DNA of 62,266 bases, filler included, from Actinomycetota bacterium (GTDB lineage Bacteria; Actinomycetota; CADDZG01; JAHWKV01; JAOPZY01): assembly GCA_025963875.1 (NCBI GenBank). It is 8 parts of 8 records of this genome, joined end to end, with 100 filler letters (N's around TTAATTAATTAA, not from the genome) between each part and the next. Parts side by side here need not be neighbours in the genome. Positions count along the whole stretch, not along the records: positions 7,409 to 35,384 come from JAOPZY010000133.1; 7 more parts are not named here. One strand, written 5' to 3'. The notes under the pieces were generated by a model. That model was not told where the DNA came from. It worked only from the letters and a program-made list of their open reading frames with translations, and ran no database searches. The translations under genes were made by a program, and so were the position numbers. Shown in pieces: positions 1 through 62,266 of the stretch. Each line of letters starts with the position of its first letter. Within the stretch, counting starts at the first letter, position 1.

Positions 1-590
1 CCGGCGGCCGAGCCCTTGAAGGATGCGTCGCCGAAGTTGAACATCCCACCGTCGGAGGCAACCATCCAGTAGCCGTTGCCCGATGCCGTCCCCGCCATGC
101 CGACGATGGGCTGGTTGAGGCGGATCGAGCCGGTCGAGCCTCGGAAGGCCGCGTCGCCGAAGGCGAAGATGCCGCCGTCGGAGGCCACCAGCCAGTAGCC
201 GTTGCCCGACGGGGTGGGGGCCATGCCGACGATGGGCTTGTTGAGGCGGATCGATCCGGTCGAGCCCAGAAATCTCGCGTCGCCGAAGGAGAAGATGCCG
301 CCGTCGGAGGCCACCAGCCAGTAGCCGTTGCCGGAGCGGGTGCCGGCGATGCCCACGATCGGCTGGTTGAGCCGGATCGAGCCGGTCGAACCGAAGAACC
401 GTGCGTCGCCGAAGTTGAAGATGCCGCCATCGGTGGCCGTCATCCAGTAGCCGTTGCCCGAGGGGGTGGACGCGATGCCCACGACCGGCTGGTTGAGGTG
501 GATCCCCGTGGTCGAGCCGAAGGACTGGGCAGCGCCGAAGGGCAGGACGGCGCCGGCGGAGGACGCCATCCAGAAGCCTTGGCCCGTCGG
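1..590 (-). repeat. Intragenic 126-bp (42-aa) tandem repeats, about 5 copies
   Basis: ccagtagccgttgcc at 66, 192, 318, 444 and a variant at 570; exact 126-bp period. Confidence 0.9.
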
Positions 591-1691
591 CGGGGCAGGG
601 ATCCCGGGGCCCGGGGACGGCGGCGCAGGAGGCGGGGCCTGGGGGGGCGTCGGCGGGAGAGGGGCCGCGGGCGTCACTGCGTTCGAGGTGGCGGCGGGAC
701 CGCTGCCGGCGCCATTGGCGGCCGTGACCGCGAAGGCGTAGGTGGTGCCGTTGGTGAGACCGGAGAATCCGGACAGGGAGGTCGCTGCCCCCACGGTGAT
801 CCTGGCACCACTCGGCGAGGCGGTGACCGCGTAGGCGGTGATCGCCTGTCCCCCGTTGGAGCTCGGCGGCGTCCAGGTGACCTGCGCCCCGCCGATCGAG
901 GCCGTGGCCTGCACCGACGAAGGCGCTCCCGGCACGGTGAAGGGCGTTGCGGAAGCCGCCGGCCCGGCCGGCCCCCGGCCGACGCCGTTCAGCGCAGAGA
1001 CGGTGAAGGAGTAGGAGGTCCCGTTGGCGAATCCGTTGATCGTGGTCGACGTGGAAGCTCCGGATGCAACGGACTCGCTGAGCCCATCGGAGGGCCGGGC
1101 CGGCGAGTAGTCGATGGCGTAGCCGGTGATGGGCGAGCCGCCGTCGCCGCTCGGAGCCGACCAGCTCAGGTTGACCCCCCCGTTGTGCGGCGTGACCGTG
1201 GGAGCCCCTGGGGCCCCCGGCGGGGTGGGCACGGCGCAGTTCGTGGTACACACCGCCCCGACCGACCATACCGGATGGATCTCGTCCGGGCTGCTGTTGA
1301 AGGCCTGGGTATCGATCACCCACGGCCCGACGAGGCGGACGTGGGCCCCGAGGGCCGGCGGCGTGAGCGAGTCGAGCGGGACGATCTCGGCGTGCATCGT
1401 CTTGGGGAAGGTTCCCTGAAGCGAGGAATCCACCTGGATGTCGAAGCTCCAGTCACCGTCGGTCTCCACAGATCGTGAGCTGTTGCGGGAGACGATGGTC
1501 CCGGTCACGACCACGCAGCTCGACTTGACGCTGAGCCGGCTGGGGTCGTGCACGCCGGCGCTGGGATCGGATTTGCACGCCGGGTCCGACGCCGCGGTGG
1601 TGCCGGCGGAGAACCCGCCAAGCGCGAACGCCAGCACCGCCACCAGCGGGACCGGCGCGAGCCAGCGCCGGATCCTTCGCGTCCCCCCCAA
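1..1691 (-). CDS. Secreted modular protein: signal peptide, unknown beta-rich N-domain, 2x fibronectin type III, Pro linker, 42-aa [12 protein letters not shown] repeats (3' end beyond window)
   Basis: Hand translation of the minus strand (absent from the ORF track because it runs off the window): [16 protein letters not shown] signal; FN3 motifs [19 protein letters not shown] and [17 protein letters not shown]; repeats [29 protein letters not shown] start at 1691 is tentative. Confidence 0.85.
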
Positions 1692-1880
1692 CCTTCAGCC
1701 CATCCTCTCTGTCCGGATCCGCAGCGGATCCGTTGCGAAAGGGGGGTTCGGGCGCGTGCTACCTCCGACGCAAGTGCCAAGGCCGGACCCCCCCGGGTGC
1801 ACGTTCACACATAGCATGACCCATGAGGGGCCCTCGAAATACCGCCGGGCCGTTAGGTTTCCTTCAGGTTTGCCCCTGGC

Positions 1881-1917
1881 GTGACCAGAGCGTGACCAGA
1901 GCGTGTTGGAGTGTCAC
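1881..1917. promoter_or_regulatory. GTGAC-N6-GTGAC direct repeats, possible OmpR-family (GlnR/MtrA-like) site
   Basis: GTGAC at 1881 and 1892, GTGTT at 1903 and GTCAC at 1913, in a divergent intergenic region. Confidence 0.35.
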
Positions 1918-2049
1918 CAACCCAAGTGCCGGGAAAGGACTAGTTGTATCGAAGGATGTATGTGACATCGAACAGTGATACATGCTACGATGCCGATGTT
2001 CTGGGTGGGTCGGAAGTCTCAGGTTGGGTGGTACGAGAGGAGGCGGGGC

Positions 2050-3966
2050 ATGCTGCACCCGATGGTGCACTTCGTGGCACAGGCGGTGGCGACAACCGAC
2101 GGGAAGAACGAACACTGGCCGAGCACCTACTGGCTGGTGCTGGGCGTCCCGCTCGCCTTCTACATGGCGTGCTCGCTGCTCCTCAACGCCTTCGGCCACA
2201 GCGACCAGAAGAACCCCATCCGGTACTTCTTCGACTCGATCAGCAACGCGCTCGAGCGCATGACCGGTATCGCCGGATGGGCGATGGCGGGGATCCTCAC
2301 CGGTCTGCTGTTCCTGCTGGTCGCCGCCATCGGCCTGTACTGGGACGTCGCATGGCACGTCGACTTCGGCCGTGACATCGGCACCCTCTTCACACCTCCC
2401 CACGTCACCATCCTGTTCGGTCTCGGCGGCCTGATCTTCGCCTCCGTCATCTCCATCTCCTTCGCCACGGCCCAGGAAGCGCCGACCAAGCTCCGCTTCG
2501 GCAACCTGCGGGTGCCCTACGGAGGCCTCCTCCTCGGGGTCATGGGCCTCGCCGCCATCGCCGCCTTCCCGCTCGACAACCTGTGGCACTGGGCCTACGG
2601 CCTCGACGTGACCCTCTGGAGCCCCACCCACCTCCAGCTTGTGACCGGCGGGTCGATGGGCACCTTCGCCGTCGTCCTGCTGCTCGCCGAGGCACTTCCC
2701 TTCTCCAAGCCGAAGCCGTTCGGACGCTTCTGGATGGTCGTGGCCTGCGGCGCCCTGCTCACCGCCACCACCACCTACCTTGGTGAGTTCGACTTCCGCG
2801 TCCCCCAGTTCAACCCGATCTACCTTCCGATCCTCACGATGGCCGCCGCCGGCTTCGCCCTGGTGTTCGCCCGCATCGCCCTCGGCAAGTGGGGCGCCGT
2901 CAAGGCGGTCGTGGCCTTCCTGATCATCCGCACCACCGTCAGTGGCCTCGTCGCCAGCCTGCACCACGAGTTCGCGATGTTCCCGCTGTACCTCCCCTCG
3001 GCCCTCGCCATCGAGGCAGCCGCCTGGTGGATCGGGACTGAGAACCGCCTCAAGTTCGGGCTCGTGGCCGGCGCTCTCGTCGGCACGGTCGGGCTCATCG
3101 GTGAGTCCATCTGGTACAGCGTCTCGGGATGGTTCCCGGCCGGGCCGAACTCGGCCCAGCTGATCCTCCCGACGATCCTGCTCGCCACCCCCGCCGCCAT
3201 CGCAGCCGCTGTCCTCGGCGCCGGGTTCGGCAAGGCGTTCCACAAGGGCAGGCGCTCGATGCCGGTGGGGGCCCTGGTGGCAGCCGGTGCCGTGCTGCTC
3301 GCCGCACTGTTCATCCCACTGCCCCGCAACGTGGGCAACGTGCAGACCAACATCAAGCTGACCCCGTCCGCCGACGGCAAGACCGGCACCGTGACGGTCC
3401 AGGTGACACCGGCCGACGCCGCCAACAAGGCCATCTTCTTCGGCATCGCCTCCTGGCAGGGCGGCGGCACCAGGCGGGTGCTGCTCAACGAGACCTCGCC
3501 GGGCGTGTACACGGAGTCGACGCCCATCCCGATCGCCGGCAAGTGGAAGTCCATGGTCGCCCTCGTCAAGGGAAGCTGGAACATGGCAGCCCCGATCTAC
3601 CTCCCGGCCGACCCGTTCATCCACGCCCGCGCGATCCCGGCGGTTCCGGAGCGGGACGTCGCCATGGTCCGCAACACCAAGCTGCTGCTGCGGGAGCAGC
3701 ACGGCGGCCCGGCGTGGCCGTCGCAACTTGGGTGGACGGGTCTGGCGCTGTCCGTGACCCTGTTGGTCGGTCTCATTGCCTACTCGGCCAGCAAGATCGA
3801 CAACGACGACGACGACGCCTCGTACCACCCGTACGATTCCGGCCACCGGGAGCCGGCCTACAGCAGCAGCCGCAACGGCTCCACCAATGGGAACGGGTTG
3901 TGGAGGCCGGAGCCGGCCACGGTGCCCGCAACCCGGTGGAACCCGGGCGGACTCACCCGTTCCTGA
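2050..3966 (+). CDS. Multi-pass membrane protein with two PmoC/AmoC-like DxxWH...PxH motifs and a C-terminal extracytoplasmic beta domain
   Basis: ORF 1975-3966; ATG 2050 follows a GAGAGGAGG SD. Many TM helices; motifs WDVAWHVDFGRDIGTLFTPPH and LDNLWHWAYGLDVTLWSPTH. Confidence 0.8.
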   Translation: MLHPMVHFVAQAVATTDGKNEHWPSTYWLVLGVPLAFYMACSLLLNAFGHSDQKNPIRYFFDSISNALERMTGIAGWAMAGILTGLLFLLVAAIGLYWDVAWHVDFGRDIGTLFTPPHVTILFGLGGLIFASVISISFATAQEAPTKLRFGNLRVPYGGLLLGVMGLAAIAAFPLDNLWHWAYGLDVTLWSPTHLQLVTGGSMGTFAVVLLLAEALPFSKPKPFGRFWMVVACGALLTATTTYLGEFDFRVPQFNPIYLPILTMAAAGFALVFARIALGKWGAVKAVVAFLIIRTTVSGLVASLHHEFAMFPLYLPSALAIEAAAWWIGTENRLKFGLVAGALVGTVGLIGESIWYSVSGWFPAGPNSAQLILPTILLATPAAIAAAVLGAGFGKAFHKGRRSMPVGALVAAGAVLLAALFIPLPRNVGNVQTNIKLTPSADGKTGTVTVQVTPADAANKAIFFGIASWQGGGTRRVLLNETSPGVYTESTPIPIAGKWKSMVALVKGSWNMAAPIYLPADPFIHARAIPAVPERDVAMVRNTKLLLREQHGGPAWPSQLGWTGLALSVTLLVGLIAYSASKIDNDDDDASYHPYDSGHREPAYSSSRNGSTNGNGLWRPEPATVPATRWNPGGLTRS

Positions 3967-3987
3967 CGCAACTCCGAAACGACACCT

Positions 3988-4013
3988 CAGACGGGGCCTC
4001 CGGGCCCCGTCTG
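3988..4013 (+). terminator. GC-rich stem-loop after the membrane protein gene
   Basis: cagacggggcc-tccg-ggccccgtctg, perfect 11-bp stem, no U tract. Confidence 0.55.
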
Positions 4014-4083
4014 GCGCGTCCGGCACGCTATTTGGACTTTTCACTCCCGCAACGACCCGGCACCCAGCACGCGGCACCGGCCA

Positions 4084-4112
4084 TTGCATCGAACGATGGA
4101 GGCACGTAATCT
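4084..4112 (+). promoter_or_regulatory. Putative sigmaA promoter of glnA
   Basis: TTGCAT-N17-TAATCT. Confidence 0.45.
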
Positions 4113-4171
4113 TGCCCACGCCCGGAGCCCTGACTCTCCGGTGTACCCGGCCGTTTTGACAGGAGGTAGAC

Positions 4172-5587
4172 ATGGCAGAAACGCCCAAAGACGTCCTCGC
4201 GCTCGCCAAGGACAGCGGAGTCAAGATCGTTGATCTCCGCTTCTGTGATCTCCCGGGTCTCATGCAGCACTTCTCGATGCCGGTCAGCGAGCTCACCGAG
4301 GACAGCTTTGCCGACGGTTTCGGGTTCGACGGCTCGTCGATCCGTGGGTTCCAGGCCATCCACGAGTCCGACATGCTGCTGATCCCGGACCCGACGACTG
4401 CCGTGCTCGACCCGTTCCGAGACGTCCCGACCCTGCTGATGAACTGCTTCATCGAGGACCCGATCACGCGCCAGAGCTACTCCAGGGACCCGCGCTACAT
4501 CGCCAAGAAGGCACAGGAGCGGCTGATCGCGACCGGCATCGCCGACACCTCGTACTGGGGGCCGGAGCTCGAGTTCTACATCTTCGACGAGGCCCGCTTC
4601 GACCAGAACCAGCACGAGGGCTACTACCACGTCGACTCGGCGGAAGCGATCTGGGGATCGGGCAACCCCGGCGCCCGTGGCTACCGGCCCCGGTACAAGG
4701 AGGGGTACTTCCCCGTTCCGCCCATGGACCAGGGCCAGGACATCCGCAGCGAGATGATCCTCACGATGATCGACATGGGCATCGACATCGAGCTGCAGCA
4801 CCACGAGGTCGGCACCGCCGGCCAGTCCGAGATCGACATGCGCTTCAGCCCGCTCCTGGCGATGGCCGACAAGGTCATGACCTACAAGTACGTGGTGAAG
4901 AACACGGCGTGGAAGCACGGCAAGACGGCGACGTTCATGCCGAAGCCGCTCTTCGGCGACAACGGGTCGGGGATGCACGTGCACTCGTCGCTGTGGAAGG
5001 ACGGGCAGCCGCTGTTCTTCGATGCCGCCGGCTACGGGGGGCTCAGCGAGACCGCACGCCACTACGTCGGCGGCATGCTGCTCCACGCCCCAGCCCTGCT
5101 GGCGTTCTGCGCCCCGACGACCAATTCCTACCGCCGGCTGGTGCCGGGCTACGAGGCGCCGATCAACCTCGTGTACTCCCAGCGCAACCGCTCGGCGTGC
5201 GTCCGGATCCCCATGTACTCCAACAACCCCAAGGCCAAGCGGATCGAGTTCCGCTGCCCCGACCCGTCCGCGAACCCGTACCTCGCCTTCTCGGCGATGC
5301 TGCAGGCGGGCCTCGACGGCGTCCTCAACAAGATCGAGCCGCCCGACCCGGTGGACCAGGACATCTACGAGCTGGGACCGGAGGAGTCCAAGAATCTGAG
5401 GATCGTGCCCGGCTCGCTCGAGGACGTCCTCGACGCCCTGGAGGAGGACCACGCGTTCCTGACCGAGGGCGGCGTGTTCGGCGAGGACGTGATCGACACC
5501 TGGATCGAGTACAAGCGGACCAAGGAAGTCGACCAGATCAGGCTCCGGCCGCACCCGTGGGAGTTCATGCTCTACTACGACCTCTAA
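4172..5587 (+). CDS. glnA: Glutamine synthetase type I
   Basis: [54 protein letters not shown], adenylylation-site Tyr (DIYEL), [11 protein letters not shown] end; AGGAGG SD. Confidence 0.98.
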
Positions 5588-5591
5588 AATA

Positions 5592-5618
5592 ATCCGGCGC
5601 CTTGAGGGGCGCCTCGGG
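5592..5618 (+). repeat. 27-bp dispersed REP-like repeat, copy 1
   Basis: atccggcgccttgaggggcgcctcggg; identical at 49276-49302, reverse complement at 34105-34131 and 34136-34162. Confidence 0.85.
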
Positions 5619-5639
5619 ACCGTCTCAGGATTGTGCTGC

Positions 5640-5674
5640 AAAGGCCGCCGGCATACCCGGCGGCCTTTGCTTTT
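5640..5674 (+). terminator. Intrinsic terminator of glnA
   Basis: aaaggccgccgg-catac-ccggcggccttt followed by gctttt. Confidence 0.85.
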
Positions 5675-5785
5675 ACGGTTGCTTTACTGTGCTTCCTTTT
5701 CGTCCTTTAGGACCGGTCCGGGCGTTCCCAGTTCCGCAGGTCTGAAACATCGCATGAGAATTTCCTAAGGGGAACGTTAAGAACC

Positions 5786-5823
5786 GTAACAAGAACGTAA
5801 CCCCGGAGATACAAAAACGAAAT
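5786..5823 (+). promoter_or_regulatory. GlnR-box-like array upstream of the APC permease
   Basis: GTAAC-N6-GTAAC-N6-GATAC-N6-GAAAT, matching the gTnAc-n6-GaAAc tandem pattern; possible -10 TATCTT just downstream. Confidence 0.65.
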
Positions 5824-5971
5824 CCCTTCCGCCTATCTTCGCCAGAGGGGCTGGTACCAGACTGGCCCGGTCCTTCGACCGCTCCCGCGGTGGGGGGCCT
5901 GCACGGTGTGTTGATCTAGTGCGTTCCGGGGGCCCACTTAAAGGCAGCACCGAGCAGAAGGGAAGCAGTCG

Positions 5972-7308
5972 ATGGCTGATGTCGAAGAAGTAGAGATGAA
6001 GCGGAGCCTCACGCTCACCGGGGTTACCGTCAACGCCATGGCGCTGATCGCGCCCGGAGCATTCCTCTGGACCACGTTCCAGGTCCAGGCCGCACAGTCG
6101 GCAGGCGGCAAGTCCACCGCCAACGAGATGTGGACGGGTCTGCTGTTCGCGCTGGTGCTCGCGTTCCTCACCGCCTACAGCTACAGCGAGCTCGCCCGGA
6201 TCTACCCCGACGCGGGGGCCGGCTCGAGCTACTACTTCGCCGAGGCGGCCCTGCTGGACAAGGAGAAGGCGCAGCATAGAAAGCTGGCCCGCTTCATGAA
6301 GCTCACGGTGGGCTGGATCAGCCACCTGTACTACTGGATCTACCCGGGCATCATGGTCGCCTTCGGCGGCATCCTCGTCAGCTACATCTACACGACGATC
6401 ACCGGCGGCAAAGTGCTCGGCTACCCCGCCCTTGCTCTCGTCGCCATCATTTTCGCCTTCCTCTGCGGCTACATCGCCTACCGAGGGGTGAGCGGTTCGA
6501 CCACCGCCGCGATCGCGGTGAACGTCATCCAGATCACCACGCTCGTGGCCTTCGGCATCGTCGCCATCCTGTTCCGCCTCAACCACCCGCACCTGGGCAC
6601 CTACATGCAGCCGAACGCGGTGCACATCCTGGTGCCGCACAGCCTGTTGTTCGTGCTGTACCAGTCCACCATCGCCATCCTGCTTCTGGTCGGGTTCGAA
6701 TCGGTCACGGCCCTCGGGGCCGAGGCCCTGCGGCCGGAGAAGGACATCCGGCGGGGCATCCTTCTCAGCCTGCTCATCCAGGGCGGCATCTGCTACCTGT
6801 TCGAGTACTTCGCCTCCAACTTCGCCATCAGCGACGTCACGAATGCAGCCAGCGGCAGCGGAGCGAGCGCCATCGCCGGCGGCTACTCGTCCGCCGGAGC
6901 GAGCAGCGCCCCCATCGCCGACATGTTGAAGGTCTTCGGCGACCGGATGCTGGGCCACACCGGCACCACGCTGGCTCTGATCATGGCGTTCACCGTGCTC
7001 CTGGCCCTGATCGGCACCACGCTCGCCTGCCTGAACACCGGCGTGCGCATCACGTACGTCATGGGCAGGGACAAGGAGATGCCCGGCGTCCTGGGGCTGC
7101 TCCATGGCAAGTACGCCACACCGCACGGGGGCATCTGGATCCTCACGGGCCTCTCGGCACTCCTGGGCATCTACGGCGTGCACAACGTCGACAACCTGAC
7201 TCAGATCACCCTGGCGTCCAATACCGGCACGTTCCTCGTCTACGGCCTCTCGTGCCTGATCACGATCATCGCCTTCGCCAGCCGGCACGACAAGCACCTT
7301 TTCAAGCA
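5972..7308 (+). CDS. APC-superfamily amino acid/amine permease (truncated by contig end)
   Basis: YSELARIYPDAGAGSSYYF, LLVGFES, RITYVMGRDKEMP, HGKYATPH; multiple TM helices. Confidence 0.9.
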
Positions 7309-7408
7309 NNNNNNNNNNNNNNNNNNNNNNNNNNNNNNNNNNNNNNNNNNNNTTAATTAATTAANNNNNNNNNNNNNNNNNNNNNNNNNNNNNNNNNNNN
7401 NNNNNNNN
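7309..7408. other. Artificial contig linker
   Basis: N44-TTAATTAATTAA-N44. Confidence 0.98.
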
Positions 7409-7447
7409 ACCCACCGCACGAGCCTGTCCCGAGGCAAGGAGCGGTTC

Positions 7448-9967
7448 ATGGACGACAACAGCGGCAGATCTTCCGGGACCACTGGGCCGTTGACGAACGG
7501 CCGGCGGGACGGCGGGCCGCCCGCGGCCGACGACCGTTACAAGTGGATCGCCCTCTCCAACACCACGTTGGGGATCTTCATGGCCACGCTCGACTCCTCG
7601 ATTGTCATCATCTCGCTCCCGGCGATCTTCCGGGGCATCAAGCTGAATCCGCTGGTCCCCGCCAACATCGGCTACCTGTTGTGGATGCTGATGGGCTACC
7701 TCGTCGTCACGGCCGTCCTCGTGGTGACGCTGGGCCGCATCGGCGACATCTTCGGCCGGGTCAAGATGTACAACCTGGGTTTTGCGATCTTCACGGTTGC
7801 GTCGGCTGCGCTGTCGCTGACACCCTGGCACGGGCCGGCAGGTGCGATGTGGCTGATCGTCGGCCGGGTGATCCAGGGAATCGGCGGCGCCCTGCTGATG
7901 GCGAACTCGACAGCCATCCTCACCGACGCCTTCCCCGTGCAGGAGCGGGGCATGGCCATGGGGATCAACATGATCGCGGCCATTCTCGGCTCCTTCATCG
8001 GCCTGGTGGTCGGGGGCCTCCTCGCGGATATCCAGTGGCGTGCGGTGTTCTGGATCAACATCCCCTTCGGAGTCTTCGGGACAATCTGGGCGTACCGACG
8101 CCTCCGGGACATGGGCCAGCGGACCCCCTCGAGCATCGACTGGTGGGGCAACCTGACCTTCGGTGTGGGCCTGGTGGCGGTGCTGATCGGCATGACCTAC
8201 GGCCTGCTGCCGTACGGCGGCCACAACATGGGCTGGACGAGCCCCATGGTCCTGTCGCTCATCATCGGGGGCCTGGTGATGCTCGTCGTGTTCGCATGGG
8301 TGGAACGGCATGTCGCCAACCCGATGTTCGAGCTGGGTCTCTTCAAGATCCGGGCGTTCACGGCCGGGAACATCGCGAGCCTCCTGTCGTCGATCGGACG
8401 GGGGGGCCTGATGTTCATGGTGGTCATCTGGCTCCAGGGCATCTGGCTGCCGCTGCACGGCTACAGTTTTGAACGGACGCCCCTGTGGGCCGGGATCTAC
8501 ATGCTGCCCACCACTGCGGGCTTCCTCGTTGCAGGACCGATCTCGGGCTGGCTCTCGGACCGCTACGGCGCCCGGCCGTTCGCCACCGGCGGCATGATCG
8601 TTGCAGCGGTGACCTTCGCGCTCCTCATGGGGCTGCCCGCCAACTTCTCCTACCCCGCCTTCGGGCTTCTCCTGTTCCTGAACGGCATCGGCTTCGGCCT
8701 CTTCGCCGCCCCGAACACCACCGGGATCATGAACTCCGTGCCTGCCCGCCAGCGCGGCGCGGCCTCCGGGATGCGGGCGACCTTCCAGAACAGCGGCATG
8801 CTGGTGTCCATCGGGCTGTTCTTCTCGCTCATGATCGCCGGGCTGGCCTCGGCCCTCCCGCGCAGCATGAGCGCCGGCCTCATCGGGCAGGGAGTGCCCG
8901 CCGCGGTGGCCAACCAGGTCTCGCACCTCCCCCCCGTCGGGAGTCTGTTCGCTGCGTTTCTCGGCTACAACCCGATGAGGAACCTGCTCGGGCCGGTCCT
9001 GAACACCCTCCCTGCGGCAAGGGCCAGCTACATCACGGGCACGACCTTCTTCCCGCAGCTCATCTCGGAGCCGTTCATGCACGGACTGCGGATCGTCTTC
9101 AGCGCGGCAGTCGTGATGTCGCTGGTCGCGGCGGCTGCCTCGTGGCTACGGGGAGAGAAGTACGTCCATGCCGAAGAGGAAACGGCTGCCGAGGCCCCGG
9201 GCGTTGCGGCCCTGGTTGCCGCAGACGGCGTCGTGGTCGCACCGGAGCAAACGAGGGAACCCGCGCTGGTTGAGGCTCCCCACAACCGAACGCGGCCGGA
9301 GCGCGAGGTGCGCATCGATGCCCTGGAGGCGCCGGGGGACCTCAGGGGCAAACTGGGGGAGGCGCTGCTGGCCTTCTCTGCTGCCCAACCGGCGCTCGCC
9401 GCCGTGCGGTCTGCGCTTGCTTCCGGGCGCCCGCCTCGTCCCGACGATCTCGCCGTCTTTGACAGGGCTGCCTCCACGCTGGCCGACATCGCTCGCCCGC
9501 TCGGCATCGACCCGGCACGGGCGACCCTGGGCGAGGTCGAAGCCCGGCTCGCCGCCTTGGAGGAGTCTCTCGGCGTCCGCCACTCCCTGCGTCGCCTCGC
9601 CGCCGCAAGCGGTCCGGCGGTCGCGGACGCTGGTCTGGGCGGCCTCTCTGCGGAGGCGGACCGTCTCGCCGAGGCGGCATCGTGGTCCGCGGAGGACGAA
9701 AGCCGGGCGTCCGTCCTCGTCGAGCTCGTGGAGCTGTCCGACGTCGCCACCAACGGCGGCGATGACGAGCGGATCCTCAGCCTCGATGCCGAGCTTCGCA
9801 CTGCGCTCGGGCCGGGCGCCGCCTCCGTCGTCCTGGCTGCCGCCCGCGGCCGCCTTGTCCTCCCGCCCGACCCACTCGTGAACTCTCCCGGACCGGGCCC
9901 CAACGGGCCGCGCAACGAGAGCTCCCACCCGGGCGAGCGGCCGCGGTCACATCTCCGCGCCGAGTAG
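7448..9967 (+). CDS. MFS transporter (DHA2/EmrB-like) with a ~270-aa C-terminal soluble extension
   Basis: LDSSIVIISLPAI, GRIGDIFGR motif A, GWLSDRYGAR; the extension is homologous to the N-terminus of the ABC ATPase at 10897. Confidence 0.92.
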   Translation: MDDNSGRSSGTTGPLTNGRRDGGPPAADDRYKWIALSNTTLGIFMATLDSSIVIISLPAIFRGIKLNPLVPANIGYLLWMLMGYLVVTAVLVVTLGRIGDIFGRVKMYNLGFAIFTVASAALSLTPWHGPAGAMWLIVGRVIQGIGGALLMANSTAILTDAFPVQERGMAMGINMIAAILGSFIGLVVGGLLADIQWRAVFWINIPFGVFGTIWAYRRLRDMGQRTPSSIDWWGNLTFGVGLVAVLIGMTYGLLPYGGHNMGWTSPMVLSLIIGGLVMLVVFAWVERHVANPMFELGLFKIRAFTAGNIASLLSSIGRGGLMFMVVIWLQGIWLPLHGYSFERTPLWAGIYMLPTTAGFLVAGPISGWLSDRYGARPFATGGMIVAAVTFALLMGLPANFSYPAFGLLLFLNGIGFGLFAAPNTTGIMNSVPARQRGAASGMRATFQNSGMLVSIGLFFSLMIAGLASALPRSMSAGLIGQGVPAAVANQVSHLPPVGSLFAAFLGYNPMRNLLGPVLNTLPAARASYITGTTFFPQLISEPFMHGLRIVFSAAVVMSLVAAAASWLRGEKYVHAEEETAAEAPGVAALVAADGVVVAPEQTREPALVEAPHNRTRPEREVRIDALEAPGDLRGKLGEALLAFSAAQPALAAVRSALASGRPPRPDDLAVFDRAASTLADIARPLGIDPARATLGEVEARLAALEESLGVRHSLRRLAAASGPAVADAGLGGLSAEADRLAEAASWSAEDESRASVLVELVELSDVATNGGDDERILSLDAELRTALGPGAASVVLAAARGRLVLPPDPLVNSPGPGPNGPRNESSHPGERPRSHLRAE

Positions 9968-9977
9968 GGTCGGGTCT

Positions 9978-10889
9978 ATGAATGCATCTGCGCGACGGGA
10001 CCGAGCCCGGCACGGCATGGGGGGTGACACCCTCGCCCGAGTGGTCGTGGCGTGCCTGGTGGTCCTGATCCTGGTTGGTCTCGTCGTCGCTGTGGTGCTT
10101 GTCGTACGGGACCGGAAAACCCAGCTCGCCGGACCCGTCGGCCAGAGTTCCGTGACGCAGGCCGTGACGCCTGCAGGGTCGCCGACTACCGTGACGCCTA
10201 CTGCCGCGACGAGTGTGTCTCCGAGCCCGGGCACGACGCCGGCTCCGGCGACCGATCTCGACGCAGTCGCCGCCGCCGTCGATCCGGGGGTGGCGGACCT
10301 GACCATCAAACGCGCCGACGGTTCGGTGTCCGCAGGGACGGGTATCGTCCTGACTCCGAACGGCGAGGTCCTGACCAACGACCACGTGATCGAGGGGGCC
10401 CTCACCATCACGGCCACGGTCGGAGGCGCCGGCGGGCTCCGCACCTTCACGGGGACGGTCCTGGGCGACGACGACGACCACGACATCGCCCTCATCCAGC
10501 TCCAGGGTGCCTCCGGCCTCCACGTGCCGGTGCTCGGGACCACCGCCACCGTCTCGCCAGGTGAGCAGGTGGTCGCCCTGGGTCATGCCGTCGAGGCTGG
10601 AGGCGGGCCGGCCACGATCCCGGGCATTGTGCTCGCCCTCGACCAGACGATCCCGGCGGTGGACCGAGACAGCCCGGTGAAGACGCTCACGGGCGTGATC
10701 GGGATCGTCGCCCTGGACCAGCCTTCGGACATGGGCGGACCCGTCGTCAACGCCGCGGGGCAGGTTATCGGCGTGAATGTTGCTGCGGCAGTGATACAGG
10801 GGCCGGCCTCGGTGCCGGTCGCCTATGCGATCCCGATCAACTCGGCGCTGCAGTCGGCCGAGCAGATCCGGGAAGGGAAGACACGATAG
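9978..10889 (+). CDS. Membrane-anchored trypsin-like (HtrA/S1C) protein, no PDZ, catalytic Ser absent
   Basis: N-terminal TM, Pro/Thr linker, GTGIVLTPNGEVLTNDHV, HDIALI; PSDMGGP replaces PGDSGGP. Confidence 0.85.
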   Translation: MNASARRDRARHGMGGDTLARVVVACLVVLILVGLVVAVVLVVRDRKTQLAGPVGQSSVTQAVTPAGSPTTVTPTAATSVSPSPGTTPAPATDLDAVAAAVDPGVADLTIKRADGSVSAGTGIVLTPNGEVLTNDHVIEGALTITATVGGAGGLRTFTGTVLGDDDDHDIALIQLQGASGLHVPVLGTTATVSPGEQVVALGHAVEAGGGPATIPGIVLALDQTIPAVDRDSPVKTLTGVIGIVALDQPSDMGGPVVNAAGQVIGVNVAAAVIQGPASVPVAYAIPINSALQSAEQIREGKTR

Positions 10890-10896
10890 GAGGCGG

Positions 10897-12561
10897 ATGC
10901 TCACGCAACCAGATGGCGCCGGCGAAGAGGCGGGCGACAAGGTAGCCGAAAAAGTAAAGGAGGGCCTGCAGGCGGTCTCCGTCGCCCAGGCGGCCCTCCC
11001 CAGCCTCCAGGCCGCCCTGGCCGCCGGCCGCGCACCCAGCGCCGACGATCTCGCCAAGCTGACGAACGTCGCTCCCTCTCTCTCCGAGGCTGCCGGTGTC
11101 CTCGGCCTTGATCCCGGACGAGCAACCATCGACGACCTCAAGGCGGAGGTGGCCGCTCGCGAGAGCTCCGTTCGCCTTCGGCCCGTTCTCCAGCGCCTCG
11201 CCCATGCCACCGGCCCGCCGGCAGCCGCACCCGGCCTGGCCACCCTGGCCGACGAGGCCGTCAGCCTCGCCGGGAAGGCCGCCTGGTCGTCGACCGACGA
11301 GGAGAGGGCATTGACGCTCGCCCACCTCGTCGACCTGGCCGACATGGCGGTTGGTCATCCTGACGACGACCAGCACATCCTCTCCCTGGATGCAGACCTC
11401 CGTCGCGCGCTCGGCCCCCCCGCTGCTCCTGTGGTGCTGGCTGCGGTCCGGGGACTGCTCGTTCTTCCCCCCACCGCCGAGCCAGCGTCGAATGTGGTCA
11501 GCATGGCTCAGGGCCCCGCAGTGTCCCCGCGGCCTGTGCCGAGCGCAACAGAGCGGGAAAAACCCCTACTCAAGCCGGTGGATCGTGAGAACCCGGTGGC
11601 GGCCGTTCCAGCCAGCCCCGAGGTGATCCGCACCTTCGACCTGACGAAGAAGTATCCGGGCATGGACGTCCCAGCCGTCGACCGGCTGAACCTGACGGTC
11701 TGCGCAGGCGAGATCTTCGGTCTGCTGGGACCGAACGGGGCCGGCAAGACCACGACGGCCGGCATGTTGACGACCCGGGTGATCCCCACTTCGGGGAAGG
11801 CCATTGTCGGCGGGATCGACGTCGTCGCCCATCCCGCCCTCGCGAAGCAGGCCCTCGGCGTGGTCACCCAGCAGAACACCCTCGACCGGTCGCTGAACGT
11901 GTGGGAGAACCTCTACTACCACGGGCTCTATTTCGGGATGTCCCATCGAGCCTCACGGGCAGCGGCGGACAGTCTCCTCGCCAAGTTCCACCTTGCGAAA
12001 TGGGCTAAATCTCCGGTCTTCGCGCTCTCCGGCGGGATGGCGCAGCGGCTCATGGTCGCCCGGGCAATCCTGCACCGTCCCCGGATCCTCTTCATGGATG
12101 AGCCGACGGCCGGTCTCGACCCCCAGAGTCGACTCGCCCTCTGGGACATCTTGTCCGAGCTCCATGCCGAGGGCCAGACGATCCTGCTCACGACGCACTA
12201 CATGGAGGAAGCGGACCAGCTCTGCGACCGGGTGGCGATCATGGATCACGGCAAGGTGCTCGCGCTCGATACCCCGGCGGGCCTCAAGTCCTCGCTGGGC
12301 GCTGAAACCATTGTCACCGTCAGCGCCGAGGGGGACCTCGACGCCCTCGCCGGCATTCTCCGCCGGGACGTCGAGGGCGTGACCCAGACCCAGCGAATGG
12401 ACTCGACTGTCCTGCTGCACGTGAGGGGAGCGTCCGGCGTGCTGCCGCAGGTGGTGACATCGGCCGAGCGGGGCGGCTTCGCCGTGAGTGACCTGTCCGT
12501 CGCCGAACCGACCCTCGAGACCGTGTTCATTCACCTCACCGGGAAGGAGCTGCGCGACTGA
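10897..12561 (+). CDS. ABC-2 type (DrrA/NodI-like) ATPase with N-terminal extension
   Basis: AGGAGG SD; Walker A GPNGAGKT, signature LSGGM, Walker B FMDEP, LTTHYMEEA, PTLETVFIHLTG tail. Confidence 0.92.
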   Translation: MLTQPDGAGEEAGDKVAEKVKEGLQAVSVAQAALPSLQAALAAGRAPSADDLAKLTNVAPSLSEAAGVLGLDPGRATIDDLKAEVAARESSVRLRPVLQRLAHATGPPAAAPGLATLADEAVSLAGKAAWSSTDEERALTLAHLVDLADMAVGHPDDDQHILSLDADLRRALGPPAAPVVLAAVRGLLVLPPTAEPASNVVSMAQGPAVSPRPVPSATEREKPLLKPVDRENPVAAVPASPEVIRTFDLTKKYPGMDVPAVDRLNLTVCAGEIFGLLGPNGAGKTTTAGMLTTRVIPTSGKAIVGGIDVVAHPALAKQALGVVTQQNTLDRSLNVWENLYYHGLYFGMSHRASRAAADSLLAKFHLAKWAKSPVFALSGGMAQRLMVARAILHRPRILFMDEPTAGLDPQSRLALWDILSELHAEGQTILLTTHYMEEADQLCDRVAIMDHGKVLALDTPAGLKSSLGAETIVTVSAEGDLDALAGILRRDVEGVTQTQRMDSTVLLHVRGASGVLPQVVTSAERGGFAVSDLSVAEPTLETVFIHLTGKELRD

Positions 12562-12982
12562 CCACTACCGGCAGCCGGTCGCCCACGAAGTAGGCCCATC
12601 CCTTCCGGTGGTCGGCGGCATGGTGCGCCGGCAGGTCGGAGTGGCGCAGGACCAGCAGCGTCCCACCGCTCTCGGGCGTCAGCGTGACCTCGACGCGGGT
12701 CGACCCTGGTGGGAGCGGCCCTGCCGGGGCGTTGCCTTCCCACCCGAAGGTGAACACAAGCCGCCGGGGTGGGTCGAGCTCGACGAAGGTACCGCGCATC
12801 ACGGGGCCGTGCCCCACGACGACGCGAAACAGGCCACCCGGCTCGGCCACCACCTCGGCGTCGGTCGCCCACCACTCGACGAGACGCTGCGGCTCGGTCC
12901 AGAACTTCCAGACGGTTTCCGGCGGCGCGGCGATGCGCACGGTCTGCTCGATGGTGGTCGTCTCTCCGGTGGTCTCGCTCAA
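12536..12982 (-). CDS. SRPBCC/AHSA1-family protein
   Basis: IAAPPETVWKFWT, PPRRLVFTFGWEG, GTLLVLRH, HRKGW. Confidence 0.9.
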   Translation of the reverse strand: MSETTGETTTIEQTVRIAAPPETVWKFWTEPQRLVEWWATDAEVVAEPGGLFRVVVGHGPVMRGTFVELDPPRRLVFTFGWEGNAPAGPLPPGSTRVEVTLTPESGGTLLVLRHSDLPAHHAADHRKGWAYFVGDRLPVVVSRAAPSR

Positions 12983-12989
12983 GGGACAC

Positions 12990-13349
12990 TCATTCTCCGT
13001 CGTGGCCGGATTCCCGGCGGGCCGCCTGCTCGGCGGCCTGCTTGAGCCTGGCCAGCCGGTCGGCCCACATCTCGTCGATGAACCGCCACACCTCGGCCAA
13101 CCCCTCCGTCCGCGCTCGGTAGAGGCGGTGGTTGCCGTTGGGGCGGATGCTCACCAATCCGGCTTCGTGCAGGACCCGCAGGTGCTGCGACACCGCCGGC
13201 CGGCTCATCCCGGGGAATGCCGCCGCCAGGTCCCCGGCGGCCCGCTCGCCGTCGCGCACCAGACGGAGAAGCCCACGCCGGGTCCCATCGGCGAGGGCGT
13301 GCGCCACCGCGTCGATGCGCTCGTCGCCTTGTGCGGCAGGGGAAAGCAT
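12990..13349 (-). CDS. ArsR/SmtB family regulator
   Basis: ALADGTRRGLL, SRPAVSQHLRVLHEAGLV; typical ArsR-SRPBCC pair. Confidence 0.92.
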   Translation of the reverse strand: MLSPAAQGDERIDAVAHALADGTRRGLLRLVRDGERAAGDLAAAFPGMSRPAVSQHLRVLHEAGLVSIRPNGNHRLYRARTEGLAEVWRFIDEMWADRLARLKQAAEQAARRESGHDGE

Positions 13350-13367
13350 GTAAGAATTCTCTTACAT
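13348..13367. promoter_or_regulatory. Palindromic operator, probably ArsR autoregulatory
   Basis: ATGTAAGA-attc-TCTTACAT overlapping the arsR start codon. Confidence 0.65.
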
Positions 13368-13407
13368 AGATGGCGCCGGCGCAAGCCGGGCCACGAAGGG
13401 AGGACCC

Positions 13408-14103
13408 ATGGACCTGATGGCCGAACCCACCGTCGCCAGCCGCGAGGAATGGCTCAGCGCCCGGTTCGAACTGCTCCAGGCGGAGAAGGAGCTGACCCGC
13501 CGTCGCGACGAGCTGAGCCGCCAGCGGCGGGCACTGCCATGGGTCCGCATCGACAAGCCCTACGAGTTCGACACCACCGACGGGCCCCGCTCGCTCCCCG
13601 ACCTGTTCGACGGGCGCAGCCAGCTGCTCGTCTACCACTTCATGTTCGGTCCCGACTGGGACGAGGGCTGTCCGAGCTGCTCGTTCTGGGCCGACAACTT
13701 CGACGGCATCGGTGTGCACCTCGCCCACCGCGACGTGACCTTCCTCGCCGTGTCCCGGGCACCGCTCGACCGGCTCATGGCCTACCGCAGCCGCATGGGC
13801 TGGACGTTCCCGTGGGTGTCGGCGCTGGGGAGCGACTTCAACATGGACTTCGGCGTCTCGCAAGCCTCGACCTACAACTACGTCCCGGCCGCAAGCCCGG
13901 AAGAGGAGCTACCCGGTCTGAGCGCATTCGCCCAACGCGACGGCGAGGTGTTCCACACGTACTCCTGCTACTCCCGTGGGCTCGACGCCTTCAACGGCGC
14001 ATACCAGCTGCTCGATCTCACCCCGAAAGGACGCGACGAGGGTGGCCTCCCGCACTCGATGGCATGGCTGCACCGCCACGACGCCTACCCCGACCTCAGC
14101 TAA
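13408..14103 (+). CDS. DUF899 thioredoxin-like protein
   Basis: RRALPWV, DLFDGRSQLLVYHFMFGP, GCPSCS, LLDLTPKGRDE. Confidence 0.93.
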   Translation: MDLMAEPTVASREEWLSARFELLQAEKELTRRRDELSRQRRALPWVRIDKPYEFDTTDGPRSLPDLFDGRSQLLVYHFMFGPDWDEGCPSCSFWADNFDGIGVHLAHRDVTFLAVSRAPLDRLMAYRSRMGWTFPWVSALGSDFNMDFGVSQASTYNYVPAASPEEELPGLSAFAQRDGEVFHTYSCYSRGLDAFNGAYQLLDLTPKGRDEGGLPHSMAWLHRHDAYPDLS

Positions 14104-14971
14104 CGCCGGTTTTGCTTCCTACGGGAAGAACGGGAACGTCGGCTCCGAAGTCAGCGGACCTGCTCACGGCGGCCCACTTCTCGGCCTCCGCTGCGCGCGC
14201 CTGAGAGGCTTTCTCGGCGGACTCGACTGCTGAGGCGCCGAGCAGGAGGCGAAGCGGTGGCTCGTCGAGGCGGACCAGGCCGACGATGATCTTGGCCGCT
14301 CGGGCGGGGTCACCGGCCCACGTGGCGACGGAGGATTCGCGGAAACGGTTCATCGCGCCGACGGTCTCGTCGTACTCCGCCCGGAGGGGCAGGATGCGCA
14401 TGGACGAGCCGCCCCAGTCGGTGCGGAAGCCGCCGGGTTCGATGATCGTGACCTTGATGCCCAACGGCTTCACCTCGTTGGCAAGCACCTCGGAGAAGCC
14501 CTCGACTCCGAATTTCGCAGTCTGGTAGGCACCCAGCCCAGGCGAGCCGCCGACGCGCCCGCCGATGGACGAGAACTGGATGAAGTGGCCCGACCGCTGC
14601 CTGCGCAGCACCGGGAGGGCGGCCTTGGTGACATTGACCACGCCGAAGAGGTTCGTCTCGATCTGGGCGCGAAAGTCGTCATCCGGGAAGTCCTCGATGG
14701 ACGTGGAGTTGGCGTAGCCGGCGTTGTTCACCACGACGTCGAGTGCTCCGAACTCCTCGACCGCCACCTCGACCGCGGCTCGAGCGGCAGCGGCATCCGT
14801 GACGTCGAGCGCGACCGCGCGGACTCGGTCGCCGTACCTCTGCACCAGCTCGTCGAGTTGCTCTGGGCGGCGGGCGGTCGCGACCACGTTGTCCCCGTCG
14901 TCGAGCGCCGCCTTGGCCAGCTCCAACCCGAGACCGCGGGAGCTACCGGTGATGAGCCACGTCTTCGTCAT
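14096..14971 (-). CDS. SDR family oxidoreductase
   Basis: TGSSRGLG, VNNAG, YQTAK. Confidence 0.95.
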   Translation of the reverse strand: MTKTWLITGSSRGLGLELAKAALDDGDNVVATARRPEQLDELVQRYGDRVRAVALDVTDAAAARAAVEVAVEEFGALDVVVNNAGYANSTSIEDFPDDDFRAQIETNLFGVVNVTKAALPVLRRQRSGHFIQFSSIGGRVGGSPGLGAYQTAKFGVEGFSEVLANEVKPLGIKVTIIEPGGFRTDWGGSSMRILPLRAEYDETVGAMNRFRESSVATWAGDPARAAKIIVGLVRLDEPPLRLLLGASAVESAEKASQARAAEAEKWAAVSRSADFGADVPVLPVGSKTGVS

Positions 14972-15576
14972 GAGGTCTCCTCCTTCGTTGGGGTGGTCAG
15001 GCGGCGAACCGCCTCGACGACGGCGGACCGGCGCGCGTCGAGTTGATCTTCACTGAGTGCTGCGGGGGCGTAGGGGCTCGCTTCCATCCACGCGCTGGCG
15101 AGGGCCATCGTGAACGCGTAGACGTCCTCGGGGGTGAATCCCGACGTGAGACGACGACCGGCTTGGGCACGCGCAATGGACTCCGTCTTCATACGGACGG
15201 AGGCACGCAGCCCCTGCGGCTCGTGGCCTGTGTCGGCGCGCTCCAGCCGGTGCCAGGTGGCAAGCCGGAGCAGGTGGGGATTGGCGACGAGAAAGTCGAA
15301 GAGGCGGCCGGCATAGCCGGGTAGATCCTCGGGCTTGAAGGGCACCTCGTCGAGGACGCGAGCGACGTTGGCGTCCATGACGGCGTCGAACAGCTGGTCC
15401 TTGCTGCCGAAGTACGAGTAGATCAGCGCTCTGTTCGCATTCGCCGCGGCTTCGATGCGGTCAATCCGCGCTCCGGCGATGCCGTGGGCAGCGAACTCTT
15501 CGGTACCTGCCTGCAGGAGGCGTGCCTTGGTGGCCTCCGCGTCGCGGACCTTGGGTCGGGTGAGAGGCTGGGACAT
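14968..15576 (-). CDS. TetR family regulator
   Basis: N-terminal HTH (GARIDRIEAAANANRALIYSYFGSKDQLF); ATGA coupling to the SDR. Confidence 0.93.
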   Translation of the reverse strand: MSQPLTRPKVRDAEATKARLLQAGTEEFAAHGIAGARIDRIEAAANANRALIYSYFGSKDQLFDAVMDANVARVLDEVPFKPEDLPGYAGRLFDFLVANPHLLRLATWHRLERADTGHEPQGLRASVRMKTESIARAQAGRRLTSGFTPEDVYAFTMALASAWMEASPYAPAALSEDQLDARRSAVVEAVRRLTTPTKEETS

Positions 15577-15592
15577 GGCACCAACCTACCAT

Positions 15593-15604
15593 ATAACTGG
15601 TTAT
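15593..15604. promoter_or_regulatory. Probable TetR operator
   Basis: AT-rich palindrome ATAAC-tg-GTTAT immediately upstream of tetR. Confidence 0.5.
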
Positions 15605-15689
15605 TTAGTGCAATGGCGGGCGGCCGCCACCGGCGGTGGCGTATGGTCCACGGAGAGAAACGGGGGCATCAATTCCAAGGAGCGCCTTC

Positions 15690-15920
15690 ATGGACGAGCA
15701 GGACGCGCTGGCCGGACGTTGGGATGCCGGAAACCTCGGGTGCGGCGAGTTGGTCCTGGAGCTGCGTGGACGCCTGGCCGGCTTGTCGCCGGGTTCGCTC
15801 TTCGAGTTGATCGCCAGCGATTCCGGTGCGGTGGAAGACCTCCCGTCGTGGTGCCGCATGACCGGCCACGCGCTGGTCCTGGCACGGCATCCTCGCTACC
15901 TCATCCGAACCCACGCCTAG
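15690..15920 (+). CDS. TusA/SirA-like sulfur carrier
   Basis: DAGNLGCGEL...DSGAVEDLPSWCRMTGH; AAGGAG SD. Confidence 0.85.
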   Translation: MDEQDALAGRWDAGNLGCGELVLELRGRLAGLSPGSLFELIASDSGAVEDLPSWCRMTGHALVLARHPRYLIRTHA

Positions 15921-15950
15921 TCACCTCATCCACCTCTGAAAGGAGTTGTA

Positions 15951-16313
15951 ATGGCCGGAACATTCTGCGTGTCGCTGACCAAGTCCAAGAACGACACCGA
16001 CGGCGCCACGGTGGCGTTCGTGATGGCCAACGCCGCGGCCGGCTCGGAGAAGGAGACGGCGGTCTTCCTCTCCCTGGAGGGGGTACGCCTCGCCGAGGAA
16101 GGCTACGCCGACGACATCCACGAGGAGGGCTTCGCTCCCCTCAAGGAGCTCGTGACCAACTTCGTCGGCGCCGGCGGCATCGTCTGGGTGTGTTCGCCCT
16201 GCTTCAAGAAGCGTGGCCTCGACGAGACGAAGCTGATCAAGGGAGCCATGATGGTCGGCGGTGCCAAGCTGGTGGAGTTCCTGTCCGCCGGCGCCCCCTG
16301 CGTCACCTACTGA
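15951..16313 (+). CDS. DsrE-family protein
   Basis: ATVAFVMANAA, VFLSLEGV, VCSPCFKKRG; AAGGAG SD. Confidence 0.88.
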   Translation: MAGTFCVSLTKSKNDTDGATVAFVMANAAAGSEKETAVFLSLEGVRLAEEGYADDIHEEGFAPLKELVTNFVGAGGIVWVCSPCFKKRGLDETKLIKGAMMVGGAKLVEFLSAGAPCVTY

Positions 16314-16364
16314 CAAAAAGGCCCTTTGGCGATCGTTTGGCACAAAGTTCGACGTCGTCGTGAT

Positions 16365-17816
16365 CTACGGCGACGAGGCCGGCCCTGGGGAGGGAGTCAG
16401 CGGAAGAACCAGGGCGGGTCTCGGCGTCTGGGCGAAGTCGAAATCGGCCATGAGGTTGCCAAGCTGCGGAGCGTTCTCCCGGACGTCGGGCCGGGGATCG
16501 GGCCTGCCGTCGGTGGCCGGGTCGAGCCGCTTGCCGCCGAGGAACAGGTCCTCGATGAACTTCACGTAGGCGTCGTGCGACAGCACCTGGTGGTCGATCG
16601 TCCCCGACTTGGCCCACGGGCTGATGACGATGCCCGGCACCCGCAGGCCGTAGCCGTTCTGGTCCACGACCGGCGGCACCACGTGGTCGTAGAAGCCGCC
16701 CCAGTCGTCCCAGGACAGGAAGATGGCGGTGCTCGACCAGTCGGGGCCCTGCATCGCGGCGTTGACCAGGCTCGTCACCCACGTCTGTCCGGTGTCGACC
16801 CGGGCCGGCGGGTGCTCGCTGTTGGGCCCGCTCGGGGTGATCCACGTCACCGCCGGGAGGGTGCCGGCTCTGGCGTCCTTGTAGTAGTTGGTCACGTCGG
16901 TGACGTTGGCGAGCTGGCCGTCCTGCTTGACGGTGGCGAAGAAGGGCAGCGGGTTCCAGATGCCCGGCGTCTTGGCGTTCTGGTTCACGGGCGGGCAGTC
17001 CGCAGCGTCGTTGGCGCAGTCCGGCTCGACCCCCGTCTGCACGTAGTACTTCCAGCTCACGCCGCCCTTGTAGAGGAGATAGCTGAGATCGGTCCACGAG
17101 TAGTTCGGGGTCCCCTTGCGGTCCGCCTGGGCCTGGAAGTCCGGGGGGAACCCGGGGTTCTGGAGGGCGTTGCGGCAGCTCTGCGGGGAGACGGTGGCGC
17201 AGTAGGCCGACCACTCGGACACGAGAAAGAGGTGCTGGGGTAGCGACCACGAGGCGTTCGGCTCGAACAGGTGGTCCTGGAGGAGGTAGTGGCTCGCATA
17301 CGCCCAGTAGTTCGGGATCTCCCTGGCGTCGTGGTAGCCCATGACGTCCTGCGCCCCGATGGAGCAGTCGGGCGAGTTCACATTGACGCAGTTCCTCTTC
17401 CCGTTCACGGCCTGCGCGATGAAGCCGTCCATCTTCCCGCCGTCGATGTCGGTGGTTGCATTGGTCGCCCCGTGGGGGCCGCCGCCGTTGACCTCGGCGG
17501 CGTCGTGGAAGAGGGAGACGCACGTCCCGGTGGTCGGGTTGTTCACGCACACCGTGAACGTGCCCCCGGTAGCCGGCAGCCCGTCGGCGCCGGGATAGGT
17601 GCCGAAGTAGGAATCGAAGGACCGGTTCTCCTGCATGATGATGATCACGTGGCTGATCTTCCCGGCCGCCTGCGTCGCGGTGGGGGCCGGGCTCCCCGAG
17701 GCGGCTGCGGACGCGGACGGCGTTGCACTCGGTACGGCCGCCGGACGGCTGGGCGTCGAGGTCCAACCTGCCGCCAGCAGCGCGAGCACCGCCGCGAGCA
17801 CCACGATCCGCTTCAT
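16365..17816 (-). CDS. Phosphoesterase/phospholipase C family secreted enzyme
   Basis: [45 protein letters not shown]; signal peptide from ATG 17816. Confidence 0.92.
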
Positions 17817-18063
17817 GGGACGGAGCTTAGCCCCGGAACTTAGTCCCCTATCGCGCGCCCGGGCGCGCTGCGCGCCTGACGTCGGGCGCATACCCGTTGC
17901 CTGCGCAACACATCTCCGGAGAGAGCGCGACGAGCTGCTGGATGGTCTCGGTGCGTACGTGCCCCTCCATGCGGATGCGCTGAGGGAGGGCGATGCCAGG
18001 GGTGGCCGACGCGTCCGGGCGCAATAGCGCGGTAGGACAAGCACCCTTTCGACCGGGGCGCAC

Positions 18064-18290
18064 ATGGCGGCCCATGGGCTGAGCGCACCGGCCTATGCCG
18101 CGAACGCAGCCGGGCTGGCCGCGCCCGACGATTCGGCCCCCGTCGCGGACGACGTGCGGTGGGCGCTCAGTCGCGCTTCGCCAGCCGTTCGGGACGTCCT
18201 ACGGCGATTGCCGGCCCGGACACGCGCCGGGGGCATGCTCGGGGGGCTGATCAGCGACACGCAGACCAGCGTCACAGGCGACCACCGGAA
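18064..18290 (+). pseudogene. Possible C-terminal remnant of an Imm5-like protein
   Basis: [24 protein letters not shown]...VRWALSRASPAVRDVLRRLP resembles the actinobacterial Imm-5-like C-terminus (from recall); no N-terminal part found. Confidence 0.4.
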
Positions 18291-18302
18291 CCAGTACCCC
18301 GG

Positions 18303-19223
18303 TTAGAGGTCGCCTCGGCCGAGCTGTTCCAACACATGGGCCGGATTGACGAGCGTCTGGTCGGAGATGGCGTCGACGAACGCCTCGGTGATCGGGTCGG
18401 GGCGTACGCGTGTATACACCGACAGCCTGCGTTCCACTGGCGGGTCGGGATGCAGCATGATGCCATCGAACTGAGGTGGAACGACGTTGCCCGGCAGCAG
18501 TGTGATCCCCAGACCCGCCAGGCAGAGGTTCAGCGCCGATGGGGCTTGCTCGGTCCGTACCGCGACCTGCGGTTGGAAACCAGCCTGGTCGCATGCCGCA
18601 TTGAGAATGTCTGCGAGGCCACTGGGTGGCGTGTAGTGCACCCAGAGTTGGTCGGCGAGATCACCGATCCGGACCAATGGCGGGATGCCGGGGAGCACGG
18701 TCCCGGCGGCCGCCGTGACCACGAACTTCTCGGCACCGATCTCTCGCGTCGGGCCCGCCCAGCCCTCCGGTGTCGGCCCGACGGCGACGTCCGCCTGCCC
18801 TGCTTCCATCGCCGAAATGAGGTCGTCGCTTCGACGGAACTCGACCAGGCGCACCTGAACGTCCGGGTACTTGGCGCGCCAGATTCGCAGTGCTCCAGGA
18901 AGGATTCCGACGCTGATCGAGAACAGGGTGCCGACGTGCAGCTCACCGGCGTCGATCCCGGAGGCTCGCAACGCCGCAGTCCGAGCCCGCTCGGCATGGG
19001 CCAGACTCGCTCGGGCATGAGGAAGCGCGGTGCGCCCGGCGGGGGTCAGCCGCACGCCTCGGCTCAGGCGTTCGAGAAGCGGGCCGCCAAGTTGGCGTTC
19101 CAAGGCCTGGATCTGATGAGAGAGGCCAGGCTGGCTTACGTGCAGCCGCGCCGCCGCTGTCGTGAAGGAGCCGTCGTCGACCACCGCGACGAAGTACTCC
19201 AGCTGGCGAAGCGACACTGCCAT
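18303..19223 (-). CDS. LysR family regulator
   Basis: LRQLEYFVAV, SFTTAAARLHVSQPGLSHQIQALE. Confidence 0.96.
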   Translation of the reverse strand: MAVSLRQLEYFVAVVDDGSFTTAAARLHVSQPGLSHQIQALERQLGGPLLERLSRGVRLTPAGRTALPHARASLAHAERARTAALRASGIDAGELHVGTLFSISVGILPGALRIWRAKYPDVQVRLVEFRRSDDLISAMEAGQADVAVGPTPEGWAGPTREIGAEKFVVTAAAGTVLPGIPPLVRIGDLADQLWVHYTPPSGLADILNAACDQAGFQPQVAVRTEQAPSALNLCLAGLGITLLPGNVVPPQFDGIMLHPDPPVERRLSVYTRVRPDPITEAFVDAISDQTLVNPAHVLEQLGRGDL

Positions 19224-19237
19224 GCACGAAATTTATC

Positions 19238-19250
19238 ATATCGAGACTAT
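19238..19250. promoter_or_regulatory. LysR-type box
   Basis: ATA-N7-TAT in the AT-rich divergent intergenic region. Confidence 0.5.
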
Positions 19251-19338
19251 CTATCTATTAGACATATGGGTCGTGATCCCTCACTGTGATGACACCGCAC
19301 GTCCGCCGTCACCGAACCGAGCAAGGGAGGACACCCCT

Positions 19339-19905
19339 ATGAGCCCGTCAGCAGCGCACGCCCTGTCCACGGCAAGCCCCTACACCTACCTGCCCAAGGT
19401 GCCGTCGTTCCACCTCTCGAGCGAGACGATCACCGATGGCCAACCGCTGCCGCCCGCCCAGCTGTCGAAGCTGTTCGGCGTGCCCGGCGGCGAGGATAGC
19501 TCTCCCCAGCTGTCGTGGTCGGGGTTTCCGGCCGAGACGAAGAGCTTCGTCGTGTCGATGTACGACCCGCAGGCACCGACCGGCAGCGGCTTCTGGCACT
19601 GGGTGGTCGTCGACATCCCCGCCTCCACGACCTCTCTGCCTGCCGGCGCCGGCGCGGCGGATGGGACCCTGCTCCCCGGCGACTCCTTCCAGCTGGCGGG
19701 CGACGCCGGTGCCCACCAGTACGTCGGCGGAGCGCCCCCGGCGGGCTCCGGCATCCACGACTATTACATCACCGTGACAGCCCTCGACATCGACAAGTCC
19801 GGTCTTGACGAAAGCGCCAGCGCCGCCTACCTGGGTTTCGCCATTGGCGCCCATACCATCGCCCGGGCATCCATCGTGTGCCCGACCGCGGCAGGCGGCG
19901 AATAG
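19339..19905 (+). CDS. YbhB/YbcL (PEBP/RKIP-like) protein
   Basis: SPQLSWSGFP, YDPQAPTGSGFWHW, GGAPPAGSGIHDY. Confidence 0.93.
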   Translation: MSPSAAHALSTASPYTYLPKVPSFHLSSETITDGQPLPPAQLSKLFGVPGGEDSSPQLSWSGFPAETKSFVVSMYDPQAPTGSGFWHWVVVDIPASTTSLPAGAGAADGTLLPGDSFQLAGDAGAHQYVGGAPPAGSGIHDYYITVTALDIDKSGLDESASAAYLGFAIGAHTIARASIVCPTAAGGE

Positions 19906-19937
19906 CCCCCCGGCCGGCCGCACCCCAGGAGGAGACC

Positions 19938-20531
19938 ATGACGAGAACCAGAATCCTGTGCCTTCACGGGTGTCACGGCAGCGCCGCAATCCTGCGCCGC
20001 CAGATGGCTCCCCTGGCGGCGAGCTTTCCCGCTGGTGTCGAGCTTGTCCTGGTCGACGCCCCGTCGCTGTCGGCGGGTGACTTTGGCTGGTGGCACGAAG
20101 GGTTCCGTGGGTGGGAGCGCACCCGCGACTGGGTCATCGAACTCTTTAGCTCGCAGCAATTCGACGGAGTCTTCGGCTTCAGTCAGGGCGCAGCGCTGAC
20201 AGGGCTGCTGGCGGCCGTCCGGGAAGCTGAATCGGCACCCGTCTCCTTCGACCTGGCCATCATGGTTGGCGGCTTCACAAGCACGCTGCCGCAACACTCG
20301 CATCTCTTCGGGCGCAAGCTGGCTGTTCCGTCTCTCCACGTCACCGGCCGCAGTGACCGCATCGTGCCGATGCGCGATTCCCTGCTGCTGGCTGAGCGCT
20401 TCGCACACCCGGTGATCATCGAGCACCGCGGCGGACACGTCATCCCCGACGACCCGGCTGTCACGACGCGGATCGCTGAGTTCGTGGCAAGCCATGCCAA
20501 GGTCACCAGCCGCGGGGTAGGAAATGGATGA
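19938..20531 (+). CDS. FSH1-like serine hydrolase
   Basis: RILCLHG, GFSQGA, GRSDRIVP, HRGGHVIP. Confidence 0.9.
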   Translation: MTRTRILCLHGCHGSAAILRRQMAPLAASFPAGVELVLVDAPSLSAGDFGWWHEGFRGWERTRDWVIELFSSQQFDGVFGFSQGAALTGLLAAVREAESAPVSFDLAIMVGGFTSTLPQHSHLFGRKLAVPSLHVTGRSDRIVPMRDSLLLAERFAHPVIIEHRGGHVIPDDPAVTTRIAEFVASHAKVTSRGVGNG

Positions 20532-21162
20532 GCGGCTCGTCTCCACACCCGTCGGCACCGCGCGTCTCGATTGGTTCCCCCCACAGGGCAGGCAGCGCGC
20601 TACCGTCGTTCTGGGGCACGGGAACGCTACGGGCGTGGAAGCGATGGACCTGCAAGCTCTGGCCCGGGCGCTGCCACCACTCGGCATCACGGTGGTCCTG
20701 GTGACACAGCCCTATCGCGTCGACGGCAATCCCAAGGTGGCCGACGAACAGTCCCTGGACCGGGCGTGGACCGCAATCTGGCCCAGTGTGAGCGGTCTCG
20801 CAGTACCTCTGGTGGCCGGCGGCCGGAGCGCAGGATCGCAGGTCGCTTGCCGCACAGCACGAGCGCTCGGCGCAGATGCCGTGCTGGCCCTCGCCTACCC
20901 GCTGCTCGGCCCGGGCAGCCCGGCCGAATTGCTGGCCACCGGGAGACCAACCCTCGTCGTCCAGGGCGGCCGAGACCCCTTCGGTCGCCCCGATCAGTTC
21001 CCGAAGCTGCCGCCGGATTTCGAACTCGTCGAGATTCCCTCGGCCAACCACATGTTCGGCACGGGAAGGCCTAGCGGAGGTCCTGAGCCACTCGCACAGG
21101 TGACGGAAGCGGTGATCGACTGGTTAGACCGGCGGCTGCGCGGGGCTGCGCCGATCCGTTGA
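20524..21162 (+). CDS. Alpha/beta hydrolase
   Basis: GGRSAG nucleophile elbow, LAYPL, QGGRDPFG, ANH. Confidence 0.88.
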   Translation: MDERLVSTPVGTARLDWFPPQGRQRATVVLGHGNATGVEAMDLQALARALPPLGITVVLVTQPYRVDGNPKVADEQSLDRAWTAIWPSVSGLAVPLVAGGRSAGSQVACRTARALGADAVLALAYPLLGPGSPAELLATGRPTLVVQGGRDPFGRPDQFPKLPPDFELVEIPSANHMFGTGRPSGGPEPLAQVTEAVIDWLDRRLRGAAPIR

Positions 21163-21666
21163 CGTGGGTGGGACTTCGACGACACGGCCATCCTCTTCGC
21201 CGAAGTCCCAGACGTCGATAAGCGGCGGTTCCACGCCGAGCGCCGTGAGGGCGGTGCAGATCTGGCTCCGGTGATCGGTCCCGTGGTGCAGCGCCTGGGC
21301 GAGCCGGATGCTCACCGGGGCGTGGGTCTCGGACCCGTCGCCACGGCGCCGCACGAAGACGGCGTCCGGGTCGATGTCCTCTGCCAGGAGCCGCGACCAG
21401 GCGGCGCCGTTGCCCTCCATCGCGGCCCGGAGCTCCGGGAGGTCCATGTGGTCCTCGTCGATAAGAGAGGTGCGGTTCCCGCTCATGACGTAGAGGTACC
21501 AGGTGTCGGACCCGACGAGGTGGCGCACCGTCTCGAGGATCGAGCCGTAGGTCCCAGGGACGGCGCTCCCCAGTTGCTCCGGGCTGAGTGCGAGGCACGT
21601 ATCCACCAATCGGAGCGTTGCCCACACGTGGTGGCCGAACGCGTCCCCCAGCAATGACCCGCTCAT
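21124..21666 (-). CDS. DinB-family protein
   Basis: HHVWAT, GTYGSILETVRHL, HHGTDHRSQI. Confidence 0.9.
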   Translation of the reverse strand: MSGSLLGDAFGHHVWATLRLVDTCLALSPEQLGSAVPGTYGSILETVRHLVGSDTWYLYVMSGNRTSLIDEDHMDLPELRAAMEGNGAAWSRLLAEDIDPDAVFVRRRGDGSETHAPVSIRLAQALHHGTDHRSQICTALTALGVEPPLIDVWDFGEEDGRVVEVPPTSTDRRSPAQPPV

Positions 21667-21955
21667 CCCGGCCACCATAACCGACTCCAGTCGCACGTCG
21701 AGAAAACCACTGAGGGGCGGCAATCTGGGCGATCCGATCGAGCGCCGCTCTGCTTCCGCCCAGCGGCCAGCCGGCGCTCCGGCCACGGCGAGACCCATTC
21801 CCCTCTCGGGGGATGGCGACCCAGGCCAAAAGGAGGACCCCACTGCTACTTATGGGCTATCTCCTTTTTCCTCCAAACGGTCGACATTCATCTAGCAAGG
21901 AAGGGTGGGGCAGGGGACGGCAACAAGGGGGCAGTGACATTCACAGACAAGGCGC

Positions 21956-23782
21956 GTGAGAATTATGTTCCGTAAATCTCAAGTTGTTGAAGAGGACCGC
22001 AGACAGACGGACGACGCTCGCTTGCCAGACGCAGGCTCGCCCGAGAGCGGCTCCGAGGCTTCCGGCACCGTCATTGACCTCCGCGAGATGGATCGCTGGC
22101 CGGCCCTGCCGGGTTCACCGAAGCTGGGCGAGATGCTCGTGAGAAAGCAGTTCGTCACCCACGCCCAGCTGTCCGAGGCCCTCTTGCAGCAATCGGCATC
22201 GGGGAAGCGACTCGGCACGCTGCTCGTCGAGCTCGGGATCCTGGACGAGCGCAATCTCGCGGCAACCGTTGCCGATCAACTCGGGCTGCCGCTGGCCGAC
22301 CTGAGGCGGCAGGCGCCGGAGCCCGAGGCCCTCGCGCTGGTGCCCGAGGCCCTCGCCCGCAGCCGGCGTGCCCTCCCGCTGCGGGTCACCGCCGCGGGGA
22401 TCGAGATCGCCGTGGCAGATCCGGGCCCGAAGATCCGGGAGGAACTTTCCGCGGCGGCCGGGCGCGACGTGATCCTTCTCGTGGCCCCGGTCTCGGATAT
22501 CGAGCGGGCCATCGACAGCTCCTACCGGGCCCTGACCGGCATCGAGTCCGAGGTCGAGGCCTTCCAGCTCGTCGCCAGCTCGCGCCACGTCGAGGCCGTC
22601 ATCCAGCAGAGCGTCACGGCCGACGCCCCCGTGGTGAAGGTCGTCAACCTCATCATCACGCAGGGGCTGCGGGACCGGGCCTCCGACATCCACATCGAGC
22701 CGCAGGAAGACCGGCTGCGGATCCGGTACCGCATCGACGGGGCCCTCCACGACGTCATCGCCCTGCCGTCATCGATGGCGCCGGCGGTGATCAGCCGGCT
22801 GAAGATCCTGGCCGAGATGAACATCGTCGAGCGCCAGCGCTCCCAGGATGGTCAGATCTCCATGACCATCGACGGGCGCCAGGTCGACATCCGGGTAGCG
22901 ACGACGGCGACGATCTGGGGTGAGAAGGCGGTGCTGCGCCTCCTCGACAAGTCGAAGCGGCTCTACCGCCTGGACGATCTCGGGATGTCGCCCGAGGTGC
23001 ACAGCGCCTACTCCCGGCTCATTCGCATGCCCTTCGGGATGGTGATCTGCGCCGGCCCCACGGGGAGCGGCAAGACCACCACGCTCTACGCCACCCTCAA
23101 CGAGGTCAACGACTCCCAGCGCAACGTCATGACGATCGAGGACCCGGTCGAATACATCCTCCCGTCCATCAACCAGATCCAGATCCGGGAGCAGGCGGGG
23201 ATCTCGTTCGCCGGAGGGCTCAAGTCCATCCTCCGCCAGGACCCCGACGTCATCCTCGTCGGCGAGATCCGCGACGTCGAGACGGCCCGGATCGCCGTGC
23301 AGTCGGCGCTCACGGGGCACTTCGTCATGTCGTCGCTGCACGCCACGGACGCCGCGGCGGCCCTCCACCGGCTCCTCGACATGGGCATCGAGTCGTTCCT
23401 CGTCTCATCGTCGGTGGTCGGCGTGGTGGGTCAGCGCCTGCTGCGCCGGATCTGCCGGGCCTGCATGGTGGCCTACCAGCCGGGGCCCGACGAGCTCGCC
23501 TTTTACGGGGAGTCCGGGGGCACGTGGAAGGAGCAGTTCTGGCACGGCGAAGGGTGCAACCTCTGCTCGAACACGGGCTACCAGGAGCGCATCGGCGTGT
23601 ACGAACTGCTGGTTGTCACCGACGAGATCAAGAACCTCCTCGTCAAGAACGGCACCCACGAAGAACTCCGGGCGATGGCGACGAGCCAGGGGATGCACCC
23701 GCTGCGCGAGCAGGCAACGAGGCTCGTCACCCAGGACATCACGACCATCGCCGAAGTCATGCGCAACATCTACACCCTCTAA
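21956..23782 (+). CDS. pilB: Type IV pilus assembly ATPase (GspE/PilB) with MshEN-like N-domain
   Basis: ASDIHIEP, GPTGSGKT, TIEDPVE, LRQDPD, TGH, CxxC...CxxC; tandem (K/R)LG motifs at the N-terminus. Start may be ATG 21965. Confidence 0.93.
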   Translation: MRIMFRKSQVVEEDRRQTDDARLPDAGSPESGSEASGTVIDLREMDRWPALPGSPKLGEMLVRKQFVTHAQLSEALLQQSASGKRLGTLLVELGILDERNLAATVADQLGLPLADLRRQAPEPEALALVPEALARSRRALPLRVTAAGIEIAVADPGPKIREELSAAAGRDVILLVAPVSDIERAIDSSYRALTGIESEVEAFQLVASSRHVEAVIQQSVTADAPVVKVVNLIITQGLRDRASDIHIEPQEDRLRIRYRIDGALHDVIALPSSMAPAVISRLKILAEMNIVERQRSQDGQISMTIDGRQVDIRVATTATIWGEKAVLRLLDKSKRLYRLDDLGMSPEVHSAYSRLIRMPFGMVICAGPTGSGKTTTLYATLNEVNDSQRNVMTIEDPVEYILPSINQIQIREQAGISFAGGLKSILRQDPDVILVGEIRDVETARIAVQSALTGHFVMSSLHATDAAAALHRLLDMGIESFLVSSSVVGVVGQRLLRRICRACMVAYQPGPDELAFYGESGGTWKEQFWHGEGCNLCSNTGYQERIGVYELLVVTDEIKNLLVKNGTHEELRAMATSQGMHPLREQATRLVTQDITTIAEVMRNIYTL

Positions 23783-23838
23783 AACGAGGGAGACCTTCCG
23801 AAGGCTGGACCTTTTAGCGCTGTGCGAGCGAGGTAGAC

Positions 23839-25041
23839 ATGGACCGCAACGAGTTCAACGCCCGGGTGATCACCGATTATCGCGGGCTCCCCGCTGGCAC
23901 CTTCCCGATGCCCTCGGCTGAGAGCCCGGAGAGTTTGGTGGGTCCCGGCGGCGGCGAGAAGAAGAAAAAGAGCATCTGGCAATTCGAGGTCACCAAGAAG
24001 CGGGTGCCGCGCGCCGATCTCATGAACTTCTCGCGCCAGCTCGCGGCCTTCATCCGCGCGGGCATCCCGATCCTGGAGGCCATCGACACGTTCGCCCAGG
24101 AGGCGGGCAACCGGACGTTCAAGGAAGCGCTGGTCGATATCGGAGCTTCCCTCCGCCAGGGGGAGACCTTTTCGGCGGCGGTTGCGGCGCACGGGAAGAC
24201 CTTCCCGAGTTTCTACGTGGACATGCTGAGGGCGGCCGAGCTCACGGGGCGCCTTGACTCGGTGCTGGACCAGCTTTCCCGCTACATCGAGCGGGACCTG
24301 GAGGCCAGGCGGAAGATCCGCTCGGCCATGACGTACCCGGCGCTGATCGGCGTTATGTCGCTGGGGACGGTCGGGATCCTCTCTGTCTTTGTCCTGCCCC
24401 GGTTCAAGACCTTCTTCGCATCGTTCCATGCGAAGCTGCCGCTGGCCACTCGTATGGTGCTCGCTGCCGGCAACTTCGTCGGCACCTGGTGGTGGGCAAT
24501 CCTCATTGGCGTCGTCACTGCTGTCGTCGCGATCGTCGTGGCACTGAGGACCACCCCGGGTCGAGTCGCCCTGGACAAGGCTTTGCTCAAACTTCCGGTC
24601 GTGTCCGACGTGGTCCGCTTCGCAATCGTCGAACGGACCTGCCGGATCCTCGCCTCGATGGTGAAGGCTGGAGTTCCGCTCCCGGACGCCATGGTCGTCG
24701 TGGCGGAAAGCGCAGGGAACAAGGTCTACGAACGTGCCCTCGGCAAGGTCCGCGCAGCGATGCTTGAAGGTGAAGGAATCGCGACCCCCATCACCCGGAC
24801 GAATCTCTTCCCGGCTGCGGTGACCCAGATGGTCCGCGTCGGAGAGAACACCGGCACGCTGGACATCCAGCTCGAGACCGCTGCGGCGTTCTACGAGCAG
24901 GAGCTCGACTACAAGATCAAGAAACTCACCACCCTCTTTGAGCCGGCCATGATCATCTTCATGGGCCTCGTCGTGGGCTTTGTCGCCATCGCCCTGGTCT
25001 CCGCGATGTACGGCATCTTCCGGCAGGTGAACCTGCAGTGA
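23839..25041 (+). CDS. pilC: Type IV pilus platform protein (GspF/PilC)
   Basis: FSRQLA, SAMTYP, VGENTGTL, LFEPAMI. Confidence 0.93.
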   Translation: MDRNEFNARVITDYRGLPAGTFPMPSAESPESLVGPGGGEKKKKSIWQFEVTKKRVPRADLMNFSRQLAAFIRAGIPILEAIDTFAQEAGNRTFKEALVDIGASLRQGETFSAAVAAHGKTFPSFYVDMLRAAELTGRLDSVLDQLSRYIERDLEARRKIRSAMTYPALIGVMSLGTVGILSVFVLPRFKTFFASFHAKLPLATRMVLAAGNFVGTWWWAILIGVVTAVVAIVVALRTTPGRVALDKALLKLPVVSDVVRFAIVERTCRILASMVKAGVPLPDAMVVVAESAGNKVYERALGKVRAAMLEGEGIATPITRTNLFPAAVTQMVRVGENTGTLDIQLETAAAFYEQELDYKIKKLTTLFEPAMIIFMGLVVGFVAIALVSAMYGIFRQVNLQ

Positions 25042-25505
25042 CGGTCATCCTCCGGCGCCTCCGCTGCGATGCGGGCACGACCCTGATCGAGGCTCTCATG
25101 ACCATTGCCATCATGGCCGCTTGCTTCGCAGCGATTCTCGGGGGGGTATCGACCCAGATCCTGATGTCGGACCTCCACCGCAAGCAGGCTTCCGCCCAGA
25201 CGATCCTGCGGAGCTACGCCGATGCAATCGAAGCGTCCACGACCTGGCGCGGCTGTGCAGCCGTCACGAGCGACTACGCCCCAGGGCAGGTGTCCTACTC
25301 CGACTACGCCAGCGGGTACACGCCGTCCGCGACAGCCGTCAGGTACTGGGATGCTGCCGGCGCCACATTCGCGTCGACCTGCACGACCGACCCCGGCCTG
25401 CAGCTCGTCACGATCCAGGTCCGAACGGATCGTGCGACCGAGTCGATGGATGTCGTCAAACGGTGCCTTGGGGCACGGACTGCGGCAGGTGGGCCATGTC
25501 CCTGA
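25038..25505 (+). CDS. Minor pilin
   Basis: Class III signal DAG/TTLIE followed by a hydrophobic helix. Confidence 0.85.
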   Translation: MTVILRRLRCDAGTTLIEALMTIAIMAACFAAILGGVSTQILMSDLHRKQASAQTILRSYADAIEASTTWRGCAAVTSDYAPGQVSYSDYASGYTPSATAVRYWDAAGATFASTCTTDPGLQLVTIQVRTDRATESMDVVKRCLGARTAAGGPCP

Positions 25506-26077
25506 ACGCCCTCCGAGACGACGAGCGCGGCTTCACCCTCGTCGAGCTCCTCATCACGATTGTCATCCTCGGCATCGTCGTGCCGGCGCTGGCGGCGGGC
25601 GTCGTTTCCATCCTGCACAACTCGGCCACGACGACCCAACGGCTGTACGAGTCCCATGACGCGCAGATCGCCGCGGCGTACTTCGCCAATGACGTCCAGG
25701 GCGCCGACCTGCCGGTACCAAGCACCGACAGCCGGTGTGACAAGGCCGGGACCACGGCGGTCGTGCGATTTGCATGGACCGAATACGACACGGCGGCAGT
25801 GCCCGCTGCCTACAAAGTCGTGGTCTATTCAAAGGACACGTCGGTCGGGACGGTACCGGTGCTCCGGCGGCGGTTCTGCCAGGGCACCCCGAACTCGGCC
25901 GCCCTCAGCGCCACGCCGGTGAGCGACGTCGTGATTGCCCACTACCTTTCGTCGGTGACGGCCCCCAGCGTCTGCTTGGCTTCGTGTCTGGGGCAGCCGG
26001 CCAGCTCCATCGTTCTGACCGCGGTCGAGCAGTCCGGCTACACCTTCAAGGTCGCGGGCATCAGGAGGGCAGCATGA
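25496..26077 (+). CDS. Minor pilin
   Basis: ERG/FTLVELLITIVILG. Confidence 0.9.
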   Translation: MSLNALRDDERGFTLVELLITIVILGIVVPALAAGVVSILHNSATTTQRLYESHDAQIAAAYFANDVQGADLPVPSTDSRCDKAGTTAVVRFAWTEYDTAAVPAAYKVVVYSKDTSVGTVPVLRRRFCQGTPNSAALSATPVSDVVIAHYLSSVTAPSVCLASCLGQPASSIVLTAVEQSGYTFKVAGIRRAA

Positions 26078-27492
26078 GAGCTCGGCTCCGCAGGCTCGAC
26101 GAGACCGGCAGCGCGCTGATTCTTGCGCTCATCTTCCTGGCGGTCCTGTCCGTGGGCGCAGCGGCAATCCTGGCCTTGGCCGACACGAGCATCCGGGCAA
26201 CGCTCGCCGTCCGTACGCAAGGGTCCACGAGCTACTCGGCCGACGGGGCCGTGCAGGCCGCCGTCAACAACATCAGATCAGCGAGGGACGCCAACGGCAA
26301 CCTCATTGGCGTCAACGGTGCCTACACGACCCCGACTGGAGGAAACAACTGTCCCACCCTCAGTCTCACGGTCGATGGGGTGGCCTCCCAGGTGACGTGT
26401 CAACCGACAGACGCCAGCGGCAGGGGGACCCCGGTGAACAACGCCAACAACGATCCCCAGTACGCCGTCCTCACGATGGCGACGAGCGGTACGGGCGTCT
26501 TCGAGAGTTCCAACAACACCATCTCCATCGGGGGGGATGTGTTCGTCAACTCGAGCATCGACTTGAAGAACTCGGTCACCTGGAACGTAACCGGAGCCGT
26601 CAAGACCAACGCCTGCCTGGAGTCGGCTGGCCCGGGCACCATCTCCACGACTCCTCCCGGCGGCCTCAACTGCGCTATCGGGACGCCGAAGACGGACCCC
26701 GGGATCGGAACGGCGACCTACGACCCCCTCGTCACGGCGATCACCACCCCGGCGGCGAAGCAGTGCATTGGTAATGCCACCACCTTCTATCCGGGCACGT
26801 ACAGCACGCTGGCGTCGCTGAGTGCGGCGGGCGGGTGCCCTGCCGGCGGCGTGGCCGTCTTCACCCGGGGCAACTACTACTTCAATTACCCCGGTACCTG
26901 GACCGACCCCTACAGCAGGATCATCGGGGGCGTGCCGACCGGCGCCGCACCCGGCACGGACTGCGACGTGACGCAACCGGGCGTCCAGTGGGTCTTCGGC
27001 GGCAGCAGCGCGATTGTCGCTGTGAAGGAAGAGATCTACCTCTGTGCCCCGGTTCTGACGGCCGGTCGCCAGCAGATCTCCCTGTACGGGCTCACCTCGC
27101 GGGCGACGAGTCCCTTCACACCCGAGACCGCCGGCACCACGCTCCTCGACATCTCCGGTAATGGCGCCAACCTCCTCGTCAGGGGCACCGTGTACGCACC
27201 AAATGCCAACTTCAGCGTCAAGCTGCAGGGTGGCGCGTCGAACACCATGTTCAACCGCGGCATCATTGCCAACTCCCTCAGCCTCGACCTGACCGGAGGC
27301 GCCGCCGCCGGGGGGACAATCCGGGTGCCCCCCATCGTGCCCATGCCCGCGTCGGCGAACCGGACGGTCATGTTCGCTGTGACCAACGGAGGCCGGACGA
27401 GGGCCAAGGCCGTCGTGCAATTCGACGACACCACGAGTCCCGCGATTCCCGGCAAACAGGTGACCGTGCAGTCGTGGAGCGTGTACCGATGA
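26074..27492 (+). CDS. Large PilX-like minor pilin / putative tip adhesin
   Basis: ETG/SALILALIFL (no Glu5); long Gly/Thr/Cys-rich beta domain. Confidence 0.8.
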   Translation: MRARLRRLDETGSALILALIFLAVLSVGAAAILALADTSIRATLAVRTQGSTSYSADGAVQAAVNNIRSARDANGNLIGVNGAYTTPTGGNNCPTLSLTVDGVASQVTCQPTDASGRGTPVNNANNDPQYAVLTMATSGTGVFESSNNTISIGGDVFVNSSIDLKNSVTWNVTGAVKTNACLESAGPGTISTTPPGGLNCAIGTPKTDPGIGTATYDPLVTAITTPAAKQCIGNATTFYPGTYSTLASLSAAGGCPAGGVAVFTRGNYYFNYPGTWTDPYSRIIGGVPTGAAPGTDCDVTQPGVQWVFGGSSAIVAVKEEIYLCAPVLTAGRQQISLYGLTSRATSPFTPETAGTTLLDISGNGANLLVRGTVYAPNANFSVKLQGGASNTMFNRGIIANSLSLDLTGGAAAGGTIRVPPIVPMPASANRTVMFAVTNGGRTRAKAVVQFDDTTSPAIPGKQVTVQSWSVYR

Positions 27493-27643
27493 ACCGCCGA
27501 GGGATGCCACCCGGAAGGGGGTGGTTGGGTTAGGGCGACTCGATGAAGACGGCTCCCGAGGCTGCCACGAGGAGATTTTGAGACAGCAAAGCGAAGACAG
27601 GAAAGCGCGCCAGGGCGGCGTGCCCAAAAGAAAGGGAAAGAAG

Positions 27644-28000
27644 ATGATGCAGCGAATTCGAAACTTGAAGGCTCATGAGGGTGGATTCACCCTCATTGAA
27701 CTGCTGATCGTGATCGTGATCCTGGGCATCCTGGCCGCCATCGTCGTGTTCGCCGTCGGCGGCATTACGGACCGCGGGACCCTGTCGGCCTGCAAGTCCG
27801 ACAAGAAGAGCATCGAAGTCGGCGTCGAAGCCGCGTTCGCACAGAACGCCGCCTACCCGGCAAACGTCGCGGCTCTGGTGCCCACGTTCCTGCACCAGGT
27901 GCCCAGCACTGCCCACTACACCCTTGCGCTGAGCGCAGCGACGCCTCCGCTGGTGACCGTGGCCGCCGGTACCGCTGACGGCCCTCCCGCCGGCTGCTAG
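27644..28000 (+). CDS. pilA: Probable major pilin
   Basis: EGG/FTLIELLIVIVILGILAAIV; short, two Cys, own 150-bp upstream region. Confidence 0.85.
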   Translation: MMQRIRNLKAHEGGFTLIELLIVIVILGILAAIVVFAVGGITDRGTLSACKSDKKSIEVGVEAAFAQNAAYPANVAALVPTFLHQVPSTAHYTLALSAATPPLVTVAAGTADGPPAGC

Positions 28001-28099
28001 GACGGTTCCATCGCTTGAACGGAGAGGCCCGGGCCATGTGCCCGAGCCTCTCCGTCGTTCGTGACCACGCCAAGATCGCCGACGGGGGGAGACGGTCCG

Positions 28100-29860
28100 A
28101 TGGAACTTCACGCGCTACGGCAGGACCAGGTCCTGCAAGCTGGGCAGGCCGACGTCGGGGCCTTCCGGGAGCGCCAGCGACGCAGGCGGCTGCGAAACCT
28201 GACGCTGCTGTTGGCACCCGTGGCGGTGTGGATGTGGGTCCGCATCCTCACCCACAACCCGATTGGGCTGCCCCTGATGACGCCCAGGTGGGTGGTGTTC
28301 TTTCCGACGCTGGCCCTCATCGTCCTGCTGGGGGGCGCCCTGATGGTCCCGCTCCTCGGCGCCGGCCGCTCGCCGCACGTGCTGTTCCGCCCCCATGACA
28401 TCGACATCTCCCTCGAGGACGTGAAGGGTATCCCGGCCGTCGTGGACGAGGTCGTGAAGACGCTGAACCTCTTCCTCGCCCACAAGACCTTCCGGGACCG
28501 AATGGGAGGGACCCCCCGGCGGGCCATCCTCTTCGAGGGACCTCCGGGCACGGGCAAGACCTACCTCGCAAAAGCCATGGCCAGGGAGGCGGGCGTTCCG
28601 TTCTTGTTCGTCTCCTCCTCGGCGTTCCAGTCGATGTACTACGGCCAGACCAACCGCAAGATCCGCTCCTTCTTCCGTGCCCTCCGCTCGGCGGCCCGCC
28701 GGGAGGGCGGCGCTATCGGCTTCATCGAGGAGATCGACGCCATCGGGGCCAGCCGGTCGGGGGCCGGGCCGGCCGGGGTGCGGGAGGGCGTGGCGGGCGT
28801 CGTCAACGAGCTGCTCGTCCAGCTCCAGTCCTTCGACGTGCCCCCGGCGTCCGTGCGGGTGCGGGGCTGGGTGGTCGACCGGGTGAACCGGCTGCTTCCC
28901 GCGGACCGGCAGCGCCATGGGCCGAAGGTCCTGCCGGCCAACATCCTGGTCATCGGCGCCACGAACCGGGCCGCCGACCTCGACCCTGCCCTCCTGCGGC
29001 CTGGGCGCTTCGACCGGACCATCGCCTTCGACCTGCCCAGCCGGGCCGGCCGCCGGGAGATCATCGACTTCTACCTCGGCCGCAAGGCCCACGACGAGCT
29101 CATGGACGAGGCTGTCACGCGGGACACCTTGGCGGCCATGACCTTCGGCTACTCCCCGGTGATGATCGAGCACCTCTTCGACGAGGCCCTCGTGTGGGCG
29201 CTACGCCGGGGCGGCGACAGGCTCAGCTGGCCCGACGTGCAGCAGGCCAAGATGACCGAGGAGATCGGCCTCGCTCAGCCCGTCGAGTACACCGAGGGGG
29301 AGCGGCGCGCCATCGCTACGCACGAAGCGGGCCACGCAACCGTGGCGTGGCTGGTGGGCAAGAGCCGCAAGCTCGAGGTCCTCTCGATCATCAAGCACAA
29401 GGACGCCCTGGGGCTGCTGGCCCACTCCGACCGTGAGGAGCGCTTCACGAAGACCCGCTCCGAGATCGAGGAGCTCATCAAGATCGCCATGGGCGGCATG
29501 GTCGCCGAGGAGCTGTTTCTGGGGGAGACGACCTCCGGGGTGGCCGGCGATCTCCAGGCCGCAACCACGGCCGCTGCCCAGATGGTGGGCACCCTCGGCA
29601 TGGCAGGCACCCTGTTTTCCCATAGCGCCGTGCGGCGGGTCGAGCTCGATCTGACCGGCAGGGTCAGCGCCACCGAGGACGGTCTCGCCCGCATCGAGGC
29701 GATCCTGGAGACCGCCCGGGACGAGGTCCGCACGATGCTGCGCATGCACTCCCACGTCGTCGAGGGACTGCGTGACGCGTTGCTGGCCCGGGACGAGCTG
29801 ATCGGCGAGGAGATCCTCGACGCGATCCGAGCGGTCAGGCCGAAGCCGGCAACACCTTGA
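28100..29860 (+). CDS. FtsH-like AAA+ M41 metalloprotease without extracytoplasmic domain
   Basis: 2 TM helices, GPPGTGKT, FIEEID, ATNRAADLDPALLRPGRFDR, HEAGH, SGVAGDL. Confidence 0.9.
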   Translation: MELHALRQDQVLQAGQADVGAFRERQRRRRLRNLTLLLAPVAVWMWVRILTHNPIGLPLMTPRWVVFFPTLALIVLLGGALMVPLLGAGRSPHVLFRPHDIDISLEDVKGIPAVVDEVVKTLNLFLAHKTFRDRMGGTPRRAILFEGPPGTGKTYLAKAMAREAGVPFLFVSSSAFQSMYYGQTNRKIRSFFRALRSAARREGGAIGFIEEIDAIGASRSGAGPAGVREGVAGVVNELLVQLQSFDVPPASVRVRGWVVDRVNRLLPADRQRHGPKVLPANILVIGATNRAADLDPALLRPGRFDRTIAFDLPSRAGRREIIDFYLGRKAHDELMDEAVTRDTLAAMTFGYSPVMIEHLFDEALVWALRRGGDRLSWPDVQQAKMTEEIGLAQPVEYTEGERRAIATHEAGHATVAWLVGKSRKLEVLSIIKHKDALGLLAHSDREERFTKTRSEIEELIKIAMGGMVAEELFLGETTSGVAGDLQAATTAAAQMVGTLGMAGTLFSHSAVRRVELDLTGRVSATEDGLARIEAILETARDEVRTMLRMHSHVVEGLRDALLARDELIGEEILDAIRAVRPKPATP

Positions 29861-30911
29861 CCTCGCTCGGGTACATGCTGCGCATCCGCCCGATCTCGGG
29901 ATCGATCACGCCCCGCGCAATCAGCTCCGAGAGCGCAACCTCGAAGGTTTGCATCCCCTCCCGCTGCCCGGTCAGCACGACGTTGCGGATGTGGTGGCTC
30001 TTGCCCTCCTTGATGAGGTTCCGCACCGCATGGGTGGCCAGCAGGACCTCGAAGGCGGCGACCCGGCCGCCACCGATCCGCGGCAGGAGCTGCTGGTAGC
30101 AGACCGCCTGGAGGGAGTTGGCGAGCTGGACGCGGATCTGGCCCTGCTGCTCGGCCGGGAAAACGTCGACGATGCGGTCGAGCGCCTGGGCCGTGTCGTT
30201 GGTGTGCAGCGTGGCGAAGACCAGGTGTCCGGTCTCGGCCACGGTCAGCGCGATACGAATCGTCTCCAGATCCCGCATCTCGCCGATGAGCAGGACATCG
30301 GGATCTTCTCGCAGCGCCGAGCGCAGCGCCTGGGTGAACGAGTGCGTATCCTCGCCGACCTCGCGCTGGTTGACGGCCGAAAGGTGGTGCCGGTGGACGT
30401 ACTCGATCGGGTCCTCGATGGTGAGGATGTGGCAGGCCCGGGTGCGGTTGATGTGATCGAGCATCGACGCCAGGGTGGTGGACTTGCCGCAGCCGGTCGG
30501 ACCGGTCACGAGGATGAGCCCGTGGGGAAGCTGCATCAGGCGCTCGGTGACCAGCGGGAGCCCCAGATCCCGAAACGTTGGAATCTCGAAGGGGATGGCA
30601 CGCACGGCCAGCGCAAAGGACCCCCGCTGCAGGAAGGCGTTGCCCCGGAACCGCGCCAGGCTCCGCCAGTTGAACGAGAAGTCAATTTCCTTGTCTGCCT
30701 TGAAGCGGGCCACCATGTCCTCGGAGAGGATGCCCAGGACCATTCGCTCGACCTCGTCGGGACGAAGCGCTGCCACACCATGCATCGGCGTCAGCATGCC
30801 GTCGACCCGCAGGAGCGGGGGTGCCCCGACGGTCAGGAGGAGGTCACTCGCCTTGCGCTCCCAGAGCGCCTCGAGGTAACGATCAATCGGGTCCGATTTC
30901 GCCCTGGCCAT
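29835..30911 (-). CDS. pilT: Type IV pilus retraction ATPase
   Basis: ASDLLL, GPTGCGKS, TIEDPIE, QREVG, SALREDPD, AETGH, AVRNLIKE. Confidence 0.95.
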   Translation of the reverse strand: MARAKSDPIDRYLEALWERKASDLLLTVGAPPLLRVDGMLTPMHGVAALRPDEVERMVLGILSEDMVARFKADKEIDFSFNWRSLARFRGNAFLQRGSFALAVRAIPFEIPTFRDLGLPLVTERLMQLPHGLILVTGPTGCGKSTTLASMLDHINRTRACHILTIEDPIEYVHRHHLSAVNQREVGEDTHSFTQALRSALREDPDVLLIGEMRDLETIRIALTVAETGHLVFATLHTNDTAQALDRIVDVFPAEQQGQIRVQLANSLQAVCYQQLLPRIGGGRVAAFEVLLATHAVRNLIKEGKSHHIRNVVLTGQREGMQTFEVALSELIARGVIDPEIGRMRSMYPSEVKVLPASA

Positions 30912-30983
30912 GGTTTCTCCCTCTTGCCTCGCGATCCGGGGGCCTCGGGCCCAGGGCGGCAAACGGCATGCCCGCTCACTCGA

Positions 30984-31010
30984 TCATCGGCTGTTCCTGT
31001 TCAAAAATGA
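30984..31010 (-). promoter_or_regulatory. Possible sigma28 (FliA/WhiG)-type promoter for pilT
   Basis: Minus strand TCAT-N15-GCCGATGA. Confidence 0.4.
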
Positions 31011-31079
31011 ATGGCTCAAAGGCGCCATTCTTGGCCAGGCCCGACAGTCGCGGGGTCGCGGGCCGTGGCAGGATGCGAC

Positions 31080-32444
31080 GTGCCCACGCTTGGTCCCCGT
31101 ATCGTTATCTCCGGAACCCACTCCGGGGTGGGCAAGACCACGGTCGCCACGGGGTTGATGGCTGCCCTGGCAAGCCGGGGCCGGCGGGTGGTCTCGGCCA
31201 AGGTGGGGCCGGACTTCATCGACCCGGGATACCACTCACTCACCACGGGGTGCCCGGGGCGCTCCCTGGACGCGTGGTTGTCCGGGGAGGAGAACCTCGC
31301 CGCGCTTGCGGCTGCCGGGACCGAGGGAGCCGACCTCCTGATCGTCGAAGGTGTGATGGGTCTGTTCGATGGGACCGCTCAGCCCGGTTGCGACGGGTCC
31401 ACGGCTGCGGTCGCCCGCCTCCTCGAGGCTCCTGTGGTTCTGGTGGTCGATGCCTCGGCCATGAGCGGCTCGGTTGCGGCGGTGGTGCACGGCTACCGGG
31501 ACCTGGACCGACGGGTCGATGTGGCCGGCGTCATCCTGAATCGTGTCGGCGGAGAAGGCCACGCGATCCTGCTCCGGGAGGCCCTGGAGCCACTCGGCGT
31601 CCCGGTGCTGGGCGTCGTCCACGACGACGATGCCCTGGCCTGGCGGGAGCGCCATCTCGGGCTGGTGCCGGTGGCCGAGCATCCCGATGCGGTGCGGGCA
31701 GCCCTGACAAGGCTCGGAGCCGCCATCGAGGCGAGCTGCGACCTGGCCGCCATCGAGGCGATCGCCCGGGCCGCTCCGGGCAGGACGGTGCCCCCCGCAC
31801 CGCAGGCCAGGCCGGTGGCCAGCGTCCGCCTCGCGCTGGCTGCCGGGCCGGCGTTCAGCTTCACCTACCCGGAGAACCTGGCCCTCCTTCAGCAGGCAGG
31901 CGCCGAGTTGGTGCCCTTTGATCCGCTGGAGGATCCACACCTGCCGGCGGGCTGCGATGCCCTCTATGCGGGTGGCGGCTTTCCGGAGGTGTTCGCACCG
32001 GCGCTCGCAGGGAACCTGCCGCTCCTTCAGAGCGTGCGTCATGCGGTGGCAGGCGGCCTCGTCGCCTGGGCCGAGTGCGGCGGGCTCCTGTGGCTCTGCC
32101 GCCGCCTCGACGGGAAACCCATGGTAGGGGCCATCCCGGCCGAGGCACGGATGACCGAGCAGCTCACCATCGGCTACCGCAGCGCCGTGACCCGAGTGGT
32201 CAGCCCGTTCGGGGCGCCGGGTGTGGACCTGCGGGGCCATGAGTTCCACCGCACCGTGGCCGAGCCGGCGGGAGACGCCCTGGCACTGACGGGCTGTTTC
32301 GGGGAAGGCAGGGCGGGTTTCGCCTCGCCGACGATGTTCGCCAGCTACCTCCACCAGCACATCGCCACCTCACCGGCTATCGCGGAGCGCTTCGTCGCAG
32401 CGGCCGCCGGTCAGGGCTTGCGGGCCACCCAACCGACCATTTAG
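31080..32444 (+). CDS. cobB: Cobyrinate a,c-diamide synthase
   Basis: SGVGKTT, KVGPDFIDP, EGVMGLFDG, GGGFPE, AECGG, RGHEFH, ASYLH. Confidence 0.95.
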   Translation: MPTLGPRIVISGTHSGVGKTTVATGLMAALASRGRRVVSAKVGPDFIDPGYHSLTTGCPGRSLDAWLSGEENLAALAAAGTEGADLLIVEGVMGLFDGTAQPGCDGSTAAVARLLEAPVVLVVDASAMSGSVAAVVHGYRDLDRRVDVAGVILNRVGGEGHAILLREALEPLGVPVLGVVHDDDALAWRERHLGLVPVAEHPDAVRAALTRLGAAIEASCDLAAIEAIARAAPGRTVPPAPQARPVASVRLALAAGPAFSFTYPENLALLQQAGAELVPFDPLEDPHLPAGCDALYAGGGFPEVFAPALAGNLPLLQSVRHAVAGGLVAWAECGGLLWLCRRLDGKPMVGAIPAEARMTEQLTIGYRSAVTRVVSPFGAPGVDLRGHEFHRTVAEPAGDALALTGCFGEGRAGFASPTMFASYLHQHIATSPAIAERFVAAAAGQGLRATQPTI

Positions 32445-32454
32445 CCTGCTCATT

Positions 32455-32555
32455 GCAACCGATCGGTCAGCGAAGTCCGGTGTGAACCCGGCGCTGTCCC
32501 GCAACTGTGGATCCTCCTAGGAGGACGAGCCAGGTCGCCTGGCCGGCCGGTAGCG
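32455..32555 (+). ncRNA. Cobalamin riboswitch (short form)
   Basis: gaagtccggtgtgaacccggcgctgtcccgcaactgtg...gagccagg core upstream of a B12-binding-type lipoprotein; boundaries approximate. Confidence 0.9.
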
Positions 32556-32645
32556 ACCAAAGCACGTCGCGGAAACGGGCTGGTCGACCGGCAGACCTCT
32601 CTGTCGTCGAACAAACCATCACCTCGACCGACAGAGAGGAGAACC

Positions 32646-33590
32646 ATGAAACGGTTGCGTCTTGCAGCTGTTGTTGCCGTGGCTGTAATCGGGCTGAGCG
32701 GATGTGCCTCGAAGCCAAGGCCGGCGCCTGCCGCCCAGGCCGCAGGGTCGTTCCCCGTCACCGTCACCGCCGGCAACGGCACCGTCGCCATCCCAGGGCG
32801 TCCGGTGCGGATCGTCTCGATGTCGGCCACCTCCACCGAGATGCTCTACGCCATCGGTGCAGGTCCCCAGGTCGTGGCGGTGGACAAGTACTCGACCGAT
32901 CCCCCCAACGCCCCGACGACGAGCTTCACCGGCTCGGAGACGAGTGCCGAGGGCTACATGACCTTCCGTCCGGACCTTGTCGTGATGGCGTTCGACACCG
33001 GGCACAACCTTGTGGCTCAGCTCGGGCTGCTGCACGTTCCCACCCTGCTCCTCCCGCCCGCCACGTCGATGGACGACACGTACCGCCAGTTCCAAGAGCT
33101 CGGCCAGGCCACGGGCCATGCGGCGGCGGCCACCCAGGAGGTCGCCTCGATCCGCCAACAGCTGGACTCCATCGCCGGCTCCGTCGGCAACCGGGTCAAG
33201 GGTCTCACCTACTACCAGGAGATCGACAACACCCTGTACACGGCCACTTCCAAGACCTTCATCGGCGCCCTGTACGCCCGCCTGGGAATGGTCAACATCT
33301 CGGACCCCGCCGACCATCAGGGGTCGGGGTATCCGCAGCTGTCGGCCGAGTACCTGATCAAGGCCGACCCCGACGTCGTCTTCCTCGCCGACAGTGTGTG
33401 CTGCGCCCAGACGGCAACCACGTTCGGGGCCCGCCCCGGCTACTCCGTCATGAAGGCCGTGCGGCTCGGACACGTCTTTCCCATCGCCGATCCCATCGCC
33501 TCCGAGTGGGGACCCCGGGTCGTGGACTTCCTCCGGACCGTGGCCGACGACGTCACGCACATGACGAGCAGCCCGAGTGCCTCTCCCTGA
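32646..33590 (+). CDS. Helical-backbone substrate-binding lipoprotein (BtuF-like)
   Basis: Lipobox LSGC, RIVSMSATSTEMLYAIGAG, YPQLSAEYLI, WGPRVV; riboswitch upstream. Confidence 0.9.
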   Translation: MKRLRLAAVVAVAVIGLSGCASKPRPAPAAQAAGSFPVTVTAGNGTVAIPGRPVRIVSMSATSTEMLYAIGAGPQVVAVDKYSTDPPNAPTTSFTGSETSAEGYMTFRPDLVVMAFDTGHNLVAQLGLLHVPTLLLPPATSMDDTYRQFQELGQATGHAAAATQEVASIRQQLDSIAGSVGNRVKGLTYYQEIDNTLYTATSKTFIGALYARLGMVNISDPADHQGSGYPQLSAEYLIKADPDVVFLADSVCCAQTATTFGARPGYSVMKAVRLGHVFPIADPIASEWGPRVVDFLRTVADDVTHMTSSPSASP

Positions 33591-33619
33591 GAATGATCCT
33601 GCCCTCCCAACGCGCCGGC

Positions 33620-33668
33620 GGGGTGGTCCTAGTTTTCCACGCATACGGTGGATTTCTGGGACCACCCC
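33620..33668. repeat. 49-bp imperfect hairpin (dispersed family B)
   Basis: ggggtggtcctagttttccac-gcatacg-gtggatttctgggaccacccc, 17/21 paired. Confidence 0.75.
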
Positions 33669-33689
33669 ATCTCTCCGGCCGGATGCTCC

Positions 33690-33989
33690 TTAAGGAGGCG
33701 CGGCATCAACGCCGAAGCGCTCCGAGGCCTGGCCGTCCCGGATCAGCCGGACGCAGAGGCCCGGCAAGCATCCCCGTTCCAGGCATTGAGGAGTGCACAC
33801 ATGGCTGCGTGCGCACGGAAGGCACAGCCGGCGGCCCTCGCACACGTCGCAGCGAGCGTAGAAACGGAGGTCAAGGAGGCCAGAACAGGACGCACAACGT
33901 CCAACCTCGCCGCGCCTGGGAAGCTTCCCGTGGCCGGCGGAGCAGTGGACCGCCGGCTCTTTGTCAGGCGCCGGGGTTTGTATGGCCAT
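33690..33989 (-). CDS. Small Cys-rich putative zinc-binding protein (99 aa)
   Basis: 11 Cys including three CxxC and CxxCxxxHxCxxxC. Confidence 0.55.
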   Translation of the reverse strand: MAIQTPAPDKEPAVHCSAGHGKLPRRGEVGRCASCSGLLDLRFYARCDVCEGRRLCLPCARSHVCTPQCLERGCLPGLCVRLIRDGQASERFGVDAAPP

Positions 33990-34104
33990 AACGTTCGCGA
34001 CCGTAGCACCCCGTGTTCCGTCGATGCTCTGTGCGGGTGGCCTTCGAGTCCCAAAACTGGGCCCGCTCCCGCCCAGGGAAGCGTCACAATCGAGGCGGAG
34101 ACCC

Positions 34105-34162
34105 CCCGAGGCGCCCCTCAAGGCGCCGGATAATGCCCGAGGCGCCCCTCAAGACGCCGGAT
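34105..34162 (-). repeat. Two tandem copies of the 27-bp REP-like repeat
   Basis: cccgaggcgcccctcaaggcgccggat at 34105-34131 and cccgaggcgcccctcaagacgccggat at 34136-34162. Confidence 0.85.
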
Positions 34163-34632
34163 GACTGCGGGGGAGGACCGGCGGTGGCCACGCGCGTAGG
34201 GGACGAGGCCGCAGCTGGGAGCCGGTCGTCGGGGGCCCGGCTCTCCGAGTTGCTGGGCGTGCCGGCACTGCCCTGTTTGGGCCTGGACGGATCTCGTGGG
34301 AGCGCAGACAACACAGAAAGACCTGACTGCTCCAGGCGCTCAAGCTCGAATGCCAGGCTCGTAGCAGAGGCCATCCGGTGGGCGCCACCCTCGCCTACGT
34401 CTCTGCGGTGTGGCCGGAGAACTACCGTCCCTTCTGGCTGCACCCGTTGATGCGCCCGATGACTCGCGTCCTCGCGCGACGAGCGATGCGCAAGAACAAT
34501 GGAGAACCTTGCGTCCATGGCGGAGAAAGCGGGCGAGAAACTCCGCCCCGGGCCGGAGAAGGAGGTTGGGAGCCTACCGCGCGTATGCGCGCGATTCGCT
34601 CCCAACCTCGGGCCAGGGCCCAGGCGCCGCCG

Positions 34633-35384
34633 TCACGCCAGGAGCTCTCGGACGCGCGGGATGACTTCGGTGCCGTACAGCTCGATGTTGGTCATGAGTG
34701 CTTCGTGCGACAGACCTCCCATGCCGTATTTCAGGTCGAAGCGGTTCGCCCCCAGCGTCGTGAGATTGGCAGCGATCTTCTGCGCGACGGTCCCTGGCGA
34801 TCCGACGTACAGCGCTCCTTGTGGGCCGATCTCGTACAGGAAGGACTCCTTGGTCGGGACGGCGAATCCGCGGATCTTGCTGTAGTGGCGGATGACCTCG
34901 AGGTAACGCGGCCAGAACTCGTCGCGGGCCTTCTCGTCGGTGACGGCGACGTGGCCGGGCGAGTGCACCCCGACCGGTAGGGGGGCTCGGCCGAAGCTCT
35001 CCAGTGCCTGGCGGAAGAGCTGGGAGAACGGTGCGAAACGCGCCGGGGACCGCCGATGATCGCAAGCATCAGCGAGAATCCGTACCGTGCCGCGCGGATG
35101 ACCGACTGGGGGCTTCCGCCGACCCCGATCCATGCCGGGAAGGGTCCACCCTCGGTGTGCGGCACGACATCCTGGTTGTGTAGCGATGGGCGCGTCTTGC
35201 CCTGCCACGTGACCGGTCCGCCCTTGAGGAGCTCGGCGAAGAGGTTGGTCTTCTCTTCGAAGAGGTCCTCGTAGTCGGCGAGGTCGTAGCCGAAGAGCGG
35301 GAACGACTCGATGCTGGACCCCCGCCCGAGGACGACCTCCGCCCGACCGCCCGAGATGGCGTCGAGCGTGGAGAAGCGCTGGAA
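34633..35384 (-). pseudogene. LLM-class flavin-dependent oxidoreductase, frameshifted near 35048, 5' truncated by contig end
   Basis: FSTLDAISGGRAE...WIGVGGSPQSV...LAIIGG in one frame and PARFAPF...GALYVGSP...ELYGTEVIPRVR in another; may be an assembly error. Confidence 0.8.
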
Positions 35385-35484
35385 NNNNNNNNNNNNNNNN
35401 NNNNNNNNNNNNNNNNNNNNNNNNNNNNTTAATTAATTAANNNNNNNNNNNNNNNNNNNNNNNNNNNNNNNNNNNNNNNNNNNN
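35385..35484. other. Artificial contig linker
   Basis: N44-TTAATTAATTAA-N44. Confidence 0.98.
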
Positions 35485-35664
35485 ACGTACCTGCTTCCCT
35501 ACTCGTCCACCTACCGGCTCCCGGAGCGGATCGACCACATATGGAACGCCGGTCTGGGCGTGAGCTCGATGGACGTCGACTACTTCAACAACGAGGACGT
35601 CTACGTCCCCAACGGCGGCTCGCTGAGCCTCGGCTTTGACATCCAGATGCAACCGCATCCCTGA
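35485..35664 (+). CDS. 3' end of an unidentified gene
   Basis: Open frame with high-GC3 codons to TGA at 35662. Confidence 0.4.
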   Translation, partial: TYLLPYSSTYRLPERIDHIWNAGLGVSSMDVDYFNNEDVYVPNGGSLSLGFDIQMQPHP

Positions 35665-35739
35665 CCCACCATCCACCGTCCTTGTAGCCTACGGTGCGGC
35701 CTCCCGGCAGGAACGACGCCCGTCCCTACAAGCGGGAAG

Positions 35740-36660
35740 TTAAAGGAGCCCGTTGCTGGTCAGGAAGTCCTTTGCCACCGTGGCGGCGTCCTTGTGGTCG
35801 ATGTCGACCGCGGCATTGAGCGGGACGATGTTGGCCGTCGTCAACTTGGAGAGCACGCCGGCGAGCAGCGTCTTGACGTCCGGCTGCGCAATGAGTAGGG
35901 CCGTGGAGACCTCCGCCGTGATGTTGTCGGCCGGCTGGAGATTCTTGTCGTCGTCGAGCACGACGTAGCCCTTCTTGGCGATGATGGACTGGGTGGAGCA
36001 GAGCTCGGCGATGTCGATGCTGCCGGCGTCGAGGGCGTTGGCCGTGGCGGTGTCACAGGCGACGATGGGCTGGAACTTGAGCCCGGTGATGCCGTAGACG
36101 CTCTTGAGGCCTGGCAGGCAGACGGGGTTCGTGTTGCACTCCGGGGGCCCCCCGAGCGTGAGCTTGCTGGCGACGGGCTTCAGGTCGCTCACCTTCGCCA
36201 GGTTGTATCTGGTAGCGGTTGCCTTCGTGACGACGAAGGCATTCGTGTCGTTGGCTGCCGAGGGGTCCAGCACCGTCAGGCCCTTCGGGGCGAGCAGGGC
36301 GTTGTCCTGCGCCGTCTCCGATACGGGGTCCGAGGACTTCGTGCCCTTGAGGGAGGCGAGCAGGGAGCCGACGTACTCGGGGGCCACCTGGATCGTGCCC
36401 GGCATCGCCGGTTGCAGGACGGCCCGCTGGCCGAGACTGAGCTGCTTGGTGACCTTGTAGCCCGCCTTGGTCAGGACCTGTGCGAACATCTCCGCGACGA
36501 TCTGACTCTCGCTGAAGGTGACCGAGCCAACCGTGACGGACGGCTTCGGCGTGGACGAGGGAGAGGAACCGGTCGTCGTCGACTTGCCTCCGCAGGCGGT
36601 CGCCACCAGTGCCATGACGAGCATTGCCGCCGTTGACCAGAACCTGCGCTTGCGCACCAT
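35740..36660 (-). CDS. Osmoprotectant (glycine betaine/choline) ABC substrate-binding lipoprotein
   Basis: Lipobox ATAC, FSESQIVAE, PEYVGS, LDDDKNLQPADN. Confidence 0.92.
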   Translation of the reverse strand: MVRKRRFWSTAAMLVMALVATACGGKSTTTGSSPSSTPKPSVTVGSVTFSESQIVAEMFAQVLTKAGYKVTKQLSLGQRAVLQPAMPGTIQVAPEYVGSLLASLKGTKSSDPVSETAQDNALLAPKGLTVLDPSAANDTNAFVVTKATATRYNLAKVSDLKPVASKLTLGGPPECNTNPVCLPGLKSVYGITGLKFQPIVACDTATANALDAGSIDIAELCSTQSIIAKKGYVVLDDDKNLQPADNITAEVSTALLIAQPDVKTLLAGVLSKLTTANIVPLNAAVDIDHKDAATVAKDFLTSNGLL

Positions 36661-36705
36661 CGTTTCCTCCCCTTAGGACGCTTCTCTGCACGTACCGGCG
36701 CAACC

Positions 36706-37380
36706 CTATACCCGAACTCTGCGCAGGGCGGGGAGCCTGCCGGCCAGGCCGAATGCGAGGTCGACCACGAGGGCAAAAACGGCGATGAGGATGGCGCCCC
36801 CCACGAGCTGGGGGTAGTCGTAGCTGGCGAACCCGTCCACGATGAATCGCCCGAGACCCCCCCACCCGAAGACGGCGCCGAACCCCACCGTGGCGGCTAC
36901 CTGCACGGCGACGGTGCGGGTGGTGTCGAGCATGAGCGAGGAGGCGAGCGGGAGTTCGAGCCGGAGGAGGACCTGGCGCTCGCCCATCCCGATCCCCCGG
37001 GCTGCCTCGACGGTGTCGGGATCGACGCCGCTCACTGCCACGAAGGTGTTCGTGAGCAACGGTGGCACTGCCAGGAAGACGAGCGCGATCAGCGTCGGCC
37101 AGAAGGCGAATGGGCGGGTCCGGAGCAACAGGCGGTAAGCAAAATAGAGGACGGCGAACGTCGGGAGTGCCCGCCCCACGCCAGCCGCGTTGACCGCCAG
37201 GAAGGCCCCCTTCCGGGCGTGGCCGATGACCAGGCCTACCGGCAGGGCGACGATCAGGGCGATCAGCATCGCCAGGGCGAACATCTCGGCATGCTCCCCC
37301 AGACGCTGCAGGATGCCCCCCGCCCCCACCCAGTGAGCCCCATCGGCCAGCCAGGCCAGGCCCTGCCGGAAGATGCCCAT
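36706..37380 (-). CDS. Osmoprotectant ABC permease
   Basis: EAARGIGM loop, GGLGRFI. Confidence 0.92.
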   Translation of the reverse strand: MGIFRQGLAWLADGAHWVGAGGILQRLGEHAEMFALAMLIALIVALPVGLVIGHARKGAFLAVNAAGVGRALPTFAVLYFAYRLLLRTRPFAFWPTLIALVFLAVPPLLTNTFVAVSGVDPDTVEAARGIGMGERQVLLRLELPLASSLMLDTTRTVAVQVAATVGFGAVFGWGGLGRFIVDGFASYDYPQLVGGAILIAVFALVVDLAFGLAGRLPALRRVRV

Positions 37381-38084
37381 CAGGCGCCGGCCATGGCGGC
37401 GGGCACAACCGTCTCGACCGACTGGCGCACTTCAGCTGGCTTTGCCCAGGGCGTGAGGAGGCGCTGGATGGTCAGGAGCACAACGTCGCTGAGCACCGCC
37501 AGCACGACCGAGAGGGCGGCGCCGGCGTAGGCGGGGGTGGGGAAATCCTGGCGGTACCCCTGCAGGATGAGCGCGCCCAGCCCGCCCTGGCCGATCAGGG
37601 CGGTCACGGTGACAAGGCCGATCGTCGTGACGGTAGCGATACGGACTCCCGCGATGATGACCGGGAGCGCGAGCGGGATCTCAACTCGCCAGAGGAGCTG
37701 GCGCTCGCCGTAGCCCATCCCCCGGGCCGCTTCCCGGACGTCGGACGGGACTCCCTCGAGGCCGGAGACGATGTTGCGGATCAGGATGAGCAGGGTGTAG
37801 CTCACGAGGCCGATCTCGGCGGTGGTCGTGCTGAGGCCCGTGTAGGGGACGAGCAGGGCGAACAGGGCGAGGCTCGGGATCGTGTAGAGAAGGCCGGCGA
37901 ACCCGCTCACGGGGCCGTAGATCCGGTGGTGCCGGTACGCCGCGATCCCGACGGGCAGCGAGATGGCCAGCCCGATCACCACGGCGATCACGGTCAGCTG
38001 GACGTGCTGGATCGCCAGATGACCGATCTCGGAGGTGTGGGTGCCCAGCCAGCTCCAGTCGACGAGCACGTCCGGCGGGGTCAT
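37380..38084 (-). CDS. Osmoprotectant ABC permease
   Basis: YTIPSLAL, EAARGMG, GGLG. Confidence 0.92.
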   Translation of the reverse strand: MTPPDVLVDWSWLGTHTSEIGHLAIQHVQLTVIAVVIGLAISLPVGIAAYRHHRIYGPVSGFAGLLYTIPSLALFALLVPYTGLSTTTAEIGLVSYTLLILIRNIVSGLEGVPSDVREAARGMGYGERQLLWRVEIPLALPVIIAGVRIATVTTIGLVTVTALIGQGGLGALILQGYRQDFPTPAYAGAALSVVLAVLSDVVLLTIQRLLTPWAKPAEVRQSVETVVPAAMAGA

Positions 38085-39178
38085 GAGGCGGCGGTCAACT
38101 CCTGGGCGACCCGCTCGAGGGTGAGCAGCCCGCAGTAGCGCCCATCGTCGACCACAGCGGCCACGTGGGTCTTGTTGATGACGATGGCGTCGAGGGCCTC
38201 ACGAAGCGAGCTGGTGGGGGACACGACTGCCGAGAAGGGCCGGGGATCCATGTCGCCCACGATGGCACGCCCGGACAGGCCCTTGGCGTCGACCCAGCCG
38301 AGCAGGTGCTCCCCATCGACGACGGCCGCCCAGTCGGTGCCGTGGGAGCGCATCACCTCCAGGGCGGCGGGGACCTCGGCCTCGGGGTTCACCAGGGGCC
38401 CGGCCTCCGTGTCGACGCTCTTCACCGCCATGAGGGCGAGGCGCTTCAAGCCCCGCTCGGCCCCGATGAAGTCGCCGACGAAGGGCGATGCAGGCGCCCG
38501 GAGGATCTCCTCAGGGGACGCGTACTGCTCCAGCACGCCACCCCGGTTGATGATCGCGATGCGGTCGCCGAGCTTCATCGCCTCGTCGATGTCGTGGGTG
38601 ACGAGGACGATGGTCTTGCGGATCTGGCTCTGGAGGTTGAGGAGCTGGTCCTGGAGCCGGGCCCGCACGATCGGGTCGACGGCACCGAACGGCTCGTCCA
38701 TGAGCAGCGCCGGGGGGTCGACGCCCAGGGCCCGGGCCACACCGACCCGCTGGCGCTGGCCCCCCGACAGCTCCGAGGGGTAGCGCTCAAGCAGCTCGGG
38801 GTCGAGCTCCAGCATCGCGGCGAGCTCGGCCACCCGGGCCCGGATGCGCTCGGCGGGCCAGCCGACGAGGTCGCACACCATGCCGATGTTCTGGGCAACG
38901 GTGCGGTGGGGCATGAGGCCGATGCTCTGGATGACGTAGCCCATGCGGCGGCGCAACTCGACCGGCTCGATGCTCATGACGTCGACACCGTCGACCTCGA
39001 TCGTGCCCGACGTCGGCTCGATGAGGCGGTTGATCATGCGCAGGATCGTGGTCTTGCCCGAGCCCGAAGGTCCGACGAGGACGACGGTCTCCCCCTCTGC
39101 GATCTCGAGCGAGAAGTCCCTGACCGCGTAGCCGCCCGAGCCGGGGAACTGCTTCGAGACGTTGCGAAGCGTGATCAT
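38081..39178 (-). CDS. Osmoprotectant ABC ATPase with CBS pair
   Basis: GPSGSGKT, MINRLIEPTSG, LSGGQRQR, MDEPFGAVDP. Confidence 0.94.
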   Translation of the reverse strand: MITLRNVSKQFPGSGGYAVRDFSLEIAEGETVVLVGPSGSGKTTILRMINRLIEPTSGTIEVDGVDVMSIEPVELRRRMGYVIQSIGLMPHRTVAQNIGMVCDLVGWPAERIRARVAELAAMLELDPELLERYPSELSGGQRQRVGVARALGVDPPALLMDEPFGAVDPIVRARLQDQLLNLQSQIRKTIVLVTHDIDEAMKLGDRIAIINRGGVLEQYASPEEILRAPASPFVGDFIGAERGLKRLALMAVKSVDTEAGPLVNPEAEVPAALEVMRSHGTDWAAVVDGEHLLGWVDAKGLSGRAIVGDMDPRPFSAVVSPTSSLREALDAIVINKTHVAAVVDDGRYCGLLTLERVAQELTAAS

Positions 39179-39273
39179 GGTCCGATAACAGTACCCGGCA
39201 AGTGCGCCGGAGCCCTTCCGAGGCCGCCCAGCCAATCCGGACGGTCGTCGCCTTGATCCTGTAGCCTCACCCA

Positions 39274-40439
39274 ATGCGGAGGTCGCTCCACCCTTCGATC
39301 ACGCTCTGGCTCGTGCTCGTGACTCTCGTCGCATCTGGCTGCTCGAGCGGGCGGGCGTTCCCCGGCGTCGTCGCCTCCCCCACCGACTCGCCGACCGTGC
39401 CCACGGCCACGGGGACGGTCACGGGCACGGCTCTGCCGGGCATGCCGCCGGTACTGGACCCGAAGGACATCTACGCCGCGGACCGCCCGAACGCCCTGAG
39501 CCCGGTCGTGAAGACCTTCCCCTCGCTCGTGTACGTCCCCAACTCGGACTCCAACAGCGTCGACATCATCGACCCGAAGACGATGAAGGTGGTCAACCAC
39601 TTTCCCGTGGGCCAGCAGCCCCAGCACATCGTGCCGTCCTGGGACCTGAAGACGTTGTACGCCACCGACGACCTGAGCAACGACCTCGTTCCGATCGACC
39701 CGGCGACCGGAAAACCTGGTGCCCGCATCCCGGTGGAGGATCCCTACAACCTCTACTTCACGCCCGACGGCCGCTACGCGATCGTGGTGGCCGAGCGCAT
39801 GCAGCGCCTGGACTTCCGCGATCCCCACACCATGGCGATCCGCAGCCCCCTCCGCGTCGACTGCAACGGCGTTGACCACATGGACTTCTCCGCCGACGGC
39901 ACCTACCTCATCGCGAGCTGCGAGTTCGCGGGCACGCTGATCAAGGTGGACGTCGCCACCCAGAAGGTGGTGGGGACGCTCGCCCTGCCCAAGCTGGGGA
40001 AGGTCCTCGGCAAGCCCCAGGATGTGAAGCTCTCGCCCGACGGGAAGATCTTCTACATCGCGGACATGAACGCCAACGGCGTCTACGAGGTGGACGGCAC
40101 CACGATGAAGGTCCTCAATTTCATCCCGACCGGCAAGAATGCCCATGGCCTGTACGTGAGCCGCGACTCGAAGCACCTGTATGTCTCGAACCGGGGGGAA
40201 GGATCGGTCTCGGTGATCGACTTCGCCACCCGCAAGGTGGCCACGACCTGGCACATCCCCGGCGGGGGCAGCCCCGACATGGGCGGCGTATCGACCGACG
40301 GAACGACCCTCTGGCTCGCCGGGCGGTACAACGCCGAGGTCTACGCCTTCAACACCGCGACGGGGCAGCTGGTCGGTAGGGTGAAGGTGGGCAAGGGGCC
40401 GCACGGCCTGTGCGTCTGGCCCCAGCCCGGCCGGTACTC
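39274..40439 (+). CDS. YVTN/YncE beta-propeller lipoprotein (truncated)
   Basis: Lipobox ASGC, YVPNSDSNSVDIID, YVSNRGEGSVSVID repeats. Confidence 0.88.
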
Positions 40440-40539
40440 NNNNNNNNNNNNNNNNNNNNNNNNNNNNNNNNNNNNNNNNNNNNTTAATTAATTAANNNNN
40501 NNNNNNNNNNNNNNNNNNNNNNNNNNNNNNNNNNNNNNN
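40440..40539. other. Artificial contig linker
   Basis: N44-TTAATTAATTAA-N44. Confidence 0.98.
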
Positions 40540-41766
40540 GACTACGAGTCGTTCCTCGTCCAGCGAGAGCTCGTCGCCGAACAGGCCGAGGCCGCCGAGC
40601 GCAACCGGGCCCGTCAGGCCGCCCAGGCGCAGGAGTTCATCGACCGCTTCCGGGCCAAGGCCACGAAGGCCCGCCAGGTCCAGAGCCGCATCAAGCAGGT
40701 GGAGAAGATGGGAGGCCCGGCCCCCAAGAAGAAAGTCCGCCGCACGATGGGGCTGTCGTTCCCGGTCCCCCCGAGGGCCGGGCGGGTCATCGTCGAGCTC
40801 AAGGATCTGAAGTTCGGCTACGGCGGCGCGGCCGTCCAGCCGATCTACGACGGTCTCGACCTGGCGTTGGAACGCGACCAGAAGGTGGCCCTGGTGGGCC
40901 CCAACGGCGCCGGCAAGACGACGCTGCTGAAGCTCCTGGCCGGCGTGCTGGAGCCCCAGGGCGGTGAGCGGGTCGTCGGCCACAACGCCCAGCTTGCCTA
41001 CTTCTCGCAGCACACCGACGAGACGCTCACCCTCACGAACCGCCTCCTCGACGAGGTGACGGCCGCGATACCGGCCGGGTCCCCGATCCGCCCGGGCGAC
41101 CTGCTGGGGCGCTTCCTGTTTTCCGGCGACGACATGAAGAAGCGGGTCGACGTCCTCTCCGGCGGCGAGCGGACCAGGCTGGCGATGGCCAAGCTCCTCG
41201 TCCGGCCGCTGAACGCGCTCTTCCTCGACGAGCCGACCAACCACCTGGACATCGCCAGCCGGGACATCCTCGAGGACGCCCTGACCGACTACCAGGGCGC
41301 CCTCGTCCTGATCACCCACGACCGGCACCTCATCCGGGAGGTCGCCAACCGCATCGTCGAGGTCCGCGACGGCAAGGTCACCGCGTATGAAGGCGACTAC
41401 GACTTCTACCTCTCCCGCCGGGGCGGCCCCGCGACGCAGTCGCCGAAGGCGAAGTCATCCCAAGGCTCCCAGGCCCAGAACGGCGCCGGCAACGCAGCGG
41501 AACGTCGCAAGGCCGGCGCCCAGGCGCGGGCGGCCGTGAAGGGCCTGCGGGACTCGCTGGGCCGCATCGAGCGGGATCTCGAAAAGGCGTCCGGCGAGAT
41601 GAACGAGATCTCGGAGCGGCTGGCCCACCCGGACGTCTACGGCTCCGGGGCCGATGTCGCCGCCCTCGTCGCCGACTACGAGGCCAAGACGAAGCGGGTG
41701 CGCCAGCTCGAGGCGAAGTGGGAGGAGGCGGCGGGGCTTCTCGAAGCGCAGGGCGCATCGGTATGA
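40540..41766 (+). CDS. ABC-F family ATPase (C-terminal half)
   Basis: Linker FIDRFRAKATKARQVQSRIK, GPNGAGKT, LSGGE, LDEPTNHLD, THDR, coiled-coil tail. Confidence 0.93.
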   Translation, partial: DYESFLVQRELVAEQAEAAERNRARQAAQAQEFIDRFRAKATKARQVQSRIKQVEKMGGPAPKKKVRRTMGLSFPVPPRAGRVIVELKDLKFGYGGAAVQPIYDGLDLALERDQKVALVGPNGAGKTTLLKLLAGVLEPQGGERVVGHNAQLAYFSQHTDETLTLTNRLLDEVTAAIPAGSPIRPGDLLGRFLFSGDDMKKRVDVLSGGERTRLAMAKLLVRPLNALFLDEPTNHLDIASRDILEDALTDYQGALVLITHDRHLIREVANRIVEVRDGKVTAYEGDYDFYLSRRGGPATQSPKAKSSQGSQAQNGAGNAAERRKAGAQARAAVKGLRDSLGRIERDLEKASGEMNEISERLAHPDVYGSGADVAALVADYEAKTKRVRQLEAKWEEAAGLLEAQGASV

Positions 41767-41773
41767 TCCGTCT

Positions 41774-42391
41774 GTGGGCGACTCCGACGAGACAGGCGAA
41801 ACATCCGGCGGCGAGGAAGAGGAACTCCTCGACGGCCTTGACGGCGACGAGGGCGACCTCGAGCTCCTCGACATCGAGGAAGTCCCGCTCTCCGGCGAGT
41901 TGGAGAGCGGGCTGGAAGCCTTCGTCCTGATCGAAGACTGGGAGCTGGCGACCTCCCGGGCGGAGACGCTCGACGTGATGGTCGACGGCTTGCGGGAGCT
42001 GGAGGACGACGCCGCGATCGAGGAGTGGGTCGCGCAGTACGGAGACCGCGACTTCCACCTCGCCCAGGAGCGGGACGGGCGGCTGGTGGTCTCGGACGTC
42101 TTCCCGGTGAGCGGCGTCGTCGGGTTCATCCCCCGCTCGATCGTCAGGATGCTCTCGACGGAGCTGCTGCTCCAGGACGAGGACGACCGGGAGGGATGGC
42201 TCGAGTCCCTGTCGGCCCTGAGCTCCGAATGGCTCGCCCTGCTCTCGGACGAGGAGAAGATGGTCGGCCACCTGATCCGGGCCCACGAGCTGCCGGTGAA
42301 CGAGACAACCGGGGACCTGGGGGACCTCGTCGGGCAGCACGCCACCCTGCACGCCGTGGGCGCCGACGACGAGGACGACGACGAGGGCTGA
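41774..42391 (+). CDS. Highly acidic hypothetical protein
   Basis: Coding-like codon bias; TATGAT 6 nt before the GTG suggests a leaderless start. Confidence 0.75.
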   Translation: MGDSDETGETSGGEEEELLDGLDGDEGDLELLDIEEVPLSGELESGLEAFVLIEDWELATSRAETLDVMVDGLRELEDDAAIEEWVAQYGDRDFHLAQERDGRLVVSDVFPVSGVVGFIPRSIVRMLSTELLLQDEDDREGWLESLSALSSEWLALLSDEEKMVGHLIRAHELPVNETTGDLGDLVGQHATLHAVGADDEDDDEG

Positions 42392-42418
42392 TCCGGAACC
42401 TGAGTCCTCGCTCGGACC

Positions 42419-42826
42419 CTACGGGGTTGGAACCGGGTTCGGAGTGTCACTCCCCCCGAGGTAGGACGTGAGGCTCGCAACAAACACCTTGCGCTGCTTG
42501 CGTTCTCTTATCAGCCCCAGCCACGAGCCGCCGATGCCCGACATGCCGGACATCATGCTGAGTCGCACGCCGCTGTCGCCGACCGAGATGCTTACGCGGT
42601 ATTTCCGCCGCTTGACCACGCCCCCGGCGATGGCGCGACCGGCCCTGCTGCCGGACCCGTAGACGCCCTGCGCGATCGTTCCCTTTTCGAGGTTGAGCCC
42701 GACGCCTGCGAGAAACTGCTCGGCAACCAGGGCGACGTCGTCGGTGGTGCAGTCCAGGAAATCGACCTCAGCGCCTTTCTCCGAGGGGCGGAACGAGCTG
42801 ACCTTGCCTGCGAAGGTTGTTTCCAC
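42419..42826 (-). CDS. Hypothetical protein
   Basis: 135-aa ORF with GGGAG SD. Confidence 0.6.
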   Translation of the reverse strand: METTFAGKVSSFRPSEKGAEVDFLDCTTDDVALVAEQFLAGVGLNLEKGTIAQGVYGSGSRAGRAIAGGVVKRRKYRVSISVGDSGVRLSMMSGMSGIGGSWLGLIRERKQRKVFVASLTSYLGGSDTPNPVPTP

Positions 42827-42968
42827 TCAACTCCCTGTCTGCTTGCTGTTGCGCGTCGAGGCGTCCGGTCGTCCGCTTCCGTGTCCATGGTGAGGGTGGA
42901 CGTGGGCGACGTCTATGGCGAGGAATGACCACTTCCTGCAGGCAGATGGTTCGGTACTGTTCCTGACG

Positions 42969-43382
42969 TCAGCCCTGGGTCGTGGCGTGCCTGGGGCGGA
43001 TCTTGACGACGACCCGTTCCTCATCAGCCTGGTTCAAGGGGTAGTCCTTGCCCATGTACTTGCGCGACATCTCGTCGATGAAGGCCTTGTCCGGGTCGTC
43101 CTCGATCTCGGCGATGCCCCGGATCTCCAGGTAGCGGTACGGGTCGTCGGGGTCGAGGATCGACGCCGACACCCGGGGGTTGCGAACGAGGTTCTTGTAT
43201 TTCTGCCGGGCCTTGGTGGTGCTGAACTTAAGGTGGGTGCCGTCCCACCCGTACCAGACGGGCGACAACTGCGGCCCGCCCTCCGGGCCGATGGTGGCGA
43301 TCTGGGCGAGACCTTTCTTTTCGAGGATGTCCCGGCGGTTCTCGGGGATGGGCGCTGCGTCGGTCTGGGCTTGAGCGGTCAT
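42969..43382 (-). CDS. PPOX-class F420-dependent oxidoreductase
   Basis: PQLSPVW, RQKYKNLVRNPRV, DPYRYLEIRG. Confidence 0.92.
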   Translation of the reverse strand: MTAQAQTDAAPIPENRRDILEKKGLAQIATIGPEGGPQLSPVWYGWDGTHLKFSTTKARQKYKNLVRNPRVSASILDPDDPYRYLEIRGIAEIEDDPDKAFIDEMSRKYMGKDYPLNQADEERVVVKIRPRHATTQG

Positions 43383-43572
43383 GAGCGGCCTCCTTGTGGG
43401 CGGGTTGTACCCGGTCGGTCGTGCCCCAATGCTACGTGGCCGCGTGGCTCTGAGCGACTTGTGAGCGAACGCCCAGCCCCCTGTGGGGGCGTCATGAGCC
43501 TCCTCGCAGTCTCAGATCCCACAGTGGCACTACGTCCGGAACCGTTCCGGAGAAGGATGAAGGGAGACCGGG

Positions 43573-43845
43573 ATGAACATGAAGCTCAAGGCGCTCGTGG
43601 GGTCGGCAATCGTCGGGTCGATGATCGCCGGCGGGGCCATCGGCAGCATGCTGTTCGGCAGCGCCGCGAGTGCCCAGACGAGCACCACCACGACGACGAC
43701 CCCGGCGGCCACCTCCACGCCGGCAGCGGGTACGGCCCCGGCGGCCGGCACCTTCAAGCCCAACGAGGACGCCACGCACGAGGCCGGCGAGAGCGCCGCA
43801 CGTGAGGCGCAGGAGAACGCCGGGCAGATGCCCACCGTTCCGTAG
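43573..43845 (+). CDS. Small secreted protein
   Basis: Signal peptide ending ASA, Thr/Ala linker, FKPNEDATHEAGESA. Confidence 0.75.
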   Translation: MNMKLKALVGSAIVGSMIAGGAIGSMLFGSAASAQTSTTTTTTPAATSTPAAGTAPAAGTFKPNEDATHEAGESAAREAQENAGQMPTVP

Positions 43846-43960
43846 AGCAGCGGCCGACGGCGGCACTTCGGGTGGGCCTCGGGGTCCCACCCGCTCCTGC
43901 CGCTGGGTAAGATTCGCCCTGATCTCGACTATCAAAGCGACAGTCCAAAGGAGGGGCGGC

Positions 43961-44866
43961 ATGCCACTGGGCTACGACAAGAAGATCTACATCATGGCCT
44001 TCGACCATCGCGGATCCTTCATCAAGCTCTTCGGCCTCTCCGGCACCCTGACTCCGGAGGACACCGCCCGGGTGGCCGGTGCCAAGATGCTCATCTTCGA
44101 GGGCCTGCAGCGGGCAGTCGCCGAGGGCGCACCCCGTGAGACCGCCGGTGTCCTGGTGGACGAGCAGTTCGGGGCCGAGGTCGCCCGGAAGGCCAAGGCC
44201 GAGGGCTACCCGCTCGCCATGCCCGTGGAGAAGAGCGGACAGGAGGAGTTCGACTTCGAGTACGGCGAGGACTTCGGCGAGCACATCGAGGACTTCGACC
44301 CGACCTTCTCCAAGGTGCTCGTCCGCTCCAACCCCGACTGGCCCTGGGAGGTCAACGAGCGTCAGTTCGCCCGCCTGAAGCTGCTGTCCGACTGGCTCCA
44401 CGAGCGGGGACGGCGCTTCCTCTACGAACTCCTCGTCCCGGCGACCCCCGAGCAGCTCGCGGGCGTCGGGGGCGACCCCGGACGCTACGACACCGAGGTC
44501 CGGCCCAAGCTGATGCTTCGCAGCATCGAGGAGGCCCAGGACTTCGGCATCGACCCGGACATCTGGAAGATCGAGGGCATCGACTCGTCGGAGACCTGCG
44601 CCGAGATCGCCGCCCTCGTCAAGCGCGACGGGAGGGACAGCGTCGGCTGCGTGGTCCTCGGCCGGGGGGCGGACGACGCTGCGGTCGAGGCGTGGCTCCG
44701 GGCCGGCGCCAAGGTCCCGGGCTACCTCGGCTTCGCCATCGGCCGCTCGATCTTCAACGACGCCGTGAAAGGCGTCGCCTCGGGGACGATGCCGCGGGAC
44801 GAGGCCACCGCCATCATCTCGAGGAAGTACCGGCACTTCATCGACGTCTACGAGGGCCGGGCCTAG
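43961..44866 (+). CDS. DUF2090 aldolase-like (IolC C-domain related) protein
   Basis: MAFDHRGSF, LVDEQFG, PDIWKIEG, VVLGRGA, GFAIGRSIF. Confidence 0.9.
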   Translation: MPLGYDKKIYIMAFDHRGSFIKLFGLSGTLTPEDTARVAGAKMLIFEGLQRAVAEGAPRETAGVLVDEQFGAEVARKAKAEGYPLAMPVEKSGQEEFDFEYGEDFGEHIEDFDPTFSKVLVRSNPDWPWEVNERQFARLKLLSDWLHERGRRFLYELLVPATPEQLAGVGGDPGRYDTEVRPKLMLRSIEEAQDFGIDPDIWKIEGIDSSETCAEIAALVKRDGRDSVGCVVLGRGADDAAVEAWLRAGAKVPGYLGFAIGRSIFNDAVKGVASGTMPRDEATAIISRKYRHFIDVYEGRA

Positions 44867-44912
44867 GAGCAACGCCCTTTACGTAGAGGTCGGACGGGCT
44901 GACGGTGAGGCC

Positions 44913-44960
44913 GAGGTTAGTCCGTGATCGCGCACATGCGCGCGAAAAGCGACTGACCTC
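44913..44960. repeat. 48-bp imperfect hairpin (family B)
   Basis: gaggttagtccgtgatcgcgca-catg-cgcgcgaaaagcgactgacctc, 16/22 paired. Confidence 0.6.
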
Positions 44961-44971
44961 CGAGAAGCCGC

Positions 44972-46036
44972 TCAGCCCTTGCGGGCCGAGAACACGAGGA
45001 GGTCCCCCAGGCCCCCGCGGGCGCTGAGGGCCGAAAGGCGGCTGCGCTCGGCGAGCAGCTGCACCATCCCGGCGTGGTCGCCGGCAAGCTCGGCCTCCTC
45101 CTGGCGGCGCCGAAGGTCGTCGGCGACCTGCCCCGCACCCAGCGCCTGCAGCCACTCCCGCTGGGTCCGGAGTGGCTCGGGCACCATCCCGGCGGCCGCC
45201 GCCGCCCGAGCCAGGGCCGAGAAGTTGACGTGGGCGGTGATGTCGGCCTCCCCGGGGTCGGCCAGGAGGTCCATGCCGAGGCCCTCGTCCCGGTAGGTCA
45301 CCAGGGACCCGGAGGGGCGCCGGCGCCAGAGGTCGGGCTCCTCGTCGCCGTAGTCGATGACCAACACCGTGCCCCGCCGCAGGGTTCCTGCGGCCCGGGT
45401 CACACAGTCCGCTGCCGCCGGGCTCACCTCGAAGCGGTCCCCGTCCTCCAGCTCGTCCAGTGCCGCCGCCACCAGGGGCCCCAGCGCAGGGTCGGACAGG
45501 GGAGCGGGGACCTCCACCAGACGCCCGTCTGCCACCCCGATGTGGATCTCGACGGCCTGCCCGCCCGCTTTCTCCAGGAGGTGCACCGGCTGGTTGTCCA
45601 GGACCTCGTTGGCGACGACGCATCCCACCACCGGCGGCTCGTCGCCCAGCGACCGCTGCCACGAGACCGCCGTCCCCCACGCCCCGAGGCGCTCCCGCTG
45701 GCGGGCGGCCACGTCGTCGAAGGGCTCGACGATCACCCAGCGGAGCGGCCCCTCGAAGGCCTCCAGGGCTTGCGCGGCAAGGTCTGCCCGCCCGGCTCCC
45801 GCCTCGACCACCGTGAAAGGGTCCGGTCTGCCCAGGTCCTCCCACACCGACGTTGCCCAGCGGGCGAACAGGCGGCCGAACCACTCGCTGAGCGACGGGG
45901 ACGTCCGGTACCCGGCCCCCGACCCCGGCACCCGCCGGGCATAGAAGCCCTCGGCGGGATCGTAGAGCGCCAGCCGCATGTAATCGGCGAAGGTGATCGG
46001 TCCGTCGCGATCGATGCGGTCGGTGACCGCCCTCAC
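44972..46036 (-). CDS. MidA/NDUFAF7-like SAM-dependent methyltransferase
   Basis: [48 protein letters not shown] overlap with upstream gene. Confidence 0.9.
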
Positions 46037-46359
46037 CGGGGCCGGGGCTGCGGCGAGGAGCCCTGGGCAGCCCGGGCCGAGGCGATCTGCTCCTCGTACC
46101 ACCGCTTCTTGGCCGGGTAGGTGTGGATGTTGCGGATCGACGCCTCGGCCACCCGGATGACCTCGCGGTGCGCCTTGCGGCTCTGGTAGATCCAGATCAG
46201 CCGGTCGTAGGGGCCGGCGGCGTCGAAGGAAGCGGCGACCGCCCGCTCGTAGAGGTCGACCGCCTCGTCGGCCCGGCCGACCTGCTCCAGGTTCTGGCCA
46301 CGCAGGAAATCGCGCACGAGTTCGTCGGCGGGGACGCGCTCGCTCTCGGGGGTGCTCAC
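46033..46359 (-). CDS. Small TPR-like protein
   Basis: [21 protein letters not shown]...PYDRLIWIY. Confidence 0.75.
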
Positions 46360-46416
46360 GCACGCGAAGATACCCTGGGACGGTGGTTGATATGGTCACG
46401 AGATATGGTCTCCGGC

Positions 46417-46685
46417 GTGAGCGATCCCGCAGCATCCCCCGAATCCGCCCCTTCACGGAGTGACCTCGAGGTCCTCCGGCACTCCACCGCGCACGTGATG
46501 GCGCAGGCCGTCCTGTCGCTGTGGCCCGAGGCGCGCTACGCCATCGGCCCGCCGATCGAGGACGGCTTCTACTACGACTTCGACATCGGCCGGCCCTTCC
46601 TGCCCGAGGACCTGGTGGCGATCGAGCGCAAGATGCGCGGGATCATCGCCCAGGACCAGCCGTTCGTCCGGGAGGAGGTGAAGCT
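46417..46685 (+). CDS. thrS: Threonyl-tRNA synthetase, N-terminal part (no TGS domain)
   Basis: [26 protein letters not shown]; start could be ATG 46405. Confidence 0.93.
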
Positions 46686-46785
46686 NNNNNNNNNNNNNNN
46701 NNNNNNNNNNNNNNNNNNNNNNNNNNNNNTTAATTAATTAANNNNNNNNNNNNNNNNNNNNNNNNNNNNNNNNNNNNNNNNNNNN
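46686..46785. other. Artificial contig linker
   Basis: N44-TTAATTAATTAA-N44. Confidence 0.98.
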
Positions 46786-46839
46786 CACGCTGAGTGGCGG
46801 CTTGTCCCGCCCTACGGTGTTCCCGCCAATACTGTGAGA

Positions 46840-46888
46840 ATTCTGTGGTTGTTTGACCGCGCTATACGCGGTGAAACAAACAAAGAAT
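46840..46888. repeat. 49-bp imperfect hairpin (family B)
   Basis: attctgtggttgtttgaccgcg-ctata-cgcggtgaaacaaacaaagaat, 19/22 paired. Confidence 0.75.
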
Positions 46889-47015
46889 GTGGAGGCGGGG
46901 CGGCAAACCGGACAGTTGGTCGGAAAGGCTCGGGCACGAACGGGCGGGCCGACCACGTTCGGTGAGCAGTACCGATATTCGACCCCGAGACTGGACGGAG
47001 CAGAGGTGCCCCCGC

Positions 47016-49256
47016 CTACCACGTGAAGTCCTCCGGCACCGGCGGGACGAGCACCTTCGGCGTCCCCTTGCCCGGCTCCCAGATCTCAACGGGCCAGCGC
47101 CGGGACCGGGCGAGGCGGTGCAGCGGCACCTCCGGGTTGACCGCCACGGGATGGCCGACCGCCTCGAGCATCGGCAGGTCGGTGAGCGAGTCGGCGTAGG
47201 CGTAGGAGGCGGAGAGGTCGGCGCCGGTCGCCCGGGCGTAGTCGTTCAGCCAGGAGGCCCGGGCCTCGCCCACCAGCGGCGGCTGGGCGAGGTCGCCGGT
47301 GAAGATGCCGTCGATCTCGGCCAGCTTGGCGCAGACGAGCTCGTCGGCCAGGGGGGCGAGGGCGCCGAAGCAGAAGTCGAGCGCCGCAGTCATCAGAACG
47401 ACCCGGTGGCCGTGCGCCCGGTGCGCCCGGATGCGCCGGATGGCCCCGGGCGCCATCCGCCGGAGCATCAGGTCGGCGAGCACCGAGTCGGCGAGCGCCC
47501 GGACGCCAACAGCCGAGGCGCCCTCGTACAGGCGGTAGAACTTGCGGAGGAACTCGCCCCGGTCGCGGCGCTCGGCAGCCAGGAAGCCCGGAGCCTTGCT
47601 GGCCAGGGACGCGAACTCCTTGAGGCGCTCCGACCCTTCGATCTCGGCCATGCGCAGCCACAGGTAGGGCTCGATGACATTGGAGTCGACGATCACCCGG
47701 TCGATGTCGTAGATGGCGATGACGAGCTGGCCGCCGGCCGGGGTCGCCAGCTTGACGGCGGGGTTGGTCCGGGCCGGCGAGGTTCGCCGCAGCGACTTGG
47801 TGATCTGCGGCAGGTGGATCTCGTGGAAGTATCGCTCCCAGGAGTAGCAGGCCGGGTCGAAGCCGAACTCGGCCCGGTCCTCCGGCGGCATGGACTCGAA
47901 CAGGTCGTGGGTCTTCTCGTCGGTGTAGATCACCTCGGCCTCGACGTAGGAGCCGTAGAGGGCGGCGTAGCGCTTGGCGAAGTCCAGGCGCGAGCGCAGG
48001 TCGTCCACCCGCACCGCCGCCTTGCGGGCCATGCTGCCGTGCGGCAGGTGTCCGACGACCTTCTCGGCGGCCGAGATGACCTTCTCCGCCGTGTCCATCT
48101 TCCGCTGCACGGCGAGGCGCCCGGGGAATGTCCACTCCGGCACCTGGTAGGCACCCCTGCCGCGCTCGGGAAGCGGGTCGGCGAGGAAGTAGGAGCGGCA
48201 GAAGTCGTAGAGGTCCCGGTACTTGAGCGGGTTGCGGAAGCCGGACGACACGTGGTGCACCGCCCGGCGCTGCGGCGGCGAGGCCGCCACCGCCAGGATG
48301 GCGTTCACGACCAGGTCCACCGGGATGACATCGAGGACGCCCTCGGGGATGCCGGGAAACTCCGGCAGGGCTCCCCGGCCGAAGGCGAGGATGACCGGCT
48401 CCGCCATCCGGAACCCCTCGATCCACCCGGGATACGGGCGGGCGAGGGCGCTCTCGATGATCGAGGGCCGGACGATGGCGAGCGGGTTGTCGCCCGCCGC
48501 CTCGTCCAGGGCAATCTCGGTGAGGGCCTTGGTGAAGGTGTAGACGTCCGGCCAGCCGAGGCTCCGAGCCCGGGCACGCCCGTACTCCACCAGGCGGTCG
48601 CGCTCCCAGGAGCGCCGGTGCTGCTCGCTGCGCTTGGCGACGGACTGGGGGCCAGCTCTGCCGATCTCCGAGCGGGCCTTGGCCTCGAACCGGGCAAGCT
48701 GCTCGGGCCGGCGTGAGTCCGTCTCGACCTCGGCCCGCACCCGCAGGGCTGCGTCGCGCTCGGTGCGCCAGCGCAGCGGCCGGGTGAGGAGCTCCTCGGG
48801 CTGGGTGCCGCGGGTGAGGCCGGCGACATAGGCCGTGGAGACGTGGATGAACGGACGGCCCCCCGAGGCCTCGTAGAGGCGGAGCGTTCCGAGGAGGTTG
48901 GTCTCGAACGCATCGTCGACGGGGGGGTCGAACGACACGGTGGCCGCCGTGTGGATCACGAGATCGATATCGTCGGCGACCGGGATCGGCCCCTGGGTGA
49001 GGTCCGCGGGGAGGGGCCGGACCTTCCCGGCCGCAAGCTCCCGGAGGGCCTCCACCCCCCCGACCCGGTCGGCGGCCGGCTTGAACGCCGCCCCGCCGAG
49101 CATGGTGCGGAGGCGGGCCGGAGCGTCACGGCGGATGAGGAGGTCGACCCGCTCGACCGGGATGTCCGTCAGCAGGCGCTCGAAGAGGGCCGTGCCGAGG
49201 AAGCCGGTGGCCCCGGTCATGAGGATGCGTTTGCCCGCGAGACCTTCCCGGATCAA
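47016..49256 (-). CDS. Fatty acyl-CoA reductase-like (extended SDR) fused to HAD-IB phosphatase-like domain
   Basis: TGATGFLG, HVSTAYV, YTFTK, IVRPSII, DVIPVDLVVN; C-terminal YDID, YAYADSLTDLPMLEAVGHPVAVNP. TTG 49256 preferred over ATG 49277. Confidence 0.88.
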   Translation of the reverse strand: MIREGLAGKRILMTGATGFLGTALFERLLTDIPVERVDLLIRRDAPARLRTMLGGAAFKPAADRVGGVEALRELAAGKVRPLPADLTQGPIPVADDIDLVIHTAATVSFDPPVDDAFETNLLGTLRLYEASGGRPFIHVSTAYVAGLTRGTQPEELLTRPLRWRTERDAALRVRAEVETDSRRPEQLARFEAKARSEIGRAGPQSVAKRSEQHRRSWERDRLVEYGRARARSLGWPDVYTFTKALTEIALDEAAGDNPLAIVRPSIIESALARPYPGWIEGFRMAEPVILAFGRGALPEFPGIPEGVLDVIPVDLVVNAILAVAASPPQRRAVHHVSSGFRNPLKYRDLYDFCRSYFLADPLPERGRGAYQVPEWTFPGRLAVQRKMDTAEKVISAAEKVVGHLPHGSMARKAAVRVDDLRSRLDFAKRYAALYGSYVEAEVIYTDEKTHDLFESMPPEDRAEFGFDPACYSWERYFHEIHLPQITKSLRRTSPARTNPAVKLATPAGGQLVIAIYDIDRVIVDSNVIEPYLWLRMAEIEGSERLKEFASLASKAPGFLAAERRDRGEFLRKFYRLYEGASAVGVRALADSVLADLMLRRMAPGAIRRIRAHRAHGHRVVLMTAALDFCFGALAPLADELVCAKLAEIDGIFTGDLAQPPLVGEARASWLNDYARATGADLSASYAYADSLTDLPMLEAVGHPVAVNPEVPLHRLARSRRWPVEIWEPGKGTPKVLVPPVPEDFTW

Positions 49257-49275
49257 CCCCTCCCCCTCTTTCTTC

Positions 49276-49302
49276 ATCCGGCGCCTTGAGGGGCGCCTCG
49301 GG
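49276..49302 (+). repeat. 27-bp REP-like repeat copy
   Basis: Identical to 5592-5618. Confidence 0.85.
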
Positions 49303-49396
49303 CGTCCCCCGTTTTTGCCCGGCGCCCTGCCGGCTCTCTACCGGCCGGTAGATTATCGGGGGTGCCCCGAGGTGGCAAACCAGCCCAGGCCCGCGC

Positions 49397-49954
49397 TCAT
49401 TCGTCGTTTCCGTTTCGCACAGAAGGGGCGCCACGCTGGAACAGGCTGCCGGAGGGTCGATGCCTTAGCTCGATGGTGCGAATGTGCTCAAAGCCAAGCC
49501 GTAGGTAGTAGTCGTGCAGCGGCTGGTTGTCCCGCATGCAGTCAAGGCGGAGCCATCGTCCGCCGGAGGCAGCGACGCGCTGTCCTGCCCAATCAAGGAG
49601 GGCCGCGCCGATTCCCCGGCCAGCCCAAGGCCGGCGCACCGCCAGCCGATGGACGTAGCCGGCATCGTCCGAGGCTCCCTTCCAAAGCTCCGGATCCGCC
49701 CAGGTGTCGAGGGTGATTGTCGCTACCGGCTCGCCCGCGGCGTATGCCAGGTACACGCTGCCCTGGCGGATGCGGCGAAGGGTTCCGGCCTCGCGGAAGC
49801 CGGCTGCTGGCCACTGGTCGATTCCCTTTGAGGCCAGCCACGTGGCGGCCTCGGCCAGGATGCCCTGGACCACCCCCAAGTCCTCGACGGCTGCCAGGCG
49901 AACGTCCAGCGCCGGCGTTGCCCGGCGCTCCTCAGCCGTTGGAGCGGGTCTCAT
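49397..49954 (-). CDS. GNAT N-acetyltransferase
   Basis: WLASKGIDQW, YVHRLAV, GRGIGAALL, LRLDC, YYLRLGF. Confidence 0.9.
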   Translation of the reverse strand: MRPAPTAEERRATPALDVRLAAVEDLGVVQGILAEAATWLASKGIDQWPAAGFREAGTLRRIRQGSVYLAYAAGEPVATITLDTWADPELWKGASDDAGYVHRLAVRRPWAGRGIGAALLDWAGQRVAASGGRWLRLDCMRDNQPLHDYYLRLGFEHIRTIELRHRPSGSLFQRGAPSVRNGNDE

Positions 49955-50708
49955 ATACGAGGACGTGTCGGTCGGTAGGGAACACCCCCACATACACCGC
50001 CACGGGTTCGTCCTGCGCATCGAACCCCGTGCGGACGCGCGTGATAACCGGAACCCCGCCCGCAATCCCGAGGTTCTGGGCCTCGACGGGCGTAGGCATC
50101 CTGGCACCGATCTCGTCATGCCGTCGAACGACCTCGTGACCGAGCGCCGCCAGCACCCGGTCCGTGCCCCGCGCGACGTCCCCGGCCCGAGCGATCTCGG
50201 TTCCCTCGACGAGCTGGGCTCGATACCAAGTGTCGGCCAGCGCACTCGGGCGTTCGTCAACGAGTTGCAAGCGTCGGCGCACGATGACGTCCTCGTCGTC
50301 GGCCAGGCCGAGTCTTGAGGCGATCTCTTCAGGTGCGCTCAGCCGTTCCACGCTGATTTCCATACGCCCGGACCGGCCGCGTTCTGCCATCCACGTGACG
50401 AACGCGTCGGTTGTGACGTTTTCTCCTCGCCCCGGCCGTAGCCGCGAGGCGGGCTCGCGAAGGGGGACTGCCGATGGGTCGGCTGCGACGAATGTTCCTC
50501 GGCCGCGGCCCGTGTGGACCAACCCCTCGGCCCGCAGGAGCCCGAGCGCAAGGCGGACAGTGTTGCGGGCGACGTTGTATTCCTCGGCGAGCTCAGGCTC
50601 GCTCGGAAGCCGCTGCCCAGGCGCCAGCTCTCCCGAGAGGATCTGCCCCCGAAGGCCATCGGCAAGCTGACGGTAGAGCGCCTGCTCTCCTGCCGGATCG
50701 AGCTTCAC
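49932..50708 (-). CDS. GntR/HutC (UTRA) regulator, KorSA-like
   Basis: LYRQLADGLR, LPSEPELAEEYNVARNTVR, GRGTFV, ARMPTPVEA. Confidence 0.93.
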   Translation of the reverse strand: MKLDPAGEQALYRQLADGLRGQILSGELAPGQRLPSEPELAEEYNVARNTVRLALGLLRAEGLVHTGRGRGTFVAADPSAVPLREPASRLRPGRGENVTTDAFVTWMAERGRSGRMEISVERLSAPEEIASRLGLADDEDVIVRRRLQLVDERPSALADTWYRAQLVEGTEIARAGDVARGTDRVLAALGHEVVRRHDEIGARMPTPVEAQNLGIAGGVPVITRVRTGFDAQDEPVAVYVGVFPTDRHVLVYETRSNG

Positions 50709-50711
50709 CCT

Positions 50712-50805
50712 TGTTCCTACCTGTTCCTAATTTCACTAGACAACCCAGGATGTCTTTGCTAGGTTGTTCCATGCTGTACCAATCGCATAGGGACGTCATG
50801 GAACA
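50712..50805. promoter_or_regulatory. Repeated TGTTCC/GGAACA operator-like motifs
   Basis: TGTTCC at 50712, 50722 and 50765, TGTACC at 50775, inverted GGAACA at 50800. Confidence 0.55.
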
Positions 50806-51025
50806 GGTTCAGCTTACCGCCGGGCCTGGGAGGTGATGCTGTTCGCTCAAAGCGTGTTTGACACTCCCGCTCTCCCTCAGCGGGAGTAGCCGCTTCGGCA
50901 GGTTGCTTTGACTGCCGATGCCCGGCGGTGGCACCGAGGCGGCAGTGGAGGGGAGATCCCGGGCTGGAGGAGCCATATGGCCGGAGGTCCTCCCGGCGAG
51001 GGGATCGGGGTCTTCCCTCCAGTGT

Positions 51026-51060
51026 CTGGACAGTTGGAACAGCTTGAACAGTTTGAACAA
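51026..51060 (+). repeat. Tandem ~9-bp GAACA repeats
   Basis: ctggacag ttggaacag cttgaacag tttgaacaa. Confidence 0.65.
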
Positions 51061-51085
51061 GGGGCGCAAGAAAGGGGGTACAAGC

Positions 51086-51367
51086 ATGGCCCGGCAGAAC
51101 CAGGGAGCCGATCGATGGCCGACGATCCTGTGGATTGCGTGGAGAGCGGGCGAGACCGACCGTGTAGAACCGCTCTGCCGACAGCATCGCGAGCACGTCT
51201 TCACCCACTACCCGGCCAGCGCACATGGCCTGGGGCGCAGCGGGGATCGGTGCAGCATGTGCGGCCGTAGGCAGACACCCCGAACGGCCCAGCTCCCCAG
51301 CCCACGCGCCTGCACAAACCTCCCTTCGGCTGGCGGCGTCCGCACTGCTGGACGCACAGGCGAGTAG
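51086..51367 (+). CDS. Small putative zinc-finger protein
   Basis: AAAGGGGG SD; LCRQH...RCSMC. Confidence 0.6.
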   Translation: MARQNQGADRWPTILWIAWRAGETDRVEPLCRQHREHVFTHYPASAHGLGRSGDRCSMCGRRQTPRTAQLPSPRACTNLPSAGGVRTAGRTGE

Positions 51368-51403
51368 GAAATCCCGCGCATTCGCGGGAAAACTTACTCG
51401 CCT
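51358..51403. repeat. 46-bp imperfect hairpin (family B)
   Basis: aggcgagtaggaaatcccgcg-catt-cgcgggaaaacttactcgcct, 17/21 paired. Confidence 0.7.
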
Positions 51404-51439
51404 CGGTGACGCCGGCTCCTCGCCTATGATGCCTCCGGC

Positions 51440-51561
51440 ATGGCACGGCTTGCGCTCGTCACCGGGGCCACAGGCTTCATGGCCCAGCACCTGATTCCCG
51501 ATCTCGTCGAAGAGGGGTGGGAGGTGCGCGCCAGCGGCCGCAGGGCGAGGCCCGGCTGGCT
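51440..51561 (+). CDS. NAD-dependent epimerase/dehydratase, N-terminus only
   Basis: MARLALVTGATGFMAQHL; TATGAT upstream. Confidence 0.8.
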
Positions 51562-51661
51562 NNNNNNNNNNNNNNNNNNNNNNNNNNNNNNNNNNNNNNN
51601 NNNNNTTAATTAATTAANNNNNNNNNNNNNNNNNNNNNNNNNNNNNNNNNNNNNNNNNNNN
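51562..51661. other. Artificial contig linker
   Basis: N44-TTAATTAATTAA-N44. Confidence 0.98.
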
Positions 51662-51662
51662 C

Positions 51663-52157
51663 GCCGGCCAGGTCCCGAATGCCGTCGCGCAGTCGCCCGA
51701 CGTCGTCACCGTCTGGCTCAACGTCAACGACCTCATCCGGGGCGTGACGCCGGCCAGCTACGAGGCCGACCTCACGAAACTCGTGACGGCGCTGCGCCGC
51801 GGCGGTGCCACAAAAGTGCTGGTCGCCAACACGCCGCCGCTCGACGACCTGCCGGCCTACCGGGCGTGCCTCCCGGGGGCCGCAGCGACAGTCACACGGT
51901 GCGCTCTTGGCCCCGGTCTGCAGGGCCTCGTCCCTCCCCCTGCAATCCTGGACGCTGCGGTGGATGCCTACAACGCCGCCATCGCCCGGGTGGCAGCGTC
52001 GACCGGGGCCGTCCTCGTCGACCTCCACGCGGCAGGCCTGGCGGCCCGCCAGAACGGGACGGAGGCCTCCCTGGTCGGCAGCGACGGCTTCCACCCCTCG
52101 GACGCGGGCCACGCCCTGGTGGCGAAAGCGTTCGCCACGGCCTACGCGGGGAAGTGA
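51663..52157 (+). CDS. SGNH/GDSL hydrolase (5' truncated)
   Basis: PDVVTVWLNVND, DGFHPS. Confidence 0.85.
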   Translation, partial: AGQVPNAVAQSPDVVTVWLNVNDLIRGVTPASYEADLTKLVTALRRGGATKVLVANTPPLDDLPAYRACLPGAAATVTRCALGPGLQGLVPPPAILDAAVDAYNAAIARVAASTGAVLVDLHAAGLAARQNGTEASLVGSDGFHPSDAGHALVAKAFATAYAGK

Positions 52158-52169
52158 GCTCGCCGGCCA

Positions 52170-52218
52170 GAAGTTTCGTAACTTTTCGTCGTCAGGCAAC
52201 AAATTGTTACGAAACCTC
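52170..52218. repeat. 49-bp imperfect hairpin (family B)
   Basis: Perfect gtttcgtaac/gttacgaaac core; 17/22 paired overall. Confidence 0.7.
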
Positions 52219-52222
52219 CCGG

Positions 52223-52810
52223 CTACCGCTCCCACCTGCGGGCGTAGCGCCCCCCCCCAGAGCCAACAGTTCTGCATGGGTGCCGTGCTCTGCCGTGTCG
52301 CCCCCGCCTCGACCACGAAGATCTCGTCGGTGCGGGCCGCGGCGGGGCGTGAAGATCGCCGCCACGATGGCCATGAGGCGCAGGGTGTAGTGGCCCGAGG
52401 CGGCGTTGTCGATCGTGCGGCCGTTGGCAGGCCCAAGGCTCGAAACCATCACCCTCGGGTAGAGGTTGAGTAATCTCGTTGCGGTCACCAGCACGATGGT
52501 GACGGCGGTTGCCACGAAGGCCCAGCCCTCCAACCGTTCGTGGAGGAGCCAGCTCACGGCGATCACCGCCCCCATCGCCGCCACCGGGACGAGCGGCGGT
52601 ACCAGTCCCTTGTAGCCGACGACGGCGACCGCAGCCGGCCAGGCGATGCGCCGGAGCGAACGCCCACGACCGTTCCAGCACCTCGCCGTCGGTGCGCAGC
52701 GTCAGGCCGAGCCCGAAGTTGATGAGGAAGAGCTTGCCGAAGAATGAGGTCATCCGCCGGTTAGGGGTCGCTGCCGGTGCGGTACGCGGCGGTCTGGAGG
52801 ATGGCGACGG
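52223..52810 (-). pseudogene. Collapsed cydA'-'cydB'-'cydC/D remnant
   Basis: CydA-like VAILQTAAYRTG/RRMTSFFGKLFLINFG; CydB-like LTLRTDGEVLER and LYPRVMVSS...NAASGHYTLRLMAIVAAIFTP; ABC C-terminus DEIFVVEAG/EHGTHAELLALG/GRYARRWE; several frameshifts. Confidence 0.8.
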
Positions 52811-52829
52811 GCTACTGCGCAAGATTCGG

Positions 52830-53291
52830 CTAGATGTCCCGCGATCTCGTAGGAGACGCCCCCGCTGACCCCGACTTGGCGGCGATCTCCTCGAGGCGGC
52901 GGCGGAAGTTGCCGGTGCTGTTGACCGGGGCGCCCAACTCCCGCACGCGTTCCGCCAGCCTCCGGTCGGAGGTCACCACCCGCAGGGTCGCAGGGTCCTC
53001 GTCGGCCGCCACGAGGCGCACGATCTCGTCGTCGGCGGCATTGGCGCCGTGGCGGGAGGCGTAGAGAACCGTGATGGCGCCGTGGCGGCCGGGCGCGACG
53101 TCGGGAACCCGGCGGTCGAACACGACGGTGACGTCCTCGCCGGTGGCGCTGGCGTAGGCGTCCAGCTCCTCGATCCAGCGCCGGGTGGCCTTGTCGGGAT
53201 TCTTCCACCATCCGTCCGGGACGGATCCCATCAGGTTGGCCCCGTCGACCAGCCAGCGGGTCTTAGAGGTGCTGGACGACGAGCTCGGCAT
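52830..53291 (-). CDS. NYN/YacP-like PIN-domain RNase
   Basis: LVDGANLMG, VVFD, ADDEI, VVTSDRRL. Confidence 0.88.
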   Translation of the reverse strand: MPSSSSSTSKTRWLVDGANLMGSVPDGWWKNPDKATRRWIEELDAYASATGEDVTVVFDRRVPDVAPGRHGAITVLYASRHGANAADDEIVRLVAADEDPATLRVVTSDRRLAERVRELGAPVNSTGNFRRRLEEIAAKSGSAGASPTRSRDI

Positions 53292-54015
53292 AGGCCTGTC
53301 CTCCCGTCCCCCCGATCGGCATATGTACCCCGTCCCTGCCGAACCACTGGGGGTTTGCGCCGGCCAGGCCGTTCCAGTCGGCGACCGAGCACCGGCGTGC
53401 CGGCGTGCAGCCTGCCTCGATGACCGCGTTGTTCGACGGGGTCCACGAGCAGTACGGGCAGTGGTTGGTCAGGAGCACGAGCCGGCGGCCGCCTGCCGCG
53501 GCCACGAGCTGATCCATCTCGGCGGGGGTGAACGTGCCGTTGGTCCCGAGGTGGACGACGACGCTGCTCCCGAGCTGGCCGGCACCGGCGAGGGAGCGAA
53601 CGCCCGCGATGCCGGCATCGACACCCCGGCTGACCACGGCGTCGATGGTGATGCCGGGCAGCAGGGAGCGCAGGTTGGGAGCGGCGTCGAGCATCACCGA
53701 GTCGCCGATGGCGGTGATCCCTCCCGTCGGGGTGATGCCGGCGTTGGGACCGAGGGCGGCCGCGGGGCCGAGGGCGGCGGCGGCGGACCGGCGGGGGGTC
53801 GGGCTCGGCGTCCACTTGAGCGCGGGCACCGCCGCCGGCGTCGGTTTTGGGCTTGGGGACGGCGGTTCCACGATGGGCGCGGCCTCCGGCACGGAGCTCG
53901 ACAGTGAGGGAGCCGGTGGGCTGGGCGACGGCGCCTCCGCGGCCGTTCGGGAGGCGCTGCATCCCGCGGCGGCCACCAGGATGGCCACGCCCGCGGTGGC
54001 GATCCGCTTCGTCAC
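53263..54015 (-). CDS. Lipoprotein with an OatA-C-like SGNH domain
   Basis: Lipobox AAGC, AIGDSVML, HLGTNG, DGVH. Confidence 0.85.
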   Translation of the reverse strand: MTKRIATAGVAILVAAAGCSASRTAAEAPSPSPPAPSLSSSVPEAAPIVEPPSPSPKPTPAAVPALKWTPSPTPRRSAAAALGPAAALGPNAGITPTGGITAIGDSVMLDAAPNLRSLLPGITIDAVVSRGVDAGIAGVRSLAGAGQLGSSVVVHLGTNGTFTPAEMDQLVAAAGGRRLVLLTNHCPYCSWTPSNNAVIEAGCTPARRCSVADWNGLAGANPQWFGRDGVHMPIGGTGGQAYAELVVQHL

Positions 54016-54025
54016 CGTCGGTTTG

Positions 54026-56053
54026 TCAACGGAGGGCTGCTGCGATGAGGTCCGTGTACTGCCGGGCACCGGCGGTCCTGAGGTGGACGCCGTCGTCCCA
54101 CAGCCACTGCGGGTGGGCGGAGGCCGCAGCGTTCCAGTCGACCAGGTCCACCTTCCCGTTCGTCTGCACCGCCTGCGCCAGGATGGCGTTGTCCGGGTTC
54201 TGCCACGGCCTCGGAACGTGCACGTTCAGGATGATCACCTTTCGTCCGGCGAGCTTTCCGAGAAGGCTCGTGAGCACCGCGGGGTCGATGCTCCCGTTGG
54301 TGCCGGTCTGCAGGATGACAACGTTGCCGAGGCGCCCCTTGGCAAGCATCGAGTCGACAGTAGCGAAAACCTCCGCCGCCTGCCGGCCCTCGACCGCGTC
54401 GACCACGACGCCGGGAAATGCGCGCTGCAGGTCGGGGGTCGCCCCCAGCATGACCGAGTCGCCGATGGCCGTCAGGCTCCCGGTGGGCGGACTCGCCGGC
54501 GCCGCAGCCGGGGCCGAGGCCTTCGGGGACGGCGTCACAGCCGCGGGCGACGACGCCCCGTGGGCCGAGATCGGGCTGACGGCGGCCGGGCTCACGGGCG
54601 GGGGGTGGTTGGTACGGGGCACGGAGAGCATGAACGCCCCTGCCCCGACGAGGATGACCACGCAGGCGACGTAGATGGCGGAGGCCGTCCGCCAGTTCCG
54701 CGGGATGTTCACGGCCGAGGTGATCCGCTCCACCCAGGCCCGCAGCCCCATGGCCCGGATGGGCTGCTCCACGAAGCGGTAGCTGGCCTCGGCCGCGGCG
54801 AAGGTCAGAGCGAGCCGGAGCAGGAGGTCGCCACCCCTGGTGAACGGGACGTCGAGCTGGGGACGGGTGAACACGAAGATGGGCCAGTGCCACAGGTAGA
54901 GGCTGTACGAGCGCGTTCCGAGCCACCGCAGCGGCTCCCAGCCGAGGCCCGCGCCGAGCCAGCTGTCCTCCCGCCCGACAGCGACCACCGCCAGCCCGGC
55001 CAGCAGGGCGAACAGCAGGAACCCTCCCCGGTAGAGACCCGGGACGAACTCGCTGGTGTGGGTCATTGCCCAGCAGACCCCCACAAGGCCGACCGCCCCG
55101 GCGACGTCGAGGAGGTTGCCGAACCGGTGCGTCCATCCCTCCCGCTCGGCCCAGATGGCCACGGCCGCGGCGCCGGCACCCAGCAGGACGCTCATGGCAT
55201 GGGTGTCGGTGCCGAAGTACACCCGGGAGGCGTCGGCCCCGTAGGGCACGTTGTGCGACACGGCCAGGATCGCCATCCAGGCCGTCGAGACGACGGCCCC
55301 GCCGAAGGCCACAGCGGCCACGAGCTTGAGCCGCCGGGTGGTGGTGGATCCCGCCAGCAGCAGCCCGACCGATGCCGGCCATACCAGGTAGAACTGCTCC
55401 TCGACGGCCAGGGACCAGAGGTGCTGCAGCGGCGACGGGCGCCCCGTTGCCTGGAAGTAGGACTGGTGGCGGACGATGAACCACCAGTTCGTGACGTAGC
55501 CGAAGGAGGCGACGATGTCGCCCCGCACCTTGGCGAGCTCCTGTGGCCAGAACAGCACGAGGGCCGCCGTCGTCACGACCAGCACCAGGCCGAGGGCCGG
55601 CAGCAGGCGCCGGGCGCGCCGCTGGAAGAACTCGGCAAACGAGATCGCTCCCGTCCGCTCGACCTCGGCGACGAGGAGGGATGTGATGAGGTAGCCGGAG
55701 AGGACGAAGAAGAGGTCCACGCCGAGGAACCCCCCCGGCACCCAGCGCACGCCGGCGTGGTAGAGCAGCACGCCGACGACCGCGAGCGCCCGCAGCCCGT
55801 CGAGGCCGGGGCGGTAGCGCCGCGCGCCGGAGGGTGGCTCGGGTCCGGTCAGCCGCCACGGCTCGGCGAGAGCCGCCAGCGACCCCGGAGCCACTTTGGC
55901 CGGGCGCCAGGTGGCCGAGGGCGGCGTCCACGGCGCCAACGAGGCCCGCGGCGCGGAAGTACCCCGCGAACTTCGAGGGAAATGGAAGAAATTGCCTTTA
56001 TTGCTTGGGGCCGCCACCTCACTAGCTTGCAACTCCGGGCGCCCGCTTGGCAA
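54026..56053 (-). CDS. OatA-like acyltransferase-3 plus SGNH O-acetyltransferase
   Basis: LDGLRALAV, GGFLGVDLFFVLSGYLIT, HLWSLAVEEQFY, SYSLYLWHWP, GDSVML, DGVH; start uncertain. Confidence 0.92.
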   Translation of the reverse strand: MPSGRPELQASEVAAPSNKGNFFHFPRSSRGTSAPRASLAPWTPPSATWRPAKVAPGSLAALAEPWRLTGPEPPSGARRYRPGLDGLRALAVVGVLLYHAGVRWVPGGFLGVDLFFVLSGYLITSLLVAEVERTGAISFAEFFQRRARRLLPALGLVLVVTTAALVLFWPQELAKVRGDIVASFGYVTNWWFIVRHQSYFQATGRPSPLQHLWSLAVEEQFYLVWPASVGLLLAGSTTTRRLKLVAAVAFGGAVVSTAWMAILAVSHNVPYGADASRVYFGTDTHAMSVLLGAGAAAVAIWAEREGWTHRFGNLLDVAGAVGLVGVCWAMTHTSEFVPGLYRGGFLLFALLAGLAVVAVGREDSWLGAGLGWEPLRWLGTRSYSLYLWHWPIFVFTRPQLDVPFTRGGDLLLRLALTFAAAEASYRFVEQPIRAMGLRAWVERITSAVNIPRNWRTASAIYVACVVILVGAGAFMLSVPRTNHPPPVSPAAVSPISAHGASSPAAVTPSPKASAPAAAPASPPTGSLTAIGDSVMLGATPDLQRAFPGVVVDAVEGRQAAEVFATVDSMLAKGRLGNVVILQTGTNGSIDPAVLTSLLGKLAGRKVIILNVHVPRPWQNPDNAILAQAVQTNGKVDLVDWNAAASAHPQWLWDDGVHLRTAGARQYTDLIAAALR

Positions 56054-56068
56054 TCCACCAGCACCCGT

Positions 56069-56168
56069 NNNNNNNNNNNNNNNNNNNNNNNNNNNNNNNN
56101 NNNNNNNNNNNNTTAATTAATTAANNNNNNNNNNNNNNNNNNNNNNNNNNNNNNNNNNNNNNNNNNNN
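56069..56168. other. Artificial contig linker
   Basis: N44-TTAATTAATTAA-N44. Confidence 0.98.
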
Positions 56169-57418
56169 GTCATCTTCCTGCTCCCGTCGTGGCAGCCTCC
56201 CATGGCGTCGCGGTCCTCGCCGAGGTGGAAGATGTTGCCGTCGTTGAGCCACTGACCCTGGACGAACTCGAACTGGCGCCGGAGGCTCGCCACGCAGGCA
56301 ATGAAGAGCAGCCCCCGCGTGTCGGAGTTGTCGTCGTCTCGTTGGCCCTCCTCCAGTTCGGGCCCGTACGTGATGCCACGCCGGAGCATCCGGTGGCGGC
56401 TGACGAGCTGCGGGCTCAGCTTGAGGGCGTCCCTGGGGTTGGCCCGGCGGATGTGCGCGCCGACGGGGCAGAGGTGCCCCTTCGCGTCGCCCTTGCCGTA
56501 CAGGAAGTTGTTGTTCCGGTCCTCGTCGGCGCCGACCGCGCAATCGGGCCCCACTGGGGCCAGTTCCAGCGGGCTGCCGTCGGGCCACCTCCCGATCAAC
56601 GATGCCCCCACCCGCTCCGGCGTCCAGTCCAGCCGGCCGGCCTGCGCCCTCACGTACTCCCGGTACCTCCCGACGTGCTGCTGAAGCTTGCGGTAGACGA
56701 GGTAGGTCCCGTTGGCGGCCAGCTCGGCAGGCTGCGGGGCTTCGGGCAGCACCCCCTCCTCGTCGGGGAGGCCCAGGATGAACTCGCCGAGGGCGACGGG
56801 GTTCCAGGCTCCGTGGCCGTCCGGCGTCCCCTGACCCGGCTTGGGTTTGTCGTAAGCGTCAATGTCGAGGGCGGGCTGACCGAAGCCGTCGACGAAGCCG
56901 AAGTGCTCCTTGACCTGGGTCTCGTTGACGACGAGCCGGCTGGCCTGCTGCGGCTTCCCCACGCTGCGGATTGCATGGCGGTGCATCGCATCCTCGACGG
57001 GTGCAAGCAGGGTGTCGATCTCGGGGCCGGTCGGCGCGTGGACCTCGACCATGGCGTGGACCCGCTGATCCCGCCACCAGGGCTCCCAACACTCGGGGCA
57101 GTTGGTCCCCGTGTCGCCCAACTCCTTCGGGCGGGCGGCCATGCCGGTCTGGAATTCCTGGGAGAACGTCCCCAGGCAGCAGGCGGAGAGACCCAGTGCA
57201 CGCAGCCCACTGCTCGTGAAGGCAACATTGAGGGTGGCGGGCTTGCTCGCCCTGTCCGGCCACGGCTGCGCGGTGGTCACCTGGTCGACGAGGCTCCCGA
57301 GCCATTCCCGCCCGGCGGCGGCGTCGTCGAAGTGGACGAAGACGAACCGGGCCTCCTTCAGCGCGTAGGGCCGCAGGATGTTGCCCTGGATGTCAGGCAG
57401 ATCGACCTTCGACGTCAA
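56169..57418 (-). CDS. Dyp-type heme peroxidase (3' truncated)
   Basis: DIQGNIL, EHFGFVDG, YRKLQQ, AHIRRANPR, RMLRRG, QFEFVQ. Confidence 0.93.
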
Positions 57419-57972
57419 TGCGTCACCTTCTTCGGCTGATCGTCGTACCAGGCCCGGAACTCCGCCCGGAGGACCCCCGGGGCGATGCCGTCGGTGCGGC
57501 TGGCGAGGTCGATGAACGACCGCCGGAGGTCGACGGCCGAGCTCACCCTTCGCACGGTGGCCCGGGGGTAGGGCGAGAAGAACAGGTTGGTGCGGACCTG
57601 GTTGCGGAGCAGGTAGGCAATGAGGGCCACATCGTCGCCGGGGCGTTGGTAGCCGATGCAGTGGCCCCAGATCCGGTGCATGGCGTCCGGGCGGCGTGCC
57701 ACGAGCTCCTCCAGGTACGTGTCCACGGCGCCGTCGATGTTCGACGTGAACAGCAGGTAGGGGACGGTCAGCTCGTCACTGCTCGCCATCCCGTCCTCGT
57801 CGTGCAGGCGCTCGATCACCACCCAGCGCCCGAAGTGGGTCCTGCCGGTCATGAGCGGGCTCTCCGCCCCACGGGGCAACCCGGCGAGCGTGGCCTTCAG
57901 GCTTTCCACGGAGCCGGGCTTGACCGGGCACATCACCGTGACCGGCCGTGCCTTGCGGTACCACGGGGGCAT
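57415..57972 (-). CDS. Hypothetical DyP-associated protein A
   Basis: THFGRW, LLFTSNIDG, IWGHC, PYPRATV; overlaps the DyP start. Confidence 0.8.
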   Translation of the reverse strand: MPPWYRKARPVTVMCPVKPGSVESLKATLAGLPRGAESPLMTGRTHFGRWVVIERLHDEDGMASSDELTVPYLLFTSNIDGAVDTYLEELVARRPDAMHRIWGHCIGYQRPGDDVALIAYLLRNQVRTNLFFSPYPRATVRRVSSAVDLRRSFIDLASRTDGIAPGVLRAEFRAWYDDQPKKVTH

Positions 57973-58568
57973 CACAGGTCCGCCTCCACCTTGGTGAGCA
58001 GTCGCTGGTAGCCCCGGCGGAACCTCTCGACATCCCAGTCCTTCGACCGCCGGGCGAAGCGCCGGAGCTTGCGTTCCAGGTGCAACGCCGAGGTGACGAC
58101 GGTTGCCGTGGCGTCGGGCTCGGCGCTCGCGTAGTGCTGGACCTCGAACTGGTGGCGGTGGATCCAGTCCCGGAAGGGGCCGGTGGGCATGGGGCCGGGG
58201 AAGTTGATCGAGTTGCCCCAGAAGAAGCCGAAGCGCTTCGGCATGACCTGGGCGAAAGCGTCGATGTACTGGTCCCAGGTCCCGTTGAAGTTGCTCTCGA
58301 ACATCATGTGGTGGCGCCGGCGGGGGTCGCGGCCCTGGGGCGGCCCGACGGTGGGGAAGTTCTTCACGATGGCCCAGCGGGCGTAGTCGATGAACGAGAG
58401 CTTGCGCAGGAGCGGCAGGGTGAGGCCCGTGTGACGGACGACGAAGAAGGCGGACCGCAGCATCGGGACCCCCCACCACCGCACCGGCGACCATACGGTC
58501 ATCGCGGAGTCGTGCCCGGCGGTCCCGGAGGGAGTGGCCGGAGTGGCCGGGGGTGCCTCGGCCGCCAT
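57972..58568 (-). CDS. Hypothetical DyP-associated protein B (paralog of A)
   Basis: IDYARW, MFESNFNG, FWGNS, EPDAT; TGATG coupling. Confidence 0.8.
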   Translation of the reverse strand: MAAEAPPATPATPSGTAGHDSAMTVWSPVRWWGVPMLRSAFFVVRHTGLTLPLLRKLSFIDYARWAIVKNFPTVGPPQGRDPRRRHHMMFESNFNGTWDQYIDAFAQVMPKRFGFFWGNSINFPGPMPTGPFRDWIHRHQFEVQHYASAEPDATATVVTSALHLERKLRRFARRSKDWDVERFRRGYQRLLTKVEADL

Positions 58569-58791
58569 GACCCGCTCCGTGCCCCCCAGTGCCTTGGTCA
58601 TTGCCACAATGGCGACACACTACGCCCGCGAGTCAGGCCGGCCAATCAGGGATTCCCCTCTATTTTTCTGCTCCTCGCTGTTCTGAGTGAGGTGGCCGCC
58701 GTCGAGCGGCCAATGGACGCCCTCATCACTCACGGTGATCGGTAGGGAGAGAAGGCGACCCTCCAGTGGCGGCTTGGATGGCGGCGCCGAG

Positions 58792-58840
58792 CTTCTTTGT
58801 GTGAATAACTATGATAATGGCAGTTAATTACACAAAGAAG
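58792..58840. repeat. 49-bp AT-rich imperfect hairpin (family B)
   Basis: cttctttgtgtgaataact-N11-agttaattacacaaagaag, 17/19 paired. Confidence 0.75.
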
Positions 58841-59006
58841 ATTGCTACGAGGCTTCGGCGAGGAGCGTATTTCTTGCTCAGACCCAATACCCATAAGTTA
58901 AGGTTACATCTGTGTTATTCTGCCGGCCATGCCACGAGCCGGGTGGGTCAAGCCGAGGGATGACCAGCGGTTGTCCGACCATGTGGCGCTCGGTGTGTTG
59001 ACCCGC

Positions 59007-59106
59007 NNNNNNNNNNNNNNNNNNNNNNNNNNNNNNNNNNNNNNNNNNNNTTAATTAATTAANNNNNNNNNNNNNNNNNNNNNNNNNNNNNNNNNNNNNN
59101 NNNNNN
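59007..59106. other. Artificial contig linker
   Basis: N44-TTAATTAATTAA-N44. Confidence 0.98.
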
Positions 59107-59840
59107 CCCTGCTCGTAGTAGCCGGCCCGGTCGCAGCCCTCGTGGACCGTGGCGCCGAACAGCCAGCGGGGACGCAGCGCCTCGTCGAGGGGGATCATCG
59201 GCGCCTGGCCCGTGGCCATGTACAGCAGGTAGAGGAACGTCTCCGACATGTTGTCGCCGTGCGCCGGGCAGCCCGGGATGCAGACGATGGGGATGCCGGC
59301 CTTGGACTTCCAGCCCCAGCCGAGGTAGTCCGGGACGCCCATGGCGCCCGTCGGGTTGCCGGCCATGGCGTGGATGCCGCCGTACGTGGCGCAGGTTCCG
59401 ACTGCCACGATCGCCAGGGCCTTGGGGGCCAGGCGGTCCAGCCACTCGGAGGTGGTCATGGGCTGGCCGGTCTCGAAGTTGTTGCCGAACCCGCACCAGT
59501 AGCCTTCCTTCTTGATGGCCTCGTTGGGGATGGACCCCTCCACGACCAGGACGAAGGGGTCGATCTCGCCCCGCTCACCCTTGTAGAACCACTCGATGAA
59601 GGTGTCGGCCCCTTCCTGGGGTCCACACTCGTAGTCGATCAGCGGCCAGTGCACCGCCAGATTCGGAAGCCCGGGCAGCGCGCCCAGCACAATCTCTTCG
59701 ATGCTCGGCTGCGTGGCCGCCGTCAGCGCCACCGAGTCACCGTCGCACGACAGACCCCCGTTGATCCAGAGGATGTGTACCGTTGGAGCCTCTGCCTCCT
59801 TCGCGGGTGCGGGCCTGCCACGCCTTGCCGCTGCTGCCAT
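59107..59840 (-). CDS. hhyS: Group 1h (high-affinity) [NiFe]-hydrogenase small subunit (3' truncated)
   Basis: HILWINGGLSCDGDSVALTAATQPSIEE, VEGSIP, GTCATYGGI, PGCP, TVHEGCDR; no Tat signal; AAGGAGG SD. Confidence 0.9.
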
Positions 59841-60373
59841 CCACTTCACCTCCTTCTGGACGTCTGCTCAGACGCCCGATCGAGCTTGAAGCGACACTTC
59901 TCTCGAGGTCCTAGCCCCGGCGCCTGCCGCCTGGATCCGGGCGGTGGCTGCGCCCGATCAAGCTGCACGCGTCCCAGGCCAGGGACCTCGGGCTCATTCT
60001 CTAGCCGACACTTCGACCAATCCATCCGTGTCTTTACTGAATCTCTATCCGTACCTCTACGTAGGAAACGAACCAGTAACATGCATGCCGTTGCCGGAAG
60101 GGCTCGCATTGAGGACGGGTATGAGATGTTCGGATGTTTTGCCCCAGGAGCACCTTGACGGGGTGAGTCATCCGGTGGAAGGTAGGGGAAGGTGTGGAAC
60201 GTGCAGGCCAACAGGAATTAAAAGCTGGAAAATTCAGTGGAGGGTCCTGGGAGCCGGCGCTCGGGGCCACTGCAGATGTAGAGGGGTGCGGCGCAAGTTT
60301 GAGCGGCTCGGCTGCCAATCGAAGGGTCTCCGCCGCCAAGCGGGATCAGCTGGCGGGTGCGCCAGCCTTGTCG

Positions 60374-62050
60374 GTGCGCGGGACCACGACGCTGGTCACT
60401 TCCCTGCCGCCCGGGAGGCCGGCTGACGAGGCTGAGGGGCCGGCCTGGCTGGGCAACCTGCCGAAGATCCTGAGCGACCTCGGCGTGGGCGTGGTCGTGT
60501 GGGACGACGACACCCCGATCTACGTCAGCCCGCTGTTCTGCGACATGATCGGCTACACGCCCGAGGAGCTCGGCGTGCGCCGCCCGGCCCATCTCTGCGC
60601 GGCGACGAACGGCAGCGGTGGGGGAAAGGGCGAGCTGGCCCCGTCCGTCCCCCAGTTCGAATTCAAGCTCATGCACGAGTTCGAATGGACCCTCGTCCAT
60701 AAGAATGGGGAGCGGGTGGCCCTGGAGGCCGCCGCCGGGACCATCGAGGTCGGCGGCAAGGTCGAGAGCATCGGCATCTTCTGCGACCGCTCCGAGCAGG
60801 AACGCCTCGAAGACGAGCTGAAGACCCGTACCCTCCAGCAGGCTGCCCTGGTCGACCTCGGCCAGCGGGCCCTTGCCGGCATCGATCTGGCGGGTCTCAT
60901 GGACGAGGCCGTCTCCGTGCTCACCCGGACGCTGGACATCGAGTTCGCCCGGGTACTCGAACTGGCCCCGGACGGGCGCGGCTTCAACGTCAGGGCCGGG
61001 GTGGGATGGGACGAGGCGCCCGGTGGCCACACCACGATCGACCTGCGGCTGCGCTCCCAGGCCGGGTTCACCCTGGTCTCCGACATGCCGGTCATCGTCG
61101 AGGACTTCGGCTCGGAGTCCCGCTTCCCGAACCCGCCCCTTCCTCTCACCGATGGCGAGGTGACGAGCGGTATGAGCGTGCTGATCCGGGGCGAGCAACG
61201 CCCCTGGGGTGTCCTGTCCACGCACACGGTGCACCACCGGCGCTTCAGCCGTGACGATGTGCACTTCCTGCAGGCGGTCGCCAACGTCCTTGCCGAGGCC
61301 ATCGTCGGCAAGGGGATCCAGGACGCCCTGCGGCGGGCCGGGGACCGGGAGCGGGAGCTGCGCGAGGAGCTCGAAGCCCACTCTCGGGTCGTGGTGGCGG
61401 CGCAGGAGGCGGAGCGCCGCCGTATCGCCCGGGAACTGCACGACGAGGTGGGCCAGGCCCTCACCGGGCTGGCGCTCAGCCTGGCGAACCTCGAACGGGA
61501 GGCACCGCCGGACCTCCGAGCGGCCCTCGCCGAGGCGAGGGCAGGGATGGGGGAGCTGGTGACCCGCGTCCACGACTTCTCGCTGGCCCTTCGGCCGGCC
61601 ATGCTCGACGACCTCGGGCTGCTCCCGGCGCTGCTGTGGCTGATGGAGCACGTGCACTCGGCGCAGACCGGCCTGCAGGTCGACCTCGAGCACGAGGGCC
61701 TCGACCGGCGCTTCTCCTGGGAGGTCGAGACCGCCGGCTACCGCATCGTGCAGGAGGCCCTCAACAACGTCGCACGGCACGCCTCGACCGACCGGGCCGA
61801 CGTCCGGTGCCTGGCGGAGGCCGACGAGCTCTTCATCGAGGTGCGGGACGAGGGCGTCGGCTTCAACCCCCGGTCGATCCGCGCCCACACGACCAGCGGC
61901 CTGCGGGGCATGCAGGAACGCGCTCGCCTGCTGGGCGGCCAGCTCCGCGTCGAGTCCGCTCCGGGGAAGGGGACCAGGGTGATTGCACGCCTGCCCGCGG
62001 GGCCGCCCACCGGGCTTCCCGAGTTTGCGGGCGCCGGGGTGAGCGAGTGA
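60374..62050 (+). CDS. Soluble PAS-GAF-HisKA_3 sensor histidine kinase
   Basis: AQEAERRRIARELHDEVGQ, QEALNNVARHA, DEGVGF, GLRGM; frame opens at 60194 and start is uncertain. Confidence 0.9.
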   Translation: MRGTTTLVTSLPPGRPADEAEGPAWLGNLPKILSDLGVGVVVWDDDTPIYVSPLFCDMIGYTPEELGVRRPAHLCAATNGSGGGKGELAPSVPQFEFKLMHEFEWTLVHKNGERVALEAAAGTIEVGGKVESIGIFCDRSEQERLEDELKTRTLQQAALVDLGQRALAGIDLAGLMDEAVSVLTRTLDIEFARVLELAPDGRGFNVRAGVGWDEAPGGHTTIDLRLRSQAGFTLVSDMPVIVEDFGSESRFPNPPLPLTDGEVTSGMSVLIRGEQRPWGVLSTHTVHHRRFSRDDVHFLQAVANVLAEAIVGKGIQDALRRAGDRERELREELEAHSRVVVAAQEAERRRIARELHDEVGQALTGLALSLANLEREAPPDLRAALAEARAGMGELVTRVHDFSLALRPAMLDDLGLLPALLWLMEHVHSAQTGLQVDLEHEGLDRRFSWEVETAGYRIVQEALNNVARHASTDRADVRCLAEADELFIEVRDEGVGFNPRSIRAHTTSGLRGMQERARLLGGQLRVESAPGKGTRVIARLPAGPPTGLPEFAGAGVSE

Positions 62051-62266
62051 GCCTGTCCGTCCTGCTCGCCGAGGACCACCCGGTGGTCCGGGAGGGGCTG
62101 CGGGCGATGCTGGAAGCCGAGGGAGACTTCCAGGTCGTCGGCCAGACCGGCAACAGCTCCGAGGTCGGGGGCATGGTCGAGCAACTCCATCCCGACGTGC
62201 TCGTCCTCGACCTCATCATGCCGGGCATCGGAGGCCTCAACGCGCTCCGGGAGCTCGCCCGGCGCC
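62047..62266 (+). CDS. NarL/LuxR-family response regulator (partial)
   Basis: VLLAEDHPVVREGL...PDVLVLDLIMP; GTGA overlap with the kinase stop. Confidence 0.92.
   Translation, partial: MSLSVLLAEDHPVVREGLRAMLEAEGDFQVVGQTGNSSEVGGMVEQLHPDVLVLDLIMPGIGGLNALRELARR

Follow-up and report, generated by a model that had tools for sequence, protein, structure and literature searches.

Two groups of exporters provide the nearest references for the transport genes described here. The DHA2 (EmrB/QacA) proteins are drug:H+ antiporters with 14 transmembrane segments (TMS), and the DrrAB-type exporters (TIGR01188/PF01061) pair an ATPase with an ABC-2 permease. Some ATPases are less tied to one partner, as with MsiK, which is shared by several permeases and serves sugar importers. 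The DasABC-MsiK system of Streptomyces is named in an excerpt of PMC6167110. That proton- and ATP-driven exporters can act in one route in actinobacteria is seen in PDIM export, where MmpL7, an RND protein, works with DrrABC (excerpt of PMC11539658). A third point of reference lies outside the transporters proper: MamO of magnetotactic bacteria is, according to an excerpt of PMC4794232, a repurposed trypsin-like pseudoprotease.

The locus and its first two genes

The window, that is, the whole stretch of 62,266 nucleotides that was analysed, filler between its joined draft contigs included, comes from an uncultured soil actinobacterium. Three open reading frames in the same orientation, encoding proteins of 839, 303 and 554 aa, make up the locus (Table 1). 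The gaps between them are 10 nt, from the MFS gene to the pseudoprotease gene, and 7 nt, from there to the ABC ATPase gene, and all three frames are backed by GC3 frame analysis, confirming the three co-oriented genes and both gaps of the initial annotation. The ATPase frame has AGGAGG 5 nt upstream of its ATG. The MFS frame starts 39 nt past a contig join, and the contig edge cuts off the DNA upstream of it.

Table 1. Features of the locus and its surroundings, in window positions
Feature	Position	Strand	Support and remarks
Contig-join spacer N44-TTAATTAATTAA-N44	7309..7408	.	Draft contigs joined; contig of the locus is window 7409-35384
DHA2-like MFS exporter with C-terminal copy of the new domain	7448..9967	+	Pfam MFS_1, TIGR00711
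New all-alpha domain (~174 aa), tail copy	9350..9871	+	MFS aa 635-808; dN/dS 0.19
Membrane-anchored, PDZ-less HtrA-like pseudoprotease	9978..10889	+	Trypsin_2; alignment to HtrA 1l1j
DrrA-like ABC-2 ATPase with N-terminal domain copy and Pro-rich linker	10897..12561	+	Core ~11608-12561; ABC_tran, TIGR01188
New all-alpha domain (~174 aa), head copy	10951..11472	+	ABC aa 19-192; dN/dS 0.37
SRPBCC/AHSA1 gene	12536..12982	-	Convergent; 26-nt overlap with ATPase 3' end; outside the system; GC3 and profile match
Synteny breakpoint relative to L001	12562..12572	.	blastn; L001 permease gene starts at this point
ArsR/SmtB-type regulator	12990..13349	-	Outside the system; profile match
DUF899 gene	13408..14103	+	Outside the system; Pfam

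The first protein belongs to the major facilitator superfamily, with an MFS_1 score of 142.9 bits against a Pfam threshold of 33.4. Its core covers approximately residues 30-580 and has a dN/dS of 0.11 relative to its ortholog; it is followed by a linker rich in Ala and Glu and then by the tail copy of the domain. TIGR00711 (DHA2/EmrB-QacA) is the best-matching NCBIfam subfamily even though its 175.2 bits fall under the cutoff of 230.2, and a crude hydropathy scan for the 14-TMS topology gave no clear count. The likeness to the DHA2 antiporters thus consists of the MFS_1 match and of the best NCBIfam models (TIGR00711, TcmA, QacA and LfrA), and, apart from that score, the difference lies in a cytoplasmic tail of about 280 aa that holds the new domain.

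The middle gene had been described as encoding a membrane-anchored trypsin fold without its nucleophile, and this description held. The protein has a single strong N-terminal TM helix (aa 22-40) and the trypsin-like fold of the S1C/HtrA proteins (Trypsin_2, 69.3 bits against a threshold of 27.6), with PDB matches to HtrA and DegQ at E 1e-17 to 1e-16. In the alignment to HtrA 1l1j, the nucleophile column reads psdMGGP where HtrA has pgnSGGP, the catalytic Ser being replaced by Met, while the His (NDHV) and the Asp (HDIAL) are kept, leaving the His-Asp-Ser triad incomplete. The Ser is absent from 20 of 47 aligned rows, with M, T, A or N in its place, and all 20 are without PDZ; in the protein of this locus, which stops directly after the protease domain, Pfam found no PDZ family at E ≤ 0.01. 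Its dN/dS of 0.59-0.72 relative to the ortholog amounts to almost neutral evolution. In the initial annotation it was a putative external subunit for binding peptides or substrates. MamO shares with it an HtrA-like fold lacking catalytic competence in a membrane transport setting, and both the MamO model and PDB 5hm9 are among its matches; however, it scores only 74.1 bits with that model (NF040961) against a cutoff of 800, has no fused TauE-like transporter, and belongs to a clade across which the residue at the nucleophile position varies.

A rearrangement beside the ATPase

The third protein is an ABC ATPase (ABC_tran, 102.9 bits against a Pfam threshold of 25) of the DrrA kind. With TIGR01188 (DrrA) it scores 309 bits, just below the curated cutoff of 312.45, and its end resembles DrrA1-3_C (24.2 against 27.4). 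The translation contains an intact Walker A motif (GPNGAGKTT), signature (LSGGMAQR), Walker B motif (ILFMDEPT) and H-loop (TTHYMEE). Its core has a dN/dS of 0.09 relative to the ortholog and is under strong purifying selection. Two features set it apart from the DrrAB-type exporters: an N-terminal extension of about 240 aa, made up of the new domain and a linker (hereafter, the head), which none of the 80 head-less relatives among the matches listed has, and the lack of an adjacent permease gene in this organism.

No ABC-2 permease was found in the whole window, either by tblastn with the permease of the related locus L001 or by Pfam and GC3 analysis of the genes that follow, so the absence of a permease after the ATPase, noted at the outset, stands. 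Assembly chimerism was considered as the reason and ruled out, as the junction between the ATPase and SRPBCC genes is bridged by Logan contigs of three other, independent studies (X10, 11598-12736; X2, 11865-13048; X5, 12204-13605). The same arrangement, free of frameshifts, recurs in Logan contigs of several studies, with stretches of the locus lacking contig cover in X5 and X7.

The related-locus search (a 2-row alignment) recovered L001, in the related genome G001, as the sole orthologous locus with the fusions, and conservation of the operon therefore rests on two loci. L001 has the same fusions of MFS with tail and of ATPase with head, and in it the start of an ABC-2 permease gene (PF01061) overlaps the ATPase stop codon; the adjacent permease gene typical of DrrAB-type exporters is thus present in L001 and missing here. 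Since synteny with L001 is broken no further than 11 nt past the ATPase stop codon, the permease must have been lost or moved by rearrangement, and window 12573-14093 matches L001 4811-6308, which in L001 lies upstream of the MFS gene (blastn). A rearrangement ending no more than 11 nt from the ATPase stop thus took the permease gene out of the locus.

A metagenome scan with the whole ATPase placed this loss in a wider setting. The matches listed comprise 80 loci (809 kb), every one from a head-less relative; contigs of P0001 and P0002, which are 96% identical, are not among them. An ABC-2 permease is adjacent to the ATPase core in 66 of the 66 listed loci that have at least 600 nt downstream, and in the other 14 listed, the start of a permease is visible in 12 and there is no room for one in 2. 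The new domain occurs in none of these 80 listed loci.

An undescribed domain and its carriers

That the end of the MFS protein and the start of the ATPase share a domain of about 174 aa, as first annotated, is borne out by 91 identical residues of 174 (52%, E 1e-45, one gap). The tail is more similar to its orthologous tail (76% identity) than to the head in the same genome, and the head copy is under less constraint than the protein cores, with a dN/dS of 0.37 against about 0.1. The domain is modelled as a compact, all-alpha bundle of 8 helices (pLDDT 91, pTM 0.73), and R77, R82, W112, S113, D131 and D146, in the numbering of the tail copy, are invariant charged or aromatic positions. There was no match to it in Pfam or NCBIfam and no Foldseek match in the PDB at E ≤ 0.001; a wide VIA-align comparison reached a best Z of 6.8 at an rmsd of 17 A, a profile search of PDB sequences returned only E values of at least 0.011, and the ESM Atlas gave nothing usable. 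A literature search on MFS/ABC shared-domain fusions in Actinobacteria found no description of the domain. It is an undescribed family in the databases searched, a missing match being no proof of a new fold, and even on the most modest reading it merits a database entry, as a new family whose fold is predicted with confidence and for which no relative was found.

The domain matched 30 of 1.84 billion cluster representatives at E ≤ 0.001, and G001 is the one genome that carries it both among 26 of its order and among 112 of its class. MFS fusions make up 21 of the 29 longer matches, and the fusion of head and ABC ATPase is found in 12 clusters (NCBI, JGI and ENA); with independent contigs as well, the fusions are not peculiar to one assembly, a possibility that the initial annotation had raised against itself. 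The domain stands at the N- or the C-terminus of DHA2 MFS pumps and likewise of DrrA-like ATPases, it faces the cytoplasm wherever the fusion partner could be identified, and the linkers that join it to its partners are disordered, being 50-80 aa long at this locus.

Five copies are present in G001. Besides the MFS tail and ATPase head of L001, there are three N-terminal copies: one on an orphan, DrrB-like permease of the ABC-2 type, one on another DHA2 MFS protein and one on a membrane protein without family assignment (L002/P0013). An MMPL-like identity for the membrane part of the last was unsupported by Pfam, NCBIfam and PDB searches, and the idea that the orphan permease is a simple duplication of the operon permease was dropped, as the two are not close paralogs. 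Elsewhere, the domain is found at the C-terminus of another ABC ATPase (P0017), at the N-terminus of a membrane-anchored, single-pass protease (P0063) and, as a divergent copy, inside STAND-like proteins of about 1900 aa. These large proteins have no NCBIfam match, and none was found in G001, where they are therefore not an obligatory partner.

The prediction of a complex between tail and head gave a median score of 0.54 (runs 0.73, 0.54 and 0.48) against 0.00 for the best control, with the runs agreeing on at least 100% of contacts and partner pLDDT at least 82, which the tool rates as "weak support". In the calibration of the tool, 58 of 80 solved complexes attain the mark, as do 2 of 110 mismatched pairs; at scores up to 0.60 there are 7 of the 80 solved complexes, plus both passing mismatches. 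Judged by this calibration, such a pass would more often be wrong than right unless the pairing is already likely.

Possible roles of the domain

As many proteins linked to export carry the domain at a cytoplasmic end in this narrow lineage of Actinomycetota, it is read here as a lineage-specific cytoplasmic interaction tag on otherwise ordinary exporters, with the ATPase not driving the MFS protein; we give this reading a probability of roughly 0.55. The locus would then be an operon of a DHA2-type MFS exporter, an outward-facing HtrA-like pseudoprotease and a DrrAB-type ATPase subunit, in which paralogous copies of the tag sit on disordered linkers at the end of the MFS protein and at the start of the ATPase. 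The binding partner of the tag would be either the tag itself or a cytoplasmic component shared by its carriers; exporters bearing it, otherwise independent, would thereby be co-localised or co-regulated. The ATPase would belong not to the MFS protein but to a canonical pair with an ABC-2 permease, as is seen in its relatives. Since it looks functional, given its low dN/dS and intact motifs, its presumed partner is a permease whose gene lies elsewhere, which may be a tagged orphan of the ABC-2 type like the one in G001.

Should assembly or common control depend on the tag, this would represent a new way to wire together unrelated exporters (MFS, ABC-2 and possibly others) and an extracytoplasmic protease-like protein, and it would explain how an ATPase parted from its permease gene finds a partner. 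The resemblance to MsiK is that of an ATPase gene away from its permease that may serve a permease encoded elsewhere, but MsiK has no recruiting domain, the relatives of the present ATPase keep their permease adjacent, and this ATPase bears a tag that is also present on an orphan permease. No shared domain is known for MmpL7 and DrrABC, whereas co-operation between the exporters considered here is suggested solely by the shared tag.

A possible, though unlikely, alternative is that the domain acts as a regulatory sensor, by which a small ligand or a modification gates each carrier separately and without domain-domain contacts. CBS, USP and STAS domains, which are fused to diverse transporters, would be the model for such a sensor, and it would be consistent with the promiscuous fusions, in which flexible linkers join the domain to one end or the other of transporters from unrelated classes, with the compact helical bundle and with the invariant charged and aromatic positions. 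The single-pass protease and the STAND-like proteins are not gated carriers, however, and the weak pass of the tail-head prediction points the opposite way.

Rather unlikely is a homotypic "velcro" export hub in which one tagged ATPase would serve tagged orphan permeases of the ABC-2 type by recruitment in trans, and the proton-driven MFS pumps, the ABC-2 system and the membrane-anchored (pseudo)protease would be held together at the cytoplasmic face. If true, it would mean the modular, domain-addressed sharing of an energising subunit and the co-localisation of exporters of different energy classes.

We consider it improbable that the ATPase is a functionless remnant, stranded when the permease was removed, and that the domain copies are passengers of shuffling with no common role. 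The break in synteny at the ATPase stop and the nearly neutral evolution of the adjoining pseudoprotease would suit this reading, but the selection on the ATPase core and its intact frame and motifs would not, nor would the repetition of the arrangement without frameshifts across studies. The domain copies, too, are under purifying selection in both positions, and the greater identity between orthologous tails than between tail and head argues the same way.

The initial annotation had proposed that the domain docks the ATPase onto the MFS protein in an ATP-driven or ATP-gated hybrid exporter without an ABC permease, and this is most improbable: the real junction with no permease after the ATPase, genes only 7-10 nt apart, the weak tail-head pass (0.54 against a control of 0.00) and the strong selection on the ATPase core speak for it, but in L001, which has the same fusions, translation of an ABC-2 permease is coupled to that of the ATPase, the permease is adjacent in all 66 of the listed head-less loci with room for it, the domain is also on proteins unconnected to ATP use or to the MFS protein in question, and the contig edge truncates the upstream context of the MFS gene. 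Powering or gating of the MFS protein by the ATPase was not borne out, in view of the permease gene that overlaps the ATPase stop in L001, an ABC-2 permease at orthologous loci being what the initial annotation had named as evidence against it. Nor is the domain specific to this MFS protein and ATPase, as it is also present on an ABC-2 permease, two other MFS types, another ATPase (C-terminal), a protease and the STAND-like proteins. What survives is the more general notion of a docking module, which agrees with the cytoplasmic side and the weak pass and could take the form of docking to itself or to a common partner. To take the locus for a hybrid pump that lacks a permease was tempting, and the analysis corrects that reading.

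A further observation concerns gene neighbourhoods in relatives, where, among the matches listed, an ortholog of the MFS gene adjoins head-less ATPase genes in 3 of 43 loci and, in addition, in L055; the two pumps may therefore be functionally connected in some way.

A pseudoprotease between two ordinary exporters

The 62-kb window contains seven N44-TTAATTAATTAA-N44 spacers and is therefore made of eight draft contigs end to end, not of one molecule, and gene order should not be followed across the joins. Its G+C content is ~0.58-0.72 and its long ORFs are mostly spurious; genes were picked via third-position G+C together with family matches. As the MFS gene starts 39 nt past a join, its true upstream neighbours are not readable. 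The coordinates agree with the gaps of 10 and 7 nt that the initial annotation gave for three co-oriented genes, and the ATPase gene has a Shine-Dalgarno AGGAGG 5 nt 5' of its ATG. The genes of both standard exporters and of the dead protease look co-transcribed.

Features of the window around the three-gene locus
Feature	Position	Length	Family match or remark
MFS gene	7448-9967	839 aa	Pfam MFS_1
Pseudoprotease gene	9978-10889	303 aa	Pfam Trypsin_2
ABC ATPase gene	10897-12561	554 aa	Pfam ABC_tran; DrrA1-3_C sub-threshold
SRPBCC/AHSA1 gene			downstream of ATPase, convergent
ArsR regulator gene			follows SRPBCC/AHSA1
DUF899 gene			follows ArsR
Contig carrying the locus	7409-35384
Spacers	7309-7408, 35385-35484, 40440-40539, 46686-46785, 51562-51661, 56069-56168, 59007-59106		contig joins

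Both pumps belong, or come close to belonging, to the well-known DHA2 MFS and DrrAB-type ABC-2 families: DHA2 efflux pumps are the nearest NCBIfam group of the MFS, with a score under the cutoff, and the ATPase reaches 309 bits on the NCBIfam DrrA model, where the cutoff is 312.45. The end of the MFS and the start of the ATPase had been described as the same domain, and in an alignment of 174 positions with a single gap, residues 635-808 of the former and 19-192 of the latter are 52% identical (E 1e-45), a likeness far beyond chance.

The middle protein proved to be what the initial annotation had called it, a membrane-anchored trypsin fold that lacks its nucleophile. Compared with Thermotoga HtrA (1l1j), it retains two triad residues, His and Asp, and has Met at the site of the nucleophilic Ser, and it has a single strong N-terminal hydrophobic helix and no PDZ domain detected by Pfam. 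In a 47-row alignment (the window protein, its ortholog and 45 database clusters), Ser is kept in 26 rows, absent in 20 (M, T, A or N) and replaced by a gap in one. The canonical PDZ-bearing HtrA rows all keep GDSGGP-like motifs; all 20 Ser-less rows are PDZ-less and about 200-305 aa long, so the loss of Ser marks a clade that has been maintained and is no isolated mutation. The window protein evolves close to neutrality relative to its ortholog (dN/dS 0.59-0.72). The nearest described repurposed trypsin-like pseudoprotease is MamO (PMC4794232), of which the window protein is not a member (74 bits vs a cutoff of 800). At a guess, it serves binding or scaffolding on the outer face.

The shared domain and its carriers

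A confident AlphaFold2 model of the domain, built on a 10-row alignment, has eight helices (pLDDT 91, pTM 0.73). Foldseek found no match to it in the PDB at E <= 0.001, the best hit of an exhaustive VIA-align search (Z 6.8 at 17 A rmsd) lies within helical-protein noise, and PDB sequence profiles and the ESM Atlas gave nothing for the domain. Pfam and NCBIfam hold no family matching it, and a literature search on MFS/ABC common-domain fusions in Actinobacteria returned unrelated work only. With dN/dS values of 0.19 for the tail copy and 0.37 for the head copy, as against about 0.42-0.43 for the linkers, purifying selection acts on the domain copies and the linkers are much freer. The tail is 76% identical to the tail in L001, the orthologous locus of the related Actinomycetota genome G001, and 52% identical to the head; the copies are closer to their orthologs than to their in-genome paralogs, and therefore the fusions are older than the divergence of the two organisms.

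A profile of the two copies retrieved only 30 proteins at E <= 0.001 among 1.84 billion cluster representatives, many of them fragments. The order domain-linker-ABC ATPase is found in P0018 and its reverse, ABC ATPase-linker-domain, in P0017 (with fragment P0016). Four giant proteins of 1909-1962 aa (P0034, P0038, P0039 and P0040; fragments P0026 and P0042) contain a diverged form of the domain at about residue 220-400 and have no NCBIfam match, and in three of the four Pfam places an AAA_22/AAA_16 P-loop region near residue 1260-1450; these might be cytoplasmic partners of the domain. Among longer proteins the profile matched at least 29, namely 21 MFS proteins, two ABC ATPases, one ABC-2 permease, one trypsin-like protein and four without a Pfam family, these counts being lower bounds from the 8000 best word-sharing candidates scored. 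The trypsin-like one, P0063 (526 aa), is akin to the protease of the operon and consists, from a presumably cytoplasmic N-terminus onwards, of the domain, a Pro-rich linker, a TM helix and a protease domain with its Ser kept, so the protease class of the operon is also tagged in some relatives.

G001 has five copies, two of them in L001. Another forms the N-terminus of a 682-aa DrrB-like ABC-2 permease (L087 9366-11414, contig C295), which has no ATPase gene on either flank and is surrounded by a divergent NRPS cluster and by SDR and MarR genes. The cluster comprises C-A-T, thioesterase, aminotransferase, 2OG-Fe dioxygenase, haem-oxygenase-like and MFS_3 genes. The others are at the N-terminus of a second DHA2 MFS, above the TIGR00711 cutoff (L088 7733-10303, contig C1), and at that of a membrane protein without family assignment at a contig end. 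The tagged DHA2 MFS adjoins a 1270-aa SARP-like regulator (10407-14219) with Trans_reg_C, BTAD, AAA_16 and TPR regions.

The initial annotation had proposed to tabulate fusions, and these searches extend the tagged MFS proteins, ABC ATPases, ABC-2 permease and protease beyond this assembly. The domain thus stands as a genuine module, conserved though so far undescribed, on many export-related proteins of one lineage. Taxonomically it is very restricted, being found in one of 26 genomes of the order of G001 and one of 112 of its class, in both cases G001 itself; a Ser-less protease is likewise found in one of the 112. What is new is an accessory domain that has spread over transporter classes and a protease.

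In all fusions with an identified partner the domain is at an end that we take to be cytoplasmic, given what is established about the MFS and DrrB families and about N-in single-pass proteins. It is probably a cytoplasmic protein-protein interaction tag that binds itself or a common partner and that would bring together or regulate tagged exporters and the protease. The main rival, a ligand-sensing regulatory domain, has its analogy in the CBS, USP and STAS domains on transporters and is regarded as rather improbable. The interaction tag was addressed by complex prediction, with tail and head each given its own alignment, in three runs and with three controls. The runs scored 0.73, 0.54 and 0.48 (median 0.54; best control 0.00; verdict "weak support"), agreed in 100% of contacts and gave a partner pLDDT of >=82. 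Of the 80 solved complexes used for calibration 58 attained the mark, as did 2 of 110 mismatched pairs; the passes at 0.60 or under were 7 of the solved complexes and both of those mismatches. As to the docking supposed in the initial annotation, tail and head score above the controls, but at 0.54 in the range shared with mismatches; the prediction is at most a mild nudge towards self-association.

The missing permease

No ABC permease follows the ATPase, as first noted, and no ABC-2 permease was found anywhere in the window. All that the initial annotation had observed at this locus was thus confirmed. In L001, from G001 (a GTDB genome, an Actinomycetota MAG and the one genome in which an orthologous locus was found), the order is DUF899, Crp-type regulator, MFS with tail domain, Trypsin_2 protein, head-bearing ATPase and ABC-2 permease, the last (301 aa, PF01061) with a start codon that overlaps the ATPase stop. 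When metagenomes were scanned with the ATPase, the matches listed included 80 loci that match the core only (residues ~175-554; 63-82% identity). A homolog of the L001 permease (59-79% identity) lies directly 3' in 66 of the 66 with >=600 nt downstream; in the 14 shorter loci its beginning is visible in 12, with no room in two. The domain was found in none of the 80 (809 kb), and positive controls were detected. The core therefore belongs to a family of ABC-2 exporters with a highly regular two-gene layout, always paired with its permease, and the head domain was added late, within a small clade. In two head-less loci (L047 163-4384 and L055 1-3314) an MFS ortholog of 59-64% identity lies directly 5' of the ATPase and permease genes, the protease gene being absent from the interval, and thus the MFS/ABC-2 neighbourhood may predate the domain.

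An assembly artefact was considered for the absent permease and ruled out. The stretch 11900-13300 is present in 20 public runs from 15 studies. Logan contigs were checked in four runs, each from a different study and none from the probable source, and in three of them single contigs span ATPase to SRPBCC (X10 11598-12736, X2 11865-13048, X5 12204-13605). Further X10 contigs join MFS core, tail and protease gene (8576-10229) and protease gene and ATPase head (10406-11455), so the fusions are real, and the assembly check suggested at first came out in favour of both fusions and the junction. In a whole-contig comparison, similarity to L001 covers the three genes to the stop at 12561 and picks up again at 12573, in the SRPBCC-ArsR-DUF899 block, whose place in L001 is 5' of the MFS; the locus therefore lost its permease, by deletion or by relocation, with a breakpoint <=11 nt from the ATPase stop. 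Rearrangement thus accounts for its absence. The SRPBCC/AHSA1 ORF overlaps the final 26 nt of the ATPase gene (12536-12561), and its C-terminal codons differ from those of its ortholog, consistent with a breakpoint at its 3' end.

The ATPase looks alive, judging from its intact ATP-binding motifs and a core dN/dS of 0.09 vs the ortholog (MFS core 0.11), and it presumably works with a permease whose gene lies at another locus. The hybrid MFS/ABC pump of the initial annotation, to which the common domain had led, is very unlikely, since the ATPases of L001 and of all 66 head-less relatives pair with an ABC-2 permease and the domain is also on other proteins. A bolder form of the interaction tag, in which homotypic binding would build an export hub and recruit the tagged ATPase in trans to tagged orphan permeases, is made thinkable by MsiK, an ATPase common to several permeases. 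DasABC-MsiK is named in PMC6167110, and a further precedent is lipid export, in which MmpL7 and DrrABC act together (PMC11539658).

A second rearrangement was seen on the same contig, where a block of T2SSE (type II/IV secretion ATPase) and T2SSF is inverted and displaced (window 21826-25225 vs L001 1239-4666).
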